From assembly GCA_045652135.1 (NCBI GenBank), contig JAZRTS010000055.1, positions 7,881-71,880 on the forward strand: a stretch of DNA of 64,000 nucleotides, in the 5' to 3' direction. The DNA comes from Eubacteriales bacterium (GTDB taxonomy: Bacteria > Bacillota > Clostridia > Oscillospirales > CAG-272). Both the position numbers and the translations under genes were made by a program. Of the stretch, positions 1 through 64,000 are shown piece by piece (position 1 is the stretch's first letter; each line of letters opens with the position of its first letter). The notes below the pieces were generated by a model, which saw only the letters and a list, made by a program, of their open reading frames with translations, ran no database searches and was not told the DNA's origin.

Positions 1-22
1 CCGTTATTGCTATATTTGCCAA

Positions 23-691
23 ATGAAAAAGTCATATATTTGCCCATCGATGATGTGCGCCGATATGTTCTGCCTCGGTACATCTGTAAAATCTTTGGAA
101 AAATGCGGTGCAGACTATCTTCATATAGACGTAATGGACGGTGTTTTTGTTCCTAATTATACGCTTGGTACGGATTATATAAAAAATCTTCATTCATATA
201 CGGATATTCCGCTTGATATCCATTTGATGATAACGTCACCGGAAGATAAGCTCGAAAGATTTGATATAAAGGAAAATGACCTTGTAAGTATTCATTTTGA
301 AGCTTCAAAAGATGTTGTAAAATGCCTTGATTACATTAATTCAAAGGGTGCGGGTGCAATTCTTGCAATAAATCCGAAAACACCGTGTGAAGTTGTAATT
401 CCGTATCTCGATAAAATAAAGGGTGTTCTTGTTATGACGGTGAATCCGGGATATGCAGGGCAGAAGCTTGTTGAAGGCTCACTTGAAAAAATAAAAGAAA
501 TGCGCCACCTTTTAGATGGCGCAGGATATGAAAATATCTTTATCGAGGTTGACGGAAATGTCAGCTTTGAAAACGGCGTGCTTATGAAGAAGGCAGGCGC
601 CGATATGTTCGTTGCAGGCTCGTCAAGCGTATTCACAAAACAAATGACGCTTAACGAAGCATACTCAACGTTCAAAGAGTGCGTAAAATAA
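23..691 (+). CDS. rpe: ribulose-phosphate 3-epimerase family protein
   Basis: 222-aa ORF. 'CPSMMCAD', 'YLHIDVMDGVFVPNYTLG' and C-terminal 'EVDGN...GADMFVAGSS' fit the Rpe/AlsE TIM-barrel signature. Confidence 0.85.
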   Translation: MKKSYICPSMMCADMFCLGTSVKSLEKCGADYLHIDVMDGVFVPNYTLGTDYIKNLHSYTDIPLDIHLMITSPEDKLERFDIKENDLVSIHFEASKDVVKCLDYINSKGAGAILAINPKTPCEVVIPYLDKIKGVLVMTVNPGYAGQKLVEGSLEKIKEMRHLLDGAGYENIFIEVDGNVSFENGVLMKKAGADMFVAGSSSVFTKQMTLNEAYSTFKECVK

Positions 692-692
692 C

Positions 693-1361
693 TTATTTTC
701 CGTTTAAAACAAGTATGGCAAAATCAGCATCGATTATGAAATTATCTTTTGATGCCAATTCGCACTTTTTCATATACTGTTCGGTAAACAGAGTGTAAAA
801 ATGCTTCGGTACTTCCGAAACGAGATTTTCACCGTTTGTGAGCATTATCTGAAACGCATATTCGCCGCGATGTCCGATAAAGAACAAAATGTCGGATATT
901 GCGGCATCTTTGTTTGTTGCCTGCAGTCTTGAAGCAAAGAAAAGCTTCAAAAACTCAATTATTCTGTCGTCAAGTCCGTTTTCAAATATTGTTATTTTTT
1001 CACGCATGGAGTTTTCATTTGAAACTATCCTCATTTTATAAGGCTTTTCCATACGCTTTTCGGGAAACTGCTTGTCTATTTTTTTCTGTGCATCCTTTAT
1101 GTTTTTGATACATTCCTCCACGCTTTCGCCGTCGGGGCAAAGGTGTATCATAAATTTTTTATCCATATCGTGATACAACATCGGATATGAAAGCGACACA
1201 ACGCATCCGCATTCGGGGCAGGTGTGTGTGAAAAGCTCACCGTTTAAAAGCTTTTTCTGCGCCTCGTCATCGAATGCACCGTTTACGGATTCATAAACGG
1301 TTATGTCAAATTCACAAGAGCAGTCCTTGCATTTTATTTTCTCTATATGTTCAAGTGCCAT
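693..1361 (-). CDS. CpXC-domain protein
   Basis: 222-aa ORF with two CxxC pairs ('CKDCSC', 'CPECGC') spaced as in the CpXC family. Starts 16 nt downstream of the preceding minus-strand gene. Confidence 0.7.
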   Translation of the reverse strand: MALEHIEKIKCKDCSCEFDITVYESVNGAFDDEAQKKLLNGELFTHTCPECGCVVSLSYPMLYHDMDKKFMIHLCPDGESVEECIKNIKDAQKKIDKQFPEKRMEKPYKMRIVSNENSMREKITIFENGLDDRIIEFLKLFFASRLQATNKDAAISDILFFIGHRGEYAFQIMLTNGENLVSEVPKHFYTLFTEQYMKKCELASKDNFIIDADFAILVLNGK

Positions 1362-1377
1362 TTTAAATTGATCCTTT

Positions 1378-3648
1378 TTATTTTTTTAATTTGCGTCTGT
1401 CAAAGCCACGGTAAACAGCAGGCGCTTTTTTTGTGCGTTTGAAAATTAAGAAATAACCCACAGCACCGACAGCTGCGACCAAAAGAATAACACCGAGTAC
1501 CGTAAACAGTATTTTAAATGAAAATGATGAACTCAGAAATGAAACATTTGATATGCACATATTGTATTCTCCGCCGTCCGTATCGGAGTGCGGACGGATC
1601 CATATTTTCATTCCGTCTGTGTTTTCTTTCGTAAGTGAAACAAAATCCTTTATATAGTACGAAAGGGTGGTACATCCTTCAGACGGTATCTGGGATATTC
1701 CTTCGTATACTATGCTTTTTCCGTTTTCATCTCTGCCCCACAGTCTGCACATAACGTCTACAAGTTCAACACCGTCAGGACATTCGGGCGTAATATCAAA
1801 CGACACGTATCCAGCACCGTCAATGGATATATCCGAAAGCATACGGCACACGCCTCTGTATTCGCAAAGATCGGAATTATACGTTACGCAGTAAAGATGC
1901 TTCTCGTCGCCATCCGTCTTGATTGAGGCTGAATATGCATTGTCAGACGGATAAAAACCGTTGACACCTTCATTGAAATCAAACGTGTGCAGTATTTTTC
2001 TGCCTGAAACATCTTTAAATAATCCGGACATTACGATGCGCTTTTCCTGCAAAGATGTATGTCCTTCTATGATATCTGAATAAAACGCACCGATGATGCT
2101 TGAATATTCCGCGGTGTATATTGAAGATGATGCCGTATCAATATATTTGAATACGTCGTATATTTTCTTTGGTTCGTCTGCAAGCTGAAGGGTGTCTTCG
2201 CGTCTTGTGTAAAGTCCCGAATTGATACATTCATCTGTTTTTAAATCCACGTGAGAAGAATAAATAAACGCATTTATAAACGGATCTGCTTCCGCTGTAT
2301 AATAAGCAAGGGAATAGGCTGCCGCTTGCTTTTTCTGCGCCTGATTTCCGTTATCACCACCCGTAAAGGCACAGCCTGATATGGTGAGGTAACGAGTATA
2401 TCCACACTCAAATTCTCCGCTGTTGATAAACGATGTAAGCACATCGGTGTTTTTCATTGTTATAAACGGTGTATTGACGGAGTGTGAAACGTTTTCGTTC
2501 CAGAAATCACTTCTTGAAATATCTGCCGTGTCAAGCTCTGCAGAAAGACTCCATGGAATATTTCCGTCCCGTTTAAGCTGTGCATTGAATGATGAAAGAA
2601 AATCGTAAGCGGTATAGTCAAGCGAAAAATCCGGTGTTCCGTCACGTACGGGAGTGTTAAAGCATCCGTTTACTGATGTGTAAATGACAGCATTTGAATA
2701 AGTGCCTTTGATGGCGGCATATGCTGTTCTGAATACTTTGGTATAATCGCTTACATAGTCCGACAAAGCCATTTGTCCTGCATAGTTTCCGTATCTGTTT
2801 GAATTGACCGTATTACCGATTATATAATTGCCCACGAATCCGTACTTTCCGTTTTGTACTGTGTAACGCGAAGCTATGAATTTAAGTGCGGCATAATAAT
2901 ATTCCGATGCTTTTTCACCTTGGGGATTTACACCGTAATATTTTGCCGAGGACATATCCGTTTTATAATAAAGCTTCTTGGCGTTTTCAGAGTTCGTGTT
3001 AGAGGGAGACGTCAAGACTATCTGAGCGTAAACGTTTACGTCGCTGTCTGTAAGCACTTTTATTTTGTGGTCAAGTAAATTAACGTATGAACTGCTGAAA
3101 AAGTATGCTTTACCGTCTATATTAATTGTATGTGATGAATCCGAATCGTCGGATATCATCTCATTCAATGCGATGTCAACGACCGTATGTGAAATGCCGA
3201 GCTGTTGCGCATCGCTCATAAGTCTTACACTAAGTCCTTTTTTGGAAAACGGTTCGGGCATATCGTATCTGTTGGGTGCAAGTATGTCACAGTTCGTTAT
3301 ATATGCGCCTTCGGAAATAGGTGTGTAGATTTCATTTTCAAATGCGCAGACGGTGTATTTGGAATAAAAATATTTATCGCTTTCACACTTGACGGTTATT
3401 TCATTTTTTCCGTCGGATAATTTTTGCAACGGAAGTGATGCGCCGTCTGGCGAAGTCATTACTAGATAATGTTCATCTGACAAAGACTCACATGAAATAT
3501 TCAGATATTTACCGTCTTCTGATAAAACAACCGTTATCCCACCCTCTGCCGCGGCGGTATTCACCGCGGCAATTACGGAAGAGGGAAGAATAACGGTTAA
3601 TAAAAGTACCAAAGACAGTATTTGTTTCAATACGTCTTTAAATTTCAT
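1378..3648 (-). CDS. large exported protein with N-terminal signal peptide and C-terminal membrane anchor; central glycoside-hydrolase-like region suspected
   Basis: 756-aa ORF. N-terminus 'MKFKDVLKQILSLVLLLTVILPSSVIAAV', C-terminal hydrophobic helix followed by 'KRTKK'. 'YIIGNTVNS' resembles the TIM-barrel hydrolase-like 'GNEvN' motif (recollection only). ATG lies 1 nt after the tpiA stop. Confidence 0.75.
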   Translation of the reverse strand: MKFKDVLKQILSLVLLLTVILPSSVIAAVNTAAAEGGITVVLSEDGKYLNISCESLSDEHYLVMTSPDGASLPLQKLSDGKNEITVKCESDKYFYSKYTVCAFENEIYTPISEGAYITNCDILAPNRYDMPEPFSKKGLSVRLMSDAQQLGISHTVVDIALNEMISDDSDSSHTINIDGKAYFFSSSYVNLLDHKIKVLTDSDVNVYAQIVLTSPSNTNSENAKKLYYKTDMSSAKYYGVNPQGEKASEYYYAALKFIASRYTVQNGKYGFVGNYIIGNTVNSNRYGNYAGQMALSDYVSDYTKVFRTAYAAIKGTYSNAVIYTSVNGCFNTPVRDGTPDFSLDYTAYDFLSSFNAQLKRDGNIPWSLSAELDTADISRSDFWNENVSHSVNTPFITMKNTDVLTSFINSGEFECGYTRYLTISGCAFTGGDNGNQAQKKQAAAYSLAYYTAEADPFINAFIYSSHVDLKTDECINSGLYTRREDTLQLADEPKKIYDVFKYIDTASSSIYTAEYSSIIGAFYSDIIEGHTSLQEKRIVMSGLFKDVSGRKILHTFDFNEGVNGFYPSDNAYSASIKTDGDEKHLYCVTYNSDLCEYRGVCRMLSDISIDGAGYVSFDITPECPDGVELVDVMCRLWGRDENGKSIVYEGISQIPSEGCTTLSYYIKDFVSLTKENTDGMKIWIRPHSDTDGGEYNMCISNVSFLSSSFSFKILFTVLGVILLVAAVGAVGYFLIFKRTKKAPAVYRGFDRRKLKK

Positions 3649-3649
3649 T

Positions 3650-4405
3650 TTACTGTGCGGCTTTTACAATAGTTGTAAAGTCAGCAACCTTGAGGGAAGC
3701 ACCGCCGATAAGACCGCCGTCAACGTCGGACATTGCAAGAAGGTCAGCTGCGTTTGCGGCATTCATAGAACCGCCGTACTGAATTGTAAGCTCATCAGCG
3801 GCTGCCTTGTCGTAAAGACCTGCAACAACATCACGGATGATGGCGCAAACCTCGTTTGCCTGCTCGGTTGTTGCAACCTTACCTGTACCGATAGCCCAAA
3901 CGGGTTCGTATGCGATGATGACCTTTGAAAGATCTTCCTTGGAAATGCCTGCGAGAGCCTTCTTTGTCTGAATGGAAACGATCTCAGCGGTAATACCGCT
4001 TTCACGCATTTCAAGTGTTTCACCAACACAGATGATAGCTGTAAGACCTGATGCGATAGCAGCCTTTGCACGGAGATTTACCGTTTCATCTGTTTCGCCG
4101 AAATACTGACGGCGTTCGCTGTGTCCTACGATTGCGTACTTAACACCGCATTCAACAAGCATTGCTGCACTTATTTCGCCTGTGTAAGCACCATTGGGTT
4201 CAAAGTGTACGTTCTCAGCGCCGATAGCGATGTTTGTACCTTTTGCGGCTTCAACTGCAGCGGGGATATTAACAAAGGGAACGCAAAGAACGATGTCAGC
4301 CTTGTTATAAGCGGCAACTTCAGGTGCAAGCGCCTTTATAAATTCAGTTGTTTTGGAAGGTGTCATATTCATCTTCCAGTTTCCTGCGATAACTGTTTTT
4401 CTCAT
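3650..4405 (-). CDS. tpiA: triosephosphate isomerase
   Basis: 251 aa with 'AGNWKMN', 'AYEPVWAIGTG' and 'YGGS' motifs. Confidence 0.97.
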   Translation of the reverse strand: MRKTVIAGNWKMNMTPSKTTEFIKALAPEVAAYNKADIVLCVPFVNIPAAVEAAKGTNIAIGAENVHFEPNGAYTGEISAAMLVECGVKYAIVGHSERRQYFGETDETVNLRAKAAIASGLTAIICVGETLEMRESGITAEIVSIQTKKALAGISKEDLSKVIIAYEPVWAIGTGKVATTEQANEVCAIIRDVVAGLYDKAAADELTIQYGGSMNAANAADLLAMSDVDGGLIGGASLKVADFTTIVKAAQ

Positions 4406-4426
4406 ATTTACACCAACGCTTTCTTA

Positions 4427-5611
4427 TTATTTATCCTGAAGACAAGCAATACCGGGAAGAACAAGTCCTTCAAGGAATTCAAGAGATGCGCCGCCGCCTG
4501 TGGAGATGTGTGTTACCTTGTCAGCAAAGCCGAGCTTTTCAATAGCTGCTGCAGAGTCACCACCGCCGATTATGGAGATAGCGCCGCTGTCAGCAACTGC
4601 CTGAGCAACACTGCGTGTACCGGACGCGAACTTTTCCCATTCGGAAACACCCATAGGACCGTTCCAGATAACTGTTGCAGCGCCCTTGATAGCGTCTGCG
4701 AATATCTTTTCTGTAGCGGGACCGATGTCAAGGCCCATATATCCTTCGGGAATGTTGTCGGAGTTTACGAGCAAGAAGTTACAATCGGGATCGTACTTGT
4801 CGCCTGCGCGGTTATCAACGGGGAGAAGAAGGTTTACACCCTTAGCTTTAGCCTTAGCCATAAGCTCTTTTGCAAGCTCAACCTTGTCTTCCTCGCAAAG
4901 TGAATCACCGATTGAGTAGTTGTTTGCCTTGTGGAATGTGTATGCCATAGCACCGCCGATGATAAGTGTGTCAACCTTTTCGATGAGGTTGTTGATAACA
5001 CCGATCTTATCGGAAACCTTTGCACCGCCGAGAATAGCAACGAAGGGATGCTTAGGCTGTGTAAGTGCGCCGCCCATGATGGAGATTTCTTTCTGGATGA
5101 GGTAACCGCAAACGGCAGGGAGATAGTGGCTTACGCCTTCTGTTGATGCGTGAGCTCTGTGAGCTGTACCGAATGCATCGTTTACGTAGATCTCAGCCAA
5201 AGAAGCGAGTTCCTTTGCAAATTCGGGATCGTTCTTTTCTTCTTCCTTGTGGTAACGAACGTTTTCGATAAGCATAACGTCGCCGTCTTTAAGTGCTGCT
5301 GCCTTTGCCTTTGCGTCTTCACCGATAACATCGTTTGCGAAAACTACGGGCTTGCCGAGAAGTTCAGAAAGCTTTTCAGCTACGGGAGCGAGTGAGTATT
5401 TGGGATTGAATTCACCCTTCGGACGTCCGAGGTGAGAGCAGAGAATTACCTTTGCACCGTTGTCAGAAAGGTACTTGATAGTGGGAAGCGCTTCTCTGAT
5501 ACGCTTTGCATCTGTGATTGTCTTTCCGTCAAGCGGAACGTTAAAATCACATCTTGCAAGGACTTTTTTGCCCTTGACTTCGATATCTTCAACTGTTTTC
5601 TTGTTGTACAT
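4427..5611 (-). CDS. pgk: phosphoglycerate kinase
   Basis: 'RCDFNVP', 'SHLGRPKG' and 'IGGGDS' motifs. Start set at ATG 5611, which is preceded by GAGGTG; the ATG at 5623 would lie inside that RBS. Confidence 0.97.
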
Positions 5612-5648
5612 AATACACCTCAAAAAAATATTTTAATATAACGATGCG

Positions 5649-5677
5649 ATTATATCACAAATCCCACCGTCTTTCAA
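5649..5677 (-). promoter_or_regulatory. sigma-A type promoter for pgk-tpiA
   Basis: Minus strand reads TTGAAA-17 nt-TATAAT with TGA immediately 5' of the -10 (extended -10), about 35 nt upstream of the pgk ATG. Confidence 0.6.
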
Positions 5678-5837
5678 TAATAAAATGTGAATATTTGTCA
5701 AAAATGAAATATTTATTTTTAATATTCGATATTTTACCTTATTTTATACAAATAAGTGAATATTCGAAGTGATGCGGTAGGGGATGGCGCCCTGACATCC
5801 CGAAATCGGTTTTTGTTCATTTGATAAGAGGTGATAC

Positions 5838-5878
5838 TCAAAACACAAAACCGACTCAAATAAAAACTTGAGTCGGTT
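5838..5878 (-). terminator. rho-independent terminator after pcrA
   Basis: 11-bp stem AACCGACTCAA/TTGAGTCGGTT followed on the minus strand by TTTTGTGTTTT, 8 nt after the pcrA stop. Confidence 0.75.
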
Positions 5879-5885
5879 TATGCAT

Positions 5886-8282
5886 TTAGTTTATCTTTGT
5901 TAATTTTGCGTACGTTGCCATAAGCTTCTTCGTTCCGAAATTGTCGAATACTACTTCGTAAAGCATATCGGCGCCCATTTCGGTTACCGACTGTATAACA
6001 CCCTGGCCAAACGTCATATGACGTACGCGGTCACCTGCTGAAAATCTGTCGTATCCCGTTGTCTTACCAAGGGCGGTTATTTTGTTCGTATCCTTTGTAA
6101 GCTCCGTAGATATAATGTGACGCTTTCTTGTGGGTAAGCTATCTTGCTCTGCTGTTTTTGTGAACGTACGTTTTGCGGCATCTGTTTCTATGTACGTATC
6201 GGGGATCTCGTTCAAAAATGTGCTCTTCGGATTGCGCTGTGTCTTACCGAACAGCATACGTTCATCAGTGTGTATCATATAAAGATACTTTTCCGCACGT
6301 GTCATTGCAACGTATGCAAGTCTGCGTTCTTCTTCAAGCTCTGCCGCATCGGTAAGTGATGACATTCCGGGGAATATTCCGTCCTCAAGACCGGGGAGGA
6401 AAACAGCAGGAAATTCAAGTCCCTTTGCACTGTGAACTGTCATCATAACGACGGCATCCGCATCCTTGTCGTATGCATCGACGTCTGTTATAAGTGCGAT
6501 ATCCTGCAAAAATCCGTCGAGGGTTGCGTTTTCGCTTTCTTCGCAGTAAGCCTTGATGTTGGAGAAAAGTTCTTCAATGTTGCGAAGTCTGTCACGGTCC
6601 TCATCAAGCCCCGAATTTATAAGCATCTCACGGTATCCTGTAAGCTCAAGAAGCGGTTCAAACAATTCCTCAAGCGGACGCGTTTTAGCTATTTCAAGAA
6701 GCTGTGATATTATTTTTGTGAAATTTGAAAGCTTTGCGGAAACCTTTGCAAGCACAGGGAATTCATCGCATCTCATCATAACATCAAATATGGATATTCC
6801 GTAATCCGTTGCTATTCCTTCGACGACGGCAATGGTCGAGTCGCCTATTTTGCGTTTCGGCTCATTGATTATGCGCTTTAAACGCAAGTCGTCACGCGGG
6901 TTGTTGATGACTGTGAGATATGCAAGCATATCCTTTATTTCTTTTCTTTCGTAGAAGCGCAGACCGCCGAGAATTCTGTAAGGAATTCCGCTTTTTGCGA
7001 ACATATTTTCAAGTGCATTTGACTGTGCATTTATTCTGTAAAGCACAGCGCAGTCGGAGAATTTAAGCCCCTGTGTGTTTACAAGATCACGTATCGTGCT
7101 GATGATGAATTTTGCTTCATCATTCTGTGTATATACACGCTTGACACGCACCTTTGCACCGTCGGGTGCCTGTGTCCAGAGCTCCTTGCCTCGTCTTGCA
7201 ACGTTGTTACGTATAACGGAGTTTGCCGCCGCAAGAATATTGGCAGTTGAACGGTAGTTCTGTTCAAGTTTGATGACATTCGCCGAATCGAAATATTTGT
7301 CAAATCCGAGAATATTTTTAACTGTAGCACCACGGAATTTGTATATACTCTGGTCGTCATCGCCAACAGCCATAATGTTGTGATGTCCTGTGGAAAGTAT
7401 ATAGGTGAGCGTAAACTGAGCGACGTTTGTATCCTGATATTCGTCAACGGAAATATACTTGAATCTGTTTGTGTAGTACTTTCTCACTTCGGGGAAGTTT
7501 TTCAAAAGCGTGACCGTGTTGAATATAAGGTCATCAAAGTCCATTGCGTTGTTTTCTTTCATTGTGTGCTGATAAAGCTCATACACCGTTGCAACGCTTG
7601 AAGTTCGTGGATCTCTTGATTTGGGGGCATTATCCGTGAATACCTCCGGAGTTATAAGTTCATCCTTCGCGCGGCTGATACAGTTCTGCGCATATTTCGG
7701 AGCTATCGCTTTTTCGTCTACGTTGAGCTGCTTCATACACTGTGAAACAAGACGTTTGCTGTCATCGGCATCATATATTGTGAATGAACGTGTATATCCG
7801 AGCTTGTCAGCGTGCGCACGAAGTATACGGACACATATTGAATGGAATGTTCCCACCCAGAGATCGTCTGCCGCCTCGCCGAGAATATTTGAAAGACGTA
7901 CTTTCATTTCATTTGCCGCTTTGTTCGTAAAAGTTATGGCAAGTATATTGTAAGAAGGGCAGGGATCCACTGCAAATTTTTTAAGAAGCTCACGCAGCTC
8001 ATTTTTTTCAAGAAGGTTGTAGCTGCGCAGTTTTTCTATATCCTCAGAGGTAACTGTTTTGGGAATATCATCAACCTCGCATGCACAGCCGAAAGACATA
8101 ATGTGCGCTATTCTGTTTACAAGCACCGTGGTTTTACCCGTGCCCGCACCCGCAAGCACAAGCAAAGGACCTGTCGTAAGACAGACCGCTTTCTTTTGCA
8201 TATCGTTAAGTGATGAATATAATTTTGTAAAAGCCTTCTGTTTCAAAGCAGAAATTTCCTGCCTGCTTATCGTAGAATTCAT
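5886..8282 (-). CDS. pcrA: ATP-dependent DNA helicase PcrA/UvrD family
   Basis: Walker A 'AGAGTGKT', motif II 'DEYQDTN', 'VHSAKGLEF'. Start moved to ATG 8282, which is preceded by GGAGG. Confidence 0.93.
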   Translation of the reverse strand: MNSTISRQEISALKQKAFTKLYSSLNDMQKKAVCLTTGPLLVLAGAGTGKTTVLVNRIAHIMSFGCACEVDDIPKTVTSEDIEKLRSYNLLEKNELRELLKKFAVDPCPSYNILAITFTNKAANEMKVRLSNILGEAADDLWVGTFHSICVRILRAHADKLGYTRSFTIYDADDSKRLVSQCMKQLNVDEKAIAPKYAQNCISRAKDELITPEVFTDNAPKSRDPRTSSVATVYELYQHTMKENNAMDFDDLIFNTVTLLKNFPEVRKYYTNRFKYISVDEYQDTNVAQFTLTYILSTGHHNIMAVGDDDQSIYKFRGATVKNILGFDKYFDSANVIKLEQNYRSTANILAAANSVIRNNVARRGKELWTQAPDGAKVRVKRVYTQNDEAKFIISTIRDLVNTQGLKFSDCAVLYRINAQSNALENMFAKSGIPYRILGGLRFYERKEIKDMLAYLTVINNPRDDLRLKRIINEPKRKIGDSTIAVVEGIATDYGISIFDVMMRCDEFPVLAKVSAKLSNFTKIISQLLEIAKTRPLEELFEPLLELTGYREMLINSGLDEDRDRLRNIEELFSNIKAYCEESENATLDGFLQDIALITDVDAYDKDADAVVMMTVHSAKGLEFPAVFLPGLEDGIFPGMSSLTDAAELEEERRLAYVAMTRAEKYLYMIHTDERMLFGKTQRNPKSTFLNEIPDTYIETDAAKRTFTKTAEQDSLPTRKRHIISTELTKDTNKITALGKTTGYDRFSAGDRVRHMTFGQGVIQSVTEMGADMLYEVVFDNFGTKKLMATYAKLTKIN

Positions 8283-8465
8283 TGTAACCTCCGGATTGTT
8301 TCGTACATATATGTTCACGGTGACAGTGCACCAACTCTATTATATCATAGTAAATCGTGTATTTCAAGAATAAACAGAAGAATTCTTGTGTGAAAATTGT
8401 AAAATTATATTCTTATGTGCTGAAATGTACGAAAAAATGAATAACGTGTTGTTATAGAAAGTGTA

Positions 8466-8494
8466 TTGCAAAATATACGGTAAAGTGATATAAT
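8466..8494 (+). promoter_or_regulatory. near-consensus sigma-A promoter
   Basis: TTGCAA-17 nt-TATAAT with TGA extended -10 element, about 30 nt upstream of the 75-aa ORF. Confidence 0.6.
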
Positions 8495-8526
8495 TACGTA
8501 TCAGAAACAGTTGACGGAGGGAAAAT

Positions 8527-8754
8527 ATGAGACTTGTAAATATGATTACGCAGCTTGATGCATTTCGTTGTGAATACGGCATTTCCAATATGACAGGGGA
8601 AGATTTTGACTGTGCACCGGTAAGAAAGCTGTGTGCGGAACTGGAAAAAGAATTTCCCGAACTGCACTGTGATTTTGTTCTTGACGATACAGACCATATG
8701 CTTATGGTAAGTGTGTCGGCATTCTTAAATCGCATTTTGATGGAAAAATCATAA
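8527..8754 (+). CDS. small acidic hypothetical protein (75 aa)
   Basis: GGAGGG lies 6 nt upstream of the ATG. It has its own promoter and a downstream hairpin. No family recognised. Confidence 0.55.
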   Translation: MRLVNMITQLDAFRCEYGISNMTGEDFDCAPVRKLCAELEKEFPELHCDFVLDDTDHMLMVSVSAFLNRILMEKS

Positions 8755-8773
8755 ATTGAAAAAATCACCGAAT

Positions 8774-8818
8774 AAAAAATACACATTCAAAAGCAAACAG
8801 CTTTGAATGTGTATTTCT
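8774..8818. terminator. bidirectional hairpin terminator (ispF side has the stronger T-run)
   Basis: Roughly 15-bp stem AAATACACATTCAAAG/CTTTGAATGTGTATTT with an A-run upstream and T-rich DNA downstream, between convergent genes. Confidence 0.7.
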
Positions 8819-8825
8819 GTTATTG

Positions 8826-9302
8826 TTATTCTTTTGTTACAAGACATACAGCGTGAGCCGCTATGCCCTCACCGCTTCCGGTAAATCCGAGATGCTCCTC
8901 GGTGGTTGCTTTGACGTTCACCTGTGACGGCGAAATGCCGAGGACGGAAGCAATATTTTTCTTCATTGTGGGAATGTGCGGCGCAAGCTTCGGCGCTTGT
9001 GCAATTACCGTTGCGTCGATGTTTGAAACGGAATAAGAGTGCTTTTTTAACAGCCCTTTTACTTCCTCAAGCAACAGCATGCTGTATATTCCCTTGAATC
9101 TTTCATCTGTATCAGGAAAATGCTTGCCTATGTCGCCCTGACCGATAGCACCGATGAGTGCATCGCATACAGCGTGCGTCAATACGTCGGCGTCGGAATG
9201 ACCGACAAGACCAAATCCGCAATCAATAAATACACCGCCAAGCACAAGCTTTCTCTCGGGTGATGTTGCGTGTACGTCGTAACCGTGTCCTATTCTTATC
9301 AT
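8826..9302 (-). CDS. ispF: 2-C-methyl-D-erythritol 2,4-cyclodiphosphate synthase
   Basis: '[11 protein letters not shown]' and '[10 protein letters not shown]' motifs; 158 aa. Confidence 0.95.
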
Positions 9303-10057
9303 TTGCCGTTTTCCTGCCTGAATTTCAGTATTCCTTCCGCGATCCGTATGTCTTCGGGTGTTGTTATCTTTATGTTTTCGTGACCTGTGTCACACAAAAA
9401 CACCTTGAAGCCAAGCCTTGTAACGAGGGAATTGTCGTCCGTTGCCTCAAAGCCGTCTTCTTTAGCTGAATATGCCGCCGCGCGGTAAATATCCGTTTTG
9501 AATATCTGCGGTGTCTGTGCGTGACGCATCGTGCTTCGCTCAGCATCGGATTTGATAAAACCGCCGTTATCGGCAATTTTCATTGTGTCCTTTGCTTGTG
9601 CGGAAGCTGTTGCTGAGCCGAAACGGTAAGCGGATTTGCAAACTTCGCTTATCATTTCAGGTGTTACAAGACAGCGTGCGCCGTCGTGTATGGACACGAA
9701 TTCGCTTTTTTTATTCACGCGTGAAAGACCGTTCATAACTGACTGCTGACGTGTCGAACCGCCCGATACCACGTGGGTTATCTTTTTGAATTTGTACGTT
9801 TTTATAATGTTTGCAATATCGTCAAATTCTTCCTTACGGCAGACAAGTATTATTTCGCTTATGTGCTTGCAATCCTCAAATTGCTTCACGGTGCGGGCAA
9901 GAACCGGCACACCGCAAATATCCATAAGCTGCTTCGTTTTGTCGGACTTCATACGTGAGCCGCTTCCGGCAGCGACGATTATTGCACTGTTGAAATAATC
10001 GTCACGTTCACTGCCGAAAAGCTTTTTGAAAATACTTACTTTTTTCTTCTCTTTCAT
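9299..10057 (-). CDS. ispD: 2-C-methyl-D-erythritol 4-phosphate cytidylyltransferase
   Basis: 'VAAGSGSRM' motif. 4-nt overlaps with ispF downstream and with the OFOR gamma subunit upstream. Confidence 0.92.
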
Positions 10058-10590
10058 TCTGCGTAGTTGTAGCCGAGAAGAAGCGCCTTCTTGTTAAGCT
10101 CACGAAGTTCTGCCTTTGATTCGGGAACAGATGCAGTGAGCTTTTCAGCAAAGTAATCAAAATCAAATATATTTGTCTTTGCTATAACATATCCGAGCAT
10201 AATAACGTTTGCAAGCTTCGGAGCGTTCATCTCGTTTGCAAGCTCTGTTGCAGGGATAGTGTATGCGGAAATATCGCTTCTTTCGGATTTTTTCGAAATG
10301 AGTGTGCTGTCGGAAAATACAGCGCCGCCTGCTACTACCTTCGGTTCAAACTTATCAAATGAAGGAGCGTTGAAGGCAATAAGTATATCGGGTGTGTTTA
10401 CAAGGGGAGAACCGATATCCTCGTCGGAGATTATAACGCTGCAGTTACATGTACCGCCGCGCTGTTCAGGACCGTAGGAGGGAAGCCAGGTTACGCATTT
10501 TCCAAGCTGCATACCTGTTTTTGCACACTGCTTGCCGGAGAAGAGAATACCCTGTCCGCCGAAGCCTGCGAATAAAATTCTGCTTGTCAT
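10054..10590 (-). CDS. 2-oxoacid:ferredoxin oxidoreductase, gamma subunit
   Basis: 'FAGFGGQGILF' and 'SYGPEQRGG' motifs; 178 aa. Confidence 0.9.
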   Translation of the reverse strand: MTSRILFAGFGGQGILFSGKQCAKTGMQLGKCVTWLPSYGPEQRGGTCNCSVIISDEDIGSPLVNTPDILIAFNAPSFDKFEPKVVAGGAVFSDSTLISKKSERSDISAYTIPATELANEMNAPKLANVIMLGYVIAKTNIFDFDYFAEKLTASVPESKAELRELNKKALLLGYNYAE

Positions 10591-10602
10591 ATTATCCTCC
10601 TA

Positions 10603-11346
10603 TCAATATTCCGTGGTGTCTTTGTAAACACCCAACGGATATATGGGTTTCATTTTTTCTTCAACGAACTTGAGAGCTTCAACGGGTGAAAGTCCCCAGT
10701 TCGTGGGACATGTGGAAAGAATTTCAACGATTGAAAGTCCCTTCTTGTCTATCTGTGCCTGGAAAGCCTTCTTGATAGCCTTCTTTGTTGCTCTTACGCC
10801 CTTGACATCGTTTACGGCAACGCGTTCAGCATAAGCAACACCGTCAAGAGTTGCCATAAGCTCGCATACGTGTATGGGGTGTCCCTGAATGTTCTTATCA
10901 CGTCCGTAGGGTGATGTTGTCGTTACCTGACCGAGCATTGTTGTAGGAGCCATCTGACCGCCGGTCATACCGTAGTTTGCGTTGTTGATAAATATAATCG
11001 TGATGTTTTCGCCTCTTGCGCCTACGTGTACTGTTTCTGCAGTACCTATTGCCGCCAGGTCACCGTCGCCCTGATATGTGAATACCACATTGTCGGGGTG
11101 TGTGCGCTTAACACCTGTCGCAACTGCGGGAGCACGTCCGTGCGCTGCTTCTATCATATCACATTCGAAGTAATTATATGCAAATACCGCACATCCAACG
11201 GGTGCAACACCTACTGTTTGTCCTTCGATACCGAGCTCGTCGAGGACTTCTGCAACGAGTCTGTGTACGATACCGTGCGTACAGCCGGGGCAGTAGTGCA
11301 TGGGAACATCGGACATTGCGTTGGGCTTCTTAAATACAACCGACAT
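10603..11346 (-). CDS. 2-oxoacid:ferredoxin oxidoreductase, beta (TPP-binding) subunit
   Basis: 'YCPGCTHG' and '[11 protein letters not shown]' TPP motif. Confidence 0.93.
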
Positions 11347-12404
11347 TATTTGTTACCTCCCATTTCTTCGATCTTTGCAAGTACGTCTTCAACAGTCATC
11401 ATAGAACCGCCTGTTCTTCCTAAAAATTCAACGGGACGTGAGCATTCGATTGCAAGCTTAACGTCAGTTATCATCTGACCCATGTTAAGCTCAACTGTAA
11501 GGAACTTGCTTGCTGTTTCGGAAAGTGCCTTGAGTTCCTTTGCGGGGAACGGAGAAAGAGTGATGGGGCGGAGCATACCGACCTTTATACCCTTTGCTCT
11601 TGCCGCTGTTACGGCACTCTTACAGATACGTGAGGTGATACCGTATGCAACAACAACAATGTCTGCATCTTCGGTCATAAACTGCTCGCATCTGACTTCG
11701 TTTTCGTCTATCTTTTTATATTTCTCATATCTTGCGAGAACTGAGTTTTCAAGTTCTTCGGGGTTGAGGAAGAGGGATGTAAGAATATTCTTCTTACGCT
11801 TACCGCCGTGACCGCAAGCCGCCCAATCCTTTTCGGGGATATCTCTTTTCTTTATTGCATCGAAGTCAACAGGCTCCATCATCTGACCGAGCGCGCCGTC
11901 TGCAAGAATGAGAACGGGAACACGGTACATATCGGCAATGTCGAATGCTTCGCATGTGAGCTCAGCCATTTCCTGTACGGAAGCGGGAGCAAGCACGAAA
12001 AGGTGCATATCGCCGTGGCCGAGAGCCTTTGTTGCCTGGTAATAGTCTGCCTGTGAGGGCTGGATGCCACCGAGACCGGGGCCGCCTCTCTGTACGTTAA
12101 GAATAACGCAGGGAAGATCACATCCGACTATGTAGCTGATACCCTCGCTCTTAAGGCTGATACCGGGTGATGAAGATGATGTCATACAGCGTGTACCGGA
12201 AGCGGCGGCGCCGTAGATCATGTTAATAGCCGAAACCTCGGATTCTGCCTGAAGACAAAGACCGCCTACCTTCGGCATTCTCTTTGCCATATACTCGGCA
12301 ATTTCCGTCTGGGGGGTTATGGGATAACCGAAATAATGAAGACAGCCTGCTTTTATAGCGGCCTCGGCAATAGCTTCATTACCTTTCATAAGTACCTTTG
12401 CCAT
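11346..12404 (-). CDS. 2-oxoacid:ferredoxin oxidoreductase, alpha subunit
   Basis: '[16 protein letters not shown]...YPITPQTEI' N-terminus typical of KorA/VorB/PorA. Confidence 0.93.
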
Positions 12405-12406
12405 AC

Positions 12407-12637
12407 TTAAGCCTCCTGTTCCTTTTCTACGTCTTTTTCAACCGTGATCACAGCATCGGGACACATAGTTGCACACATCGCACATGCGATGCAGGAAGCC
12501 ATGTCCGTAACTTGCGCAGGGTGATAACCCTTTGCATTGAGCACGGAGGTGTCGAGAGATACGATTTTTTTAGGGCATGCCACAACACAAAGTCCGCAGC
12601 CCTTACACCTTTCGGTGTTGAAGGTTACTCTGTTCAT
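12407..12637 (-). CDS. 2-oxoacid:ferredoxin oxidoreductase, delta (2x[4Fe-4S] ferredoxin) subunit
   Basis: Two CxxCxxCxxxCP motifs ('CKGCGLCVVACP', 'CIACAMCATMCP'). Confidence 0.9.
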   Translation of the reverse strand: MNRVTFNTERCKGCGLCVVACPKKIVSLDTSVLNAKGYHPAQVTDMASCIACAMCATMCPDAVITVEKDVEKEQEA

Positions 12638-12645
12638 AATTCCTC

Positions 12646-13314
12646 CTAAAATAACTTTTTCGTTATATTTTTCATTTTGAACACCCCGTCTGATGAAAAT
12701 GGAATTTCATCTGTAACGGAGGTGAATTTTATATTCAGACCGGACAGGGCAGAAAAGTCTTCCGCGTAAGCAAAAGAATCCTCAATATCCTCTTTCCGAG
12801 TGAATTTTCCAAGATTTGAATTGTTGACGAAGCAGGTGCATTTCAGCCTGCTTTTTTGCTCTATTTCCTGCATTATTATGTAGGCGTCATCGGGGGTTTC
12901 GGTTATCGGACGGTACATATTTATGACGTATATCATCTCATATCCGAAGTCGGTTATCTCCTTGTTGAAAAAACCGAGTGCGGTAGCGCCGAGACCGTCT
13001 CCGCCAACGTCAAGAATACACGTTTCACCGCGCTTTACTTTCTCAAAAACCGAATACACTTCTGCTGGGATTGAAGGAATGTCAACGTTGGAATTTGCAA
13101 ATTCGGGAGCGATAACTTGCACGCCGTGGCTTTTCATAAGCTCCTCGGAATCCTTTGAACGAAAGTAAGGATTGACCGTGTCAAAGTCAACCACCGTAAC
13201 CTTTTCGCCGCGTTCGGCAAGTGAAAGTGCGATATTGACTGCAATGTTCGTTTTCCCGGAGCCGAAATGCCCCGTAATTATGAGAAGCTTTGAAGAAAAA
13301 TTCATAAAAATCAC
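12646..13314 (-). CDS. P-loop NTPase (SIMIBI/CooC-ParA-like), first gene of the OFOR operon
   Basis: Walker A 'GHFGSGKTN', 'VVDFDTVNP', Walker B-like 'ILDVGGD'. Stop lies 8 nt before the delta subunit start. Confidence 0.75.
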   Translation of the reverse strand: MIFMNFSSKLLIITGHFGSGKTNIAVNIALSLAERGEKVTVVDFDTVNPYFRSKDSEELMKSHGVQVIAPEFANSNVDIPSIPAEVYSVFEKVKRGETCILDVGGDGLGATALGFFNKEITDFGYEMIYVINMYRPITETPDDAYIIMQEIEQKSRLKCTCFVNNSNLGKFTRKEDIEDSFAYAEDFSALSGLNIKFTSVTDEIPFSSDGVFKMKNITKKLF

Positions 13315-13562
13315 CGCAAACTATCAAATTATCAATCATTATATCATAATATGCGTATTTTTTTCAATGATAAAATTTCCACATCTATTAACTTTTTGTA
13401 AATTTTGTGTTTGATGCGAGATTGAAACACAATGATAAGTGTCCGCATTATCAATCAATGATTTACTTTCTTAATTTATTATAAAATAGTTTATGATTTA
13501 TTGAAGAATTTGATTTGTACGTATGCTATGATATAGAGTAATATAATAATAGGGGGGATAGT

Positions 13563-14432
13563 ATGTCCGGATTTTTCGAGGGTGTGGGCAACGTACTTTC
13601 AGATTTTGGCTCACAAATAAAGTCCATGGGTATAATTGACTATATTGACATCGTAATTGTTGCTTTTTTGCTTTATCAGCTTTACAAATTTATCAGGGAC
13701 AGACGCGCAGGCAAGCTTGCGGCGGGCGTTTTATTTTTGGCGCTCATTTTTATTGTAAGTGAATTTGCCCAGATGCATGCGCTTCGCTTCCTCTTGTCCA
13801 ATATATTTCAGGTCGGTATCGTATCAATAATCGTGCTTTTTCAGCCTGAGCTCCGTTCGGCACTTGAAAAGGTGGGCGGTGAACCGCTTAAGAGCTTGCG
13901 TAACATAGGTGAGCAGAAAGGCAACGCAGAGCTTTCCGCAGCCATAACCGGTATATGCGATGCTGTATGCGATATGTCGAAAACAAAAACGGGCGCTCTT
14001 ATTGTAATTGAAAGAACGACTAAGCTCGGAGATATCGTAAAAACGGGTACGGTAGTGAATGCTAACATAAGTGCACTCCTCATCAAGAATATATTTTTTA
14101 AAAATTCACCGCTTCACGATGGTGCGGCAATAATCACCGGCACAAGACTTCATGCGGCAGGGTGCTATTTGCCTCTTACGACGAGTATGGAGGTAGATGC
14201 TGCTCTCGGTACGCGTCACAGAGCCGCTATCGGTATGAGCGAAAACAGCGATGCGATCATAATTTCGGTAAGTGAAGAAACGGGTACTATATCCATTGCT
14301 TTGAACGGTCAGTTGATGCGTAATTTCGATTACCGTTCGCTTTACAATCAGCTTACATCGTTGCTTGCGGCGCCTAAAAAGACTATACAGGCACCCAAAG
14401 CGATCAGAGGAAAAAAGAAGAAATCTGAGTAA
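13563..14432 (+). CDS. cdaA: diadenylate cyclase
   Basis: N-terminal TM helices followed by a DAC domain with 'LHDGAAI' and 'GTRHRAAIG'. Confidence 0.93.
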   Translation: MSGFFEGVGNVLSDFGSQIKSMGIIDYIDIVIVAFLLYQLYKFIRDRRAGKLAAGVLFLALIFIVSEFAQMHALRFLLSNIFQVGIVSIIVLFQPELRSALEKVGGEPLKSLRNIGEQKGNAELSAAITGICDAVCDMSKTKTGALIVIERTTKLGDIVKTGTVVNANISALLIKNIFFKNSPLHDGAAIITGTRLHAAGCYLPLTTSMEVDAALGTRHRAAIGMSENSDAIIISVSEETGTISIALNGQLMRNFDYRSLYNQLTSLLAAPKKTIQAPKAIRGKKKKSE

Positions 14433-14433
14433 T

Positions 14434-15741
14434 ATGGTGGATAAAATGACAGAAAACGAAAACGTTACAGAAGAATACACCGAGAATGAGGCTGTAAAGC
14501 CGAAATCGGGCAAGAAAGAAAAAATAATCAGCTTGGCAGCAAAGGTGCTTGCGGTCGTCGTTGCGTTCTTTATATGGTTTTATGCCGTAGGAACGGACAG
14601 CCGTTTGCAGGAAAGAAACGTAAACGGAAATCTTATAGACATTGTGGGAGTGGAAAGCGGTTTTTCCGTTATCTACGGAAATGGAGAAACGGCGGACGTT
14701 GCGGTAAAGGGACGTTATTCTGATGTCATAAATCTTGATACCGATGATATCGAAGTATACGTTGATGCAACCGATATAACCGAAGCGGGCCAGTATACGC
14801 TTCCGGTGACTGTCAAGGTCGATAACGGTATCACTCTTTTAAGCGTGTATCCCGAACAGATAACGGTATATATTTCCGTAAATCAGAAGAAACAGATACC
14901 CGTAAAAATAAAGGCTACGGATTACCAGATACCGTCGGGTTGTACGCTCAATTCCGAAATAGTCGGTACGAACTATATAACGGTCGAGGGGCCCGTTGAC
15001 GTGCTTGAAAAAATATCTTATGCACAGGCAACCGTATCGCCCGGTGTTATGACGGATTCCGTTACGATAGTATCGGCAGTACGTTTGTACACCGCGAACG
15101 ACGAAGAATTCTCAAGTCCGTATGTAAAATCTTCCGTGAGCGAAATAACCGTAAAGGTGAATGTGCTTAAAGAAAAAGAAATACCGCTTGTCATCAAGAC
15201 GAAATACGGATATTACAACGAAAAAAATACGGAAATAACAGTCACACCTTCCAGCATTATCATCAGAGGTGAGTTTGAAGCGGTGGACGCTATAGACCAG
15301 ATAACCGTGCTTTCGGTTGATGAAACGGCAATAACTGAAGATACCGTTATAAAAGCTACCGTTACTTTGCCCGCTGGTATTGAAAATATAAGCGGAACGG
15401 AGGGCGTTGAGGTCAATATAAAGCATACAGGTTCAACCGTAAAAAGCATAGCCGTTCCTAAAGAAAATATTGTATTCAAAAATCTTCCCGATAATGTCGA
15501 ATGTGATGTTGTTACATCTACGGTAAAGGTTTACGTGCGTGTAAACAACGACAGTGAGTATTTACATACGTTAAATGCTGATAACATATCCGTTACAGTT
15601 GACCTTGCGGGAATAACATCATTTGACGGACGCTATAACGTTGAAGCAGACGTTAAGTTGAACATTCCGCAAAACAACAGCGCATATCTTTTGGAAAACT
15701 ATTATTTACCTGTGAGCTTCAATGAAAAAACTGCTGATTAA
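14434..15741 (+). CDS. cdaR: CdaR/YbbR-domain regulator of CdaA
   Basis: TM segment followed by repeated beta-rich YbbR-like modules. ATG 14434 lies 1 nt after the cdaA stop; the longer start at 14365 overlaps cdaA. Confidence 0.85.
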   Translation: MVDKMTENENVTEEYTENEAVKPKSGKKEKIISLAAKVLAVVVAFFIWFYAVGTDSRLQERNVNGNLIDIVGVESGFSVIYGNGETADVAVKGRYSDVINLDTDDIEVYVDATDITEAGQYTLPVTVKVDNGITLLSVYPEQITVYISVNQKKQIPVKIKATDYQIPSGCTLNSEIVGTNYITVEGPVDVLEKISYAQATVSPGVMTDSVTIVSAVRLYTANDEEFSSPYVKSSVSEITVKVNVLKEKEIPLVIKTKYGYYNEKNTEITVTPSSIIIRGEFEAVDAIDQITVLSVDETAITEDTVIKATVTLPAGIENISGTEGVEVNIKHTGSTVKSIAVPKENIVFKNLPDNVECDVVTSTVKVYVRVNNDSEYLHTLNADNISVTVDLAGITSFDGRYNVEADVKLNIPQNNSAYLLENYYLPVSFNEKTAD

Positions 15742-17284
15742 AGATATAAAACTTCCGATAACGGCATCTGAAAACGAGGCGCTTGACTCTGCGCGAAAGC
15801 GCGTCGGAAAAATAAACGGAGGGGTATTTTCCGTTTATAAAAAATCTCTCGATATGAGAAAACGCGATAATCCGACGTTCGTTTATTCCGTTCTTGCGGA
15901 GTTTGAGGACGGTAAGCTGCCGAAAATAAACGGTGCCGATATTTACGAGGATTCCACTTTTAAGGTAACGCCGAAAAATAAAAAGCGCGTGTGCGTCGTC
16001 GGTTTCGGGCCTGCGGGGATGTTTGCTTCGCTTCTTCTGGCACAGTATGGCTTTGCGCCCGTTGTGTATGAAAGAGGAGCAAGCGTTGAAGAACGCACAC
16101 AGAACGTCGAACGCTTTATCTCAGGCGGTGCGCTTGATACAGAATCGAACGTACAGTTCGGTGCAGGCGGCGCAGGTACGTTTTCAGACGGAAAGCTGTA
16201 CACGAGGATAAATGATCCCGCTTGTGGATACGTTTTGAAAATGCTTGTGAAGTTCGGCGCACCGGAAAGTGTGCTGACGCTTGCAAAACCGCATATCGGA
16301 ACGGATATTTTACGTAATGTTGTAAAGGGAATATCCGATGAGGTCATAAAAAACGGCGGCGATGTCCACTACCGTACAAGAGTTGATTCCATATCAAACA
16401 AAGACGGCGGTGTGTGTGTTAAAACATCTGCCGGAAATGAAGAAATATTCGATGCTGTTATTCTTGCTGTAGGCCACAGCGCACGTGATACGTACGGTAT
16501 GCTTATGAAAAAAGGTGTGATACTGACACCTAAGGCGTATTCTGTAGGTGTGAGAGTTGAGCATTTACAAAGCGATATAAACCGCGGACTTTACGGCGAG
16601 CTTTGTGACAAATATGCAGATATACTTCCGCAGGGAGAATATGCGCTTTCTGACAGAAGCGCAGGGGGCAGAGGTGCATATACGTTTTGCATGTGTCCGG
16701 GAGGAGTAGTTGTTCCGTCATCCTCTGACGGCGAAGAAATATGTACGAACGGAATGAGCTACAGCAGCCGAAGCGGTCCTTATGCAAATTCTGCTGTTTG
16801 TGTGTCTGTTGTTCCCGATGATTACGGAAATACACCCATGGGCGCAATAGAATTTCAACGCAAAATCGAAAAAACAGCATTTATAAAAGCAGGCGGTGAT
16901 TATTCAGCGCCCGTTATGACAGTCGGAGATCTGCTGCATGGTAATCACGGAAGTGAGCCCGCGTATACTCCGTCATATATGAACGGCAAGTATACGCTTT
17001 GCGATTTCACGGATATATTACCGTCGTTTATCACGGAAACGCTTAAAGAAGGTTTTTTGTCATTTGACAAAAAAATACGAGGCTTTGCCGCGAACAAAAC
17101 ACCGATTACCGCACCGGAAACAAGGACTTCGTCTCCTGTAAGAATAACAAGAGATGAAAGTATGCAGACACCGTATATGAAAGGTGTTTATCCGTGCGGT
17201 GAGGGGGCAGGATATGCAGGCGGTATAACAAGTGCCGCCATTGACGGAATGAGGGCGGCGCGTGCCGTTATGGAGAATGAATAA
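15722..17284 (+). CDS. FAD-dependent dehydrogenase (COG2509-like)
   Basis: 'VVGFGPAGMFA' dinucleotide-binding motif. 20-nt overlap with cdaR. Confidence 0.85.
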   Translation: MKKLLIKDIKLPITASENEALDSARKRVGKINGGVFSVYKKSLDMRKRDNPTFVYSVLAEFEDGKLPKINGADIYEDSTFKVTPKNKKRVCVVGFGPAGMFASLLLAQYGFAPVVYERGASVEERTQNVERFISGGALDTESNVQFGAGGAGTFSDGKLYTRINDPACGYVLKMLVKFGAPESVLTLAKPHIGTDILRNVVKGISDEVIKNGGDVHYRTRVDSISNKDGGVCVKTSAGNEEIFDAVILAVGHSARDTYGMLMKKGVILTPKAYSVGVRVEHLQSDINRGLYGELCDKYADILPQGEYALSDRSAGGRGAYTFCMCPGGVVVPSSSDGEEICTNGMSYSSRSGPYANSAVCVSVVPDDYGNTPMGAIEFQRKIEKTAFIKAGGDYSAPVMTVGDLLHGNHGSEPAYTPSYMNGKYTLCDFTDILPSFITETLKEGFLSFDKKIRGFAANKTPITAPETRTSSPVRITRDESMQTPYMKGVYPCGEGAGYAGGITSAAIDGMRAARAVMENE

Positions 17285-17298
17285 AACAGAGGTTATTT

Positions 17299-17751
17299 AT
17301 GACAGCAAAATGTACTGTTGTAAGCATAAAAGACGATAAAACGGCAGTTGTGTCCGCAGAAAGAAAAAGCGCGTGCGCCGAGTGTCACGCAAACGACGGA
17401 AAATCGTGCGGCGCATGTGATATTTTCCTCGGTGATGACAAATTTACAGCTGAGGCAGACAATTCAATAGGTGCAAAGACAGGCGACACAGTGATGGTCG
17501 AATCGCCGTCAGGTTATGTTATAGGTACAGCGGCACTTTTATTTTTGCTGCCGATAGCTGTTGCGGCTTTGTTTTACGGTGTGGTATACGTTATTTCAAG
17601 AGAGTACGCTCCGTTCGGAGCTATTGGCGGAGTGGTATTGTCGTATGCCGTAATATTTGCCATTGAAAAATTTGCTGAGAAAAAAAGAAATAAGATGAAA
17701 ATTGTGAAGATCATAAACGAAAAATCGGACGGTATATATGATGCTGAGTAA
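17299..17751 (+). CDS. RseC/MucC (SoxR-reducing system) family protein
   Basis: N-terminal Cys cluster 'CAEC...CGAC' followed by two TM helices. Confidence 0.8.
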   Translation: MTAKCTVVSIKDDKTAVVSAERKSACAECHANDGKSCGACDIFLGDDKFTAEADNSIGAKTGDTVMVESPSGYVIGTAALLFLLPIAVAALFYGVVYVISREYAPFGAIGGVVLSYAVIFAIEKFAEKKRNKMKIVKIINEKSDGIYDAE

Positions 17752-19870
17752 AAACAGATGGATACTCAAGGATTTCGATGAGTATGCAGCAGGAGAAATA
17801 TCAAAAGCACTTAAAATAAAATTACCTACGGCATCACTTCTTTGCGCAAGAGGATATAGTGATACGGAAAGCGCATCGCATTTTTTGAAAAAAGACTGCG
17901 CGGTGCTTTACGATCCGTATCTTATGAAGGATATGGACAAAGGGGTTTTGCGTATACTTTCTGCGGTTGACAACTGCGAAAAAATAACGGTATACGGAGA
18001 TTATGACGTTGACGGCATAACAAGCGTGTGTAATCTCTACAGATATATAAAATCCATTGGCGGCGACGTTGATTATTATATTCCGAACAGAGGAAACGAG
18101 GGCTACGGTCTTAATACCGATGCCGTAAAGAAGCTTATAGAAAACGGAACAAAGCTTATCATAACTGTCGATACGGGTATTACCGCTGTGAACGAGGTGA
18201 AATTTGCATCGCAGTACGGTGTTGACACGGTTGTAACAGACCATCACGAATGCGCGGATACGTTGCCTTCAGCTGTCGCTGTTATAGATCCCAAGCGCCG
18301 TGACTCGGAATATCCGTTCAAGGAGCTTGCTGGTGTCGGTGTTGTTTTCAAAATAATCTGCGCTTGTGAGCAGTATCTGACGACGGGCAAAACGTATACA
18401 GATCCCGACGATATGGAGCTGAATATTTCCGCGATCATTGATGTTTGCAAAAGTTATGCGGATCTGACCGCAATAGGAACGATTGCCGATGTTATGCCGC
18501 TCGCAGATGAAAACCGTCTTATTGTCAGCTACGGGCTTGACAGACTTTCGAGTACGAAAAATACAGGACTTAACGCACTTATGACGGCAAGTGGTTCAGA
18601 ATCCGGGATGAAAAAGGTCACCTCGTCCGTTATCAGTTTCACGATTGCGCCCAGAATCAACGCCGCAGGCAGAATGGGTTCAGCTGATATTGCCGTGAAG
18701 CTCTTGCTTACGGAAAACAAGGAAGAAGCGGAAGAAATTGCGGAAATACTTTGTCAGTCAAATGTGCAGAGGCAGGGTGAGGAGCTGCATATAATGCAGG
18801 AAGCCGAAGAAATAATACGTCGAGAAAATCTTGACAAGAACGAGAAAATACTTGTTCTTCATCACGACGGCTGGCACCACGGTGTTATAGGTATTGTGGC
18901 ATCGAAGCTCACGGAAAAATATAATTTGCCGTGCATACTTATATCGTTTGAAGACGGTGTATCCGAAGGTAAAGGCTCGGGCAGAAGCATCGACGGCTTT
19001 AATCTGCATACAGCACTTTCGGCATGTTCTGATAAGCTTGAAAAATTCGGCGGCCACGCACTTGCCGCAGGCCTTACCTGTTCAAAGGAAAAATTGCCGG
19101 AATTCAGAAAAAAACTTGAAGAATACGCAAAAGAGAATATAAGCGAAGAAGACACGGTAAAGAAAATAGAGATAGATTTTGAGTTCAGGGAAGAAGATGC
19201 AACGCTTGAGCTTGCAGAGGAACTTTCCCGACTTGAGCCGTACGGCGCATCAAACCCATCGCCTTTGTTTTTGATGCGTGATTGTACCGTAATGGCGATC
19301 AATTCGACTGCCACGAACAAACATTCACGTATCACGCTTGAGAGATACGGTGAGCAGTACCGTTGTATGATGTTTGGCAAAGCGCCCGAAGAGCTTGGAT
19401 TTGCGGAGGGGGACACGACTGATATTGTGTTCAATCTTGGTGTAAACGAGTTCAGAGGCACGAGAAGCCGTCAGATAATAATAAGAGACATTGAGTTTTC
19501 ACGTGCGCTTTGTGATGACATCACTTCACAGTATATGCTTTCTGATGATATTGCGGAAAAGAGAATATTTCCCGAAAATAAACATATACCGGATAAAGCA
19601 GATTGTGCGGCAGTTTTCAGATATCTGAAAGAGCTTTCACAGGGTGGAAATAACCGCTTGCTCATAAGCACCGCCGTGCGCAAGCTCGGGGTTGAATACG
19701 TAAAGTTCTTGCTTGTAATAAAAATTTTCAAGGATATGGGCTTTATTGATTGCAGCTATAACAGCCCCGTTGAGCTTTCATTTGATTTGATACCTCAAAA
19801 AGAGAAGAAACCGCTTGAAAATAATGAGCTTTTTAAATGGCTCAATGAAATGTGTACATATTCGGTATAA
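17738..19870 (+). CDS. recJ: single-stranded-DNA-specific exonuclease RecJ
   Basis: DHH motifs 'GDYDVDGITS', 'TVDTGI', 'VTDHHE' and DHHA1 'GGHALAAG'. Confidence 0.93.
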   Translation: MMLSKNRWILKDFDEYAAGEISKALKIKLPTASLLCARGYSDTESASHFLKKDCAVLYDPYLMKDMDKGVLRILSAVDNCEKITVYGDYDVDGITSVCNLYRYIKSIGGDVDYYIPNRGNEGYGLNTDAVKKLIENGTKLIITVDTGITAVNEVKFASQYGVDTVVTDHHECADTLPSAVAVIDPKRRDSEYPFKELAGVGVVFKIICACEQYLTTGKTYTDPDDMELNISAIIDVCKSYADLTAIGTIADVMPLADENRLIVSYGLDRLSSTKNTGLNALMTASGSESGMKKVTSSVISFTIAPRINAAGRMGSADIAVKLLLTENKEEAEEIAEILCQSNVQRQGEELHIMQEAEEIIRRENLDKNEKILVLHHDGWHHGVIGIVASKLTEKYNLPCILISFEDGVSEGKGSGRSIDGFNLHTALSACSDKLEKFGGHALAAGLTCSKEKLPEFRKKLEEYAKENISEEDTVKKIEIDFEFREEDATLELAEELSRLEPYGASNPSPLFLMRDCTVMAINSTATNKHSRITLERYGEQYRCMMFGKAPEELGFAEGDTTDIVFNLGVNEFRGTRSRQIIIRDIEFSRALCDDITSQYMLSDDIAEKRIFPENKHIPDKADCAAVFRYLKELSQGGNNRLLISTAVRKLGVEYVKFLLVIKIFKDMGFIDCSYNSPVELSFDLIPQKEKKPLENNELFKWLNEMCTYSV

Positions 19871-19884
19871 GAGAGTGTAGTTTT

Positions 19885-22089
19885 ATGAGTGAAACAAACA
19901 TTACAAAGCCCGCAACGATAGAGCAGCTTTTGCTTGATATCGATGCCACGGGTAAGAATTACGATAAACAGAAGATAATAAAGGCATACGAATATGCGGC
20001 AATGCTCCATGAGGGGCAATTCCGTCAAAGCGGAGAGCCGTATATATCACACCCTGTTTCCGTTGCGCAGATAGTTCTGGGAATGGAGCTTGATACGGAT
20101 TCCGTATGCTCGGCGCTTCTTCACGATACTGTTGAAGACTGTGCTGACAAAACGGACCTCGGTGTGATAAAAAAAGAGTTTGGTGAGCCTGTTGCGCGTA
20201 TAGTTGACGGACTTACGAAGCTTGTGGAGTTTCCGTTTGAAGACAAAGAGGAAGCGCATATAGAAAACCTGCGTAAGATGTTCCTTGCAATGTCCAAGGA
20301 TATAAGAGTGCTTTTTGTCAAGCTTTGTGACAGAGTGCATAATATGCGCACACTCGATGCAAAGCCCGAAGAAAAACGCAGAGTAATTGCGCTTGAAACG
20401 ATGTATGTTTACGCACCGCTTGCGCACCGTCTCGGTATGCAGAAGATAAAGCAGGAGCTTGAACGTCTGTCGCTTTCTTACCTCGATCCCATAGGATACG
20501 AGGAAGTGCGCCACGATATCCAGAAGAAGTTCGGAGCGAACAAGGACTTTTTACAGCGTGCAAAGGACTATGTTTCCGAAAAGCTGAAGGAAAACCATCT
20601 TGAATTCACGCTTGAAGGCAGAGTGAAATCGGTATACAGCATCTATAAAAAGATGTACAATCAAAACAAGAGCTTTGACGAGATATACGACTTTTATGCA
20701 ATACGTATAATTGTCGAAACAGAGCTTGAGTGTTATACGGTTTTGGGTATAATCCACGATCTTTTCAAGTCTATTCCCGGCAGATTCAAGGATTATATAT
20801 CAACTCCGAAGCCGAATATGTACCGAAGCCTTCACACAACGGTCATCGGACGTGACGGTATACCGTTCGAGGTGCAGATAAGAACGTATGAAATGCACCA
20901 CGTTGCAGAATACGGTATCGCCGCAAACTGGAAATACAAAACGGGTGCATCAGCATCTGCTGATATTGACAAAAAGCTTAAATGGATCGCTGATTTTGTC
21001 GAAACGGAAAACGACACAAAGGACCCCGACGAATTTCTCAATGCGTTAAAAATAGATATATTCCAGGATGAGGTATTTGCATTTACTCCCAAGGGCGACG
21101 TTATTGCACTTCCGAATGGCGCGACGGTCATTGACTTTGCGTATTCAATACATTCCGCTGTCGGTAACAAAATGACTGGTGCAAAGGTCAACGGTATGAT
21201 CGTGCCTATTGACCATATACTTTCAAACGGAGAGATCGTTGAAATTCTCACCTCATCACAGACAAAAGGACCGAGCCGAGATTGGCTCAAGATAGTAAAG
21301 ACGGGCGAAGCAAGAAACAAGATACGCCAATGGTTCAAGAAGGAACAGCGTGCGGAAAATATCGCAATGGGTAAAGCCGAGATCGATAAAGAATTCAGCA
21401 AATTCGGTTTTGTTTGTACGGAAGCACAGAAAAACGAGGTGCTTCTCAACGTTGCACGCCGTGTAGGCATTCAGGACGTTGACGATGCGTATAACATCAT
21501 CGGCTACGGCGGACTTACCGTATCGAAGATATCGCAGAAGCTCAAGGATGAATTTGAGCGTGTTGTAAAACCCGTCAAGACCGATAAGCCCACACTTGAC
21601 GATATGGCAGAAGCGGGTAAGAAAAAGGTCAAAAAATCAACGGGTGGAGTTACCATTGACGGTGTTGACGGATGTGTTGTCAAGTTCTCCAAATGTTGCA
21701 GTCCGATACCCGGTGACAGTATAATCGGATTTATAACGAAGGGTTTCGGTGTGTCGGTGCATAAGGCTGATTGCCCGAATGTTAAAATGCAGATAGAAAA
21801 CCCCGAAAACAAGGATAGGATCGTAAGCGCGGAATGGGCAGGAGATGCCTTCAGCCGTGAAATGTTTGAAGCGACGCTTAACGTAACGGCACACAACAGC
21901 TTCACTATAGTTGCCGATCTTACGGCGGTCGTTGCCGATATGCGTGTATCGCTTCTTGCGATAAATATGCAGACGGTAGGAAGCGAAATAACGATTGCCT
22001 TGACGGTAGGCTGCCGTAATACAGAGCATTTACAGCAGATAATGTCACGTATACGCTCGATAAGAGACGTTGAAACGGTGACAAGATAA
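19885..22089 (+). CDS. relA: bifunctional (p)ppGpp synthetase/hydrolase
   Basis: HD 'HPVSVA...LLHDTVED', synthetase 'YRSLHTTV', then TGS and ACT regions. ATG 19885 preferred over the GTG at 19852. Confidence 0.94.
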   Translation: MSETNITKPATIEQLLLDIDATGKNYDKQKIIKAYEYAAMLHEGQFRQSGEPYISHPVSVAQIVLGMELDTDSVCSALLHDTVEDCADKTDLGVIKKEFGEPVARIVDGLTKLVEFPFEDKEEAHIENLRKMFLAMSKDIRVLFVKLCDRVHNMRTLDAKPEEKRRVIALETMYVYAPLAHRLGMQKIKQELERLSLSYLDPIGYEEVRHDIQKKFGANKDFLQRAKDYVSEKLKENHLEFTLEGRVKSVYSIYKKMYNQNKSFDEIYDFYAIRIIVETELECYTVLGIIHDLFKSIPGRFKDYISTPKPNMYRSLHTTVIGRDGIPFEVQIRTYEMHHVAEYGIAANWKYKTGASASADIDKKLKWIADFVETENDTKDPDEFLNALKIDIFQDEVFAFTPKGDVIALPNGATVIDFAYSIHSAVGNKMTGAKVNGMIVPIDHILSNGEIVEILTSSQTKGPSRDWLKIVKTGEARNKIRQWFKKEQRAENIAMGKAEIDKEFSKFGFVCTEAQKNEVLLNVARRVGIQDVDDAYNIIGYGGLTVSKISQKLKDEFERVVKPVKTDKPTLDDMAEAGKKKVKKSTGGVTIDGVDGCVVKFSKCCSPIPGDSIIGFITKGFGVSVHKADCPNVKMQIENPENKDRIVSAEWAGDAFSREMFEATLNVTAHNSFTIVADLTAVVADMRVSLLAINMQTVGSEITIALTVGCRNTEHLQQIMSRIRSIRDVETVTR

Positions 22090-22097
22090 GGATTTTT

Positions 22098-22547
22098 ATG
22101 AGAGCAATAATTCAAAGAGTGAATAACGCATCTGTAAGCGTTGACGGAAATATTACGGGAGAATGTAAAAAAGGATATCTTGTTTTGCTTGGTGTAGGCA
22201 AGGGTGACGATGAGGCTACAGCTCGCAAGCTGTGCGATAAGATAGTCAAAATGCGTATTTTTAACGATGAAAACGGAAAGATAAATCTTTCGCTTTCTCA
22301 GGTAGGCGGAGAAATGCTTGTCGTGTCACAGTTTACGCTTTATGCAAACTGCTCGCACGGCAACCGTCCCGAATTTTTCGCATCGGCATCCCCCGATGAA
22401 GCAAATCGTCTTTACGAATATTTCGTAAGCTATGCAAAGACGCTTGTTTCGAGGGTAGAAACGGGAATATTCGGTGCGTGCATGCAGGTAAGTCTTGAAA
22501 ATGACGGACCGTTTACAATTTATCTCGATACGGAAATGCTGAAATAA
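22098..22547 (+). CDS. dtd: D-aminoacyl-tRNA deacylase
   Basis: 'SQFTLYA' and 'NDGPFTI' motifs; 149 aa. Confidence 0.95.
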   Translation: MRAIIQRVNNASVSVDGNITGECKKGYLVLLGVGKGDDEATARKLCDKIVKMRIFNDENGKINLSLSQVGGEMLVVSQFTLYANCSHGNRPEFFASASPDEANRLYEYFVSYAKTLVSRVETGIFGACMQVSLENDGPFTIYLDTEMLK

Positions 22548-22549
22548 TT

Positions 22550-24025
22550 ATGAAACTGATACTTGATAAAAATATAAGTAAATATTACTTGCAAACTCTG
22601 TGCCTGTTGTTTTTCCCCGGTGCTAAATTTTCGGAAACAGAGGTCGTAACACCCGATACACCCGTTGTAGAGGTGACACTTAAAAACGAGGATGACGGTG
22701 CGGTGTGTACGGCAACCGTCACCATTGGCGATAAATCGATAAGCAGAACGCATAAAGAAATGTATGACCACCTTCCGAAAAATAAAACGGAAAATATGGC
22801 GGCAAACAAAGCGTTTTTCTCAGCCGCCGAAGCCTTTTTCGGATATACTCCGCCGTGGGGAATACTGACGGGTGTCCGCCCTACGAAGATAGTTCTTGAT
22901 TATCTTAACGAGGGAATGACGAAGGACCAGACGGTAAAGGAGCTTCGCAAAAGATATCTTTTGTACCCCAAAAAAGCAATACTTGCAACGGATATTGCAA
23001 GAAATGAATCGAAGATAATAAAAAGGTATCCGCTTGATACCTGCTCAATTTACATCTCAATTCCGTTTTGTCCGACGAGATGCTCGTATTGTTCATTCGT
23101 AAGCTTCACCACAAAGAAGCTTTTGGCGCTTATCCCCGCATATCTTGAAGCGCTGAAGCTTGAGCTTTCACTCATTGCAAGACAGATAAAGGAAACAGGC
23201 TTCAAGCTTAAAACCATATACATAGGAGGCGGTACGCCGACAACTCTTAACGAGCATCAGCTTGAAGATCTGCTGTCGTACATAGACAAGCTTTTCGATA
23301 CTTCAACACTTGATGAATTCACGCTCGAAGCAGGCAGACCCGACACCATAACGGAGAAAAAACTGCAGAGCGCTGTAAATCATAACGTTACCAGAATAAG
23401 CATAAATCCCCAGTCGCTTAACAATTACGTTCTTCAGGAGATAGACCGCTGTCATACAGCCGAGATGTTTTTTAAAGCGTATGAAATGGCAAGACGCGTC
23501 GGTGTTCCGTGTATAAATACGGATCTTATTATAGGACTTCCCGCCGACGATATCGAATCGTATTCCGATACTCTTGAAAAGATAATCGATCTTGCACCCG
23601 AAAATATAACAGCGCATACGTTTTGCGTTAAGAGGAGTGCCGATATTCTTAAAGACGGACACGATATATTCGCAAGGGAAAACTTCGAGGTGTCAAAATG
23701 CGTTGACTATACGCAGATAATGACGAAAAAGTCCGGATACATACCGTATTATATGTACCGACAGAAGAATGCAAAGGCAAACCTTGAAAATGTCGGATAC
23801 TGTAAAAAGGGTACAGAGGGACTCTATAACATACTTATGATGGAGGAGATACACTCTATCTTCGCCGCAGGTGCGGGAGCTGTCACAAAATTCGTAGGTG
23901 AGAGAAATGTTAAAATAGAGCGAATATTCAACCCCAAATATCCATATGAATATTTAGAGCAGGATAGGGAAAAGGTATTCGAGGAAACAAGAAAAATAAT
24001 GGACGGATTCTTTGTGAAAGGATGA
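22550..24025 (+). CDS. hemZ: HemN-like radical SAM protein (HemZ type)
   Basis: 'CPTRCSYCSF' radical SAM motif preceded by a HemZ-like N-terminal extension. Confidence 0.85.
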   Translation: MKLILDKNISKYYLQTLCLLFFPGAKFSETEVVTPDTPVVEVTLKNEDDGAVCTATVTIGDKSISRTHKEMYDHLPKNKTENMAANKAFFSAAEAFFGYTPPWGILTGVRPTKIVLDYLNEGMTKDQTVKELRKRYLLYPKKAILATDIARNESKIIKRYPLDTCSIYISIPFCPTRCSYCSFVSFTTKKLLALIPAYLEALKLELSLIARQIKETGFKLKTIYIGGGTPTTLNEHQLEDLLSYIDKLFDTSTLDEFTLEAGRPDTITEKKLQSAVNHNVTRISINPQSLNNYVLQEIDRCHTAEMFFKAYEMARRVGVPCINTDLIIGLPADDIESYSDTLEKIIDLAPENITAHTFCVKRSADILKDGHDIFARENFEVSKCVDYTQIMTKKSGYIPYYMYRQKNAKANLENVGYCKKGTEGLYNILMMEEIHSIFAAGAGAVTKFVGERNVKIERIFNPKYPYEYLEQDREKVFEETRKIMDGFFVKG

Positions 24026-24030
24026 TGTGA

Positions 24031-24933
24031 ATGTATTACTACGACCGCATATTTACCACGGAAAAAGAAAAATACGATTTTGTAAACGAATGTGACAGGC
24101 AGTTTTTCAGTAAAATAGAAAGTGTGGCTGACGATATTGCCGATGACAAAAATATAAGATTTATTCTTTTGGCAGGCCCTACGTGCTCGGGCAAAACATC
24201 CGCTACCAACGTTCTTACAAAAACGCTTGTAAAAGACGGTAAAAAAGTTGTGAGCGTTTCTATAGACGATTTCTTCAAGGATTCCGCGCATCTTAAAAAT
24301 GCAGACGGAAAGGTCGATTTTGAATCGATAAATGCCATTGATTATGATCTGTTCTGTAAGTGTACGGAAAGTCTTAAAAAGGGAAATGCAACGAGTATTC
24401 CGATATTTGACTTTGTAAAAGGTATGCGTGACGGTGAGCGTGTGCTCGATCCTGATGACAATACAATTATAATCTTTGAAGGAATACAGGCGGTATATCC
24501 CGAAATAACCTCGCTTTTCCATGAGGAAAGCAAAAAGGTATTTATTTCGGTAAATACCGATATTACAGCATACGGACAGTCTTTTTCAAAAAGACGCTTG
24601 CGTTTCAGTCGAAGACTTGTAAGAGATTTTCTTTTCAGAGGGGCATCTCCCGAACTTACCTTCAAGCTTTGGGACGGTGTTATTGAAAATGAGGAGATAA
24701 ACATCATGCCGTATGCAGACGATGCTGACATTAAACTCAATTCGTTTGTACCTTATGAGGTGAATGTTTTAGCTCCGTTTGTAAAAAAGATACTCGGTGA
24801 TATGCCGAAAAATTCAAAATATTCGCATCTTGCGGAAAATATATTACAAAGGTATAAAAATATTCCCGAAATAAGCCACGAGTATGTACCGACAGGCTCA
24901 TTTTTCAGGGAGTTTATAGGAGAGGAAAAGTAA
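24031..24933 (+). CDS. uridine kinase/phosphoribulokinase-family nucleoside kinase
   Basis: Walker A 'GPTCSGKTS' and 'IIIFEGI' segment. Confidence 0.75.
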   Translation: MYYYDRIFTTEKEKYDFVNECDRQFFSKIESVADDIADDKNIRFILLAGPTCSGKTSATNVLTKTLVKDGKKVVSVSIDDFFKDSAHLKNADGKVDFESINAIDYDLFCKCTESLKKGNATSIPIFDFVKGMRDGERVLDPDDNTIIIFEGIQAVYPEITSLFHEESKKVFISVNTDITAYGQSFSKRRLRFSRRLVRDFLFRGASPELTFKLWDGVIENEEINIMPYADDADIKLNSFVPYEVNVLAPFVKKILGDMPKNSKYSHLAENILQRYKNIPEISHEYVPTGSFFREFIGEEK

Positions 24934-24934
24934 A

Positions 24935-25756
24935 ATGGCAAAATATGAAGATTACAAAAAGAGTGCGGAATTTATTTCCGAAAAAATAGGCGCACGCCGC
25001 CCCGAGGTGGTTATCATCGCAGGCTCGGGCCTTGACACGATAGGTGAAAAAATAGATAACCCCGTGAAAATAAAGTACGGTGAGATACCGGGCTTCCCCA
25101 CGTCTACCGTATCATACCAGAAGGGTGAGCTCTGGTGCGGAGAAATAGATGGCAAAACAGTTCTTCTCATGAATGGAAGATTCCATTTTTACGAAGGTTG
25201 GGACATGAACAAGATAGTATATCCCATATATGTTTTCAAGCTTATGGGAATAGATAAGATAATCGTTTCCAATGCGTCGGGTGCGATAAATCAGAATTTC
25301 TCGGTAGGTCAGATAACAGCTGTTTATGACCATATCAAGCTTTGCGCCGAATCTCCCGTCAGAGGAGAAAACATTCCCGAACTTGGCAAGCGTTTCTTCG
25401 AAATGCAGAGCGTTTATGATAAAGAATATATCAAAATCGCAAAGGAATGTGCAAATGAGCTTGGCTTTGAGCTTAAGGACGCAGTCTACGCATATATGAC
25501 AGGTCCCCAGTATGAAACAACAGCGGAAATAAAGATGCTGAAAGCACTCGGTGCTGATGTCGTCGGTATGTCAACGGTTCCTGAGATGATCGCCGCATCG
25601 CACTGCGGAATGAGAGGGCTTTGCATTTCAGTATGTACAAATATGGCGGCAGGACTTTCCGATGAAAATCCCGATGAAGATGAGGTAGTTGTGAACGCAC
25701 GCAAGGCACGTGAGCACTTCGTTAACCTTATTGTAAACGTACTTAAAAGAATTTAA
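24935..25756 (+). CDS. punA: purine nucleoside phosphorylase (trimeric PunA/MTAP class)
   Basis: 'GRFHFYEG' and 'VGMSTVPE' motifs. Starts 1 nt after the kinase stop. Confidence 0.9.
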   Translation: MAKYEDYKKSAEFISEKIGARRPEVVIIAGSGLDTIGEKIDNPVKIKYGEIPGFPTSTVSYQKGELWCGEIDGKTVLLMNGRFHFYEGWDMNKIVYPIYVFKLMGIDKIIVSNASGAINQNFSVGQITAVYDHIKLCAESPVRGENIPELGKRFFEMQSVYDKEYIKIAKECANELGFELKDAVYAYMTGPQYETTAEIKMLKALGADVVGMSTVPEMIAASHCGMRGLCISVCTNMAAGLSDENPDEDEVVVNARKAREHFVNLIVNVLKRI

Positions 25757-25767
25757 GGTATTTTAAA

Positions 25768-26541
25768 ATGATAATTATAGGTGAAAAATTAAACAGCTCC
25801 ATACCAAAAACGATGAGGGCGTATGAAGCTTGGGATGAAGAATATCTTTTGTCGCTTATAAAAAATATGTCTGAGCATAATGCCGATTATATAGACATCA
25901 ACACGGCGCTTTGTGAAGATGAAACGTCATCAATGAAAAAAATGATAGACCTTGTTTGCGCAAATTCCGATTCGGGTATTGTCATCGACTCTCCCGACGT
26001 TGAGGTTTTAAAGGAATGTGCGTCTTACGTTGAAGCAGGCAGAAAAATTATGCTCAACTCCGTAAACAGCGAGGAAGATATGATAAGCCTGCTTCCGATA
26101 CTGAAAGAAAAAGATGCAAGCTGTATCTGTATGCTTTCACATTCCACGCTTGAGGAAAGAATTGATTTTGCTTCAAAGCTCGTTGAAATTGCGGATAAAG
26201 AGGGAATTTTGCGTGAAAAGCTCTTTTTCGACATAGCAGTACAGTCAGCGGCAACAGACAGCGAAAGTGCGCTTTTGTCTTTGAAAACCATCAGTGAAGT
26301 AAAGGGAAGATTTGACGGTGTTAAAACCACCTGCGGACTTTCAAATGCTTCTTTCGGACTTCCCAAGCGAATCAATATTAATTCCGCATATCTTACTTGC
26401 GCTGTTTATAACGGACTTGACAGCGCAATAATGGATAATACCAACACAGCATACGAAATGACAATAAAAGCTGCAGAGGTAATTGCAGGACGTGACGAAT
26501 ATTGTATGGAATATATAACATACATAAGGGAGAATCAATGA
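25768..26541 (+). CDS. pterin-binding (methyl-THF:corrinoid methyltransferase / AcsE-like) protein
   Basis: 'IIGEKLN', 'YIDINT', 'GLSNASFGLP' and 'GLDSAIMD' align by eye with MeTr/AcsE over its full length. Confidence 0.8.
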   Translation: MIIIGEKLNSSIPKTMRAYEAWDEEYLLSLIKNMSEHNADYIDINTALCEDETSSMKKMIDLVCANSDSGIVIDSPDVEVLKECASYVEAGRKIMLNSVNSEEDMISLLPILKEKDASCICMLSHSTLEERIDFASKLVEIADKEGILREKLFFDIAVQSAATDSESALLSLKTISEVKGRFDGVKTTCGLSNASFGLPKRININSAYLTCAVYNGLDSAIMDNTNTAYEMTIKAAEVIAGRDEYCMEYITYIRENQ

Positions 26542-27815
26542 AAACACTTATTGAAAATATAACCGTTATATTTGAAAACGGAACATATAAGGAAAATATA
26601 TATGTTGCATACGAGGGTAAGGTCTTCACTTATATTGGTGATACTGCACCCGAAGGACAGTATGACAGAAAAATAAACGGGCAGGGCAAAATAATGATTC
26701 CGGGCCTTTATAACTGCCATACCCATACACCCATGACACATTTCAGAGGAATGGCAGAGGATCTTCCGCTTGACCGTTGGCTTCACGAGGCAATATTCCC
26801 CGCAGAGGATAAGCTTTGTGATGAATCTGCGGCAATAGGCGCGCTTCTTTCCTGTGCTGAAATGATATCGGGCGGTGTTGTTTCAATGTCAGATATGTAT
26901 TTCTTCTGTCCCGCACTTGCAGAGGCGATAGGCACAACGGGTATCAAGGCAAATCTTTCACGCTCTGTTGTTTCATTTGATGAAAATTCAGATGTCACAA
27001 AGGACGAAAGAGTTTACGAGGGTGTTTATCTGTTTGAAAATTATAATAACAGCTTTGACGGAAGAATCAAGGTTGATATGTCGGTGCATGCCGAATATTC
27101 AAATACAGCCCATACCTGTGAATATGTCGCATCTCTTGCAAAAAAGTATAACTGCGGTGTTCAGCTTCATTTGTCCGAAACGGAAAAGGAACATAATGAG
27201 GGCAAGGCTCGCCGAGGTATGACACCTACAGAGTTTTTTGAAAAAACCGGAATGTTCGATAGCCGTACAACAGCTGCACATTGCGTATGGCTTGAGGATA
27301 AAGATATTGAAATTTTTGCTAAACACGGTGTTTCTGCCGCACATAACCCCATAAGCAATCTGAAGCTCGGTTCCGGTGTTATGCCGCTTGAAAAGCTTGT
27401 CAAGGCAGGGGTTAATGTAGTTTTGGGTACTGACGGTGCAGCATCAAATAACCGTCTTAATGTTATAAACGAAATGAATATGACGGCGCTCCTTCACAGA
27501 GGTGTGACCGGTAAGGCTGATTTTCCGCCTGTTTCGTCAATCGTTCCGATGGCAACAATTAACGGTGCCGTATCGCAGGGCAGATGCGATTGCGGATGTA
27601 TAAAGGAAGGATTCCGTGCGGATTTTGCCCTTATCGACACAACATTTGTTCATAATATCCCGTCGTTTTCGCCTGTAAATACGCTTATTTATACGGTATA
27701 TCCTACGGATGTTACGATGACGGTATGTGACGGTGTCACGCTCTACGAAAACGGAGAATTTAAAACAATAGACGTTGAAAAGCTTTCAGGAGATATGAAA
27801 AGATTTAAATTCTGA
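26538..27815 (+). CDS. mtaD: 5'-methylthioadenosine/S-adenosylhomocysteine deaminase-type amidohydrolase
   Basis: 'NCHTHTPMTHFRG', 'HLSET' and 'GTDGAASNN' motifs. ATGA overlap with the upstream gene; GGGAGA RBS. Confidence 0.85.
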   Translation: MKTLIENITVIFENGTYKENIYVAYEGKVFTYIGDTAPEGQYDRKINGQGKIMIPGLYNCHTHTPMTHFRGMAEDLPLDRWLHEAIFPAEDKLCDESAAIGALLSCAEMISGGVVSMSDMYFFCPALAEAIGTTGIKANLSRSVVSFDENSDVTKDERVYEGVYLFENYNNSFDGRIKVDMSVHAEYSNTAHTCEYVASLAKKYNCGVQLHLSETEKEHNEGKARRGMTPTEFFEKTGMFDSRTTAAHCVWLEDKDIEIFAKHGVSAAHNPISNLKLGSGVMPLEKLVKAGVNVVLGTDGAASNNRLNVINEMNMTALLHRGVTGKADFPPVSSIVPMATINGAVSQGRCDCGCIKEGFRADFALIDTTFVHNIPSFSPVNTLIYTVYPTDVTMTVCDGVTLYENGEFKTIDVEKLSGDMKRFKF

Positions 27816-27830
27816 TTTTCGGAGGCTTAA

Positions 27831-29408
27831 TTGAAAAATCAAACAAAAAACACATTGACGTACGGTGTTGTTGTTCTGACAGCGGCAAATCTCCTTGTCA
27901 AAGTGATAGGACTTGTTTTCAAAATCCCGATACAAGGTCTTATACATGATGAGGGAATGGGATATTTCAATGTTGCGTATACCATATATTCGTGGCTTTA
28001 TCTTTTATCAACCGCAGGTCTTCCCGTTGCGCTTTCGGTTATGATAAGTGGTGAACGTGCAAAAGGTGAGTTTGGAAACACCCGTACTGTATTCAGCACG
28101 GCTCTGACCGTATTTGCGGTTATAGGCGCCATCGGTGCTTTATCGATGATGATATTTGCACGTGATATTGCAAGCTTTGTCAAGGTTGAAGATGCATATC
28201 TGTGTGCGCTTGCTATTTCACCAACGCTTTTTTTCATCTGCATATCCTCCTCTGTAAGAGGATATTTTCAGGGACTCGGGGTTATGACCGTAACGGCTGT
28301 CTCGCAGGTTATTGAGTCTGTTGGTAAAATGGCATTCGGGCTTTTACTTGCGTCATACTCCGTGTCGCAAGGGCATCCGCTTTATGTTACGGCGGCTTTT
28401 GCTATAAGCGGTGTTACACTCGGTACGTTTGCATCGATGATATATTGTCTTGTATCAAAGGGCGTGCTGTCACCCAAAGCAACGACTGAAAGCAATATCA
28501 GAAGAAGCAGTATTTTGAAAAAGCTTGTGTCTATCGCGTTGCCCATAACTGTATCATCATCCGTTATGGGGCTTATGAATGTGATCGACACGGTGATAGC
28601 GCCGTCGAGACTTCAGGATGTTGGCTATACGGCTACGCAGGCGACGGAGATTTACGGCAATTACACGACGCTTGCTGTGTCGCTTTTCAATATGCCGACA
28701 GTTCTTGTGTACCCTATCGCGTACGCAGTCGTTCCGAAGCTTACGGAGATTCTGACACTTGGCAAAGACGGACGTGTGCTTATATCCTCGTCAATCAAAA
28801 CCACGGCAGTTATTTCGCTTCCGTGCGCTGTCGGACTCGGTGTGCTGTCGTTTCCGATACTTGACCTCATATTTCCCGAAAACTCGGCGCTTCTTGCATC
28901 GCCTATGCTTACCATGCTTGCGCCGTCAGTGTTTTTCTGCGCAATTCTCGGTATTACAAACAGTATTCTTCAATCATCGGGAAACGAAAAGCTTCCGATA
29001 ATATCAATGGTAACAGGCGTTTTGGTCAAATTCCTTTCATCGTACATACTTATCGGTGTTGACGGTATCGGAAGATTCGGAATTCCAATAGGAACGTGCC
29101 TTTGCTATCTTTCGGTAATAACGGTAAATTTTACGTTTATGTGCAGAAAAACCAAGGTCGTACCGAATATGCTTCAGACATTTGTGAAGCCGGCCGTTTG
29201 CGCCGTTTTGTGTGGATTTACCGCATATGCTGTAAATCGTATAATGCCGGATGTAACGGTTGCTGTGTTTGTGTCGATATTTTCCGCAGTTTTAGTCTAC
29301 GTTCTGTGTATTTTCAAAAGCGGCACTATAAACGTTGATGACATAATACAGCTTCCCAAAGGCGATAAACTGTGCAGTATATTAAAAAGGATAAAATTAA
29401 TAAAATAA
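27831..29408 (+). CDS. MOP-superfamily flippase (MurJ / SpoVB / YabM-like)
   Basis: 525 aa with many TM segments. TTG start is preceded by GGAGG. Followed by mazG, as in the yabM-yabN synteny. Confidence 0.85.
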   Translation: MKNQTKNTLTYGVVVLTAANLLVKVIGLVFKIPIQGLIHDEGMGYFNVAYTIYSWLYLLSTAGLPVALSVMISGERAKGEFGNTRTVFSTALTVFAVIGAIGALSMMIFARDIASFVKVEDAYLCALAISPTLFFICISSSVRGYFQGLGVMTVTAVSQVIESVGKMAFGLLLASYSVSQGHPLYVTAAFAISGVTLGTFASMIYCLVSKGVLSPKATTESNIRRSSILKKLVSIALPITVSSSVMGLMNVIDTVIAPSRLQDVGYTATQATEIYGNYTTLAVSLFNMPTVLVYPIAYAVVPKLTEILTLGKDGRVLISSSIKTTAVISLPCAVGLGVLSFPILDLIFPENSALLASPMLTMLAPSVFFCAILGITNSILQSSGNEKLPIISMVTGVLVKFLSSYILIGVDGIGRFGIPIGTCLCYLSVITVNFTFMCRKTKVVPNMLQTFVKPAVCAVLCGFTAYAVNRIMPDVTVAVFVSIFSAVLVYVLCIFKSGTINVDDIIQLPKGDKLCSILKRIKLIK

Positions 29409-29419
29409 CGGAGTTTGAA

Positions 29420-30088
29420 ATGGATAAAAAAACGGAGCTCATACAGAAAAATAAATATACATTTGAGGATCTTTGCGATATTGTGAAAATATTGCGTGCT
29501 CCCGGCGGATGTCCTTGGGACGCGGAGCAAACGCATAAAACGATAAGAGGCAACTTTATCGAAGAAGTGTATGAATTTATCGAGGGAATCGATAACGATG
29601 ACAACGCCATAATGCGTGAGGAGCTCGGTGATGTGCTTTTGCAGGTCGTTTTTCACGCACGTATAGCAGAAGATAATAGTGAATATTTCCTTGATGATGT
29701 TTTGACCGATATCTGCAAAAAGCTTATTATACGCCATCCTCACGTATTCGGTGATGTTAAGGCTGAAACGACTGAGCAGGTACTCGATAACTGGAATGCA
29801 ATAAAAATGCAGACCAAAGGACAGAAAACAGCCAAAGAAGCGCTTGACGGTGTTTCAAGGTCACTTCCGTCATTGATGAGAGCTGAAAAAATATCTTCAA
29901 AGTTAAATAAATATGGCCATGGATTTGCAACAGCGGATGATATAAAATCGGCATCGGCAAATTTGCAAAATGAGGAAGATATCGGAAGACTGCTGTATCT
30001 TGTGACTTCATACGCAAAGTCAAAGGGAATCGATCCCGAAAAGGCGCTCTATGATGAGTGTGACAAAGTAATATCAAAGGAAAATTAA
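29420..30088 (+). CDS. mazG: MazG nucleoside triphosphate pyrophosphohydrolase
   Basis: 'EEVYEFIEGI' and 'EELGDVLLQVVFHA' motifs. ATG 29420 lies just after the flippase stop. Confidence 0.9.
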   Translation: MDKKTELIQKNKYTFEDLCDIVKILRAPGGCPWDAEQTHKTIRGNFIEEVYEFIEGIDNDDNAIMREELGDVLLQVVFHARIAEDNSEYFLDDVLTDICKKLIIRHPHVFGDVKAETTEQVLDNWNAIKMQTKGQKTAKEALDGVSRSLPSLMRAEKISSKLNKYGHGFATADDIKSASANLQNEEDIGRLLYLVTSYAKSKGIDPEKALYDECDKVISKEN

Positions 30089-30089
30089 A

Positions 30090-31088
30090 ATGTGTAAGGT
30101 TTCCGTTATAGTACCGATCTACAATGTAGAAAAATACTTATCCGAATGTATCGACAGTATAATTGCACAGACACATAAAGACCTTGAAATAATACTTGTT
30201 GACGACGGAAGTACCGACAATTCACCTCGTATATGTGACGAATACGCAAAAAAAGACAGCAGAATTATTGTTATACATAAACAAAACGGCGGCGCCGCTT
30301 CTGCAAGAAATTCGGCACTGGATATTATGACAGGTGAATATTGTTGCTTTGTTGATAGCGATGATCTTATAAATATTCACTTTGTGGAGTGTTTGCTCGA
30401 TGCTTGTTTGAATAGCGACAGTGAAATATCGTATTGCGGATATTCAACTTTTCATAAGTCGGAGAATGTGAATATTGATTCAATACCCGACGGCGAAAAA
30501 AATGTTGTTGTTTTTGAAAATACGGCCGGGCTTGAAAACTATTTTTCCGGATGGATATATCCGATGATGTGTAACAAGCTGTGTAAAAAAACTTGCTTTG
30601 AAAAAGTACGTTTTCTGCCTATAAAAGTGGCGGAAGATATGTCTGTGACATTTGAACTGCTCTTTTCAAATTATAAAATTTGCGGATTAAAGGGTTATCC
30701 GTTATATTATTATCGCAATACACCGAATAGTGTTATGAAAAGTAACGTAGATCACTCTGCAGTAGATGAACTTACCGTGAGAAGTGATATATATTTACGT
30801 CTTTGTGAATATCCCAATTTGAATATAATGAAGAAAAAATTTTCCGATAATACGAGAAATGTTTTTATAGATACGGTCATAAGGATCAGATTTTCCGACA
30901 AAAGCATCAAACCGCTTATTAAAGAAATAAAAAAGTGCAGGGACAAGCTTTACCAAGAAATGTTTTTACCTGAGGCTGAAAAATTCTCTGAAAAATTTGA
31001 TTGTTTTATAATGAAATTATCTTTGCGAATGTACAGAATATACAAGCTTGTTCAGGCAAAAGTTTTTAAAATACAAATATACAAATAA
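30090..31088 (+). CDS. family 2 glycosyltransferase
   Basis: 'VIVPIYNVEKYL', 'LVDDGS' and 'DSDD' motifs. Starts 1 nt after the mazG stop. Confidence 0.9.
   Translation: MCKVSVIVPIYNVEKYLSECIDSIIAQTHKDLEIILVDDGSTDNSPRICDEYAKKDSRIIVIHKQNGGAASARNSALDIMTGEYCCFVDSDDLINIHFVECLLDACLNSDSEISYCGYSTFHKSENVNIDSIPDGEKNVVVFENTAGLENYFSGWIYPMMCNKLCKKTCFEKVRFLPIKVAEDMSVTFELLFSNYKICGLKGYPLYYYRNTPNSVMKSNVDHSAVDELTVRSDIYLRLCEYPNLNIMKKKFSDNTRNVFIDTVIRIRFSDKSIKPLIKEIKKCRDKLYQEMFLPEAEKFSEKFDCFIMKLSLRMYRIYKLVQAKVFKIQIYK
30105..30293 (+). repeat. copy A of a 189-nt conserved segment shared by the tandem GT2 paralogs
   Basis: Aligns without gaps to 31127-31315, with roughly 85-90% identity by eye. Confidence 0.8.
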
Positions 31089-31114
31089 TTTTTTAGTGTG
31101 AAAGGAAGCACGCT

Positions 31115-32110
31115 ATGAAGGTAACGGTTATAGTACCGATCTACAACGTAGAGAAATATTTATCTGATTGTATCGACAGTATAATTGCGCAGACACATAA
31201 AGACCTTGAAATAATACTCGTTGACGACGGAAGTCCTGATAACTGTCCTGCGATATGTGACGAATATGCAAAAAAAGACGACAGAATAAAGGTTATACAT
31301 AAACAAAACGGCGGCCTTGGTTCAGCAAGAAACGCAGGGATTGATATCATGACGGGTGATTATGTCACATTTATCGACAGTGATGATCTTATCAATGTCC
31401 GTTTCGTTGAGATATTGCTCGGTCTTTGTCTTGAAGATGAAAGTGATATGGCATATTGCAGTTATGTGAGATTTCCTACGGAAGAGGTTCCGGATATTGC
31501 ATCGGATGTGATATTTGAAGATCGCACTTTTTATGAAGGCTATGATGCCGTAAACAATTTTTTCAAGGGGTGGATAAGACCTAATGCGTGCAACAAGCTT
31601 TTCAAAAAGCATTTGTTTAGCACTATACGATTTCCGATAGTTTCGCGTACTGAAGATCTCCATGCCATTTTCGAAGTTCTTATACAGCACAGCGATATAA
31701 GGGTTTCGGGATATAAAAAGATGCCGCTATACTATTATAGATTGACTCCGGGAAGTCTTCTCGGAAAGATAAAACTGTCGAGTATTGACGATCTTAAGGT
31801 AAGATGGGAGATTTTCAATAAACTTAAAGATATCCCCGACGGTGATGAAATGCGTAAAAGCTTTGCTGTTCAAACAAAATATTTTACTCTTGACTTTGTG
31901 CTCAGCTGTAAATCGTCGGTCGACGCTGTTGAATTCAAGCGCCTTCTGAAGATATGGTCAAAAAAACTGGTCAAGGATATGTTTCTGTATGCAGAGAAAA
32001 ATCCTTTCAAAAAGCTTGAATATTGCATAATGTATATTTCACTCGATGCATGGAAATATATGCGTCTTTTGGGGTGGAAATTATTTAAAATACCGCTTTA
32101 CAGAGGATAA
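31115..32110 (+). CDS. family 2 glycosyltransferase (tandem paralog)
   Basis: Same N-terminal GT-A motifs as the preceding gene, with a divergent C-terminal half. Confidence 0.9.
   Translation: MKVTVIVPIYNVEKYLSDCIDSIIAQTHKDLEIILVDDGSPDNCPAICDEYAKKDDRIKVIHKQNGGLGSARNAGIDIMTGDYVTFIDSDDLINVRFVEILLGLCLEDESDMAYCSYVRFPTEEVPDIASDVIFEDRTFYEGYDAVNNFFKGWIRPNACNKLFKKHLFSTIRFPIVSRTEDLHAIFEVLIQHSDIRVSGYKKMPLYYYRLTPGSLLGKIKLSSIDDLKVRWEIFNKLKDIPDGDEMRKSFAVQTKYFTLDFVLSCKSSVDAVEFKRLLKIWSKKLVKDMFLYAEKNPFKKLEYCIMYISLDAWKYMRLLGWKLFKIPLYRG
31127..31315 (+). repeat. copy B of the 189-nt conserved GT2 segment
   Basis: See 30105-30293. Confidence 0.8.
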
Positions 32111-32113
32111 GAT

Positions 32114-33097
32114 ATGATTTTGAAAATCAAGCATTTGATACAAAGATTCGGGAAAGAAATAAAGGTGTTTTTTCCGGATGTCAAAGAATTTGGTTCTAAA
32201 ATTGCATTTCACCGTGCTGTCGATTTTTTGTTTCCAAGACCTAAAACAAAAGCATATATAAATGCTTTGTCGGATTATATGCAGAAAGAATTGACGCCGC
32301 TTACAGAAAAATATAAGAATGGATATATTCCGGTAAGTCCCGAAAAAATATACGATATGAAAGGAAAGATACCAATATTCGTATGTTGGTGGCAAGGGGA
32401 AGAAAAAATGCCACCGCTTGTTTCCGCTTGCGTTGGAAGAATGAAGGGAAAGATACCCGACATCGCACGGCTTCATATAATCACAGCGGAAAATTACGGC
32501 GAGTACGTCACGATACCGGAGTATATTCTGGATAAATTCAAGGACGGTAAAATAACGCTCGTGCATTTTACGGATATACTGCGTTATGCTTTAACGTTCA
32601 CATACGGCGGTATGTGGGTTGACAGCACGGTATATCTGTCGGATGATTTTGAATTTGACTTTCTTAACAAAAGCTATTATACACAGCGTTTTTCATCCCC
32701 CGATGCCTGTCCACACGAAGCATGTATGGGCAAATGGTGTAACTTCTTCTTTTGCGGAAAGAATGACAATGTCCTTTTCGGATACGTCTACGAAGCGCTC
32801 CTTTTGTGGTGGGAAAAGCATGATAAGCTTTTAGAGTATATAATAGTGGACTATATAATACGCTCGGGCTATTTCGGTGTTTCTGAAATACAAAAGCTCA
32901 TCGACGGGGTTGAACCCAACAATGAAAAAATGTGGATGCTTTCAAAAAAACTTAACGATGAGTATAATGAAAAAGAATTTAATGATATTTTAAATGTGTC
33001 AGGTTTTTTCAAGCTTTCGTTTAAAGCCGACTGGAAGACCGAAGTGAACGGTAAAAAGACTGTTTACGCGCATATTATAGGTGAAAAAAATGTGTAA
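32114..33097 (+). CDS. capsular polysaccharide synthesis (Caps_synth/GT32-like) protein
   Basis: 'IPIFVCWWQGEEKMPPLV' and 'FTDILRYALTFTYGGMWVDST' motifs. Confidence 0.8.
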   Translation: MILKIKHLIQRFGKEIKVFFPDVKEFGSKIAFHRAVDFLFPRPKTKAYINALSDYMQKELTPLTEKYKNGYIPVSPEKIYDMKGKIPIFVCWWQGEEKMPPLVSACVGRMKGKIPDIARLHIITAENYGEYVTIPEYILDKFKDGKITLVHFTDILRYALTFTYGGMWVDSTVYLSDDFEFDFLNKSYYTQRFSSPDACPHEACMGKWCNFFFCGKNDNVLFGYVYEALLLWWEKHDKLLEYIIVDYIIRSGYFGVSEIQKLIDGVEPNNEKMWMLSKKLNDEYNEKEFNDILNVSGFFKLSFKADWKTEVNGKKTVYAHIIGEKNV

Positions 33098-34079
33098 GAT
33101 AAGTGTACTTATGCCTGTATACAATGCCGAAAAATACCTTAAGGGTGCTATCGACAGTATACTTTCGCAAACGTATTCTGACTTTGAATTTGTAATTGTT
33201 GACGACTGCTCGCGTGATTCGTCTGTACCAATAATCAAAAGCTACAATGACAGTCGTATCGTCTTTTTGGAAAATGAACAGAATTCCGGTGTTGCCGTAA
33301 CTCTTAACCGCGGACTTGCTGTTTGTCGGGGAGAGTATGTCGCGCGAATGGATTCAGATGATATTTCACGTCCCGAACGTTTTGCAAAACAGATTGCATT
33401 TTTGGAAGCACATCCCGACGTTGCTGTAGTTACGTGCGGTGTCAGAACGTTTTGCGGTGATAAAACCATATCCGAGTGCGGTTGGTCAAATGTTGAACCT
33501 GAAAGAATAAAAAAAGATCTGTTTTTCTCCTGTGCGCTTGCACATCCGACGGTTATGATGCGCAGGGATGTGATAAACAGCCTTGGCGGATATGCTCCCG
33601 AATATAACGGACTTGAAGACTATGAGCTGTGGTGTCGCGTTATAGAAAACCATAAAATAGCATCTGTCGGAGAAGTCTTGTTTGAATACCGTGTGCACGA
33701 AGGACAAGTGTCAAAAAAACCTTCTGAAAGTGTTAAAAAAGCTCAAAAGGAGCTGAAAAAAAGACAGCTTGAACAAATAGGTGCTGTACTTTCTGAAAAG
33801 GAACTAAACGCATTTTTGAGCTTTATTACCGGTGATTTTGCATGCACAGATGAAGAAATCGATTGTTTGCACGAGGCTTTCTGCAAAATATCGGAGGCAA
33901 ACCGTAAAATGTCGTTTTACGATCCTGATCTTCTGGATGCAGATCTGAGATCTGTTATGATCTGCAAAGCAAACAAAAAGCAGAGAAAAGAAATATTTAA
34001 AAACTCACCGCTTTTGTCTTCTTCGTACATCAGAAAATATGAGATAAAACAAGTGGTAAAGAAAATTTTGAAACGGTAA
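33081..34079 (+). CDS. family 2 glycosyltransferase
   Basis: 'VLMPVYNAEKYL', 'VDDCS' and 'RMDSDD' motifs. Overlaps the upstream gene by 17 nt. Confidence 0.9.
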   Translation: MKKMCKISVLMPVYNAEKYLKGAIDSILSQTYSDFEFVIVDDCSRDSSVPIIKSYNDSRIVFLENEQNSGVAVTLNRGLAVCRGEYVARMDSDDISRPERFAKQIAFLEAHPDVAVVTCGVRTFCGDKTISECGWSNVEPERIKKDLFFSCALAHPTVMMRRDVINSLGGYAPEYNGLEDYELWCRVIENHKIASVGEVLFEYRVHEGQVSKKPSESVKKAQKELKKRQLEQIGAVLSEKELNAFLSFITGDFACTDEEIDCLHEAFCKISEANRKMSFYDPDLLDADLRSVMICKANKKQRKEIFKNSPLLSSSYIRKYEIKQVVKKILKR

Positions 34080-34092
34080 TCGGAGCTTACAA

Positions 34093-34866
34093 ATGATTGA
34101 AAAGAAGATACATTATTGTTGGTTTGGCAAAGGCGAAATGAAGCCTCTGATGAAGAAGTGTCTGAAAAGTTGGAAAAAGTACTGTCCCGATTATGAAATA
34201 ATCGAATGGAACGAGGATAACTTTGACGTGAATTCCACTCTCTGGACCAAACAGGCGTACGAAGCAAAAAAATATGCGTTTGTATCTGACTATGTCCGTC
34301 TCAAGGTGCTTTATGAACACGGTGGTGTTTATATGGATACCGACGTTGAGGTGGTTAAGCCTATAGATGAATTTTTAGTGCATGATGTTTTTTGCGGTTT
34401 TGAATCTGATCAAACTATAAATACGGGAATTATTGGTGCAGTTAAAGAAAACAGTACTGTAAAGCGTTGGTTACAGCATTATGATGATTTGCCGTATATT
34501 GTTGACGGCAAGCCGTGTATGGAACCGAATGTTATTTTTATCAAAGATGATTTGGAGCAGCACGGACTTGTTTTGGATGATTCAAAACAGAATATAGACG
34601 GCGTTGAGGTTTATCCGCGGACGTATTTTTGTCCGTTGTCAGCTGTGAGTATAGAGCAGAAAATAACTGAAAATACTTACACACTTCATCATTTTACATC
34701 TACGTGGAGAACCGAAAAAGCACTTAAAGACTTTGCAAGAGTGAAAAGGCATCAGACAAAGTGGTACAGGACACTTGAAAAATTGAGATATTTACCTAAT
34801 AAAACTGTAAGAAAAATATTCGGTGACGAAAGAATAGATAGTTTTAAAAATAAACTTAAAAAATAA
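34093..34866 (+). CDS. GT32-type glycosyltransferase (DXD sugar-binding region)
   Basis: 'IHYCWFG', 'SDYVRLKVLYEHGGVYMDTDVE'. Confidence 0.85.
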   Translation: MIEKKIHYCWFGKGEMKPLMKKCLKSWKKYCPDYEIIEWNEDNFDVNSTLWTKQAYEAKKYAFVSDYVRLKVLYEHGGVYMDTDVEVVKPIDEFLVHDVFCGFESDQTINTGIIGAVKENSTVKRWLQHYDDLPYIVDGKPCMEPNVIFIKDDLEQHGLVLDDSKQNIDGVEVYPRTYFCPLSAVSIEQKITENTYTLHHFTSTWRTEKALKDFARVKRHQTKWYRTLEKLRYLPNKTVRKIFGDERIDSFKNKLKK

Positions 34867-34896
34867 AAAAATACGGAACGGGTAACCGTTCCGTAT
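34863..34896. terminator. bidirectional terminator between convergent genes
   Basis: 11-bp stem ATACGGAACGG/CCGTTCCGTAT with a 4-nt loop, an A-run on one side and T-rich DNA on the other. Confidence 0.75.
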
Positions 34897-34899
34897 AAA

Positions 34900-35766
34900 T
34901 TATATTTTCTCAATGAGATCTGCGGCTTGTTCCATATAGTCGCCTTCAAAAAGCTCAATGGTGCCAAGGTCGCAAAGCTTTGCAAGCGAGGGATCTATCG
35001 GTATTTTTGCAAGTGTGGGAACGCCGAGGGCTTCAGCTTCCTTATCCACGCGGCTCTCACCGTATATTTCGATGCGCTTTCCGCAGTCGGGGCAGTTGAG
35101 ATAACTGAAGTTTTCAACAAGTCCTATTATCGGAATATTCATCATTTTAGCCATTGTGGCAGCCTTGCCGACGATGACGGAAACAAGCTCCTGCGGGGAA
35201 GTTACAATTACAATACCGTCAACGGGGAGCGACTGGAATACCGTCAACGGTACGTCGCCGGTGCCCGGAGGCATATCGACAAACATGAAGTCTACCTCGC
35301 CCCAGAGAACGTCTGACCAGAACTGTTTTACGGTTCCTGCAATTACGGGACCTCTCCATATAACGGGTGTTCTTTCGTCTTCAAGTAAAAGGTTTACGGA
35401 CATTACTTCCGTTCCCATTTTTGTTACGAACGGAAATATACTTTCTCCGTCGCCCTCGCAGATGCCGTGAAGACCAAACGCCTTCGGTATTGACGGGCCT
35501 GTAATGTCAGCATCAAGTATCGCTGTGCGGAAGCCTCTGCGCTGCATAACAGTTGCAAGCATAGAGGTCACAAGTGATTTTCCGACACCGCCCTTACCGC
35601 TGACGATGCCGATTACTTTTTTTACATGAGAGTGCTTGTTCTGCGGTTCAAACTGAGGCTTTGCCTTGGATGAACAGTTCGCAGAGCAAGACGAACAGTC
35701 ATGCGTGCATTCTTCATTTGACATAATTATCACGCTTTCTAAATTTAATGTTTCATTAAATGACAT
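34900..35766 (-). CDS. Mrp/NBP35 (ApbC) family Fe-S cluster carrier ATPase
   Basis: 'GKGGVGKS', N-terminal Cys-rich 'CTHDCSSCSANC', 'CPDCG'. Start could instead be ATG 35724. Confidence 0.88.
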   Translation of the reverse strand: MSFNETLNLESVIIMSNEECTHDCSSCSANCSSKAKPQFEPQNKHSHVKKVIGIVSGKGGVGKSLVTSMLATVMQRRGFRTAILDADITGPSIPKAFGLHGICEGDGESIFPFVTKMGTEVMSVNLLLEDERTPVIWRGPVIAGTVKQFWSDVLWGEVDFMFVDMPPGTGDVPLTVFQSLPVDGIVIVTSPQELVSVIVGKAATMAKMMNIPIIGLVENFSYLNCPDCGKRIEIYGESRVDKEAEALGVPTLAKIPIDPSLAKLCDLGTIELFEGDYMEQAADLIEKI

Positions 35767-35833
35767 TATATACCCTAATTTCGTTTTAACGGTTAAGTTA
35801 TTATATATAAATTTTAAATTTATAGGTTATCAT

Positions 35834-36796
35834 ATGAAATTAACGCAAAAAGATAAAAATCCATTTGTATATTCCGATTCGAATAAAAGATATCATACTT
35901 ATGATTACTACATAAAACATAAATTCGGGAAAAAGTGCGCCAAAATTCCGCTTGACTGCGGATTTACTTGCCCGAATATAGACGGCACGGCAGGATACGG
36001 CGGTTGTATATATTGCTCCGACAGGGGATCGGGCGATTTTGCGGCTGAGCCGAGTTTGACCGTTAAAGAACAGCTTGACAAAATGCGCACCGTTATGGAA
36101 CATAAATGGAAAAACTGCGGTATCATACCGTATTTTCAAGCGCATACGAATACGCACGCGCCGCTTTACGTCTTGAAAGAAAAGTATGAAGAAGCTCTTT
36201 GTTATCCGGATGTTGTTGGTGTTAATATTGCAACACGTGCTGATGCGCTTCCCGATGATGTGTGTGAATATCTCGGTGAAATAGCAGAGCGAACGGTACT
36301 GACCGTTGAGCTTGGACTTCAGACGGTACACGACAGTACGGCAAAGCTCATAAACCGATGCCACACAACAGAGGATTTTTTAAAAGGGTATCAGAAGCTG
36401 CGAAAAACAAGCGACAAAATAAATATATGCGTTCATCTGATAAACGGTTTGCCGTATGAAACGTATGATATGATGATACAAACCGCTGAATACGTTGCAA
36501 GTCTTGCGCCCGAATTTGTAAAAATACATTCACTTCACGTTTTGCGTGGCACGCCGCTTGAGAAAATGTATGCGGACGGTAAATTTGCTGTGCTTTCTCA
36601 GGATGAGTATGTCGGTATCACCGTATCACAAATAGAGCGTTTGCCCGAAAAAACCGTCGTGGCGAGAGTTACGGGTGACGGAGCTAAAAATGCACTTGTA
36701 GTACCTCTTTGGAGTATTAAGAAAACGTGCGTGATAAATGAAATTGACAAGGAGCTTTACAAAAGAGATACGTATCAGGGGAAGCTTTTAAAGTAA
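35834..36796 (+). CDS. TIGR01212-family radical SAM protein
   Basis: 'CPNIDGTAGYGGCIYC' cluster motif. ATG 35834 chosen because the longer ORF start at 35666 overlaps the divergent Mrp gene. Confidence 0.85.
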   Translation: MKLTQKDKNPFVYSDSNKRYHTYDYYIKHKFGKKCAKIPLDCGFTCPNIDGTAGYGGCIYCSDRGSGDFAAEPSLTVKEQLDKMRTVMEHKWKNCGIIPYFQAHTNTHAPLYVLKEKYEEALCYPDVVGVNIATRADALPDDVCEYLGEIAERTVLTVELGLQTVHDSTAKLINRCHTTEDFLKGYQKLRKTSDKINICVHLINGLPYETYDMMIQTAEYVASLAPEFVKIHSLHVLRGTPLEKMYADGKFAVLSQDEYVGITVSQIERLPEKTVVARVTGDGAKNALVVPLWSIKKTCVINEIDKELYKRDTYQGKLLK

Positions 36797-36801
36797 AATA
36801 C

Positions 36802-36827
36802 AAAAAAGCCTCAATGAGGCTTTTTTT
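36802..36827 (+). terminator. rho-independent terminator
   Basis: AAAAAAGCCTC-aat-GAGGCTTTTTTT, 6 nt after the stop codon. Confidence 0.7.
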
Positions 36828-37096
36828 GTGCCATAAAATAAATTGTATTTTGAATATCAAAAAAGACACCTTATGTTTTTGCAGGAAAATAATGGCAAAA
36901 TATGTGAATGAATTATGAAACGTGATACGAAATTTAAATTCAGCTATTGACTGTATATTTTGAATATGTTAACACTATAAATTTATACATTCACAAAATA
37001 TATTTTGTTTATAAATACGATATGGAATTTAATTTTTTAAATAACTATAATTACCATAAAAGATAAAAAAATACAATTAAACCAAATGGAGTAAAT

Positions 37097-37384
37097 ATGA
37101 GAACTGAAGATTTCGAATGTAAAACGCATATTTGTCAGAAAACGGAGGAGGTGTGCATTTCATACTCTTTGTTAAGCTCCTTTGATAATAGCGAAAATGT
37201 TTTTTCGATTTCCGTTGCGCTTTATGAAAACGGTAAGATTGCGGACGAACGATTCGTGTTTGATATTTCACGCAGTAAAGAAGAAGCCGAAAAAATATTC
37301 AAGCTGATATATGAAAATTACGTTACGCCGTATTCACTCGACGAATGTCTCGACGCGGTTTACGATATTTTATCGGAGAGCTGA
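37097..37384 (+). CDS. small hypothetical protein (95 aa)
   Basis: ATG preceded by 'TGGAG'. Acidic and non-membrane. Sits in an AT-rich accessory-looking patch. Family not confidently recognised. Confidence 0.55.
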   Translation: MRTEDFECKTHICQKTEEVCISYSLLSSFDNSENVFSISVALYENGKIADERFVFDISRSKEEAEKIFKLIYENYVTPYSLDECLDAVYDILSES

Positions 37385-37409
37385 AATTGTAACAGGTCAG
37401 AATGTTAAT

Positions 37410-37445
37410 AAAAAAATCACCGACAGCATTTAGTCTGTCGGTGAT
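37410..37445 (-). terminator. terminator for the minus-strand anchored-protein gene
   Basis: 11-bp stem ATCACCGACAG/CTGTCGGTGAT followed on the minus strand by TTTTTTT. Confidence 0.7.
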
Positions 37446-37480
37446 TGAACGTGTGGAAACACGTTGAGAGAGGCATTATT

Positions 37481-37936
37481 TTATTTATACTTTTTGAAGA
37501 AGATAAATGCGCCTGCGCCGCCTGCAAGTGCAATAGTACCTGCTGCTGCCGCTACGATAATACCCGTCGGGGTGCCTTCGGTGCCCGAAGTGTCGTCGCT
37601 TGTGCTGACGGATGCGTTTTCATCTGATGTATCTTTTTTCGATTCGGCAGAAGGTGAGGAATCGTCTTTCGCTGTGTCCTGCATTTCCTCTGTGTCTTCA
37701 ACGGGAATGTTTGTATCAGGTGACGTTATTTCGGGGGCGGCGCTTATCTCGGTATCTGTTGTGAGATCTTCCGTATCAACGGGAGCAGTGCGTTATCCGC
37801 TATTGTACCTTTTACAGCAAGTATCTGATATTTCGGGGTTATCAGGAAAAGGGTCAAGAATACCATCAGCCGATACCATAATTGACAATAACATGGTAAT
37901 GCAGATAATGATTGGTAATAATTTTTTGAAATGCAT
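37481..37936 (-). pseudogene. signal-peptide plus C-terminal-anchor acidic protein interrupted by one in-frame TAA (codon 48)
   Basis: AGGAAGG RBS, then 'MHFKKLLPIIICITMLLSIMVSADG...NSG', then TAA at 37793-37795. The same frame continues with no further stop through an acidic S/T/D/E-rich stretch to 'GIIVAAAAGTIALAGGAGAFIFFKKYK'. Confidence 0.55.
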
Positions 37937-38054
37937 AAATCCTTCCTGATATTACATTTATGGTGTTTAACCGTCATATTTTATCACCAATATACATATA
38001 TACATTGCAAATACATTATGAGTGAATTGAGTGATGATTGCCCTTTGCTATTTG

Positions 38055-38102
38055 AAAGAAAACACCGTACAGGCAGTTCGAAAAGCGAAGTGCCTGTACG
38101 GT
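38055..38102 (-). terminator. terminator after psd
   Basis: 12-bp stem ACCGTACAGGCA/TGCCTGTACGGT followed on the minus strand by GTTTTCTTT. Confidence 0.7.
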
Positions 38103-38118
38103 ATTATGCAATTTTTAT

Positions 38119-38949
38119 TTACAGTGTATTTAGCCGCTGGCCCATAAGTACGGGTGTTTCAATGCCTTCTTGTGTGGCATCAAACAGCTCTTTATTTATA
38201 TTTGTGCCTTTTGGAAGCAAGAGTATGACTGTGCTTCCGCCGTACAAAAACATTCCTTTTTCTTCACCTTTTTTTACGGTGCTTTCATCGGTGCGGTGAT
38301 TATGTATTTTGCCGACGAGCAGGGCGCCGACCTCCATTTGAACAATATCTCCGAATTTGTCTGTTTTAATTACGGTATACTCTCTGCTGTTTTCGGTAAA
38401 TACAGGTAACGCTTCAAGTGCTATCGGTCTTACCGTGTGAAGCTTTCCTTTAATAAAAACGTTTTTTTCTTTAATTCCGTCTGCAGGATAGCAATATCTG
38501 TGGTAATGATGTACGCAAAGCCTGAAGACAAGGCATATCCCGTCTTTGTATTTATCGGCAAGTGCATCATTATTGAGCAAAGAGGGAATTGTATACAGAC
38601 TCTGCTTCACGGGCAAAACCGTATCACCGTTTATTTTATACGCACTCAAAAGCCCGTCACACGGTGAAGTGAGCGCAGAGCTGTCAGTATCTACCACACG
38701 GCGTCCGTCCTTTATCTTACGGCAAAAGCAGTCGTTGAAGCACTTGAAATTATCTGCCTCGTAATCTGAAAGGTCTATATTATTCTTTTTTACAAACGTG
38801 GATATAAGGGGCTTTGAAAGACGGCAATCAAGAAATTTGCCGCATATCTTTGAAACGAAAGGGGATGAAAGCGGTTTTAAAATTAATCTGCCCGGGGCAG
38901 TTTTATAAAGAAAATTAAGCGTTCTTCCGTCACTGTTTTTTACTGCCAT
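38119..38949 (-). CDS. psd: phosphatidylserine decarboxylase proenzyme
   Basis: 276 aa with the self-cleavage motif 'LYGGSTV' near the C-terminus. Confidence 0.92.
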   Translation of the reverse strand: MAVKNSDGRTLNFLYKTAPGRLILKPLSSPFVSKICGKFLDCRLSKPLISTFVKKNNIDLSDYEADNFKCFNDCFCRKIKDGRRVVDTDSSALTSPCDGLLSAYKINGDTVLPVKQSLYTIPSLLNNDALADKYKDGICLVFRLCVHHYHRYCYPADGIKEKNVFIKGKLHTVRPIALEALPVFTENSREYTVIKTDKFGDIVQMEVGALLVGKIHNHRTDESTVKKGEEKGMFLYGGSTVILLLPKGTNINKELFDATQEGIETPVLMGQRLNTL

Positions 38950-38962
38950 ATAATACTCCGAA

Positions 38963-40042
38963 TCATTTATCGTTACGTATTTTTTCTTTGTGTGCTTTTT
39001 TTCTCAAAAAGATATATCTTAAAAGAATAGAAAATCCGCAAATGAATATGCAGAAATAGAATGAAAGGAAACGCGCCAGAAGATCAAGGTGTACTGCCTG
39101 GCTTTTCGTCATTATAGAACAAAATCCGTTGATCGTTATAGAGTCGTAAATGCCAACGCCTCCGGGTACGGGAACGGTGTTTGCGCCGAGTACGGCATAT
39201 GCCTGTAAAAACCATATGTCAACGGCTTCTGAAAACGATTTTCCGATAGTAGCCATATATACGAACGAGCTGACCGCAATCTGTGATATGCGCTGCAAGA
39301 AATTCAACAGAAACGCAAGCCACATTATTTTTTTGTGACGGATAATTATCTTGATACATTTACGGTAATTGTCCATATGTGTATCTAATTTTTGCTGTCT
39401 TGCTTCTTCGTTTTTAAGGATACGTATTTTACAAAGAAGGTGTATACACCATTTGCATATACGGTGTAAAAGCTTTCTGTTAATGAGAAGCATAAGCAAG
39501 AACGAAGCAAGGAACAGCTGGCATACGAAGCCGACGGTGATAAAGATTCTTGCTGTTACACCGTACGACATGAAAATATCGAATTTGAATATGAAACAAA
39601 TAATTCCGATAGCCAGAACGGATATAGTATACATAAAAAGGTTAAGCAACAGCGCGGCGGTTGTCATTACCCCTGATATCCCGTCCTTGACCATAAAATA
39701 TGCGCTTGCGGGCTGACCGCCGGTGGCAGACGGTGTGACGGCTGAGAAATATATATCCGCTGCAGAATATATAAATCCGTGTCGGATTTTTGTTTTATAA
39801 CCGAAGCCGCGGCATATGACGGTCAAAGCCATACCCTCAAAAACGATGAACATCACCATACTTAAAACAGAGGTAAATATCCATTCGGGAGATGCCGTTC
39901 TTATATAAGTGAAAAATTCACCAAAGGAAAAGTCCTGGCTTACCCATATTATCAGAAATATGCTCAAGAGAGCTATCAGTACGAAAATAAGAGTAAACAG
40001 AACGTTTTTATTTTGAAATAGGCGCAATAATTTATTTTTCAT
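38963..40042 (-). CDS. UPF0104 / lysyl-PG-synthase-TM-region (flippase-like) membrane protein
   Basis: 359 aa, polytopic, with a 'VPVPGGVG' motif typical of this family. Confidence 0.78.
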   Translation of the reverse strand: MKNKLLRLFQNKNVLFTLIFVLIALLSIFLIIWVSQDFSFGEFFTYIRTASPEWIFTSVLSMVMFIVFEGMALTVICRGFGYKTKIRHGFIYSAADIYFSAVTPSATGGQPASAYFMVKDGISGVMTTAALLLNLFMYTISVLAIGIICFIFKFDIFMSYGVTARIFITVGFVCQLFLASFLLMLLINRKLLHRICKWCIHLLCKIRILKNEEARQQKLDTHMDNYRKCIKIIIRHKKIMWLAFLLNFLQRISQIAVSSFVYMATIGKSFSEAVDIWFLQAYAVLGANTVPVPGGVGIYDSITINGFCSIMTKSQAVHLDLLARFLSFYFCIFICGFSILLRYIFLRKKAHKEKIRNDK

Positions 40043-40055
40043 TTACAATGTTACC

Positions 40056-40721
40056 TTAAAGTTTAACTTGAGCTGAGAATCGGTTGAATATCTTCCACAC
40101 GGAGAAACGTTTTGAAATAAACGCTGATATTTCCACGAAAAGCACACCTGCAATTATATCTATAAAAAAGTGCTGTTTTACTAAAACCGTGGATGCAAAA
40201 ACGAAGATGGTGAGAATTAATTGAAGAACAGGGTACCACTTCGGTGAATTTTTCATCATAAGCGAACCGCGGAAGCACAGCCAACTCGTTACACAGTGCA
40301 TTGACGGAAACAGATTCACGGGTGTATCAAGAGTATAAATAAGTTTAGTTATGTTGTCAAAAATACTGTTTCCGACTATTTCGGGACGTACGATAGACGT
40401 TGGTATTGCTAAAAAGCATATCATGCCGAATATGTTTGCGATAACGTCAGTGGTAAGAATATGATAGCACGCATCTTTATCGGCGTGGCAGTGATATACG
40501 TATGAAAAAAACCACTGTATGTATGCCAGAACGTAAAACAGTATGAAGAACGGCACGAACGGTATGACATCGTCAATAGGAAGTGAAAGGTCGTAGTGCG
40601 TATGGTCTTCTGTTACGAGCTTTGTGAAAAAGTACTGTGAATATCGGAATATGATGGTTATGGCAAGCGGAATGATCGCATATTCAGGCAGTATATAATA
40701 TATCCGTTTTTTAAATCCCAT
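40056..40721 (-). CDS. PAP2-superfamily membrane protein (Aur1 / sphingomyelin-synthase-like head-group transferase type)
   Basis: Polytopic, with 'FPSMHCVTSW' and 'KQHFFIDIIAG' resembling the SxH and HxxxD motifs of PAP2_3/PAP2_C proteins. Confidence 0.7.
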   Translation of the reverse strand: MGFKKRIYYILPEYAIIPLAITIIFRYSQYFFTKLVTEDHTHYDLSLPIDDVIPFVPFFILFYVLAYIQWFFSYVYHCHADKDACYHILTTDVIANIFGMICFLAIPTSIVRPEIVGNSIFDNITKLIYTLDTPVNLFPSMHCVTSWLCFRGSLMMKNSPKWYPVLQLILTIFVFASTVLVKQHFFIDIIAGVLFVEISAFISKRFSVWKIFNRFSAQVKL

Positions 40722-40770
40722 ACGTTCACCCGCTTTCTTTAGAGAGTATCATTAAATGATTAACTATAAT

Positions 40771-40799
40771 ATAATACCATATATAATGTGAAAATTCAA
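40771..40799 (-). promoter_or_regulatory. candidate promoter of the PAP2-UPF0104-psd operon
   Basis: Minus strand reads TTGAAT-17 nt-TATTAT, about 50 nt upstream of the ATG. Confidence 0.4.
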
Positions 40800-40834
40800 T
40801 AGAAAATATGCAATTTGCGTTATACAAATATTTC

Positions 40835-40873
40835 AAAACAAAAATCCCCCCCGTTTGTGATGAACGGGGGGAT
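40835..40873 (-). terminator. terminator after pheA
   Basis: ATCCCCCCCGTT/AACGGGGGGAT stem followed on the minus strand by TTTTTGTTTT. Confidence 0.75.
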
Positions 40874-40882
40874 AAATGAACG

Positions 40883-42025
40883 TTATATTATTTCCGAATA
40901 ACTGCCGAGATATTTGAAGTCCTCGCACATAACGTCAAGTTCGCTCATGAGATGAGCAAATTCGGCGGAATATACTGACGTTTCAAGATCAAAATAGAAC
41001 ATAAATTCGAAATCGCGCTCAGGTAATGGACGGCTTTCGAGTTTGATAAGGTTTATACCGAGTGAATAAAATCTTGCAAGTACACGGTAAAGCGCACCGG
41101 GCTTATGAGGAAGTATCATCATAACAGATGTTTTATCAGCGCCGGGGTAAATTTCAAGATTTTTTGAAATACAAATAAATCTCGTGTGATTGTTACCTGC
41201 ATCCTGAACGCTGCTTTTTAGCGTGTTGAGTCCGTACAGTTCAGCGCAGTATCTTGACGAAAGCGCGGCGATGTCGCGTCTTTCACTGTTTGCAACGGTT
41301 TGCGCCGCAACTGCTGTGTTTTCGCACGTCGTTATCTTGATGCCGTGTAACGTTTTGAGAAATTCCGAGCACTGCGCAATAGCCTGTTCCTGCGATATAA
41401 TTTCTTTTATTTCGGAAAGCTCAACTCCCGGTTTAGCAAGGAGGCTGTGGTCAATTTTAATTCTTGTACTGCGTACGATGTGGAAGTTTCTGTTTATCAT
41501 AAGGTCATAGACCTTGTTTACGGAACCTGCCGTGCTGTTTTCAATAGGGAGTACGCCGTATTTGCACATACCTTTTTCGATAGCCGTAAATACGTGCTCA
41601 AATGTTGAGCAGTACATAATTTTACTGTCACGGAACAGCTTGTCGCACGCGATCTGAGAATATGCTCCTTCCGTGCCTTGACAGGCAACTATGGGAGATT
41701 TCGGGAACAGCTTATCGGTGTTGTCTATTGCATCCATTATATCGGTATACAATTCGCTTTTCTTGGCAAGTATGCCTCCTTGATATGAACGGCTTAACTC
41801 AAACATAAGCGAGTAAAGGACACGTACGTAGTCTTTCATATCATCTTCCGCCATATCGCTTACTGCGGCGAGCTTTTCTCTTTCGCGCAGCGCATCGAGA
41901 ACGGGCAGAGAATTGATCTTCTTGTATTCTGCTATATCTTTTGCTGTTTCCATTCTTTTTTGGAAAAGTTCAATGAGCTGTGCATCTATTTCGTCTATGT
42001 TTTTACGAAGTTCCTTGATGTCCAT
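40883..42025 (-). CDS. pheA: bifunctional chorismate mutase / prephenate dehydratase
   Basis: N-terminal CM_2 helix region, PDT domain 'IVACQGTEGAYS' and a C-terminal ACT domain. Confidence 0.92.
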   Translation of the reverse strand: MDIKELRKNIDEIDAQLIELFQKRMETAKDIAEYKKINSLPVLDALREREKLAAVSDMAEDDMKDYVRVLYSLMFELSRSYQGGILAKKSELYTDIMDAIDNTDKLFPKSPIVACQGTEGAYSQIACDKLFRDSKIMYCSTFEHVFTAIEKGMCKYGVLPIENSTAGSVNKVYDLMINRNFHIVRSTRIKIDHSLLAKPGVELSEIKEIISQEQAIAQCSEFLKTLHGIKITTCENTAVAAQTVANSERRDIAALSSRYCAELYGLNTLKSSVQDAGNNHTRFICISKNLEIYPGADKTSVMMILPHKPGALYRVLARFYSLGINLIKLESRPLPERDFEFMFYFDLETSVYSAEFAHLMSELDVMCEDFKYLGSYSEII

Positions 42026-42031
42026 TTTCTT

Positions 42032-43033
42032 TTACTCCATTATTTCTCTTATTTTGCGCACTTTGTCCGCGACATCGGCAAACTGCTCAGGCGTGAGTGA
42101 CTGCGCACCGTCGCACCAAGCGTGCATGGGATCATTGTGAACCTCTATCATTATACCGTCAGCACCTGCGGCGGCTGCGGCAAGTGCCATCGGCTTTACG
42201 AGCTTTGATATGCCCGTTGCGTGGCTGGGATCGACTATGACGGGGAGATGCGAAAGCTCCTTGAGAAGCGGAACCGCCGCCAAGTCAAGTGTGTTTCTTG
42301 TGTATGTTTCGTACGTTCTGATTCCTCTTTCGCAAAGGATTATGTTGCAGTTTCCGGCTGACATAATGTATTCCGCACTCATAAGAAGTTCTTTCATAGT
42401 GTTGGCAAGTCCGCGCTTGAGGAGAATGGTCTTGTTCGTCTTGCCGAGCTCTTTAAGAAGCTCGAAGTTCTGCATATTACGTGCTCCGACCTGAATAACG
42501 TCAACCTCCTCAAAAAGCGGAAGGTGGTTGCTGTTCATAATTTCCGTGACAATAGGCATTCCCGTTGCGCGCTTTGCCTCTATAAGAAGCTCAATGCCGG
42601 TTGATTTCAAACCCTGAAAATCATAAGGAGAGGTTCTCGGCTTGAATGCGCCGCCGCGCAAAAGTCCGGCACCGGCCGCTTTTACGCTTTCGGCAACGGA
42701 AATTATCTGTTCACGGGATTCGACAGAGCAGGGCCCTGCTATCATTGCAAAATTGCCCCCGCCTATTTTTATTCCTCCGATATCAATGACTGTGTCATCG
42801 GGGTGAAATTTTTTACTGCATTGTTTAAACGGCTCGCTTACCTTTTTTACGCTTTCGACGATATCCAGGCTTGCGATAAGATCTATATCAATGTTTGACG
42901 TATCGCCTATAAGTCCGATGACAGTATAGTTGTGTCCCTCGGAAATATGAACATCAATATTCTGAATCTTAAGCCACTGTACGAGAGTGTCCATCTGCTC
43001 GTGTGTAGTACCTTTTTTGAGAACCGCAATCAT
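42032..43033 (-). CDS. aroF: 3-deoxy-7-phosphoheptulonate (DAHP) synthase, type I-beta with N-terminal regulatory domain
   Basis: 'GPCSVES', 'RGGAFKPRTSPY' and 'DPSHA' motifs. Confidence 0.92.
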   Translation of the reverse strand: MIAVLKKGTTHEQMDTLVQWLKIQNIDVHISEGHNYTVIGLIGDTSNIDIDLIASLDIVESVKKVSEPFKQCSKKFHPDDTVIDIGGIKIGGGNFAMIAGPCSVESREQIISVAESVKAAGAGLLRGGAFKPRTSPYDFQGLKSTGIELLIEAKRATGMPIVTEIMNSNHLPLFEEVDVIQVGARNMQNFELLKELGKTNKTILLKRGLANTMKELLMSAEYIMSAGNCNIILCERGIRTYETYTRNTLDLAAVPLLKELSHLPVIVDPSHATGISKLVKPMALAAAAAGADGIMIEVHNDPMHAWCDGAQSLTPEQFADVADKVRKIREIME

Positions 43034-43063
43034 TTTAATATATCTCCCTTTGAAAAATTACAT

Positions 43064-43089
43064 AAAAAACGGCACGAATCTTCGTGCCG
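43064..43089 (-). terminator. attenuator terminator in the aroF leader
   Basis: CGGCACGA-agat-TCGTGCCG followed by TTTTTT, located between the leader ORF and the aroF RBS. Confidence 0.65.
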
Positions 43090-43123
43090 CTAAAACCCTT
43101 AATTATATATTGGGATGAAAAAT

Positions 43124-43213
43124 TCAGCAACACAAAGAACTATTACCTCTAAAGCAAAAGCAAAAGTAATAGTAAAAGTATGTAGCTGTAAAGCAAAACT
43201 TTTTCATTTTCAT
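43124..43213 (-). CDS. candidate Phe/Tyr-rich leader peptide (29 codons)
   Basis: MKMKKFCFTATYFYYYFCFCFRGNSSLCC. AGGGG lies 4 nt upstream of the ATG. Not in the ORF track because it is shorter than 60 aa. Confidence 0.55.
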   Translation of the reverse strand: MKMKKFCFTATYFYYYFCFCFRGNSSLCC

Positions 43214-43359
43214 ATAACCCCTATTAGTTCTGTAACGATAATAACACAACAAATCACAAATAATAAGAATTTTTTTTGTTTATTTGGTAAACTTTAAATT
43301 TATTTTACTGAATTTGAAAAAATAATTTCAGTTTTTCAGATTTATTTTTTCTAAAAGTA

Positions 43360-43388
43360 TTGACAAGATGAAAGTTTTGTGGTAATAT
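43360..43388 (+). promoter_or_regulatory. consensus sigma-A promoter of tRNA-Lys
   Basis: TTGACA-17 nt-TAATAT with a TGG extended -10, 24 nt upstream of the tRNA 5' end. Confidence 0.75.
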
Positions 43389-43411
43389 AAACAACGTTGT
43401 GAAAACAACAC

Positions 43412-43487
43412 GATCCATTAGCTCAGAAGGTAGAGCACTTGACTTTTAATCAAGGTGTCCGGAGTTCGACTCTCCGATGGATCACCA
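43412..43487 (+). tRNA. tRNA-Lys (anticodon UUU), CCA encoded
   Basis: Hand-folded cloverleaf: acceptor GATCCAT/ATGGATC, D arm GCTC/GAGC, anticodon arm CTTGA-CTTTTAA-TCAAG, T arm CGGAG-TTCGACT-CTCCG, discriminator A, CCA. Confidence 0.95.
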
Positions 43488-43490
43488 GAA

Positions 43491-43519
43491 AAGCGACAAG
43501 GTTTTCTTGTCGCTTTTTT
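43491..43519 (+). terminator. terminator after tRNA-Lys
   Basis: AAGCGACAAG-gtttt-CTTGTCGCTT followed by TTTT. Confidence 0.8.
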
Positions 43520-43523
43520 AATT

Positions 43524-43670
43524 AAATTCGTTCTTCGAACAATGAAATATTGCTTCGCAATACGAAATACGCTTTGCGTATGAAATGTGCTTACGGCACG
43601 TTAAAGAACGAATTTTATTTCATCTGAAGCTGTTAGGCTGAAGATTTCATCCTGCAACGCAGGATTTCAT
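43524..43670. repeat. heptamer/palindrome array enclosed by a 12-bp inverted repeat
   Basis: ATGAAAT/ACGAAAT x3 in forward orientation, ATTTCAT x3 in reverse, alternating with short palindromes. Outer inverted repeat AAATTCGTTCTT (43524-35) / AAGAACGAATTT (43604-15). Confidence 0.6.
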
Positions 43671-43692
43671 TTCTTTATACACAATTTCCTCA

Positions 43693-43721
43693 TTGACAAA
43701 ACCTACATATTGTATTACAAT
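43693..43721 (+). promoter_or_regulatory. sigma-A promoter of the serine hydrolase gene
   Basis: TTGACA-17 nt-TACAAT. Confidence 0.65.
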
Positions 43722-43747
43722 ATATTCAAAAGCAGGGGAGAACGAAA

Positions 43748-44866
43748 ATGAAGCGTATAAATGAAATAAAATTAAAAGAAAACATTGAAAAAAGAATAAA
43801 TTCAGATATTGAAAAAAATCTTGTCGGCGGTGCGTGCGTTCTTGTAAAACAAAACGGTGTGACCGTATATGAAAACGCATTCGGTGTCAAAGACCATAAC
43901 ACGAACGAGCCTTTGCAAATGGATGCCGTTTTCAGACTTGCATCAATGACGAAACCCGTAACGGCAGTAGCTGTGCTTATACAGGTATCAAGAGGAATTA
44001 TCGGACTTTACGATCCGATTGAAAAATATTTGCCGTCATACGGTGAAATGGATATAGGCAAGCTTGACGAAAACGGAAACATCGTCAAGGTCGGTAAGGC
44101 GAAAAATAAGCTTCGTGTGATACATTTTCTGACACATTCAAGCGGTGTAGGCACACACGACGTAGGCGATAAATTTATATCAACGATGCCAAAAGAGAAG
44201 TTTTCAAGCTTAAAGGACGTTGTTGACTATCACGCAGACTGTCCTCTTGCATTTGAGCCGAACTCCTCGCAGTATTACAGTCCGCTTGTAGGCTTTGACG
44301 TGCTTGCAAGAATAGTTGAAATATCATCGGGAATGTCGTATGATAAATTCTTGGAAAAAGAAATTTTCACACCGCTCGGTATGTCTGAAACGACGTACGA
44401 GCCGTCAGAGGAGCTTTGTGAAAGAATGGTGTCGATACACGACAGAGTAGACGGCAAGAGCGTATCCGTTGACAGAAAAAGCGCACACAGAAAGTTTCAT
44501 TTCAGTGGCGGTGCCGGTCTTGTGTCAACGATTTACGACTATTCGAAATTTGCGGAAATGCTGTTGAACGGCGGACTTTTACCCGATGAGCTTATGTTTG
44601 CGATGACTCGCCCCCAGCTTCCGTATCACGTAATGCCGGGCAATCAGATATGGGGACTCGGTATGAGAGTTATAACGGACGACAGCTACAAGCTTCTTCC
44701 GAAAGGCTCGTTCGGCTGGAGCGGCGCGCATGGCACGCACTTTTGGGTAGATCCTGCTAACAAAATAACCGCGGTATATATGAAAAATTCAAGACACGAC
44801 GGCGGCGCGGGTGCGGTTACCGCAAACAATTTTGAAGAAGACGTAACAGCATCGCTTGAGGATTGA
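43748..44866 (+). CDS. serine hydrolase (beta-lactamase / PBP4*-like, class C fold)
   Basis: S-x-x-K motif 'ASMTKP'. 372 aa with no signal peptide seen. GGGGAG RBS. Confidence 0.85.
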   Translation: MKRINEIKLKENIEKRINSDIEKNLVGGACVLVKQNGVTVYENAFGVKDHNTNEPLQMDAVFRLASMTKPVTAVAVLIQVSRGIIGLYDPIEKYLPSYGEMDIGKLDENGNIVKVGKAKNKLRVIHFLTHSSGVGTHDVGDKFISTMPKEKFSSLKDVVDYHADCPLAFEPNSSQYYSPLVGFDVLARIVEISSGMSYDKFLEKEIFTPLGMSETTYEPSEELCERMVSIHDRVDGKSVSVDRKSAHRKFHFSGGAGLVSTIYDYSKFAEMLLNGGLLPDELMFAMTRPQLPYHVMPGNQIWGLGMRVITDDSYKLLPKGSFGWSGAHGTHFWVDPANKITAVYMKNSRHDGGAGAVTANNFEEDVTASLED

Positions 44867-44980
44867 ATAAGACTGTTTAAATTATAATTTTAAATTTATA
44901 ACTATCTTTTACATTTCTGTTGCACCTCTCGCTCACTCGGCGGAGGCGCAGATTTCCTGTTGAAATCTATTTTTAAAGTA

Positions 44981-45029
44981 AAAAACGCTGTGAGCTTTAT
45001 CCTTTTGGATTTGGCTACAGCGTTTTTTT
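44981..45029. terminator. bidirectional terminator
   Basis: ACGCTGT(G)AGC / GCTACAGCGT stem with an A-run upstream and a T7 run downstream. Confidence 0.6.
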
Positions 45030-45035
45030 GATTGT

Positions 45036-45170
45036 TTATTTTGAAAATTCCGAAATCATATTTTTAAGCGCATCAGAAAAATCAACGGGGTTATCGTATT
45101 TCGGTGAATGACCGCATCCGTCTATAAGAACAAAGTCCTTTTCAAGAGCTGAACCGTAATCTTTGGCGCC
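45036..45170 (-). pseudogene. 3' remnant of an alpha/beta-hydrolase gene (44 codons)
   Basis: Translates to 'GAKDYGSALEKDFVLIDGCGHSPKYDNPVDFSDALKNMISEFSK*', the catalytic-His C-terminus of an alpha/beta hydrolase. A TAA closes the frame immediately upstream, and no N-terminal part is present. Confidence 0.6.
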
Positions 45171-45187
45171 TTAGTTTTAAAATTGTT

Positions 45188-45889
45188 TTATTTCAGCTCG
45201 TAACCGCAGAATTTAATGGCGGCTTTTGCAAGCTCGGTCGTTGAATCGATAACGGGATTTTGTATTCCGAGAAGCTCCGTGGCGATGGGAAGCTCCGTAC
45301 AGCCGAGGATGAAATAGTCAGCACCTCGTTCGGACAGCCCGTTTATAACCGTCATCATATCGTCGCGGTAACTTTCTGCAGGCGCATTTGCCTTTACACC
45401 GTCATAGATTACACGCATAACGGCTTCTTGTTCTTTATCGTTGGGCGTGATAAAATCCACACCAAATTCCGAAAGTATGTTATCGTAAAGCTTTGAGGAA
45501 ATTGTACCGTTAGTCGCAAGTATTGCGGCTTTTTTGTTCGGAAATTTTTCAAGTGATGCTTCAGCAGTTGCCGTCAACATACTGATGAACGGTACATCCG
45601 TGAGCTTTTGTAACTTCGGTAAAAAGAAATGAGCTGTATTGCAAGTCATTATAATGCAGTCCGCGCCGCATTGTTCAAGCTTTTTCACAGAATCTGCCAT
45701 TTGGGGAACAGGATCTTTACCGCCTGACAAAATGGCGGCAGTTCTGTCGGGAATATACGGATTGTTGTCAATGAATATCCGTATATGCTCGGTATCGCGT
45801 TCAGCTTTTGTCAGGTTAACGATCTTTGTGAAGATGTCGGTTGTTGCCAACGGCCCCATCCCACCTAAGATGCCGATGCTTTTTTTCAT
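45188..45889 (-). CDS. aspartate/glutamate racemase family protein (aspartate racemase-like)
   Basis: 'GGMGP', 'CNTAHFF' and 'GCTELP' motifs. Confidence 0.88.
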   Translation of the reverse strand: MKKSIGILGGMGPLATTDIFTKIVNLTKAERDTEHIRIFIDNNPYIPDRTAAILSGGKDPVPQMADSVKKLEQCGADCIIMTCNTAHFFLPKLQKLTDVPFISMLTATAEASLEKFPNKKAAILATNGTISSKLYDNILSEFGVDFITPNDKEQEAVMRVIYDGVKANAPAESYRDDMMTVINGLSERGADYFILGCTELPIATELLGIQNPVIDSTTELAKAAIKFCGYELK

Positions 45890-46001
45890 ATTTTACCTCA
45901 TTGTATTCATTAAACATCACATTATATCATATAAATGATGAACAAGTCAAGAATTTTGAAGTGTTGCATATAATAAAATGAGATCTTTTGAAGGAGGAAA
46001 T

Positions 46002-46427
46002 ATGACAAATAATACAAATTTCGGTTATCTCGGCGTTACGGTGACGACGGCGCTCGATGCAATACCCGTACAAGGTGCAACGGTTACCGTATCACGGTTT
46101 GAAAACGGTACGGACGTACCCGTCAAAATACTTACAACGAACTCGGACGGCAAGACGGATATAATCATACTTCCGACACCGCCGAGGGAAAACTCACTTA
46201 CACCGAATCCCACAGGACCTTCGTATTCCGTTTATAACGTTCGGGTAGATAAGGAAGGATTTTATACGCAGAACAGTCTGAACGTGCCTATTTTTACCGG
46301 TATAACTTCGATTCAGCCGATGAGACTTATACCGCTTGTCTACGGTCAGTTTGGAAACGGACAGCCGGAAAGAATACCTTATTCGGAGCTGACAAGTGAA
46401 AGCCAGACGGGCGAAAACTTGCGGTAA
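46002..46427 (+). CDS. carboxypeptidase-regulatory-like (beta-sandwich) domain protein
   Basis: 'GATVTV...TTNSDGKTDI' signature. AAGGAGG RBS before ATG 46002. Confidence 0.7.
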   Translation: MTNNTNFGYLGVTVTTALDAIPVQGATVTVSRFENGTDVPVKILTTNSDGKTDIIILPTPPRENSLTPNPTGPSYSVYNVRVDKEGFYTQNSLNVPIFTGITSIQPMRLIPLVYGQFGNGQPERIPYSELTSESQTGENLR

Positions 46428-46438
46428 GGTGGGCAGAT

Positions 46439-47854
46439 ATGGCGAATTTACCTTTTATCCCGGAATTTATAACGGTCCATCTCGGACGCCCCGATGAGTA
46501 TGCTGAAAACGTTACCGTATCATTTCCCGAATACATAAAAAACGTAGCTTCCAGTGAGCTTTATCCGACGTGGCCGGAATCGGCTCTGCGAGCCAATATT
46601 CTGGCGCAGATATCGTATGCGCTTAACCGTGTTTATACTGAATATTACAGGGCAAGCGGATACGATTTTGATATTACATCCTCAACGTCAGTTGACCAGA
46701 GCTTTGTAAGAGGCAGAGATATATTTGAAAACGTCAGCGAGATAGTTGACGATATATTCAATAATTACATTGTAAGACGCGGAAATATTGAACCGCTGTT
46801 TGCTTCTTACTGCAACGGTACGACGACAACGTGCGAGGGGCTTTCACAATGGGGGAGCGTTGACAGGGCAAACGAAGGTCTTATTCCTTATGAGATATTA
46901 CAGTATTACTATGGCGAAAATATCGACCTTGTTCAGAATGCTCCCATAGATAATATCGAGCCGTCAAATCCATTGAATCCGCTTAAACTCGGAAGCATCG
47001 GAGAGGATGTAAGGCAGGTACAGCTGAAGCTTAACAGAATAAGTAAAAACTATCCTTCGATTCCAAAAATCGTTCCCGTTTCGGGATTTTTTACGGAATC
47101 TACGGAAAATGCTGTCAAGGAATTTCAGAGGATATTCAACCTCACGGTTGACGGCATCGTCGGAAAAGCAACGTGGTATAAGATACAGTTTCTTTATAAC
47201 GGAGTCAAGCGTCTGAATGACCTTGCAGGCGAAGGTCTTGTTTATGAAGAAGTAAAAAAACAGTTTCCCGATACGCTCAGCCTTGGCGCCGAGGGAGATT
47301 ACGTTGCTATCCTTCAGTACTATTTGCGTGTTATAGGGGACTATTATAATTCCGTTCCGAAGATAGAGGTTACGAGAGTTTACGACGAAGATACGGAAAA
47401 TGCAGTTTCCGAATTTCAGTATATTTTCGGTCTCGAGCCCGACGGCATAACGGGAGAACTTACGTGGGCGGCAATATTCGATGCGTATTACGGTATCATA
47501 CAAAGCTTGCCTGCAGATATAATTTCATCAGCAACAGCACCGTTCAGCGGAAATTATCTTGCGCTCGGCTCAAGCGGAGACGAGGTTTCACGTGTTCAGG
47601 AGTATCTGAACGTTGTGGCGACGGTTTACCCGTCGATAGTTCCGCCGCCGCAGACAGGGGTTTACGCTTCACAGACAGAGGAAGCGGTCAGAGAATTCCA
47701 ACGGCTTTTCGACCTGACTGTGACGGGAATAATCGAACCGATAACGTGGGATGAGCTGACGGAACAGTACGTTCTTATAAGCGAGGGCAATTTAAGAAGC
47801 GAAGGACAGTTTGCAAACGAAGCATCAACAGCCATTGAGGAGGGCACGGTATGA
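46439..47854 (+). CDS. SpoIID/LytB-like N-terminal domain protein with three PG_binding_1 repeats
   Basis: 'ALRANILAQISYALNR' and 'DITSSTSVDQSF' resemble SpoIID. Three repeats of the form 'LxLGSxGxxVxxxQxxLN...DGIxGxxTW'. Confidence 0.78.
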   Translation: MANLPFIPEFITVHLGRPDEYAENVTVSFPEYIKNVASSELYPTWPESALRANILAQISYALNRVYTEYYRASGYDFDITSSTSVDQSFVRGRDIFENVSEIVDDIFNNYIVRRGNIEPLFASYCNGTTTTCEGLSQWGSVDRANEGLIPYEILQYYYGENIDLVQNAPIDNIEPSNPLNPLKLGSIGEDVRQVQLKLNRISKNYPSIPKIVPVSGFFTESTENAVKEFQRIFNLTVDGIVGKATWYKIQFLYNGVKRLNDLAGEGLVYEEVKKQFPDTLSLGAEGDYVAILQYYLRVIGDYYNSVPKIEVTRVYDEDTENAVSEFQYIFGLEPDGITGELTWAAIFDAYYGIIQSLPADIISSATAPFSGNYLALGSSGDEVSRVQEYLNVVATVYPSIVPPPQTGVYASQTEEAVREFQRLFDLTVTGIIEPITWDELTEQYVLISEGNLRSEGQFANEASTAIEEGTV

Positions 47855-48393
47855 ACAGTCAGAATACACCTAATTTTTTTGCATCGGCAGACCAGAAAAG
47901 CATCAACAGAGAAATACAGAATATGCTGTATTACATATCTTTTTTTGACAAGGATATTCCGCGTGTGTATCCCGATGGAATATATGGCGAGGAAACGGAG
48001 AATGCTGTACGGATATTTCAGGAGCAAAGCGGACTTGAAGCTACAGGTCGTGTTAATTATGAAACTTGGGTTCGGCTGCGTGAAAGATATCTTTCTCTGA
48101 GCGACAAGAATGCTGCGCCGATACGTATTGCGATATTTCCCTCAACTCTTTACGAAACACAAACAGGTGAAACAAGCGGCATCGTCACCGTCATACAGAT
48201 ACTGCTTGACGAGCTTTCTGAGCATCTGCCCATAGGTTCCGTTGAAAGAACGGGGGTGAACGACGAACAGACGATAGAAGCGGTAAGAAAATATCAGAAT
48301 ATAAGAAACCTTCCTTTGACCGGAATGGTTGATAAAAGAACATGGGATGCGCTTGCAACAGACTATGAGATATACGAAAAAAAATCCGAATGA
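47851..48393 (+). CDS. peptidoglycan-binding protein (two PG_binding_1 repeats)
   Basis: 'DGIYGEETENAVRIFQ' and 'EAVRKYQNIRNLPLTGMVDKRTW'. ATGA overlap with the upstream gene. Confidence 0.75.
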   Translation: MNSQNTPNFFASADQKSINREIQNMLYYISFFDKDIPRVYPDGIYGEETENAVRIFQEQSGLEATGRVNYETWVRLRERYLSLSDKNAAPIRIAIFPSTLYETQTGETSGIVTVIQILLDELSEHLPIGSVERTGVNDEQTIEAVRKYQNIRNLPLTGMVDKRTWDALATDYEIYEKKSE

Positions 48394-48455
48394 CTGTGTA
48401 TATATTCACATCATCGAACCCATAATCCATGTGATAAAGTTGTTATGAGGTGGAT

Positions 48456-50927
48456 ATGTACAATAAACTTACAAAAACGGCTGAAAGTGCGATCTCTCAT
48501 GCGGTAAAACACGCGAAAAAGATGGGGCATACGTATGTCGGAACGGAGCATTTACTCCTCGGACTTTTAAGTGAAAAAGGGTGTATTGCAGCGAAAATAC
48601 TCGTCAGCCGAGGAATAGAATCCGGTACCGTCAGCGACATGATAGAGGAAGCCGTAGGATTTGGAGAGGTTACGGATATCAGCTCTAAAGATATGAGTCC
48701 AAGAGCGAAAACCGTTATAAATAATGCCTCATGTGAGGCAATGAAATATTCGTCTCCCTGTATCGGAACAGAGCATATCCTGCTGTCATTAATGACCGAA
48801 AGCGACAGCACGGCATACCGTATAATCAGTGCTCACGGAGCAAAGCTTTCCGAACTCTATACAGATATAATGGCGTTTATAGACAGCGGAAACTCCGATA
48901 AAAATGTTTTCACTAAAGAGAAAAAAACAAAAGCATATCTTAAAGATATGCCGACGATAAAACAGTACGGAAAAAATCTTAACGAAGAAGCTCTGAAGGG
49001 CAAATTTGATCCCGTTATCGGCAGAGAAGAAGAAATGCAAAGAGTCATTCAGATACTGTCCAGACGAAACAAAAACAACCCCTGCCTTATAGGTAAGGCA
49101 GGAGTTGGAAAAACGGCTATTGCTGAGGGGCTTGCACTGAAGATAGTGAACGGAGAAGTACCGTCTGATCTTGAAAACAGGGTAATATTTTCAGTGGATA
49201 TGAGTGCGATGCTTGCCGGGGCAAAATACCGCGGTGAATTTGAGGACAGGATGAAAAACATAATAAGCGAGGTCGCGAAAAATCCCTGCGTTATTTTGTT
49301 TATCGACGAGCTTCATACGATAGTAGGTGCCGGGGCAGCTGAGGGTGCAATCGATGCGGCTAACATTCTGAAGCCTGCCTTGGCAAGAGGAGAAATGCAG
49401 ATAATAGGCGCAAGTACGCCCGATGAATACAGAAAGAGCGTTGAAAAAGATTCGGCACTTGAAAGAAGATTTCAGCCCGTGGACGTACCGGAACCGTCGA
49501 AGGAAAAGGCATACGATATTCTTTGCGGAATAAGAGAAAGATACGAACAGCATCACCGCGTTGCAATATCCGACGGAGCTATGCGCGCCGCGGTTGAGTT
49601 ATCGGAAAAATTCATAACCGACAGATGTTTTCCCGATAAAGCGATAGACCTGATCGACGAAGCATGCAGCAGAAAAAAGGTGGCTTTATTTGAATTTCCC
49701 GAGGATATCTTGAACGGCGAAAAAGAGCTTAAAAAGCTTTCTGAAGAAAAGGAAAGCGCAATAAGGAATCAAGAATTCGACCGAGCGTGCAGGATACGCG
49801 AAAAAGAAAAGAAACTGTTAAATATACTGAATGAAAAAAAGAATACGGTTTTGCGTGAAAGAGAAAGCGGAAATTTAACGGTAACTCCCGACGATATTGC
49901 AAGCGTTATCACGGGAATAACTAAAATACCTACGGGCAGATTGCTTGAGGGCGAGGGCGAATTTTTACGCACTCTGGAAGAAAAGCTTAACGAAAAAATA
50001 ATAGGGCAAAGCGATGCTGTTGCGTCTGTTTGCCGTGCTGTTATGCGCGCCAGAGTGGGAATTAAAGATCCGTCAAGACCGTGCTCGTTTATTTTCAGCG
50101 GACCTACGGGTGTCGGTAAAACGATGTTGTGTCGTGAGCTTGCACGGCTAATGTTTTCAAATGACCGTTCGTATATCAAGCTTGATATGAGCGAGTACAT
50201 GGAAAGTCATTCCGTTTCCCGTATGATAGGTGCGCCACCGGGATATTCCGGCTACGAGGAGGGCGGCAGACTCACCGAAGCGGTACGCAGACAGCCGTAT
50301 TCCGTCGTCGTTTTTGACGAGATAGAAAAGGCGCACAAGGATGTTTTCAATATACTTCTGCAGATACTCGACGAGGGCCGTCTGACCGACGGATGCGGTG
50401 CCGAAGTGAGCTTTAAAAACTGTATAGTCATAATGACATCTAACGTTGGTTTTGAGAATCTCGGCAGAGAAATAAACTTCGGTTTTTTGTCGGAAAAAAG
50501 CAATAAAACGGATGAAAAATCTCTTAATGAAAAAACGAACTCGGCTTTGAAAAAACTGTTTACATCGGAGCTTCTGAACCGAGTTGATGAGACTGTTGTG
50601 TTTCGCTTTCTGACACGCGATGACGGAAGGAAAATTGCAGAAAAAATGCTTTACGAACTTCAGAAAAGATGCACTGAAGCAGGATGTTTTCTCAGCTTTT
50701 CCCCCGACGTGAGTTCGTATATAGCCGATATGGGGTGCGGCAGAGAATACGGAGCGAGAAATCTGCGCCGTGTGATAAGAAAACAGATCGAGGATGTCAT
50801 ATCTTTCAAACTTCTGAATGAAAAAATAAACGGTAACTGCAAACTTAACGTTGACGTTACGGACGGCGAACTCGTTTTTTTGGGGGACACCGAATCAGAC
50901 CTGGCAATAAGTTCATTAAAATATTAA
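48456..50927 (+). CDS. clpC: ATP-dependent Clp protease ATP-binding subunit ClpC
   Basis: Two Clp_N repeats, Walker A motifs 'GKAGVGKT' and 'GPTGVGKT', and a UVR-like linker. ATG 48456 lies 5 nt after GAGG. Confidence 0.9.
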
Positions 50928-50936
50928 AATTACGGG

Positions 50937-50965
50937 TTGACTATTTCATTCGGTGATGGTATAAT
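50937..50965 (+). promoter_or_regulatory. consensus sigma-A promoter
   Basis: TTGACT-17 nt-TATAAT with a TGG extended -10. Confidence 0.7.
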
Positions 50966-50994
50966 TAATAAAAAATCTAAGGAGGATAAATGAA

Positions 50995-51195
50995 ATGAAG
51001 GTTACTAAAGAATCGATCATAGGCGATATTCTTGATTTTGATCCCGGTACGGCTGAATTCTTTTTTGAAATAGGAATGCACTGCCTTGGATGTCCCCACT
51101 CGAGAGGCGAATCCGTTGAAGATGCATGCGCCGCACACGGCACAGATGCAGATGCTCTTATCGCAAAGATAAATGCATATCTTGAAAACAAATAA
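50995..51195 (+). CDS. DUF1858 / hybrid-cluster-protein-associated redox disulfide domain protein
   Basis: 66 aa with 'GMHCLGCP'. AGGAGG RBS. Confidence 0.8.
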   Translation: MKVTKESIIGDILDFDPGTAEFFFEIGMHCLGCPHSRGESVEDACAAHGTDADALIAKINAYLENK

Positions 51196-51208
51196 GAACT
51201 GATGCAAA

Positions 51209-51247
51209 ACGGGCTTTCACCGATAAAGTGAAAGCCCGTGAGTTTTT
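51209..51247. terminator. terminator between convergent genes
   Basis: 12-bp stem ACGGGCTTTCAC/GTGAAAGCCCGT followed by GAGTTTTT. Confidence 0.75.
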
Positions 51248-51818
51248 ATAGCATGGAGCTGTCTTTTTTTATGCCGTTTATGGCATTTGTGAGCATTTTT
51301 TTGTGCGTATCGGGGAATGTTTTGTACAGATTTCTGCATAGTCCGTCACTGTATATGAGTTTGATCGTTTTATAAGATGTTTCAATTTTATCAACGTGCT
51401 TGAGTTCGTGTGCATCATACATATTTCTGGTTATCAATATGTAATACGTTTTCCTCGATTCTGCAATAAGATTGCCTGTTTTCGCCTTGTATCCGAAGTA
51501 GATGAAGTTGTAATACTTGTACGAACGGACGTATGTTTTGCGGAAAATACGGTGATACCTCACGTTGTGTTCGCTGAAAGAAACGGTTACCCACCATTTG
51601 GATATGCAATACACCGTTGCCGCTACCAGAAGCACAGCCAATCCGATAAACAGCATCTGCCCTCTGAAAATATCCGTTTCTTCCGGCAGATTGATTTCTT
51701 TGTCGAGAATGAAAAACATCGCGGAAGACGCTGCAACGCCGATGATACAACACCAAATTGAACAGTAAAGAGCTATGCGATTAAGTCTGACGATAGTTTT
51801 TTTTCCTTCTTTTTTCAT
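51246..51818 (-). CDS. hypothetical membrane protein (two TM helices plus a Tyr/Lys-rich cytosolic domain)
   Basis: ORF with 'IALYCSIWCCIIGVAASSAMFFIL' and 'MLFIGLAVLLVAATVYCI'. No family recognised. Confidence 0.55.
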   Translation of the reverse strand: MKKEGKKTIVRLNRIALYCSIWCCIIGVAASSAMFFILDKEINLPEETDIFRGQMLFIGLAVLLVAATVYCISKWWVTVSFSEHNVRYHRIFRKTYVRSYKYYNFIYFGYKAKTGNLIAESRKTYYILITRNMYDAHELKHVDKIETSYKTIKLIYSDGLCRNLYKTFPDTHKKMLTNAINGIKKDSSML

Positions 51819-51980
51819 ATCCAACCGTATCCTTTGAAATATTTGCTATATTATACAACTTTTTTTTCGGTGTGTCAACACAAAATATACTTCAATGTGT
51901 TTATCCCGACGGAATATGCGTATCGCGACGGTATTTGATGGAATTCCTATATAATAATATAATTTTATTTTGAATTATAG

Positions 51981-52009
51981 TTGACTAAAGTGAAATGTTG
52001 TGCTATAAT
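51981..52009 (+). promoter_or_regulatory. consensus sigma-A promoter of the glycan locus
   Basis: TTGACT-17 nt-TATAAT with a TGC extended -10. Its position argues against the 52015 start codon. Confidence 0.7.
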
Positions 52010-52035
52010 GTTGCATGATAGGTGTGTTTTACACA

Positions 52036-52716
52036 ATGGCAAAATTTACAAATGGTGAAGATATGTACAAAAAGTTTTTTAAACGTTTATTTGATATAAT
52101 TTTTTCTCTGCTCGGAATCATTTTTCTTGCGCTTCCGATGCTGATAATAGTTCTTATTATCCGAACAAACAGCAAGGGGCGTGCGGTGTTTTCACAGACA
52201 CGTGTCGGACTTCATAAAAAGCCCTTCAAAATATATAAGTTCCGCACGATGTACATAGAAACTCCTGAAAACATTCCGTCAAGAGAGTTTGAAGATCCCG
52301 ACAGATGGATAACAAAACCCGGAAGGATACTCCGCAAGACAAGCCTTGATGAGATACCTCAGCTTTTTAACATTCTTAAAGGGGAAATGTCATTTGTCGG
52401 ACCGCGTCCGGTTATTCCGAACGAGGAAAATCTCATCGCGATGAGAGATGAAAACGGTTCAAATGCCGTTCTGCCGGGACTTACGGGCTGGGCTCAGGTC
52501 AACGGACGTGATGAACTTGAGGCTCTCCCTAAATCGAAATTTGACGGCGAATATGTAAAAGCACTGGAAAAAGGATTTTTTTCCGCTGTCGGTATGGATA
52601 TCAAGTGTATTTTTATGACCGTGAAGTCGGTAATCAAAAAAGAGGGAATACTTGATAACCACTATTACAAGGACGAAAACGAAAAGTCCAAGAAAGAAGA
52701 AACGAAAGTAAGATAA
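52036..52716 (+). CDS. small monotopic phosphoglycosyl transferase (Bac_transf; PglC/WbaP-C-terminal type)
   Basis: 'KFRTM' and 'DEIPQLFNILKGEMSFVGPRP' motifs. Start is either 52036 or 52063. Confidence 0.88.
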   Translation: MAKFTNGEDMYKKFFKRLFDIIFSLLGIIFLALPMLIIVLIIRTNSKGRAVFSQTRVGLHKKPFKIYKFRTMYIETPENIPSREFEDPDRWITKPGRILRKTSLDEIPQLFNILKGEMSFVGPRPVIPNEENLIAMRDENGSNAVLPGLTGWAQVNGRDELEALPKSKFDGEYVKALEKGFFSAVGMDIKCIFMTVKSVIKKEGILDNHYYKDENEKSKKEETKVR

Positions 52717-52778
52717 ACTCTGTGTGGTAATATACTGCACGATTTGTTCTGAAACTTGATTGATAAGGTGAACGTGTT

Positions 52779-53636
52779 ATGGATGTTACTGCGGTAATAA
52801 TAACAAAAAACGAAGAAAAAAACATTACCGATTGCATAAAATCGATTGAGGGATTCGCTGAAAGAATACTTATAATCGACAGCGGAAGCGCGGATAAAAC
52901 GTGTGAGCTGGCAAGGGAACTCGGCTGTGAGGTGCATTATCACGAATTCGAAACTCACGCCAAGCAACGCAATTGGGCAATAGATAATCTCGACATCAAA
53001 ACGAAGTGGATACTCAGACTTGATGCCGATGAAAGATTTACACCGGAATTTACGAACGAGGTGTCGCGTCTTATCAAAGAGCACGATAATGACGATGTCA
53101 ACGGTATAGCTGCCGAGGCATGGCTCTATTTTATGGGAAGACGCATAAAACACGGCTGCAGAAACAAACGTAAGATACTGCTGTTCAAAACCGGAAAGGG
53201 CAGAATAGAGGATCGCAGAGTGGACGAGCATACAGTGTTGCTTGAAGGCGTATCCGTTGAAACGAAGGAAAGATTCATACATTACGATTTCAAGGATATG
53301 AACAACTGGATAAACAAGCTCAATTGGTACGCAACGAAGGAAATGCAGGATTATCTTGAGTATACGCAGGGCAAACGCACCGATTATACAAATGAGGATG
53401 CCGCGCTTTCCGCCGTGCGCAAAAAGAAATTCGGATTTTATTACAAGCTTCCTATGTTTATAAGATGCTATATGCTGTTCGTCTATTTCTACATTTTCCG
53501 TCTTGGTTTTCTTGACGGAAAAGAGGGATTCGTATACAACTATATGTACCACAGATGGTACAGAACCCTCGTTGACAGTAAAATACTTGAATACAAAAAG
53601 AATCCCACTGCCTTTAAAGATTCTTCTTCATTCTGA
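52779..53636 (+). CDS. family 2 glycosyltransferase
   Basis: 'AVIITKNEE', 'IIDSGS' and 'RLDADE' motifs. Confidence 0.87.
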   Translation: MDVTAVIITKNEEKNITDCIKSIEGFAERILIIDSGSADKTCELARELGCEVHYHEFETHAKQRNWAIDNLDIKTKWILRLDADERFTPEFTNEVSRLIKEHDNDDVNGIAAEAWLYFMGRRIKHGCRNKRKILLFKTGKGRIEDRRVDEHTVLLEGVSVETKERFIHYDFKDMNNWINKLNWYATKEMQDYLEYTQGKRTDYTNEDAALSAVRKKKFGFYYKLPMFIRCYMLFVYFYIFRLGFLDGKEGFVYNYMYHRWYRTLVDSKILEYKKNPTAFKDSSSF

Positions 53637-53654
53637 AAGCGAACTGTATTGTAT

Positions 53655-54611
53655 ATGAATGACGTAAAGATAACTGTTATAGTCCCTTGTTACAACTGTG
53701 AAAAAACAGTTGTTGAAACGTTGGATGCACTCAACGGTTCGGCAGAGCTTATATATGAGGTCATTTGTGTCAACGACGGTTCGACCGATTCCACGTTGGA
53801 TATTTTAAATAGATACACAAAAGAAACGGCTCTCAATATAAAGATAGTTGATTCTGAAAACTGCGGCGTAAGCGTTGCAAGAAACAAGGGAATAGAAGCC
53901 GCGGGCGGCGACGTGCTTTTGTTTTTGGATGCGGATGATAAATATTCACCGCTTTTCTTTCAAAAGATACTGTCGCATTATAAAGAATACGACACGGTCT
54001 ACGGATATTTCACAAGGGATGAAAGCACTCTTGAAATTGATGTCGACGGTGAATGTGCCGTAAGTAAAGATATGATCTCGGTACAGACTGAATTTATGGT
54101 CAATAAGGAACGCTGTCATACGGCGGCTTTTTCGTATAAAAAACAGATAATCGACGAATGGCACCTTCGATTTACACCGGGTGCAAGATACGGAGAGGAT
54201 TGGGAATTTACAACGAAGTATCTGAGTTTGTGCCGTAACGCAATGTGCTTGAACAGACGTATATTTTTTTACCGTGATTCCGATGTGTCTGTAATAAAAA
54301 GTCCGACGTATGCACATGCTCACGCAATTGAGGCGGCTGTAAGAACGGAAGAGTTTTTAAATAAAAACGAAAGCGCCTTTTATCCGGAATTTTCTATATA
54401 CATGCGGCACAGAGCTGTTTTTTCGGTAGCGCACAATTTTTCAAAGTTCAAAAGAAAAGATCTGTTCGATAAACTGACAAAAGAATATCCTGTAAGACAG
54501 GCGATGAGTGCAATGCTCAAAAGTAAACATAACGGCATAAAAGTCAAGCTTGCATCACTTTCATGCCTTTTGTCAAAAAATCTGTTTTTCTATGTAGTGG
54601 GAAGAATGTAA
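53655..54611 (+). CDS. family 2 glycosyltransferase
   Basis: 'VIVPCYN', 'VNDGS' and 'LDADD' motifs. Confidence 0.87.
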   Translation: MNDVKITVIVPCYNCEKTVVETLDALNGSAELIYEVICVNDGSTDSTLDILNRYTKETALNIKIVDSENCGVSVARNKGIEAAGGDVLLFLDADDKYSPLFFQKILSHYKEYDTVYGYFTRDESTLEIDVDGECAVSKDMISVQTEFMVNKERCHTAAFSYKKQIIDEWHLRFTPGARYGEDWEFTTKYLSLCRNAMCLNRRIFFYRDSDVSVIKSPTYAHAHAIEAAVRTEEFLNKNESAFYPEFSIYMRHRAVFSVAHNFSKFKRKDLFDKLTKEYPVRQAMSAMLKSKHNGIKVKLASLSCLLSKNLFFYVVGRM

Positions 54612-55834
54612 TGCTTGATATACTGTTTATTTCGAGGCTGATACCCGAGTGTATGGACAAAGATGTCCGTGATAAAATGACGAATACTATGGATGATGCC
54701 GCAATTGCGTGGCAAAATCACATAATTTCGGGTATAGAAGAAAATACGGGTGAGCCGGTAAAGCTTCTGAATTTTCTTCCCGTCAGGTCTTATCCGAGCT
54801 ACTATGCAGATATATACATCAAGCGTTCCGAGTTTTCGCATACGGACGGCGCAAAGGATATTAATCTTCCGTTTTTGAATCTGATGTTTGTCAAGCGTCT
54901 TTTTCAAGGCCGGCCGTTAAAAAAAGAAGCGAAAAAATGGGCGCGTGATAACCGTGGGAAAGTAAAGTCTGTCGTTATATATACACTGTATCCTGAATTT
55001 TTGGCAGCGGCATCTGCGGTGAAAAAGATAGATCCCGATATAAACGTAACGGCAATTGTGCTTGACTTGCCGCAATACTCCATTCTCACAAACAATATGG
55101 GGCTGCTCAACAGACTGTATCTTAAATGGAGCAAGAAAAAAGCGGACAAGCTGATAAAAAACGTGGATTCATTTGTTTTTCTGACGGAGTCTATGCGTTA
55201 TCCCCTCGGTGTTGAAAATAAACCGTACGGTATCATTGAAGGTATTTGCTCTGAAGAATTCGGTGATGATGCGCCCGCAAAAAAAGAAAATACCGTTATG
55301 TACGCAGGAACACTTCACGAAAGATTCGGTGTCATGAAGCTCGTCAGGGCATTTGAAAAGATAGAATCTTACGATATGACGCTTGTAATATGCGGATACG
55401 GTGATTCGGAAGATGCTGTAAAAGAAGCCGCAGAACGTGATGGGCGTATTGTTTTTGCAGGACAGCTCAAACGTGATGATGTAATAAAGCTTATGCTGAA
55501 TGCCTCGGTGATTGTCAATCCCCGAGGAAATAAAGAGGAGTTTACAAAGTACAGCTTCCCCTCAAAAAATCTCGAAGCACTTTCGTCGGGTGTTCCGTTT
55601 ATCGGATATAAGCTCGACGGTATCCCCGATGAATACGATGAGTTTATTAATTATCCCGCAGATGATTCTGATGATGCTTTAGCAAAATGCATTTTTGATG
55701 TATGCCGTGACGAAAACGGAGTATACACTCAAAAAGCAAGGCTTGCCAAAGATTGGGTGCGCAAAAATAAAAACAGCCGTATTCAGGCTGAAAAACTTTT
55801 AAATTTGATTTTGGAGAGTAATAGTGAACAGTAA
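54611..55834 (+). CDS. family 4 (GT-B) glycosyltransferase
   Basis: C-terminal 'FPSKNLEALSSGVPFIG' Glycos_transf_1 motif. TAATG stop/start overlap with the upstream gene. Confidence 0.83.
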   Translation: MLDILFISRLIPECMDKDVRDKMTNTMDDAAIAWQNHIISGIEENTGEPVKLLNFLPVRSYPSYYADIYIKRSEFSHTDGAKDINLPFLNLMFVKRLFQGRPLKKEAKKWARDNRGKVKSVVIYTLYPEFLAAASAVKKIDPDINVTAIVLDLPQYSILTNNMGLLNRLYLKWSKKKADKLIKNVDSFVFLTESMRYPLGVENKPYGIIEGICSEEFGDDAPAKKENTVMYAGTLHERFGVMKLVRAFEKIESYDMTLVICGYGDSEDAVKEAAERDGRIVFAGQLKRDDVIKLMLNASVIVNPRGNKEEFTKYSFPSKNLEALSSGVPFIGYKLDGIPDEYDEFINYPADDSDDALAKCIFDVCRDENGVYTQKARLAKDWVRKNKNSRIQAEKLLNLILESNSEQ

Positions 55835-57092
55835 TTCAAGACATATTAACCTGGAAAAAATTTTTCCTGTGTTTATTGTACTACTTATGCTATTCTGTTC
55901 CCACGACACGCTGTTGTTCGGAACGAATGAAAACGAAACATTTATAACTATACGTAAGATAGTTCCGTTTGTGATCGTAGCTATGACCTTCCCGTATGTT
56001 TTCTTCAACCGATTTGTAGATACGTGGAAAACATTTGGAATGATATTGCTTTTTGTTATCCCGTTTTTTTCTTGTATCGTAAATAATGAGCCTTACGATA
56101 ACTATATATACCGCGGAGTTATTATTATTTCTGCTGCATTTTTTGCGCTTGTTTTCGATTTGAAAAGATTTTTTGAAATATACAATAAGATAATGAAGTT
56201 TCTGACAGTATGGTCATGTTCTGTGTGGCTTATATCCGTACTGTTACCGAGCTTTATCAAAATGTTCCCGCTTATAAGTAATTACGAGTCCCGTGACTAT
56301 TACTTTGTAATTTTTTCAAACGTAAGTTATTTCGAAAATATTTCAAGAAACCTCGGTATATTCCGTGAACCCGGAGTGTATATTATATTTCTCGTCATCG
56401 CAATTATCGGAGAAATGCTTGTACTTGAGAACAAACGCAAAAGAATTAACATAATGCTGTATTGTTTGGGGATGTTCACAACGCTTTCAACTGCAGGTTA
56501 TATTTTGCTGTTCGTTTTGGCGGCGTATTACCTTTTAATATATCACGATTCTATAAAGGAATCGGTCATTATTCTTATTGCTATTATGCTCGGATTTTTG
56601 GTTGCGTATCAATTTGGTATGCTTGATATGGTTTTTGAAAAGTTTTCTGACGGTACTAACACGTACGGATCGTGGTTTTCACGTATGTCATCAATAACCA
56701 AGAATGTTGAAATTACGTTAGCGAATCCGGTGTTCGGCATAGGAAGATATGCTCTTTATGATCTCACTCTTGCCGTTGACGGTGTTTATACAGCCGATGC
56801 GAACACAAACACAATACTCATAGGAAGTGCGGCATACGGCGTGGCTTTCGGTATTATAACTCTGTTTTCGTGCTTGCGTTTTTCGTATTATATATGCAAA
56901 AAGAGAATTTTCTCAACGATAGTAATCTTTCTCATTCTTATTGCGGCGCTGTCGAACGAAGATATGGGACAGAATTATCTGTATTATTTGATAGTTTTCT
57001 TTGGTCTGTTCGCTTCTTTTGAAGATTTAGAAGAGAAGAGTAAAACTGAAAATGTAATGGGTGGTGCTTATGCCGAAAATAGTCTCGCTTAA
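55824..57092 (+). CDS. wzy: O-antigen/EPS polymerase (Wzy-like) membrane protein
   Basis: 422 aa, highly hydrophobic with many TM segments. GTG start preceded by GGAGAG. Call rests on position within a Wzx/Wzy locus. Confidence 0.7.
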   Translation: MNSNSRHINLEKIFPVFIVLLMLFCSHDTLLFGTNENETFITIRKIVPFVIVAMTFPYVFFNRFVDTWKTFGMILLFVIPFFSCIVNNEPYDNYIYRGVIIISAAFFALVFDLKRFFEIYNKIMKFLTVWSCSVWLISVLLPSFIKMFPLISNYESRDYYFVIFSNVSYFENISRNLGIFREPGVYIIFLVIAIIGEMLVLENKRKRINIMLYCLGMFTTLSTAGYILLFVLAAYYLLIYHDSIKESVIILIAIMLGFLVAYQFGMLDMVFEKFSDGTNTYGSWFSRMSSITKNVEITLANPVFGIGRYALYDLTLAVDGVYTADANTNTILIGSAAYGVAFGIITLFSCLRFSYYICKKRIFSTIVIFLILIAALSNEDMGQNYLYYLIVFFGLFASFEDLEEKSKTENVMGGAYAENSLA

Positions 57093-58263
57093 TCTCGGTA
57101 ATTTCGGAAGTACCGGACGTATTGCAAAAGGCATCGTTGAGATTTCAAGAAAAGAAGGGTATGATACGTATTTTGCATATCCCGATAATCTTTTTAACGT
57201 GCCTGCGCAAAGCGGTGATATAAGGATCTCATCTGACATCGTGCGAAGAATAAATGAAAGAGCATCCTATTACACCGGTTATATAGGATGCTTTTCGTTT
57301 TTTACAACGTGGCGTCTTATAAAAAAGATGAAAAAGATAAAGCCTGATATACTCCATCTTCACAATATACACAATTCTTATGTAAACCATTCAATGCTGT
57401 TTCGGTATATAAAAAAGCACAATATAAGAACGGTGTGGACACTTCACGATTGCTGGGCTTTTACGGGGCAGTGCCCGTATTTTACACTTGAAGGGTGTGA
57501 AAAATGGAAGGACGGCTGCTGCGCTTGTTCATTGTATAAGCAATATCCCGCCGCTTGCTATGACAATACAGAAAAAATGTGGAAGCTTAAAAAGAAATGG
57601 TTCACGGGTGTTACAAATATGACGCTTGTGACACCGTCTTTGTGGCTGTCAGCGCTTGTGAAGCAGTCGTTTTTAAAGGAATATCCCGTCCGTGTTATCA
57701 ACAACGGAATAGACCTTTCCGCGTTTAAGCCGACAGAAAGCGATTTTCGTAAAAAATACGGTCTGGAAGACAAGTTCGTTATACTTGGCATAGCATTTGA
57801 TTGGGGCATAAGAAAAGGTTTTGATGTGTTTTTGAAGCTTGCAAGTATGCTCGGTGATGAATTTGCAATAGTTCTTGTGGGAACTACAGACGAGATAGAT
57901 AAGCAGTTACCTGACAATATCGTATCTATTCACAGAACGGCGGATCAAAAAGAGCTTGCGGAAATATATACCGCGTGCGATGTGTTTGTTAATCCCACGA
58001 GGGAAGATAATTTTCCGACGGTAAACATCGAATCTCTTGCCTGTGGAACGCCTGTCATTACGTTCAATACGGGCGGAAGCGTTGAAATACCCGATGAAAC
58101 GTGCGGCGCTGTCGTTGAATGTGAAGACGTGGACGGATTGCTTAACAAAATACACGAATTCAAGGCTGAACCTAAATCTGAAGAAAATTGCCTTTTAAGG
58201 GCACAAATATTTGATAAAAATCTGAATTATGAAAAATATATCGCATTATATAAGGAATTATAA
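57070..58263 (+). CDS. family 4 (GT-B) glycosyltransferase
   Basis: 'REDNFPTVNIESLACGTPVI' motif. Confidence 0.87.
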   Translation: MPKIVSLNLGNFGSTGRIAKGIVEISRKEGYDTYFAYPDNLFNVPAQSGDIRISSDIVRRINERASYYTGYIGCFSFFTTWRLIKKMKKIKPDILHLHNIHNSYVNHSMLFRYIKKHNIRTVWTLHDCWAFTGQCPYFTLEGCEKWKDGCCACSLYKQYPAACYDNTEKMWKLKKKWFTGVTNMTLVTPSLWLSALVKQSFLKEYPVRVINNGIDLSAFKPTESDFRKKYGLEDKFVILGIAFDWGIRKGFDVFLKLASMLGDEFAIVLVGTTDEIDKQLPDNIVSIHRTADQKELAEIYTACDVFVNPTREDNFPTVNIESLACGTPVITFNTGGSVEIPDETCGAVVECEDVDGLLNKIHEFKAEPKSEENCLLRAQIFDKNLNYEKYIALYKEL

Positions 58264-58285
58264 ATTTACAAAGGAGATATGGTGA

Positions 58286-59596
58286 ATGGGCAATAACCGA
58301 TTTTTACAAAACGCCTCTTGGCTGATGATCGGCCAGGTGTTACGACTTATTTTGTCATTCTTTGTCGGTATAATAACCGCCCGTTTCCTCGGAACTACAA
58401 ATCTTGGCACGATAGATTACGTTGCATCCTATATTGCTTTTTTTACAGCATTGATAGGCTTCGGACTTAACGGTATTGTCGTTCACGAATTTGTAAATCA
58501 CAGCGATTCGGAAGGAAAGATACTCGGTACGGCTATCTTTATGCGATTCGTCGTGGGACTTATATCTGTTCCGGCTTTTCTTGTAATCGTTTTTGCTGTA
58601 GACGGATATGATAAAACTATAATGACCGTTGCGCTTATGCAGTCATTACAGCTTCCGTTTCTCTGCTTTGATACCATAAATTATTGGTATCAATATAAAT
58701 CAAAATCAAAATATGTAGTTGTGATACAGACTGTTGCATATATTGCAAGCGCTTTGTACAAGATCTTTTTGCTGATCATGGAAAAAAGCGTTGGTTGGTT
58801 TGCTCTTGCTGTATCAATAGACTATATTTTGCTTGGCTTGCTTTATATGTTCATTTATAATAAGCATAGGGAACAAAAGCTCGGGCTTTCACTTGAAATT
58901 GCAAAAAGAATTCTGAAAAACTGTGTTCCGTTCGTACTTTCGGAACTTATGGTCGTTGTATCCTTGCAAAGTGACCGAATACTGATAAAGCATCTGCTTG
59001 ATAATACAACGGACAATGTAGGACTGTATGCCTCAGCGATGACAATATGTACAATGGTATCGTTTGTTCCGCTTGCTATTCTGGATTCGGCGCGTCCGTT
59101 TATTGCACGTGCAAAAGCAGAGGATGAACAGTTGTATCAGGTTCGATTTTCTCAGCTTCTCTGTACGCTTATATGGATATTGTTTGCGTATTCCGCATTT
59201 GTAAGCATCTTTGCAAAGCTTATTGTCTACATAATGTACGGAACAGAGTTTATGAGTGCTGTTAATTGCTTGAGAATAGCTGTCTGGTATAGTGCTTTTT
59301 CATATCTCGGTGGTGCGCTCAGCTTCTGGTTTGTGTGTGAAAAGAAGAAAGGATACGTATTCCTTTTCTCGGTTCTCGGTGCTGTGTTCAGTGTTGCACT
59401 CAATTTTATATTCATTCCATTGTGGGGAATAAACGGTGCGGCATTTACCATGGTTATGACACAGATATTCAAAAATGTTGTCCTTCCGTTATTGTTCAAG
59501 GAAACGAGAGGATTTACAAAATGCACGATAAACGGAATTTTGTTTAAGCACGTTGCATTGAAAGATATTCTCGGATTGTTTTCGAAAAAGAAATAA
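58286..59596 (+). CDS. wzx: MOP-family oligosaccharide flippase (Wzx)
   Basis: 436 aa, polytopic, with a 'polysaccharide biosynthesis protein'-type N-terminus. Confidence 0.82.
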   Translation: MGNNRFLQNASWLMIGQVLRLILSFFVGIITARFLGTTNLGTIDYVASYIAFFTALIGFGLNGIVVHEFVNHSDSEGKILGTAIFMRFVVGLISVPAFLVIVFAVDGYDKTIMTVALMQSLQLPFLCFDTINYWYQYKSKSKYVVVIQTVAYIASALYKIFLLIMEKSVGWFALAVSIDYILLGLLYMFIYNKHREQKLGLSLEIAKRILKNCVPFVLSELMVVVSLQSDRILIKHLLDNTTDNVGLYASAMTICTMVSFVPLAILDSARPFIARAKAEDEQLYQVRFSQLLCTLIWILFAYSAFVSIFAKLIVYIMYGTEFMSAVNCLRIAVWYSAFSYLGGALSFWFVCEKKKGYVFLFSVLGAVFSVALNFIFIPLWGINGAAFTMVMTQIFKNVVLPLLFKETRGFTKCTINGILFKHVALKDILGLFSKKK

Positions 59597-59641
59597 GCAG
59601 TATTTATAGAAGAATAATTTATATATAGGCAGGAAATATTA

Positions 59642-60691
59642 ATGAGTGATTTTACAGGAAAAACATTACTTATCACGGGTGGAACAGGGTCATTCGGAAA
59701 CGCTGTTCTTAACCGTTTTCTGAAAACGGATATCAAGGAGATACGCATTTTTTCACGTGATGAAAAAAAACAGGATGATATGCGTCATGAATTTCAGGCT
59801 TCTATGCCCGAAATCGCAGAAAAAATAAAGTTTTATATAGGCGACGTAAGAGACCTGCAAAGCATCAAAAACGCAATGTACGGCGTTGACTATGTGTTCC
59901 ACGCGGCAGCACTGAAGCAGGTTCCTTCATGCGAATTTTTCCCGGTTGAAGCCGTAAAGACGAACGTTCTCGGAACGGACAATGTGCTCAGCGCGGCAAT
60001 TGAAGCGGGTGTGAAGTCCGTAATTTGTCTTTCGACAGATAAGGCGGCATATCCTGTAAATGCAATGGGAACAAGTAAAGCGATGATGGAAAAGGTCGTC
60101 GTTGCAAAATCGCGTACAGTTTCTTCGGATAAGATGAAGATCTGTTGCACAAGATACGGAAACGTTATGTGTAGCAGAGGCTCGGTAATACCTTTGTGGA
60201 TAGAACAGATAAAGGCAGGCAAGCCCATAACCATAACAGAACCGTCGATGACGCGTTTTATAATGTCACTTGACGAGGCAGTTGACCTTGTACTTTTCGC
60301 TTTCAACAACGGTGAAAACGGTGATATTTTTGTGCAGAAAGCTCCTGCATGTACGATAGAGGTGCTTGCTGAAGCGGTTAAAGACCTGTTTGCTCCCGAA
60401 ACGGAGATAAAGGTCATCGGTATAAGACACGGTGAAAAAATGTACGAAACGCTGCTTACGAACGAGGAATGTGCGCACGCGATAGACCTCGGTGATTTCT
60501 ACCGAGTTCCTGCAGATAAGCGTACACTTAATTACGACAAATATATAAACAGCGGAAATGCCGACAGAAAACATCTGACGGAGTTCAACTCAAACAATAC
60601 GGACTTGCTCGACAAGGAGCAGGTGAAAGAAAAACTTCTCGCACTTTCCTATATCAGAGAGGAATTGGCAAAGAGAAAGGAAAATAAATGA
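59642..60691 (+). CDS. capE: UDP-N-acetylglucosamine 4,6-dehydratase/5-epimerase (CapE/FnlA type)
   Basis: 'ITGGTGSFG' and 'STDKAAYPVNAMGTSK', with Met in place of the SDR Tyr as in CapE/FnlA. Confidence 0.87.
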   Translation: MSDFTGKTLLITGGTGSFGNAVLNRFLKTDIKEIRIFSRDEKKQDDMRHEFQASMPEIAEKIKFYIGDVRDLQSIKNAMYGVDYVFHAAALKQVPSCEFFPVEAVKTNVLGTDNVLSAAIEAGVKSVICLSTDKAAYPVNAMGTSKAMMEKVVVAKSRTVSSDKMKICCTRYGNVMCSRGSVIPLWIEQIKAGKPITITEPSMTRFIMSLDEAVDLVLFAFNNGENGDIFVQKAPACTIEVLAEAVKDLFAPETEIKVIGIRHGEKMYETLLTNEECAHAIDLGDFYRVPADKRTLNYDKYINSGNADRKHLTEFNSNNTDLLDKEQVKEKLLALSYIREELAKRKENK

Positions 60692-61890
60692 ACGTACAGT
60701 ATGAGGGTATACTGAAGCTTGTCAAGTCTGCTCTCGTGAATGAATGCTGTATGCCTGACGAAGGCTTCGTCCTTGCAGATGCTTTGGAAAACGTGAAGCT
60801 GCATCATTTGACGAGCCTTGTGTATAACGGCGCTCTTATCTGCGGATACGATGACAAATCACCTGAAATGACAAAGCTTATGTCGTGGTACATAAAGCGG
60901 CTTATTCAAAGCGAAAATCAGATGTATGAGGTTTCGTGTATACTTGATGCATTTGAAAAAGACGGCATTGACTGTATGCCGCTTAAAGGAACGCTTCTCA
61001 AAGAGCTGTATCCGAAGCAGGATATGCGTGAAATGAGTGATTCGGATATACTTGTAAAGGAATCTCAATATACGGATATCAAACGTGTGATGGATAGCTT
61101 CGGGTTTGATTTTTCGGAAGAAAGCGACCATGAGTATATCTTCAAAAAGGGAACTGTAAGTATAGAATTTCACAAAAGGCTCGTCCCTTCATATAACAAA
61201 GATCTGTACGCTTATTATGAAAACGTATGGCAGTTGGCTCATAAGAGAAAAGATAAAGAACATATCTATGAAATGTCCGCTGAAGATAACTATATTTACA
61301 ATTTTGCTCATATGGCAAAACACTATCGTGACGGCGGTGTGGGGATAAAGCATTTTACAGATCTTTGGCTTGTCAGAAAAAAAACGAAGCTGCTCGATGA
61401 AGACTACATAATAAATGAATTTAAAAAGATGGGACTTGATGGTTTTTACACAAACGTTCTTCGGGTTATCGGTACTTGGTTTGACGGCGAAAGCGGTGAT
61501 GAAAAGACTGATTATATAACGGAAAACGTGTTTTCCGGCGGCGCGTACGGTTCGTGGCAAAAGTCACAGATCGCACTTCAGACGCTAACTGATGAAAACA
61601 GCTCTTTGTCAAAGGACAGTTATTTCTCGCGTTTATGGGCAAAGCTGTTTCCGGATTATAAAAGTATGTGCTATTCATACCCTGTGCTTGAAAAGTATCC
61701 GTTGCTTCTTCCGATTATTTGGGTAAGACGGGCATTTTCATTTATTTTCTTTCCGTCGAAAAGAAAACAGATGAAGGAAACAATGGAACTTATTTCCCCT
61801 AAAACGATAAACTCATATGAAATGTCGCTTAAATACGTTGGACTTGATCTTGATGCGCGAAATAAAATAAAAAACGGTGATTTAAAATGA
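60688..61890 (+). CDS. uncharacterised nucleotidyltransferase (NTP_transf_5-like)
   Basis: 'MPLKGTLLKELYPKQDMREMSDSDILV' fits the KG..Y..R..D.D.LV pattern. ATGA overlaps at both ends. Confidence 0.72.
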   Translation: MNVQYEGILKLVKSALVNECCMPDEGFVLADALENVKLHHLTSLVYNGALICGYDDKSPEMTKLMSWYIKRLIQSENQMYEVSCILDAFEKDGIDCMPLKGTLLKELYPKQDMREMSDSDILVKESQYTDIKRVMDSFGFDFSEESDHEYIFKKGTVSIEFHKRLVPSYNKDLYAYYENVWQLAHKRKDKEHIYEMSAEDNYIYNFAHMAKHYRDGGVGIKHFTDLWLVRKKTKLLDEDYIINEFKKMGLDGFYTNVLRVIGTWFDGESGDEKTDYITENVFSGGAYGSWQKSQIALQTLTDENSSLSKDSYFSRLWAKLFPDYKSMCYSYPVLEKYPLLLPIIWVRRAFSFIFFPSKRKQMKETMELISPKTINSYEMSLKYVGLDLDARNKIKNGDLK

Positions 61891-63104
61891 AAATACTTGT
61901 AACGGGCTCCGACGGTTTTGTCGGAAAAAATCTTGTATGTGCTTTACGCAACATAAAAGACGGAAAAGACAGAACACATCCGGATTTAAAGATCGATGAG
62001 ATATTCGGATACGATATTTCTTCAAGTAAAGAAGAACTTAATGAATACTGTAAAAATGCGGATTTTGTTTTCCATTTTGCAGGTGTGAACAGACCGCAGA
62101 ATACCGATGAATTTATGGCAGGCAACTGCAAGTTTGCAGAGGCGGTGCTCGATAACCTCGCTGAATACGGTAATAAATGTCCGATAGTCTACGCAAGCTC
62201 GATTCAAGCAACTCTTGTCGGCAGATACGCAGACGGAGAATATGGAAAAAGTAAAAAAGCAGGCGAGGATCTCTTGTTTTCGTATTCAGAAAAGACGAAT
62301 TCGCCCGTGTATGTTTACAGATTTCCCAACCTGTTCGGAAAGTGGTGCCGTCCAAATTACAATTCTGCCGTTGCAACTTTTTGCTATAACACCGCAAATG
62401 ATCTGCCGATAACGGTGAACGACAGACAAACGGTGCTTGAGCTTTTGTATGTTGACGACCTCGTTGCGGCAATGATTGCCACTCTTGAAGGTAAGGTTGA
62501 AAGGTGTGAATTTGACGGTATAAACACCGTTTTTACACCGAGAGGTAAATTTTGCACAGTGCCGTGCTCGCACAAGGTCACACTCGGTGAAATTGCTGAT
62601 CTGCTTGAAAAGTTTAAGTTGCAATCTACAACACTTGTAATGCCGGAAATTCCCGACGGAAGTTTTGAAAAAAAGCTTTATTCAACGTACCTTTCATATC
62701 TTCCGAAAGAAAAAGTAAGCTTTCCGCTGAAAATGAACACGGATGCAAGGGGAAGCTTTACTGAACTTTTAAAGACTGAAAAATGCGGACAGTTCAGTGT
62801 TAATATATCAAATCCCGGCATAACAAAGGGAGAGCATTGGCATAATACGAAATGGGAATTTTTCATCGTTGTTTCAGGTCACGGTCTGATAAGACAAAGA
62901 CGTGTAGGTGATGGTGAGATACTTGATTTTGAGGTCAGCGGCGATAAGATCGAGGCAATACACATGCTCCCCGGTTATACACATAACATCATAAATCTTT
63001 CGCAGACGGAGCCCCTTATAACTCTTATGTGGGCAAACGAGCAATTCGATCCAATGAAACCGGATACGTTTTTTGAACTTGTAGACAATACGGAGGAGAA
63101 GTAA
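61887..63104 (+). CDS. capF: CapF/FnlB-type reductase (SDR N-domain plus cupin C-domain)
   Basis: 'VTGSDGFVGKN' Rossmann motif and C-terminal 'GEHWHNTKWE' cupin motif. Confidence 0.85.
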   Translation: MKILVTGSDGFVGKNLVCALRNIKDGKDRTHPDLKIDEIFGYDISSSKEELNEYCKNADFVFHFAGVNRPQNTDEFMAGNCKFAEAVLDNLAEYGNKCPIVYASSIQATLVGRYADGEYGKSKKAGEDLLFSYSEKTNSPVYVYRFPNLFGKWCRPNYNSAVATFCYNTANDLPITVNDRQTVLELLYVDDLVAAMIATLEGKVERCEFDGINTVFTPRGKFCTVPCSHKVTLGEIADLLEKFKLQSTTLVMPEIPDGSFEKKLYSTYLSYLPKEKVSFPLKMNTDARGSFTELLKTEKCGQFSVNISNPGITKGEHWHNTKWEFFIVVSGHGLIRQRRVGDGEILDFEVSGDKIEAIHMLPGYTHNIINLSQTEPLITLMWANEQFDPMKPDTFFELVDNTEEK

Positions 63105-63105
63105 T

Positions 63106-64000
63106 ATGAATTTTGATTACTCTGATATAAACTTCAAACATAACGGCAAGCTGAAGCTTCTGATAATCGTCGGAACAAGACCCGAAATAATACGTCTTTC
63201 GTCTGTTATAACTAAATGCCGTAAGTATTTCGACTGTATACTTGCGCACACGGGGCAGAACTACGATTACAATCTCAACGGCATTTTCTTCAAAGACCTT
63301 GATATTGACCAGCCCGAGGTGTATATGGACGCTGTTGGTGACGACCTCGGCGCGACGGTCGGAAACATTATCAACGCTTCCTACAAGCTTATGGCTCAAA
63401 CTCACCCCGATGCGCTTCTGATACTCGGTGACACTAACAGCTGTCTTTCTGCCATTTCCGCAAAGCGTCTGCATATACCGATATTCCACATGGAAGCAGG
63501 TAACAGATGTAAAGATGAATGTCTTCCCGAAGAAACGAACCGCCGTATCGTCGATATAATTTCAGACGTAAATCTTGCGTATTCGGAGCATGCAAGAAAA
63601 TATCTTCACGAATGTGGTCTGCCTAAGGAAAGAACGTATGTTACGGGCTCGCCTATGGCTGAGGTGCTCCATAAGAATATAGATAAAATAAACGCATCGG
63701 ATATACTTGAAAGACTCAATTTGCAGCCTCGTAAATATATCTTACTTTCAGCTCACAGAGAGGAAAATATTGATACGGAAAAGAATTTCAGATCACTCTT
63801 TTCCGCAATAAATAAAATGGCTGAAAAGTATGATATGCCCGTGCTTTACTCCTGCCATCCGAGAAGTAAAAAGCGTCTTGACGCGGCGCATTTTCCGCTT
63901 GACAGAAGGGTAATAATGCATGAGCCTATGGGCTTCTGCGACTACAACAAGCTTCAGATGAACGCCTTTGCGGTTGTGTCTGACAGCGGAACGCTTCCGG
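63106..64000 (+). CDS. capG: UDP-N-acetylglucosamine 2-epimerase (CapG/FnlC type), 3'-truncated by the window edge
   Basis: Own translation: 'MNFDYSDINFKHNGKLKLLIIVGTRPEIIRL...HMEAGNRC'. Starts 1 nt after the capF stop, with no stop before the window end. Confidence 0.87.
   Translation, partial: MNFDYSDINFKHNGKLKLLIIVGTRPEIIRLSSVITKCRKYFDCILAHTGQNYDYNLNGIFFKDLDIDQPEVYMDAVGDDLGATVGNIINASYKLMAQTHPDALLILGDTNSCLSAISAKRLHIPIFHMEAGNRCKDECLPEETNRRIVDIISDVNLAYSEHARKYLHECGLPKERTYVTGSPMAEVLHKNIDKINASDILERLNLQPRKYILLSAHREENIDTEKNFRSLFSAINKMAEKYDMPVLYSCHPRSKKRLDAAHFPLDRRVIMHEPMGFCDYNKLQMNAFAVVSDSGTLP

Follow-up and report, generated by a model that had tools for sequence, protein, structure and literature searches.

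Transcription of the aroF-pheA genes in the window, that is, the whole 64-kb stretch of Clostridia DNA (64,000 nucleotides) that was analyzed, is very probably controlled by a ribosome-mediated attenuator. A ribosome translating a short ORF rich in Phe and Tyr codons would sense charged tRNA-Phe and tRNA-Tyr and, through alternative pairings of the leader RNA, would set the read-through of a terminator located in front of aroF. Attenuation in the manner of E. coli pheL and trpL had been proposed in the initial annotation, and every prediction of this model that is testable at the sequence level was borne out. The layout of the leader, its conservation, that of the reading frame, and the statistics of the structures are shown directly, whereas ribosome stalling, read-through, and the identity of the regulating amino acid or amino acids are inferred.

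The genes concerned are located on the minus strand. The aroF gene (42032-43033) encodes DAHP synthase with an N-terminal ferredoxin-like (FXD) domain (Pfam PF00793, 5e-76; PF18152, 3e-20), and its ATG at 43033 is preceded by the Shine-Dalgarno sequence GGGAG (43044-43048). The pheA gene (40883-42025), beginning 6 nt past the aroF stop codon, encodes a chorismate mutase - prephenate dehydratase - ACT protein (PF01817, PF00800, and PF01842). The Pfam matches confirmed the functions originally assigned to both genes. A tRNA-Lys gene is located 5' of the leader in divergent orientation and, therefore, the terminator does not end any upstream gene of the minus strand. The closest relative in the comparative set, a Eubacteriales MAG with 93% AroF identity (locus L001), has the same order of tRNA-Lys, leader, and aroF-pheA.

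The leader ORF (MKMKKFCFTATYFYYYFCFCFRGNSSLCC) comprises 29 codons at positions 43124-43213 of the minus strand, from the ATG at 43213-43211 to the TGA at 43126-43124. Codons 6-21 include six Phe and four Tyr interspersed with three Cys, which break up the aromatic run, two Thr, and one Ala. A Shine-Dalgarno sequence, AGGGG (43218-43222, minus strand), is located 4 nt before this ATG and 10 nt before a second ATG at 43207. The ORF, its Phe and Tyr content, and the AGGGG 4 nt before the first ATG had been described in the initial annotation, and inspection of the sequence confirmed them. Since locus L001 lacks the first ATG and its ORF begins at the equivalent of 43207, the true start in the window may be 43207, giving a peptide of 27 codons beginning with MKKFCF. 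The codons from F6 to F21 (43151-43198, minus strand), designated region 1, are the presumed site of ribosome stalling, and the family described below retains the aromatic run. Among the sORFs on both strands of the window, no other reaches 8 aromatic residues within 12 codons.

The leader ORF is followed, 34 nt after its stop codon, by an intrinsic terminator. The core hairpin CGGCACGA-agat-TCGTGCCG at 43089-43070 was found to be correct to the base, along with the TTTTTT tract (43064-43069) and the aroF ribosome-binding site and ATG that follow it. A hairpin scan lengthened this hairpin to 43091-43068 (AGCGGCACGA-AGAT-UCGUGCCGUU, minus strand; 10 pairs, 6 of them GC, with a loop of 4), with a stability of -15.8 to -16.2 kcal/mol upon folding. 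Its 5' arm (43091-43082) is region 3 and its 3' arm (43077-43068) is region 4. The gap between the terminator and the aroF ATG is only about 30-34 nt and contains the ribosome-binding site alone, so aroF must be transcribed via terminator read-through.

The second hairpin (43125-43188, minus strand) is formed by the aromatic codons, whose strand 43188-43160 pairs with 43155-43125 (region 2). This 1:2 hairpin has a stability of -22.3 kcal/mol, and together with the terminator it constitutes the minimum free energy (MFE) structure of the naked RNA. Compensation of a Phe-to-Tyr change is visible in the window itself, where ACUAUUAC is paired with GUAAUAGU. The complete 207-nt leader folds with z = -3.6, which, like the unique aromatic density of the ORF, speaks against a chance occurrence. 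The 1:2 hairpin, strong at about -22 kcal/mol, had been missed in the initial annotation; it completes a three-hairpin design.

The third structure is the antiterminator. Its 5' strand is the core of region 2 (43123-43138, minus strand), which overlaps the last codons of the ORF and the stop codon. Checking by hand reproduced the 12 consecutive pairs noted earlier between CUUUGUGUUGCU (43137-43126) and AGCGGCACGAAG (43091-43080), of which nine are Watson-Crick and three G-U, and the mutual exclusion of this helix and the terminator. The 12-bp duplex of regions 2 and 3 has an energy of -12.7 kcal/mol according to RNAduplex, with z = -3.9 relative to dinucleotide shuffles. The pairing can be extended: the 2:3 helix folded alone comprises 16 bp (43138-43123 with 43094-43079). 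The comparison of folding energies suggested in the initial annotation favored the antiterminator in the window (-21.0 kcal/mol versus -16.2 kcal/mol for the terminator).

These elements suggest the following mechanism. Transcription would start just 5' of the short ORF, in which Phe and Tyr predominate among codons 6-21. In untranslated RNA, region 1 would pair with region 2, the 3:4 terminator would form, and transcription would end ahead of aroF. With an ample supply of Phe and Tyr, the ribosome would reach the stop codon (43126-43124) and either cover region 2 (43138-43123) or let the 1:2 hairpin re-form behind it, and the terminator would again appear. A shortage of Phe-tRNA or Tyr-tRNA would instead stall the ribosome on the aromatic codons and open the 1:2 hairpin. 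Region 2 would then stay free because it begins about 15 nt past the last Phe codon, and it could pair with the 5' arm of the terminator (16 bp, -21 versus -16 kcal/mol), enabling RNA polymerase to read through into aroF-pheA.

The geometry of the window and a simulation of ribosome states agreed with the earlier proposal that a ribosome at the stop codon covers the antiterminator strand and a stalled one leaves it free. The last Phe codon is located at 43153-43151, and region 2 begins at 43138, just past the leading edge of the stalled ribosome, while a ribosome with UGA in the A site covers 43141-43112, that is, all of region 2. Once a ribosome footprint sits in the middle of the run, the MFE structure of the window leader flips from terminator to antiterminator. 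If a simple 30-nt footprint is placed on the final Phe codon, it is still possible to draw the outer stem of the 1:2 hairpin across the ribosome. In the simulation, which considered transcripts ended before region 4 and measured the sequestration of the terminator 5' arm, this value for the window was 1.00 with the stalled ribosome and 0.13 with the ribosome at the stop codon.

The promoter was sought by hand and by scanning. A weak candidate extended -10 element, TGtTATTAT (43238-43246, minus strand), aligns with TGTTACGAT in L001 and would place the transcription start at about 43231-43229, just 5' of the leader Shine-Dalgarno sequence. An alternative candidate, also read by hand, is the conserved block TTTACC-17-TCTTAT (43291-43263, minus strand). 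A consensus promoter scan of the leader region called no convincing promoter and also missed the extended -10 candidate.

In order to trace the leader in other genomes, 80 loci obtained in a scan of GTDB genomes for AroF were combined with the window into a comparative set of 81 loci. Most of them belonged to uncultured Clostridia and were assigned to Eubacteriales, Oscillospiraceae, Lachnospiraceae, Acutalibacteraceae, Ruminococcus, Sporobacter, Emergencia/Anaerovoracaceae, Faecalibacterium, Angelakisella, Pseudoflavonifractor, and others; 75 loci represented Clostridia and six represented Bacteroidaceae. An aromatic-rich sORF, defined by an ATG start, at least six F/Y/W residues in 12 codons, and a position within 300 nt upstream of aroF, was present in 63 of the 81 loci; the reverse strand gave two of 81, and shuffles gave 1.4%. 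Four further leaders (L026, L045, L069, and L080) have a GTG start, a weaker run, or a position farther upstream of a pheA-aroF-tyrA operon. The sORF was absent from all six Bacteroidaceae aroF loci, and seven of the 75 Clostridia aroF loci showed no leader. The leaders contain 8-13 aromatic codons; MKRNIFAAEYFYFYFINKS and MSLFVFAAAYFYFYFIMTRSKSDLCCK are typical peptides, and the consensus of the aromatic run is FAAEYFYFYF. The family spans many families of Clostridia, being found in loci assigned to Oscillospiraceae, Lachnospiraceae, Acutalibacteraceae, Anaerovoracaceae, Faecalibacterium, and others; Sporobacter termitidis DSM 10068, Angelakisella massiliensis, and Hominicoprocola fusiformis are examples of cultured carriers.

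The reading frame of the run is conserved. When (UWY)n runs were located without reference to ORFs in 67 loci, an in-frame ATG 5' of the run, before any stop codon, was found in the aromatic frame in 64 loci, versus six and seven loci for the other two frames. A Shine-Dalgarno sequence of at least 4 nt precedes the start codon in 61 of the 67 loci, versus 26% of all ATG trinucleotides. In the window, the +2 frame of the run (from TTG at 43196, LLYSYILLLLLLLLL) consists of nine consecutive Leu codons. The corresponding ORF (43196-43149) was considered and rejected, since in the window it lacks both a Shine-Dalgarno sequence and an ATG, and only 6-7 of the 67 loci have this frame open with an ATG.

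In Firmicutes, amino acids are usually sensed by T-boxes. One could suppose that a T-box or some other known leader (RF01859 or RF01743) is present here, or that the element senses Leu through the nine codons of the +2 frame. This is very improbable, both because the Leu frame lacks translation signals, as described above, and because the Rfam 15 models did not recognize the leader: cmscan found no family and no T-box in the window leader at E values up to 10 or in 11 canonical relatives at E values up to 1. The absence of a T-box, noted in the initial annotation, was thus upheld. At gathering thresholds, the T-box was absent from the 18 loci without the sORF as well. No covariance-model match was obtained for Phe_leader (RF01859), Leu/phe leader (RF01743), other Rfam amino acid leaders, or T-box (RF00230). 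The sequence-level features of leader-peptide attenuators were present in the window, namely, an own Shine-Dalgarno sequence and start codon, a cluster of codons for the amino acids of the pathway, a terminator before the first structural gene, an antiterminator exclusive with this terminator, and a 1:2 hairpin sequestering region 2.

Conservation of the leader lies in the RNA rather than in the peptide. The stop codon precedes region 2 by 5-20 nt in 30 loci, often falling within the conserved GGUAAUAG, and lies beyond region 2 in 31 loci, where the peptide ends with ...NSDLCCK. The length of the peptide and its C-terminal sequence vary with the frame over the conserved underlying RNA, in which the motif GUAAnAGUGAUUUGUGCUGCAA persists throughout; at the protein level, the C-terminal part shows no conservation. 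Such a pattern is predicted for an attenuator, in which only the regulatory codons need a frame, and not for a functional micro-protein. It bears on the possibility that the sORF is an independent gene for a hydrophobic micro-protein with its own terminator, aroF being expressed from a separate promoter. The start codon, Shine-Dalgarno sequence, and terminator would suit any small gene of this kind, but the 34-nt gap between the terminator and aroF holds just a ribosome-binding site, and the terminator arm is complementary to the 3' end of the ORF. In the 63 relatives with the sORF, the terminator ends 14-131 nt before the aroF ATG, and since this distance is below 80 nt in 52 of them, most relatives have little room for an aroF promoter. 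We consider a separate micro-protein gene highly unlikely.

An attenuator is also supported by the conservation of its hairpins. A terminator hairpin with a T-run follows the sORF in all 63 leaders (-10 to -28 kcal/mol). Compensatory changes were found in 12 of its 13 pairs, including all 10 pairs of the main helix and two of the three pairs adjacent to the loop. The 1:2 duplex has a family median of -23 kcal/mol (z = -3.1). In an unbiased MAFFT alignment of the leaders (A1), 78.5% of cells in the 1:2 and 3:4 helices were paired, versus 38%-47% with slid partners, and the covariation score of 0.367 versus 0.197 was reached in 0 of 500 shuffles; on 22 independent sequences, the pairing amounted to 87%. 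At the column pair 89/135, 19 sequences have U-A, 18 have U-G, and 10 have A-U, so that a codon change from UUU to UAU is compensated in region 2. Compensation of UUU/UAU codons occurs through A/U within the motif GUAAnAGU.

The same data are relevant to the idea that the ORF is incidental and that the terminator and antiterminator are switched, as with TRAP, PyrR, or riboswitches, by a bound protein or small ligand recognizing either the 1:2 hairpin or the UAC/UUU repeats. Nucleotide conservation of the 1:2 hairpin is indeed strong, and UUU makes up 85% of the Phe codons in the leaders, versus 48% in aroF, which shows a constraint on the codons at the RNA level. However, pairing with AAA in region 2 accounts for this bias equally well, and recognition of the RNA alone leaves unexplained the in-frame ATG and the Shine-Dalgarno sequence found in most of the 67 loci. 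Moreover, Rfam contained no match, and the identity of the codons, Phe and Tyr, fits the regulated pathway. A switch of this type is improbable, and a translated leader explains the data better.

Evidence for the 2:3 helix is less uniform. A common register (columns 144-156 with 277-284) had 72% of cells paired, versus 23%-51% for slid partners, and was reached in 0 of 500 shuffles. The targeted duplex of regions 2 and 3 in the 63 seed loci had a median of -11.6 kcal/mol (z = -2.8), and duplexes within the same locus were stronger than those between loci (-11.8 versus -8.5; 0 of 200 permutations). Outside the window, the median is about -9 to -12 kcal/mol. In the broad test, in which the whole spacer was compared with the terminator arm using dinucleotide shuffles, the median z was -0.7, and 27% of loci were significant. 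For 22 independent metagenomic copies of low diversity, the targeted 2:3 test was not significant, and no covariation above shuffles was found; here the helix consists of a near-invariant CUGC:GCAG core of 4-6 bp with flanking G-U pairs (about -8.5 kcal/mol). Because the broad test was weak and covariation was absent from the independent set, the antiterminator, predicted to be strong in the window, is only moderately supported family-wide. In the comparison of aroF leaders, as proposed in the initial annotation, the F/Y-rich sORF (63 of 81 loci) recurs, and the alternative pairings are conserved and in part covary: the 1:2 hairpin and terminator do so, and the 2:3 helix shows no covariation in the independent set. 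In the simulation of ribosome states, the family medians for sequestration of the terminator 5' arm were 0.66 with the stalled ribosome versus 0.51 for naked RNA (Wilcoxon, 8e-8) and 0.51 with the ribosome at the stop codon (5e-5).

The architecture resembles that of E. coli pheL-pheA and trpL, which also have a Shine-Dalgarno sequence, a short ORF with regulatory codons, and 1:2, 2:3, and 3:4 hairpins. Likewise, the stop codon adjoins or lies inside region 2, and pheA (CM-PDT) is among the controlled genes. The Clostridia leader differs in having no sequence or covariance-model similarity to these leaders (no match to Rfam Phe_leader or Trp_leader), and, unlike pheL, it has mixed Phe and Tyr codons instead of Phe only, DAHP synthase as the first gene, and a host belonging to Clostridia. 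Another counterpart is the aroR leader of Corynebacterium glutamicum, which also places a leader peptide with Phe and Tyr codons ahead of the DAHP synthase gene aroF. For aroR, read-through is reported to increase upon Phe limitation, and Tyr is reported to have no effect (PMC11802643, citing Neshat et al. 2014). The host is actinobacterial, and the leader contains only a Phe-Tyr-Phe triplet, in contrast to the 8-13 aromatic codons here. Homology of the two leaders is unlikely. The Tyr codons and the tyrA partner suggest that, unlike in C. glutamicum, Tyr could be sensed in Clostridia.

The initial annotation regarded ribosome-mediated attenuation as unusual for this lineage, which overstated the case. 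In Firmicutes, His leader peptides were first noted for hisS/hisZ of bacilli (B. cereus) (PMC2965389), and leader peptides of his operons are known in C. difficile and its relatives and in Erysipelotrichales (PMC9413887). Leader peptides for branched-chain amino acids (BCAA) precede ilv-leu in S. aureus and Listeria (PMC5794164, PMC5864092), and the Rfam Leu/phe leader RF01743 originates from Lactococcus (PMC2864571). Ribosome-mediated attenuation of amino acid genes is therefore not foreign to the phylum, although these His and BCAA leaders concern other amino acids, operons, and sequences, and each is taxonomically narrow. A further published candidate is uORFC-13-1 (Brewer et al. 2021; PMC8632094), a computational prediction of attenuation in a Firmicutes-related lineage, whose 24 examples, from Acholeplasma and from environmental DNA without assignment, all precede aroF. 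It comprises a ribosome-binding site, a start codon, a U-run coding for "at least one" Phe, an adjacent terminator, and an extra base-paired element (PMC8632094). The likeness to the Clostridia leaders, compared by description alone, extends to the position upstream of aroF, ribosome-binding site, start codon, Phe-coding U-runs, and adjacent terminator, but uORFC-13-1 was reported from Acholeplasma and environmental DNA only, and it is not in Rfam 15. Searches of openly available full text retrieved no account of aromatic leader peptides ahead of aroF in Clostridia. The mechanism itself is classical, and the family is a widespread and apparently uncatalogued set of leaders.

Further copies were identified with a covariance model (R1) built on alignment A1. 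Among 26 metagenome contigs gathered by a short exact pattern and then searched with R1, 20 contained further copies of the leader, most of which are located before AroF homologues. The sequences L082, L085, L092, L094, L096, and L105 were discarded as chance matches to the pattern, since they contain no sORF and were negative with R1. Of the four additional leaders with atypical features, L069 and L080 were detected by R1, L026 was detected weakly, and L045 was missed; the Bacteroidaceae aroF loci gave no match. A second match in the window (36797-36926, minus strand; E = 0.037) corresponds to an AT-rich spacer that contains a bidirectional terminator but lacks an sORF, and it was regarded as a false positive.

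In the 63 leader loci, aroF is followed by tyrA (prephenate dehydrogenase) in 52, by aroB in six, and by pheA in two. Within the genome set, the pairing of aroF with pheA after the leader is confined to the window and L001. Thus, the family is basically an aroF(-tyrA) leader, and the pheA partner is peculiar to the lineage of the window. Two metagenomic copies precede other genes: a paaK-like ligase and an iorA-like oxidoreductase in L083, and a PF04392 substrate-binding protein with a permease of an ABC transporter in L093. We take both operons to be plausible routes of aromatic amino acid supply.

The gene contexts also help to assess whether the translated sORF, while controlling the terminator, reports general translation stress (antibiotics, the stringent response, or slow decoding of a hydrophobic peptide) and not Phe and Tyr. 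Ribosome-mediated attenuators of Firmicutes often sense antibiotics (PMC4191407), and aromatic-rich nascent chains could themselves slow ribosomes. Nevertheless, the leader is found almost exclusively before aromatic amino acid genes (aroF with tyrA, aroB, or pheA; paaK/ior; the PF04392 transporter), and its conserved feature is the density of aromatic codons and not a specific arrest peptide. A sensor of general stress is quite improbable, and sensing of charged tRNA-Phe and tRNA-Tyr remains the preferred explanation.

Considered jointly, these results lead us, with modest confidence, to a broader reading. The leaders would form an uncatalogued and ancient family of leader-peptide attenuators that reads Phe and Tyr codons and acts as the principal control on the supply of aromatic amino acids in Clostridia of the gut and rumen. 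Its regulon would include aroF with tyrA, aroB, or pheA, the route of arylacetate-CoA ligase and indolepyruvate-type oxidoreductase, and the PF04392 ABC transporter, and the mix of codons may tune the specificity to the downstream branch. If confirmed, this would mean that many abundant gut Clostridia gate the shikimate pathway by ribosome-mediated attenuation and not by the T-box or TRAP mechanisms assumed for Firmicutes, and would provide Rfam and genome annotation with a new cis-regulatory family of about 90 examples. The leader could also serve as a regulon marker for neighboring genes, pointing to a candidate Phe/Tyr ABC transporter and to the paaK/ior route as a source of aromatic amino acids, and as a natural Phe/Tyr-responsive switch for the engineering of anaerobes. 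The understanding of the attenuation mechanism itself would not change.

The codon composition of the leaders shows a suggestive trend with the downstream gene. The Phe:Tyr ratio is 0.64 for pheA, 0.73 for aroB, and 0.51 for tyrA, the numbers of pheA (n = 2) and aroB (n = 6) loci being too few. Leaders before aroB or pheA appear enriched in Phe, and the Faecalibacterium-type leaders are Tyr-only.

Among the 63 aroF loci with an ATG-started short ORF rich in Phe, Tyr, or Trp codons, the gene following aroF (DAHP synthase) in the genome set was most commonly tyrA (prephenate dehydrogenase, 52 loci), while aroB occupied this position in six. The aroF-pheA arrangement, in which aroF precedes the gene for chorismate mutase-prephenate dehydratase, was found at leader loci only in the window and its closest relative, L001. 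In two other loci, L026 and L054, pheA comes first, followed by aroF and then tyrA, and in L026 an aromatic ORF is located upstream of pheA. Downstream of pheA in the window, after a gap of 161 nt, the minus strand encodes a PAP2 phosphatase, an LPG-synthase-TM family protein, and phosphatidylserine decarboxylase (38119-40721). Given this gap, these genes probably constitute a separate membrane-lipid unit.

Leader copies were also found upstream of genes other than aroF on two metagenome contigs searched with R1, the covariance model built on the aligned aroF leaders. The copy at L083:3311-3451 (minus strand, 106.5 bits; peptide MSILVFAAAYYYFYFIYSVSKSDFCCN) is followed, in place of aroF, by genes for a PaaK-like AMP-ligase and an IorA-like TPP/ferredoxin oxidoreductase, and this gene context suggests that an arylacetate-to-arylpyruvate route is part of the Phe/Tyr-leader regulon. 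The copy at L093:1622-1775 (minus strand, 61.5 bits; peptide MKRLDSVLSSFYYYFYFYADAKK) precedes genes whose products, an ABC substrate-binding lipoprotein of family PF04392 and a permease, are candidates for Phe/Tyr uptake. Within the window, R1 gave a further weak match at 36797-36926 on the minus strand (28 bits, E = 0.037). The matched region follows a plus-strand gene (35666-36796) and is a spacer rich in A and T that holds a bidirectional terminator, AAAAAAAGCCTCATTGAGGCTTTTTT; it contains no aromatic ORF, and the match is a false positive.

Tyr-only leaders were present about 150 nt upstream of aroF in L045 and L075 (Faecalibacterium and Lachnospiraceae MAGs; ARYAYYYVLY and RFGYYYYYVLC), and so the codon mix may differ from lineage to lineage. 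The L001 leader lacks the first ATG of the window ORF and starts at the equivalent of window position 43207, with GAGGG 7 nt upstream; judging from this comparison, the second ATG at 43207, rather than the one at 43213 (minus strand), may be the true start in the window. Read in the +2 frame, the aromatic run also yields a TTG-started ORF (43149-43196, minus strand), LLYSYILLLLLLLLL; this reading frame is not conserved among relatives and is a by-product of the U-rich codons.

The window also contains a match to Gut-1 RNA (RF01706) at 43519-43591 on the plus strand, scoring 51.0 bits, barely over the gathering score of 50, and a partial inverted copy at 43612-43677 on the minus strand (30 bits). 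Gut-1 RNA was not found in L001. Both copies lie directly after tRNA-Lys(UUU) (43412-43487), and Gut-1 has been reported from human-gut metagenomes only (PMC2864571).
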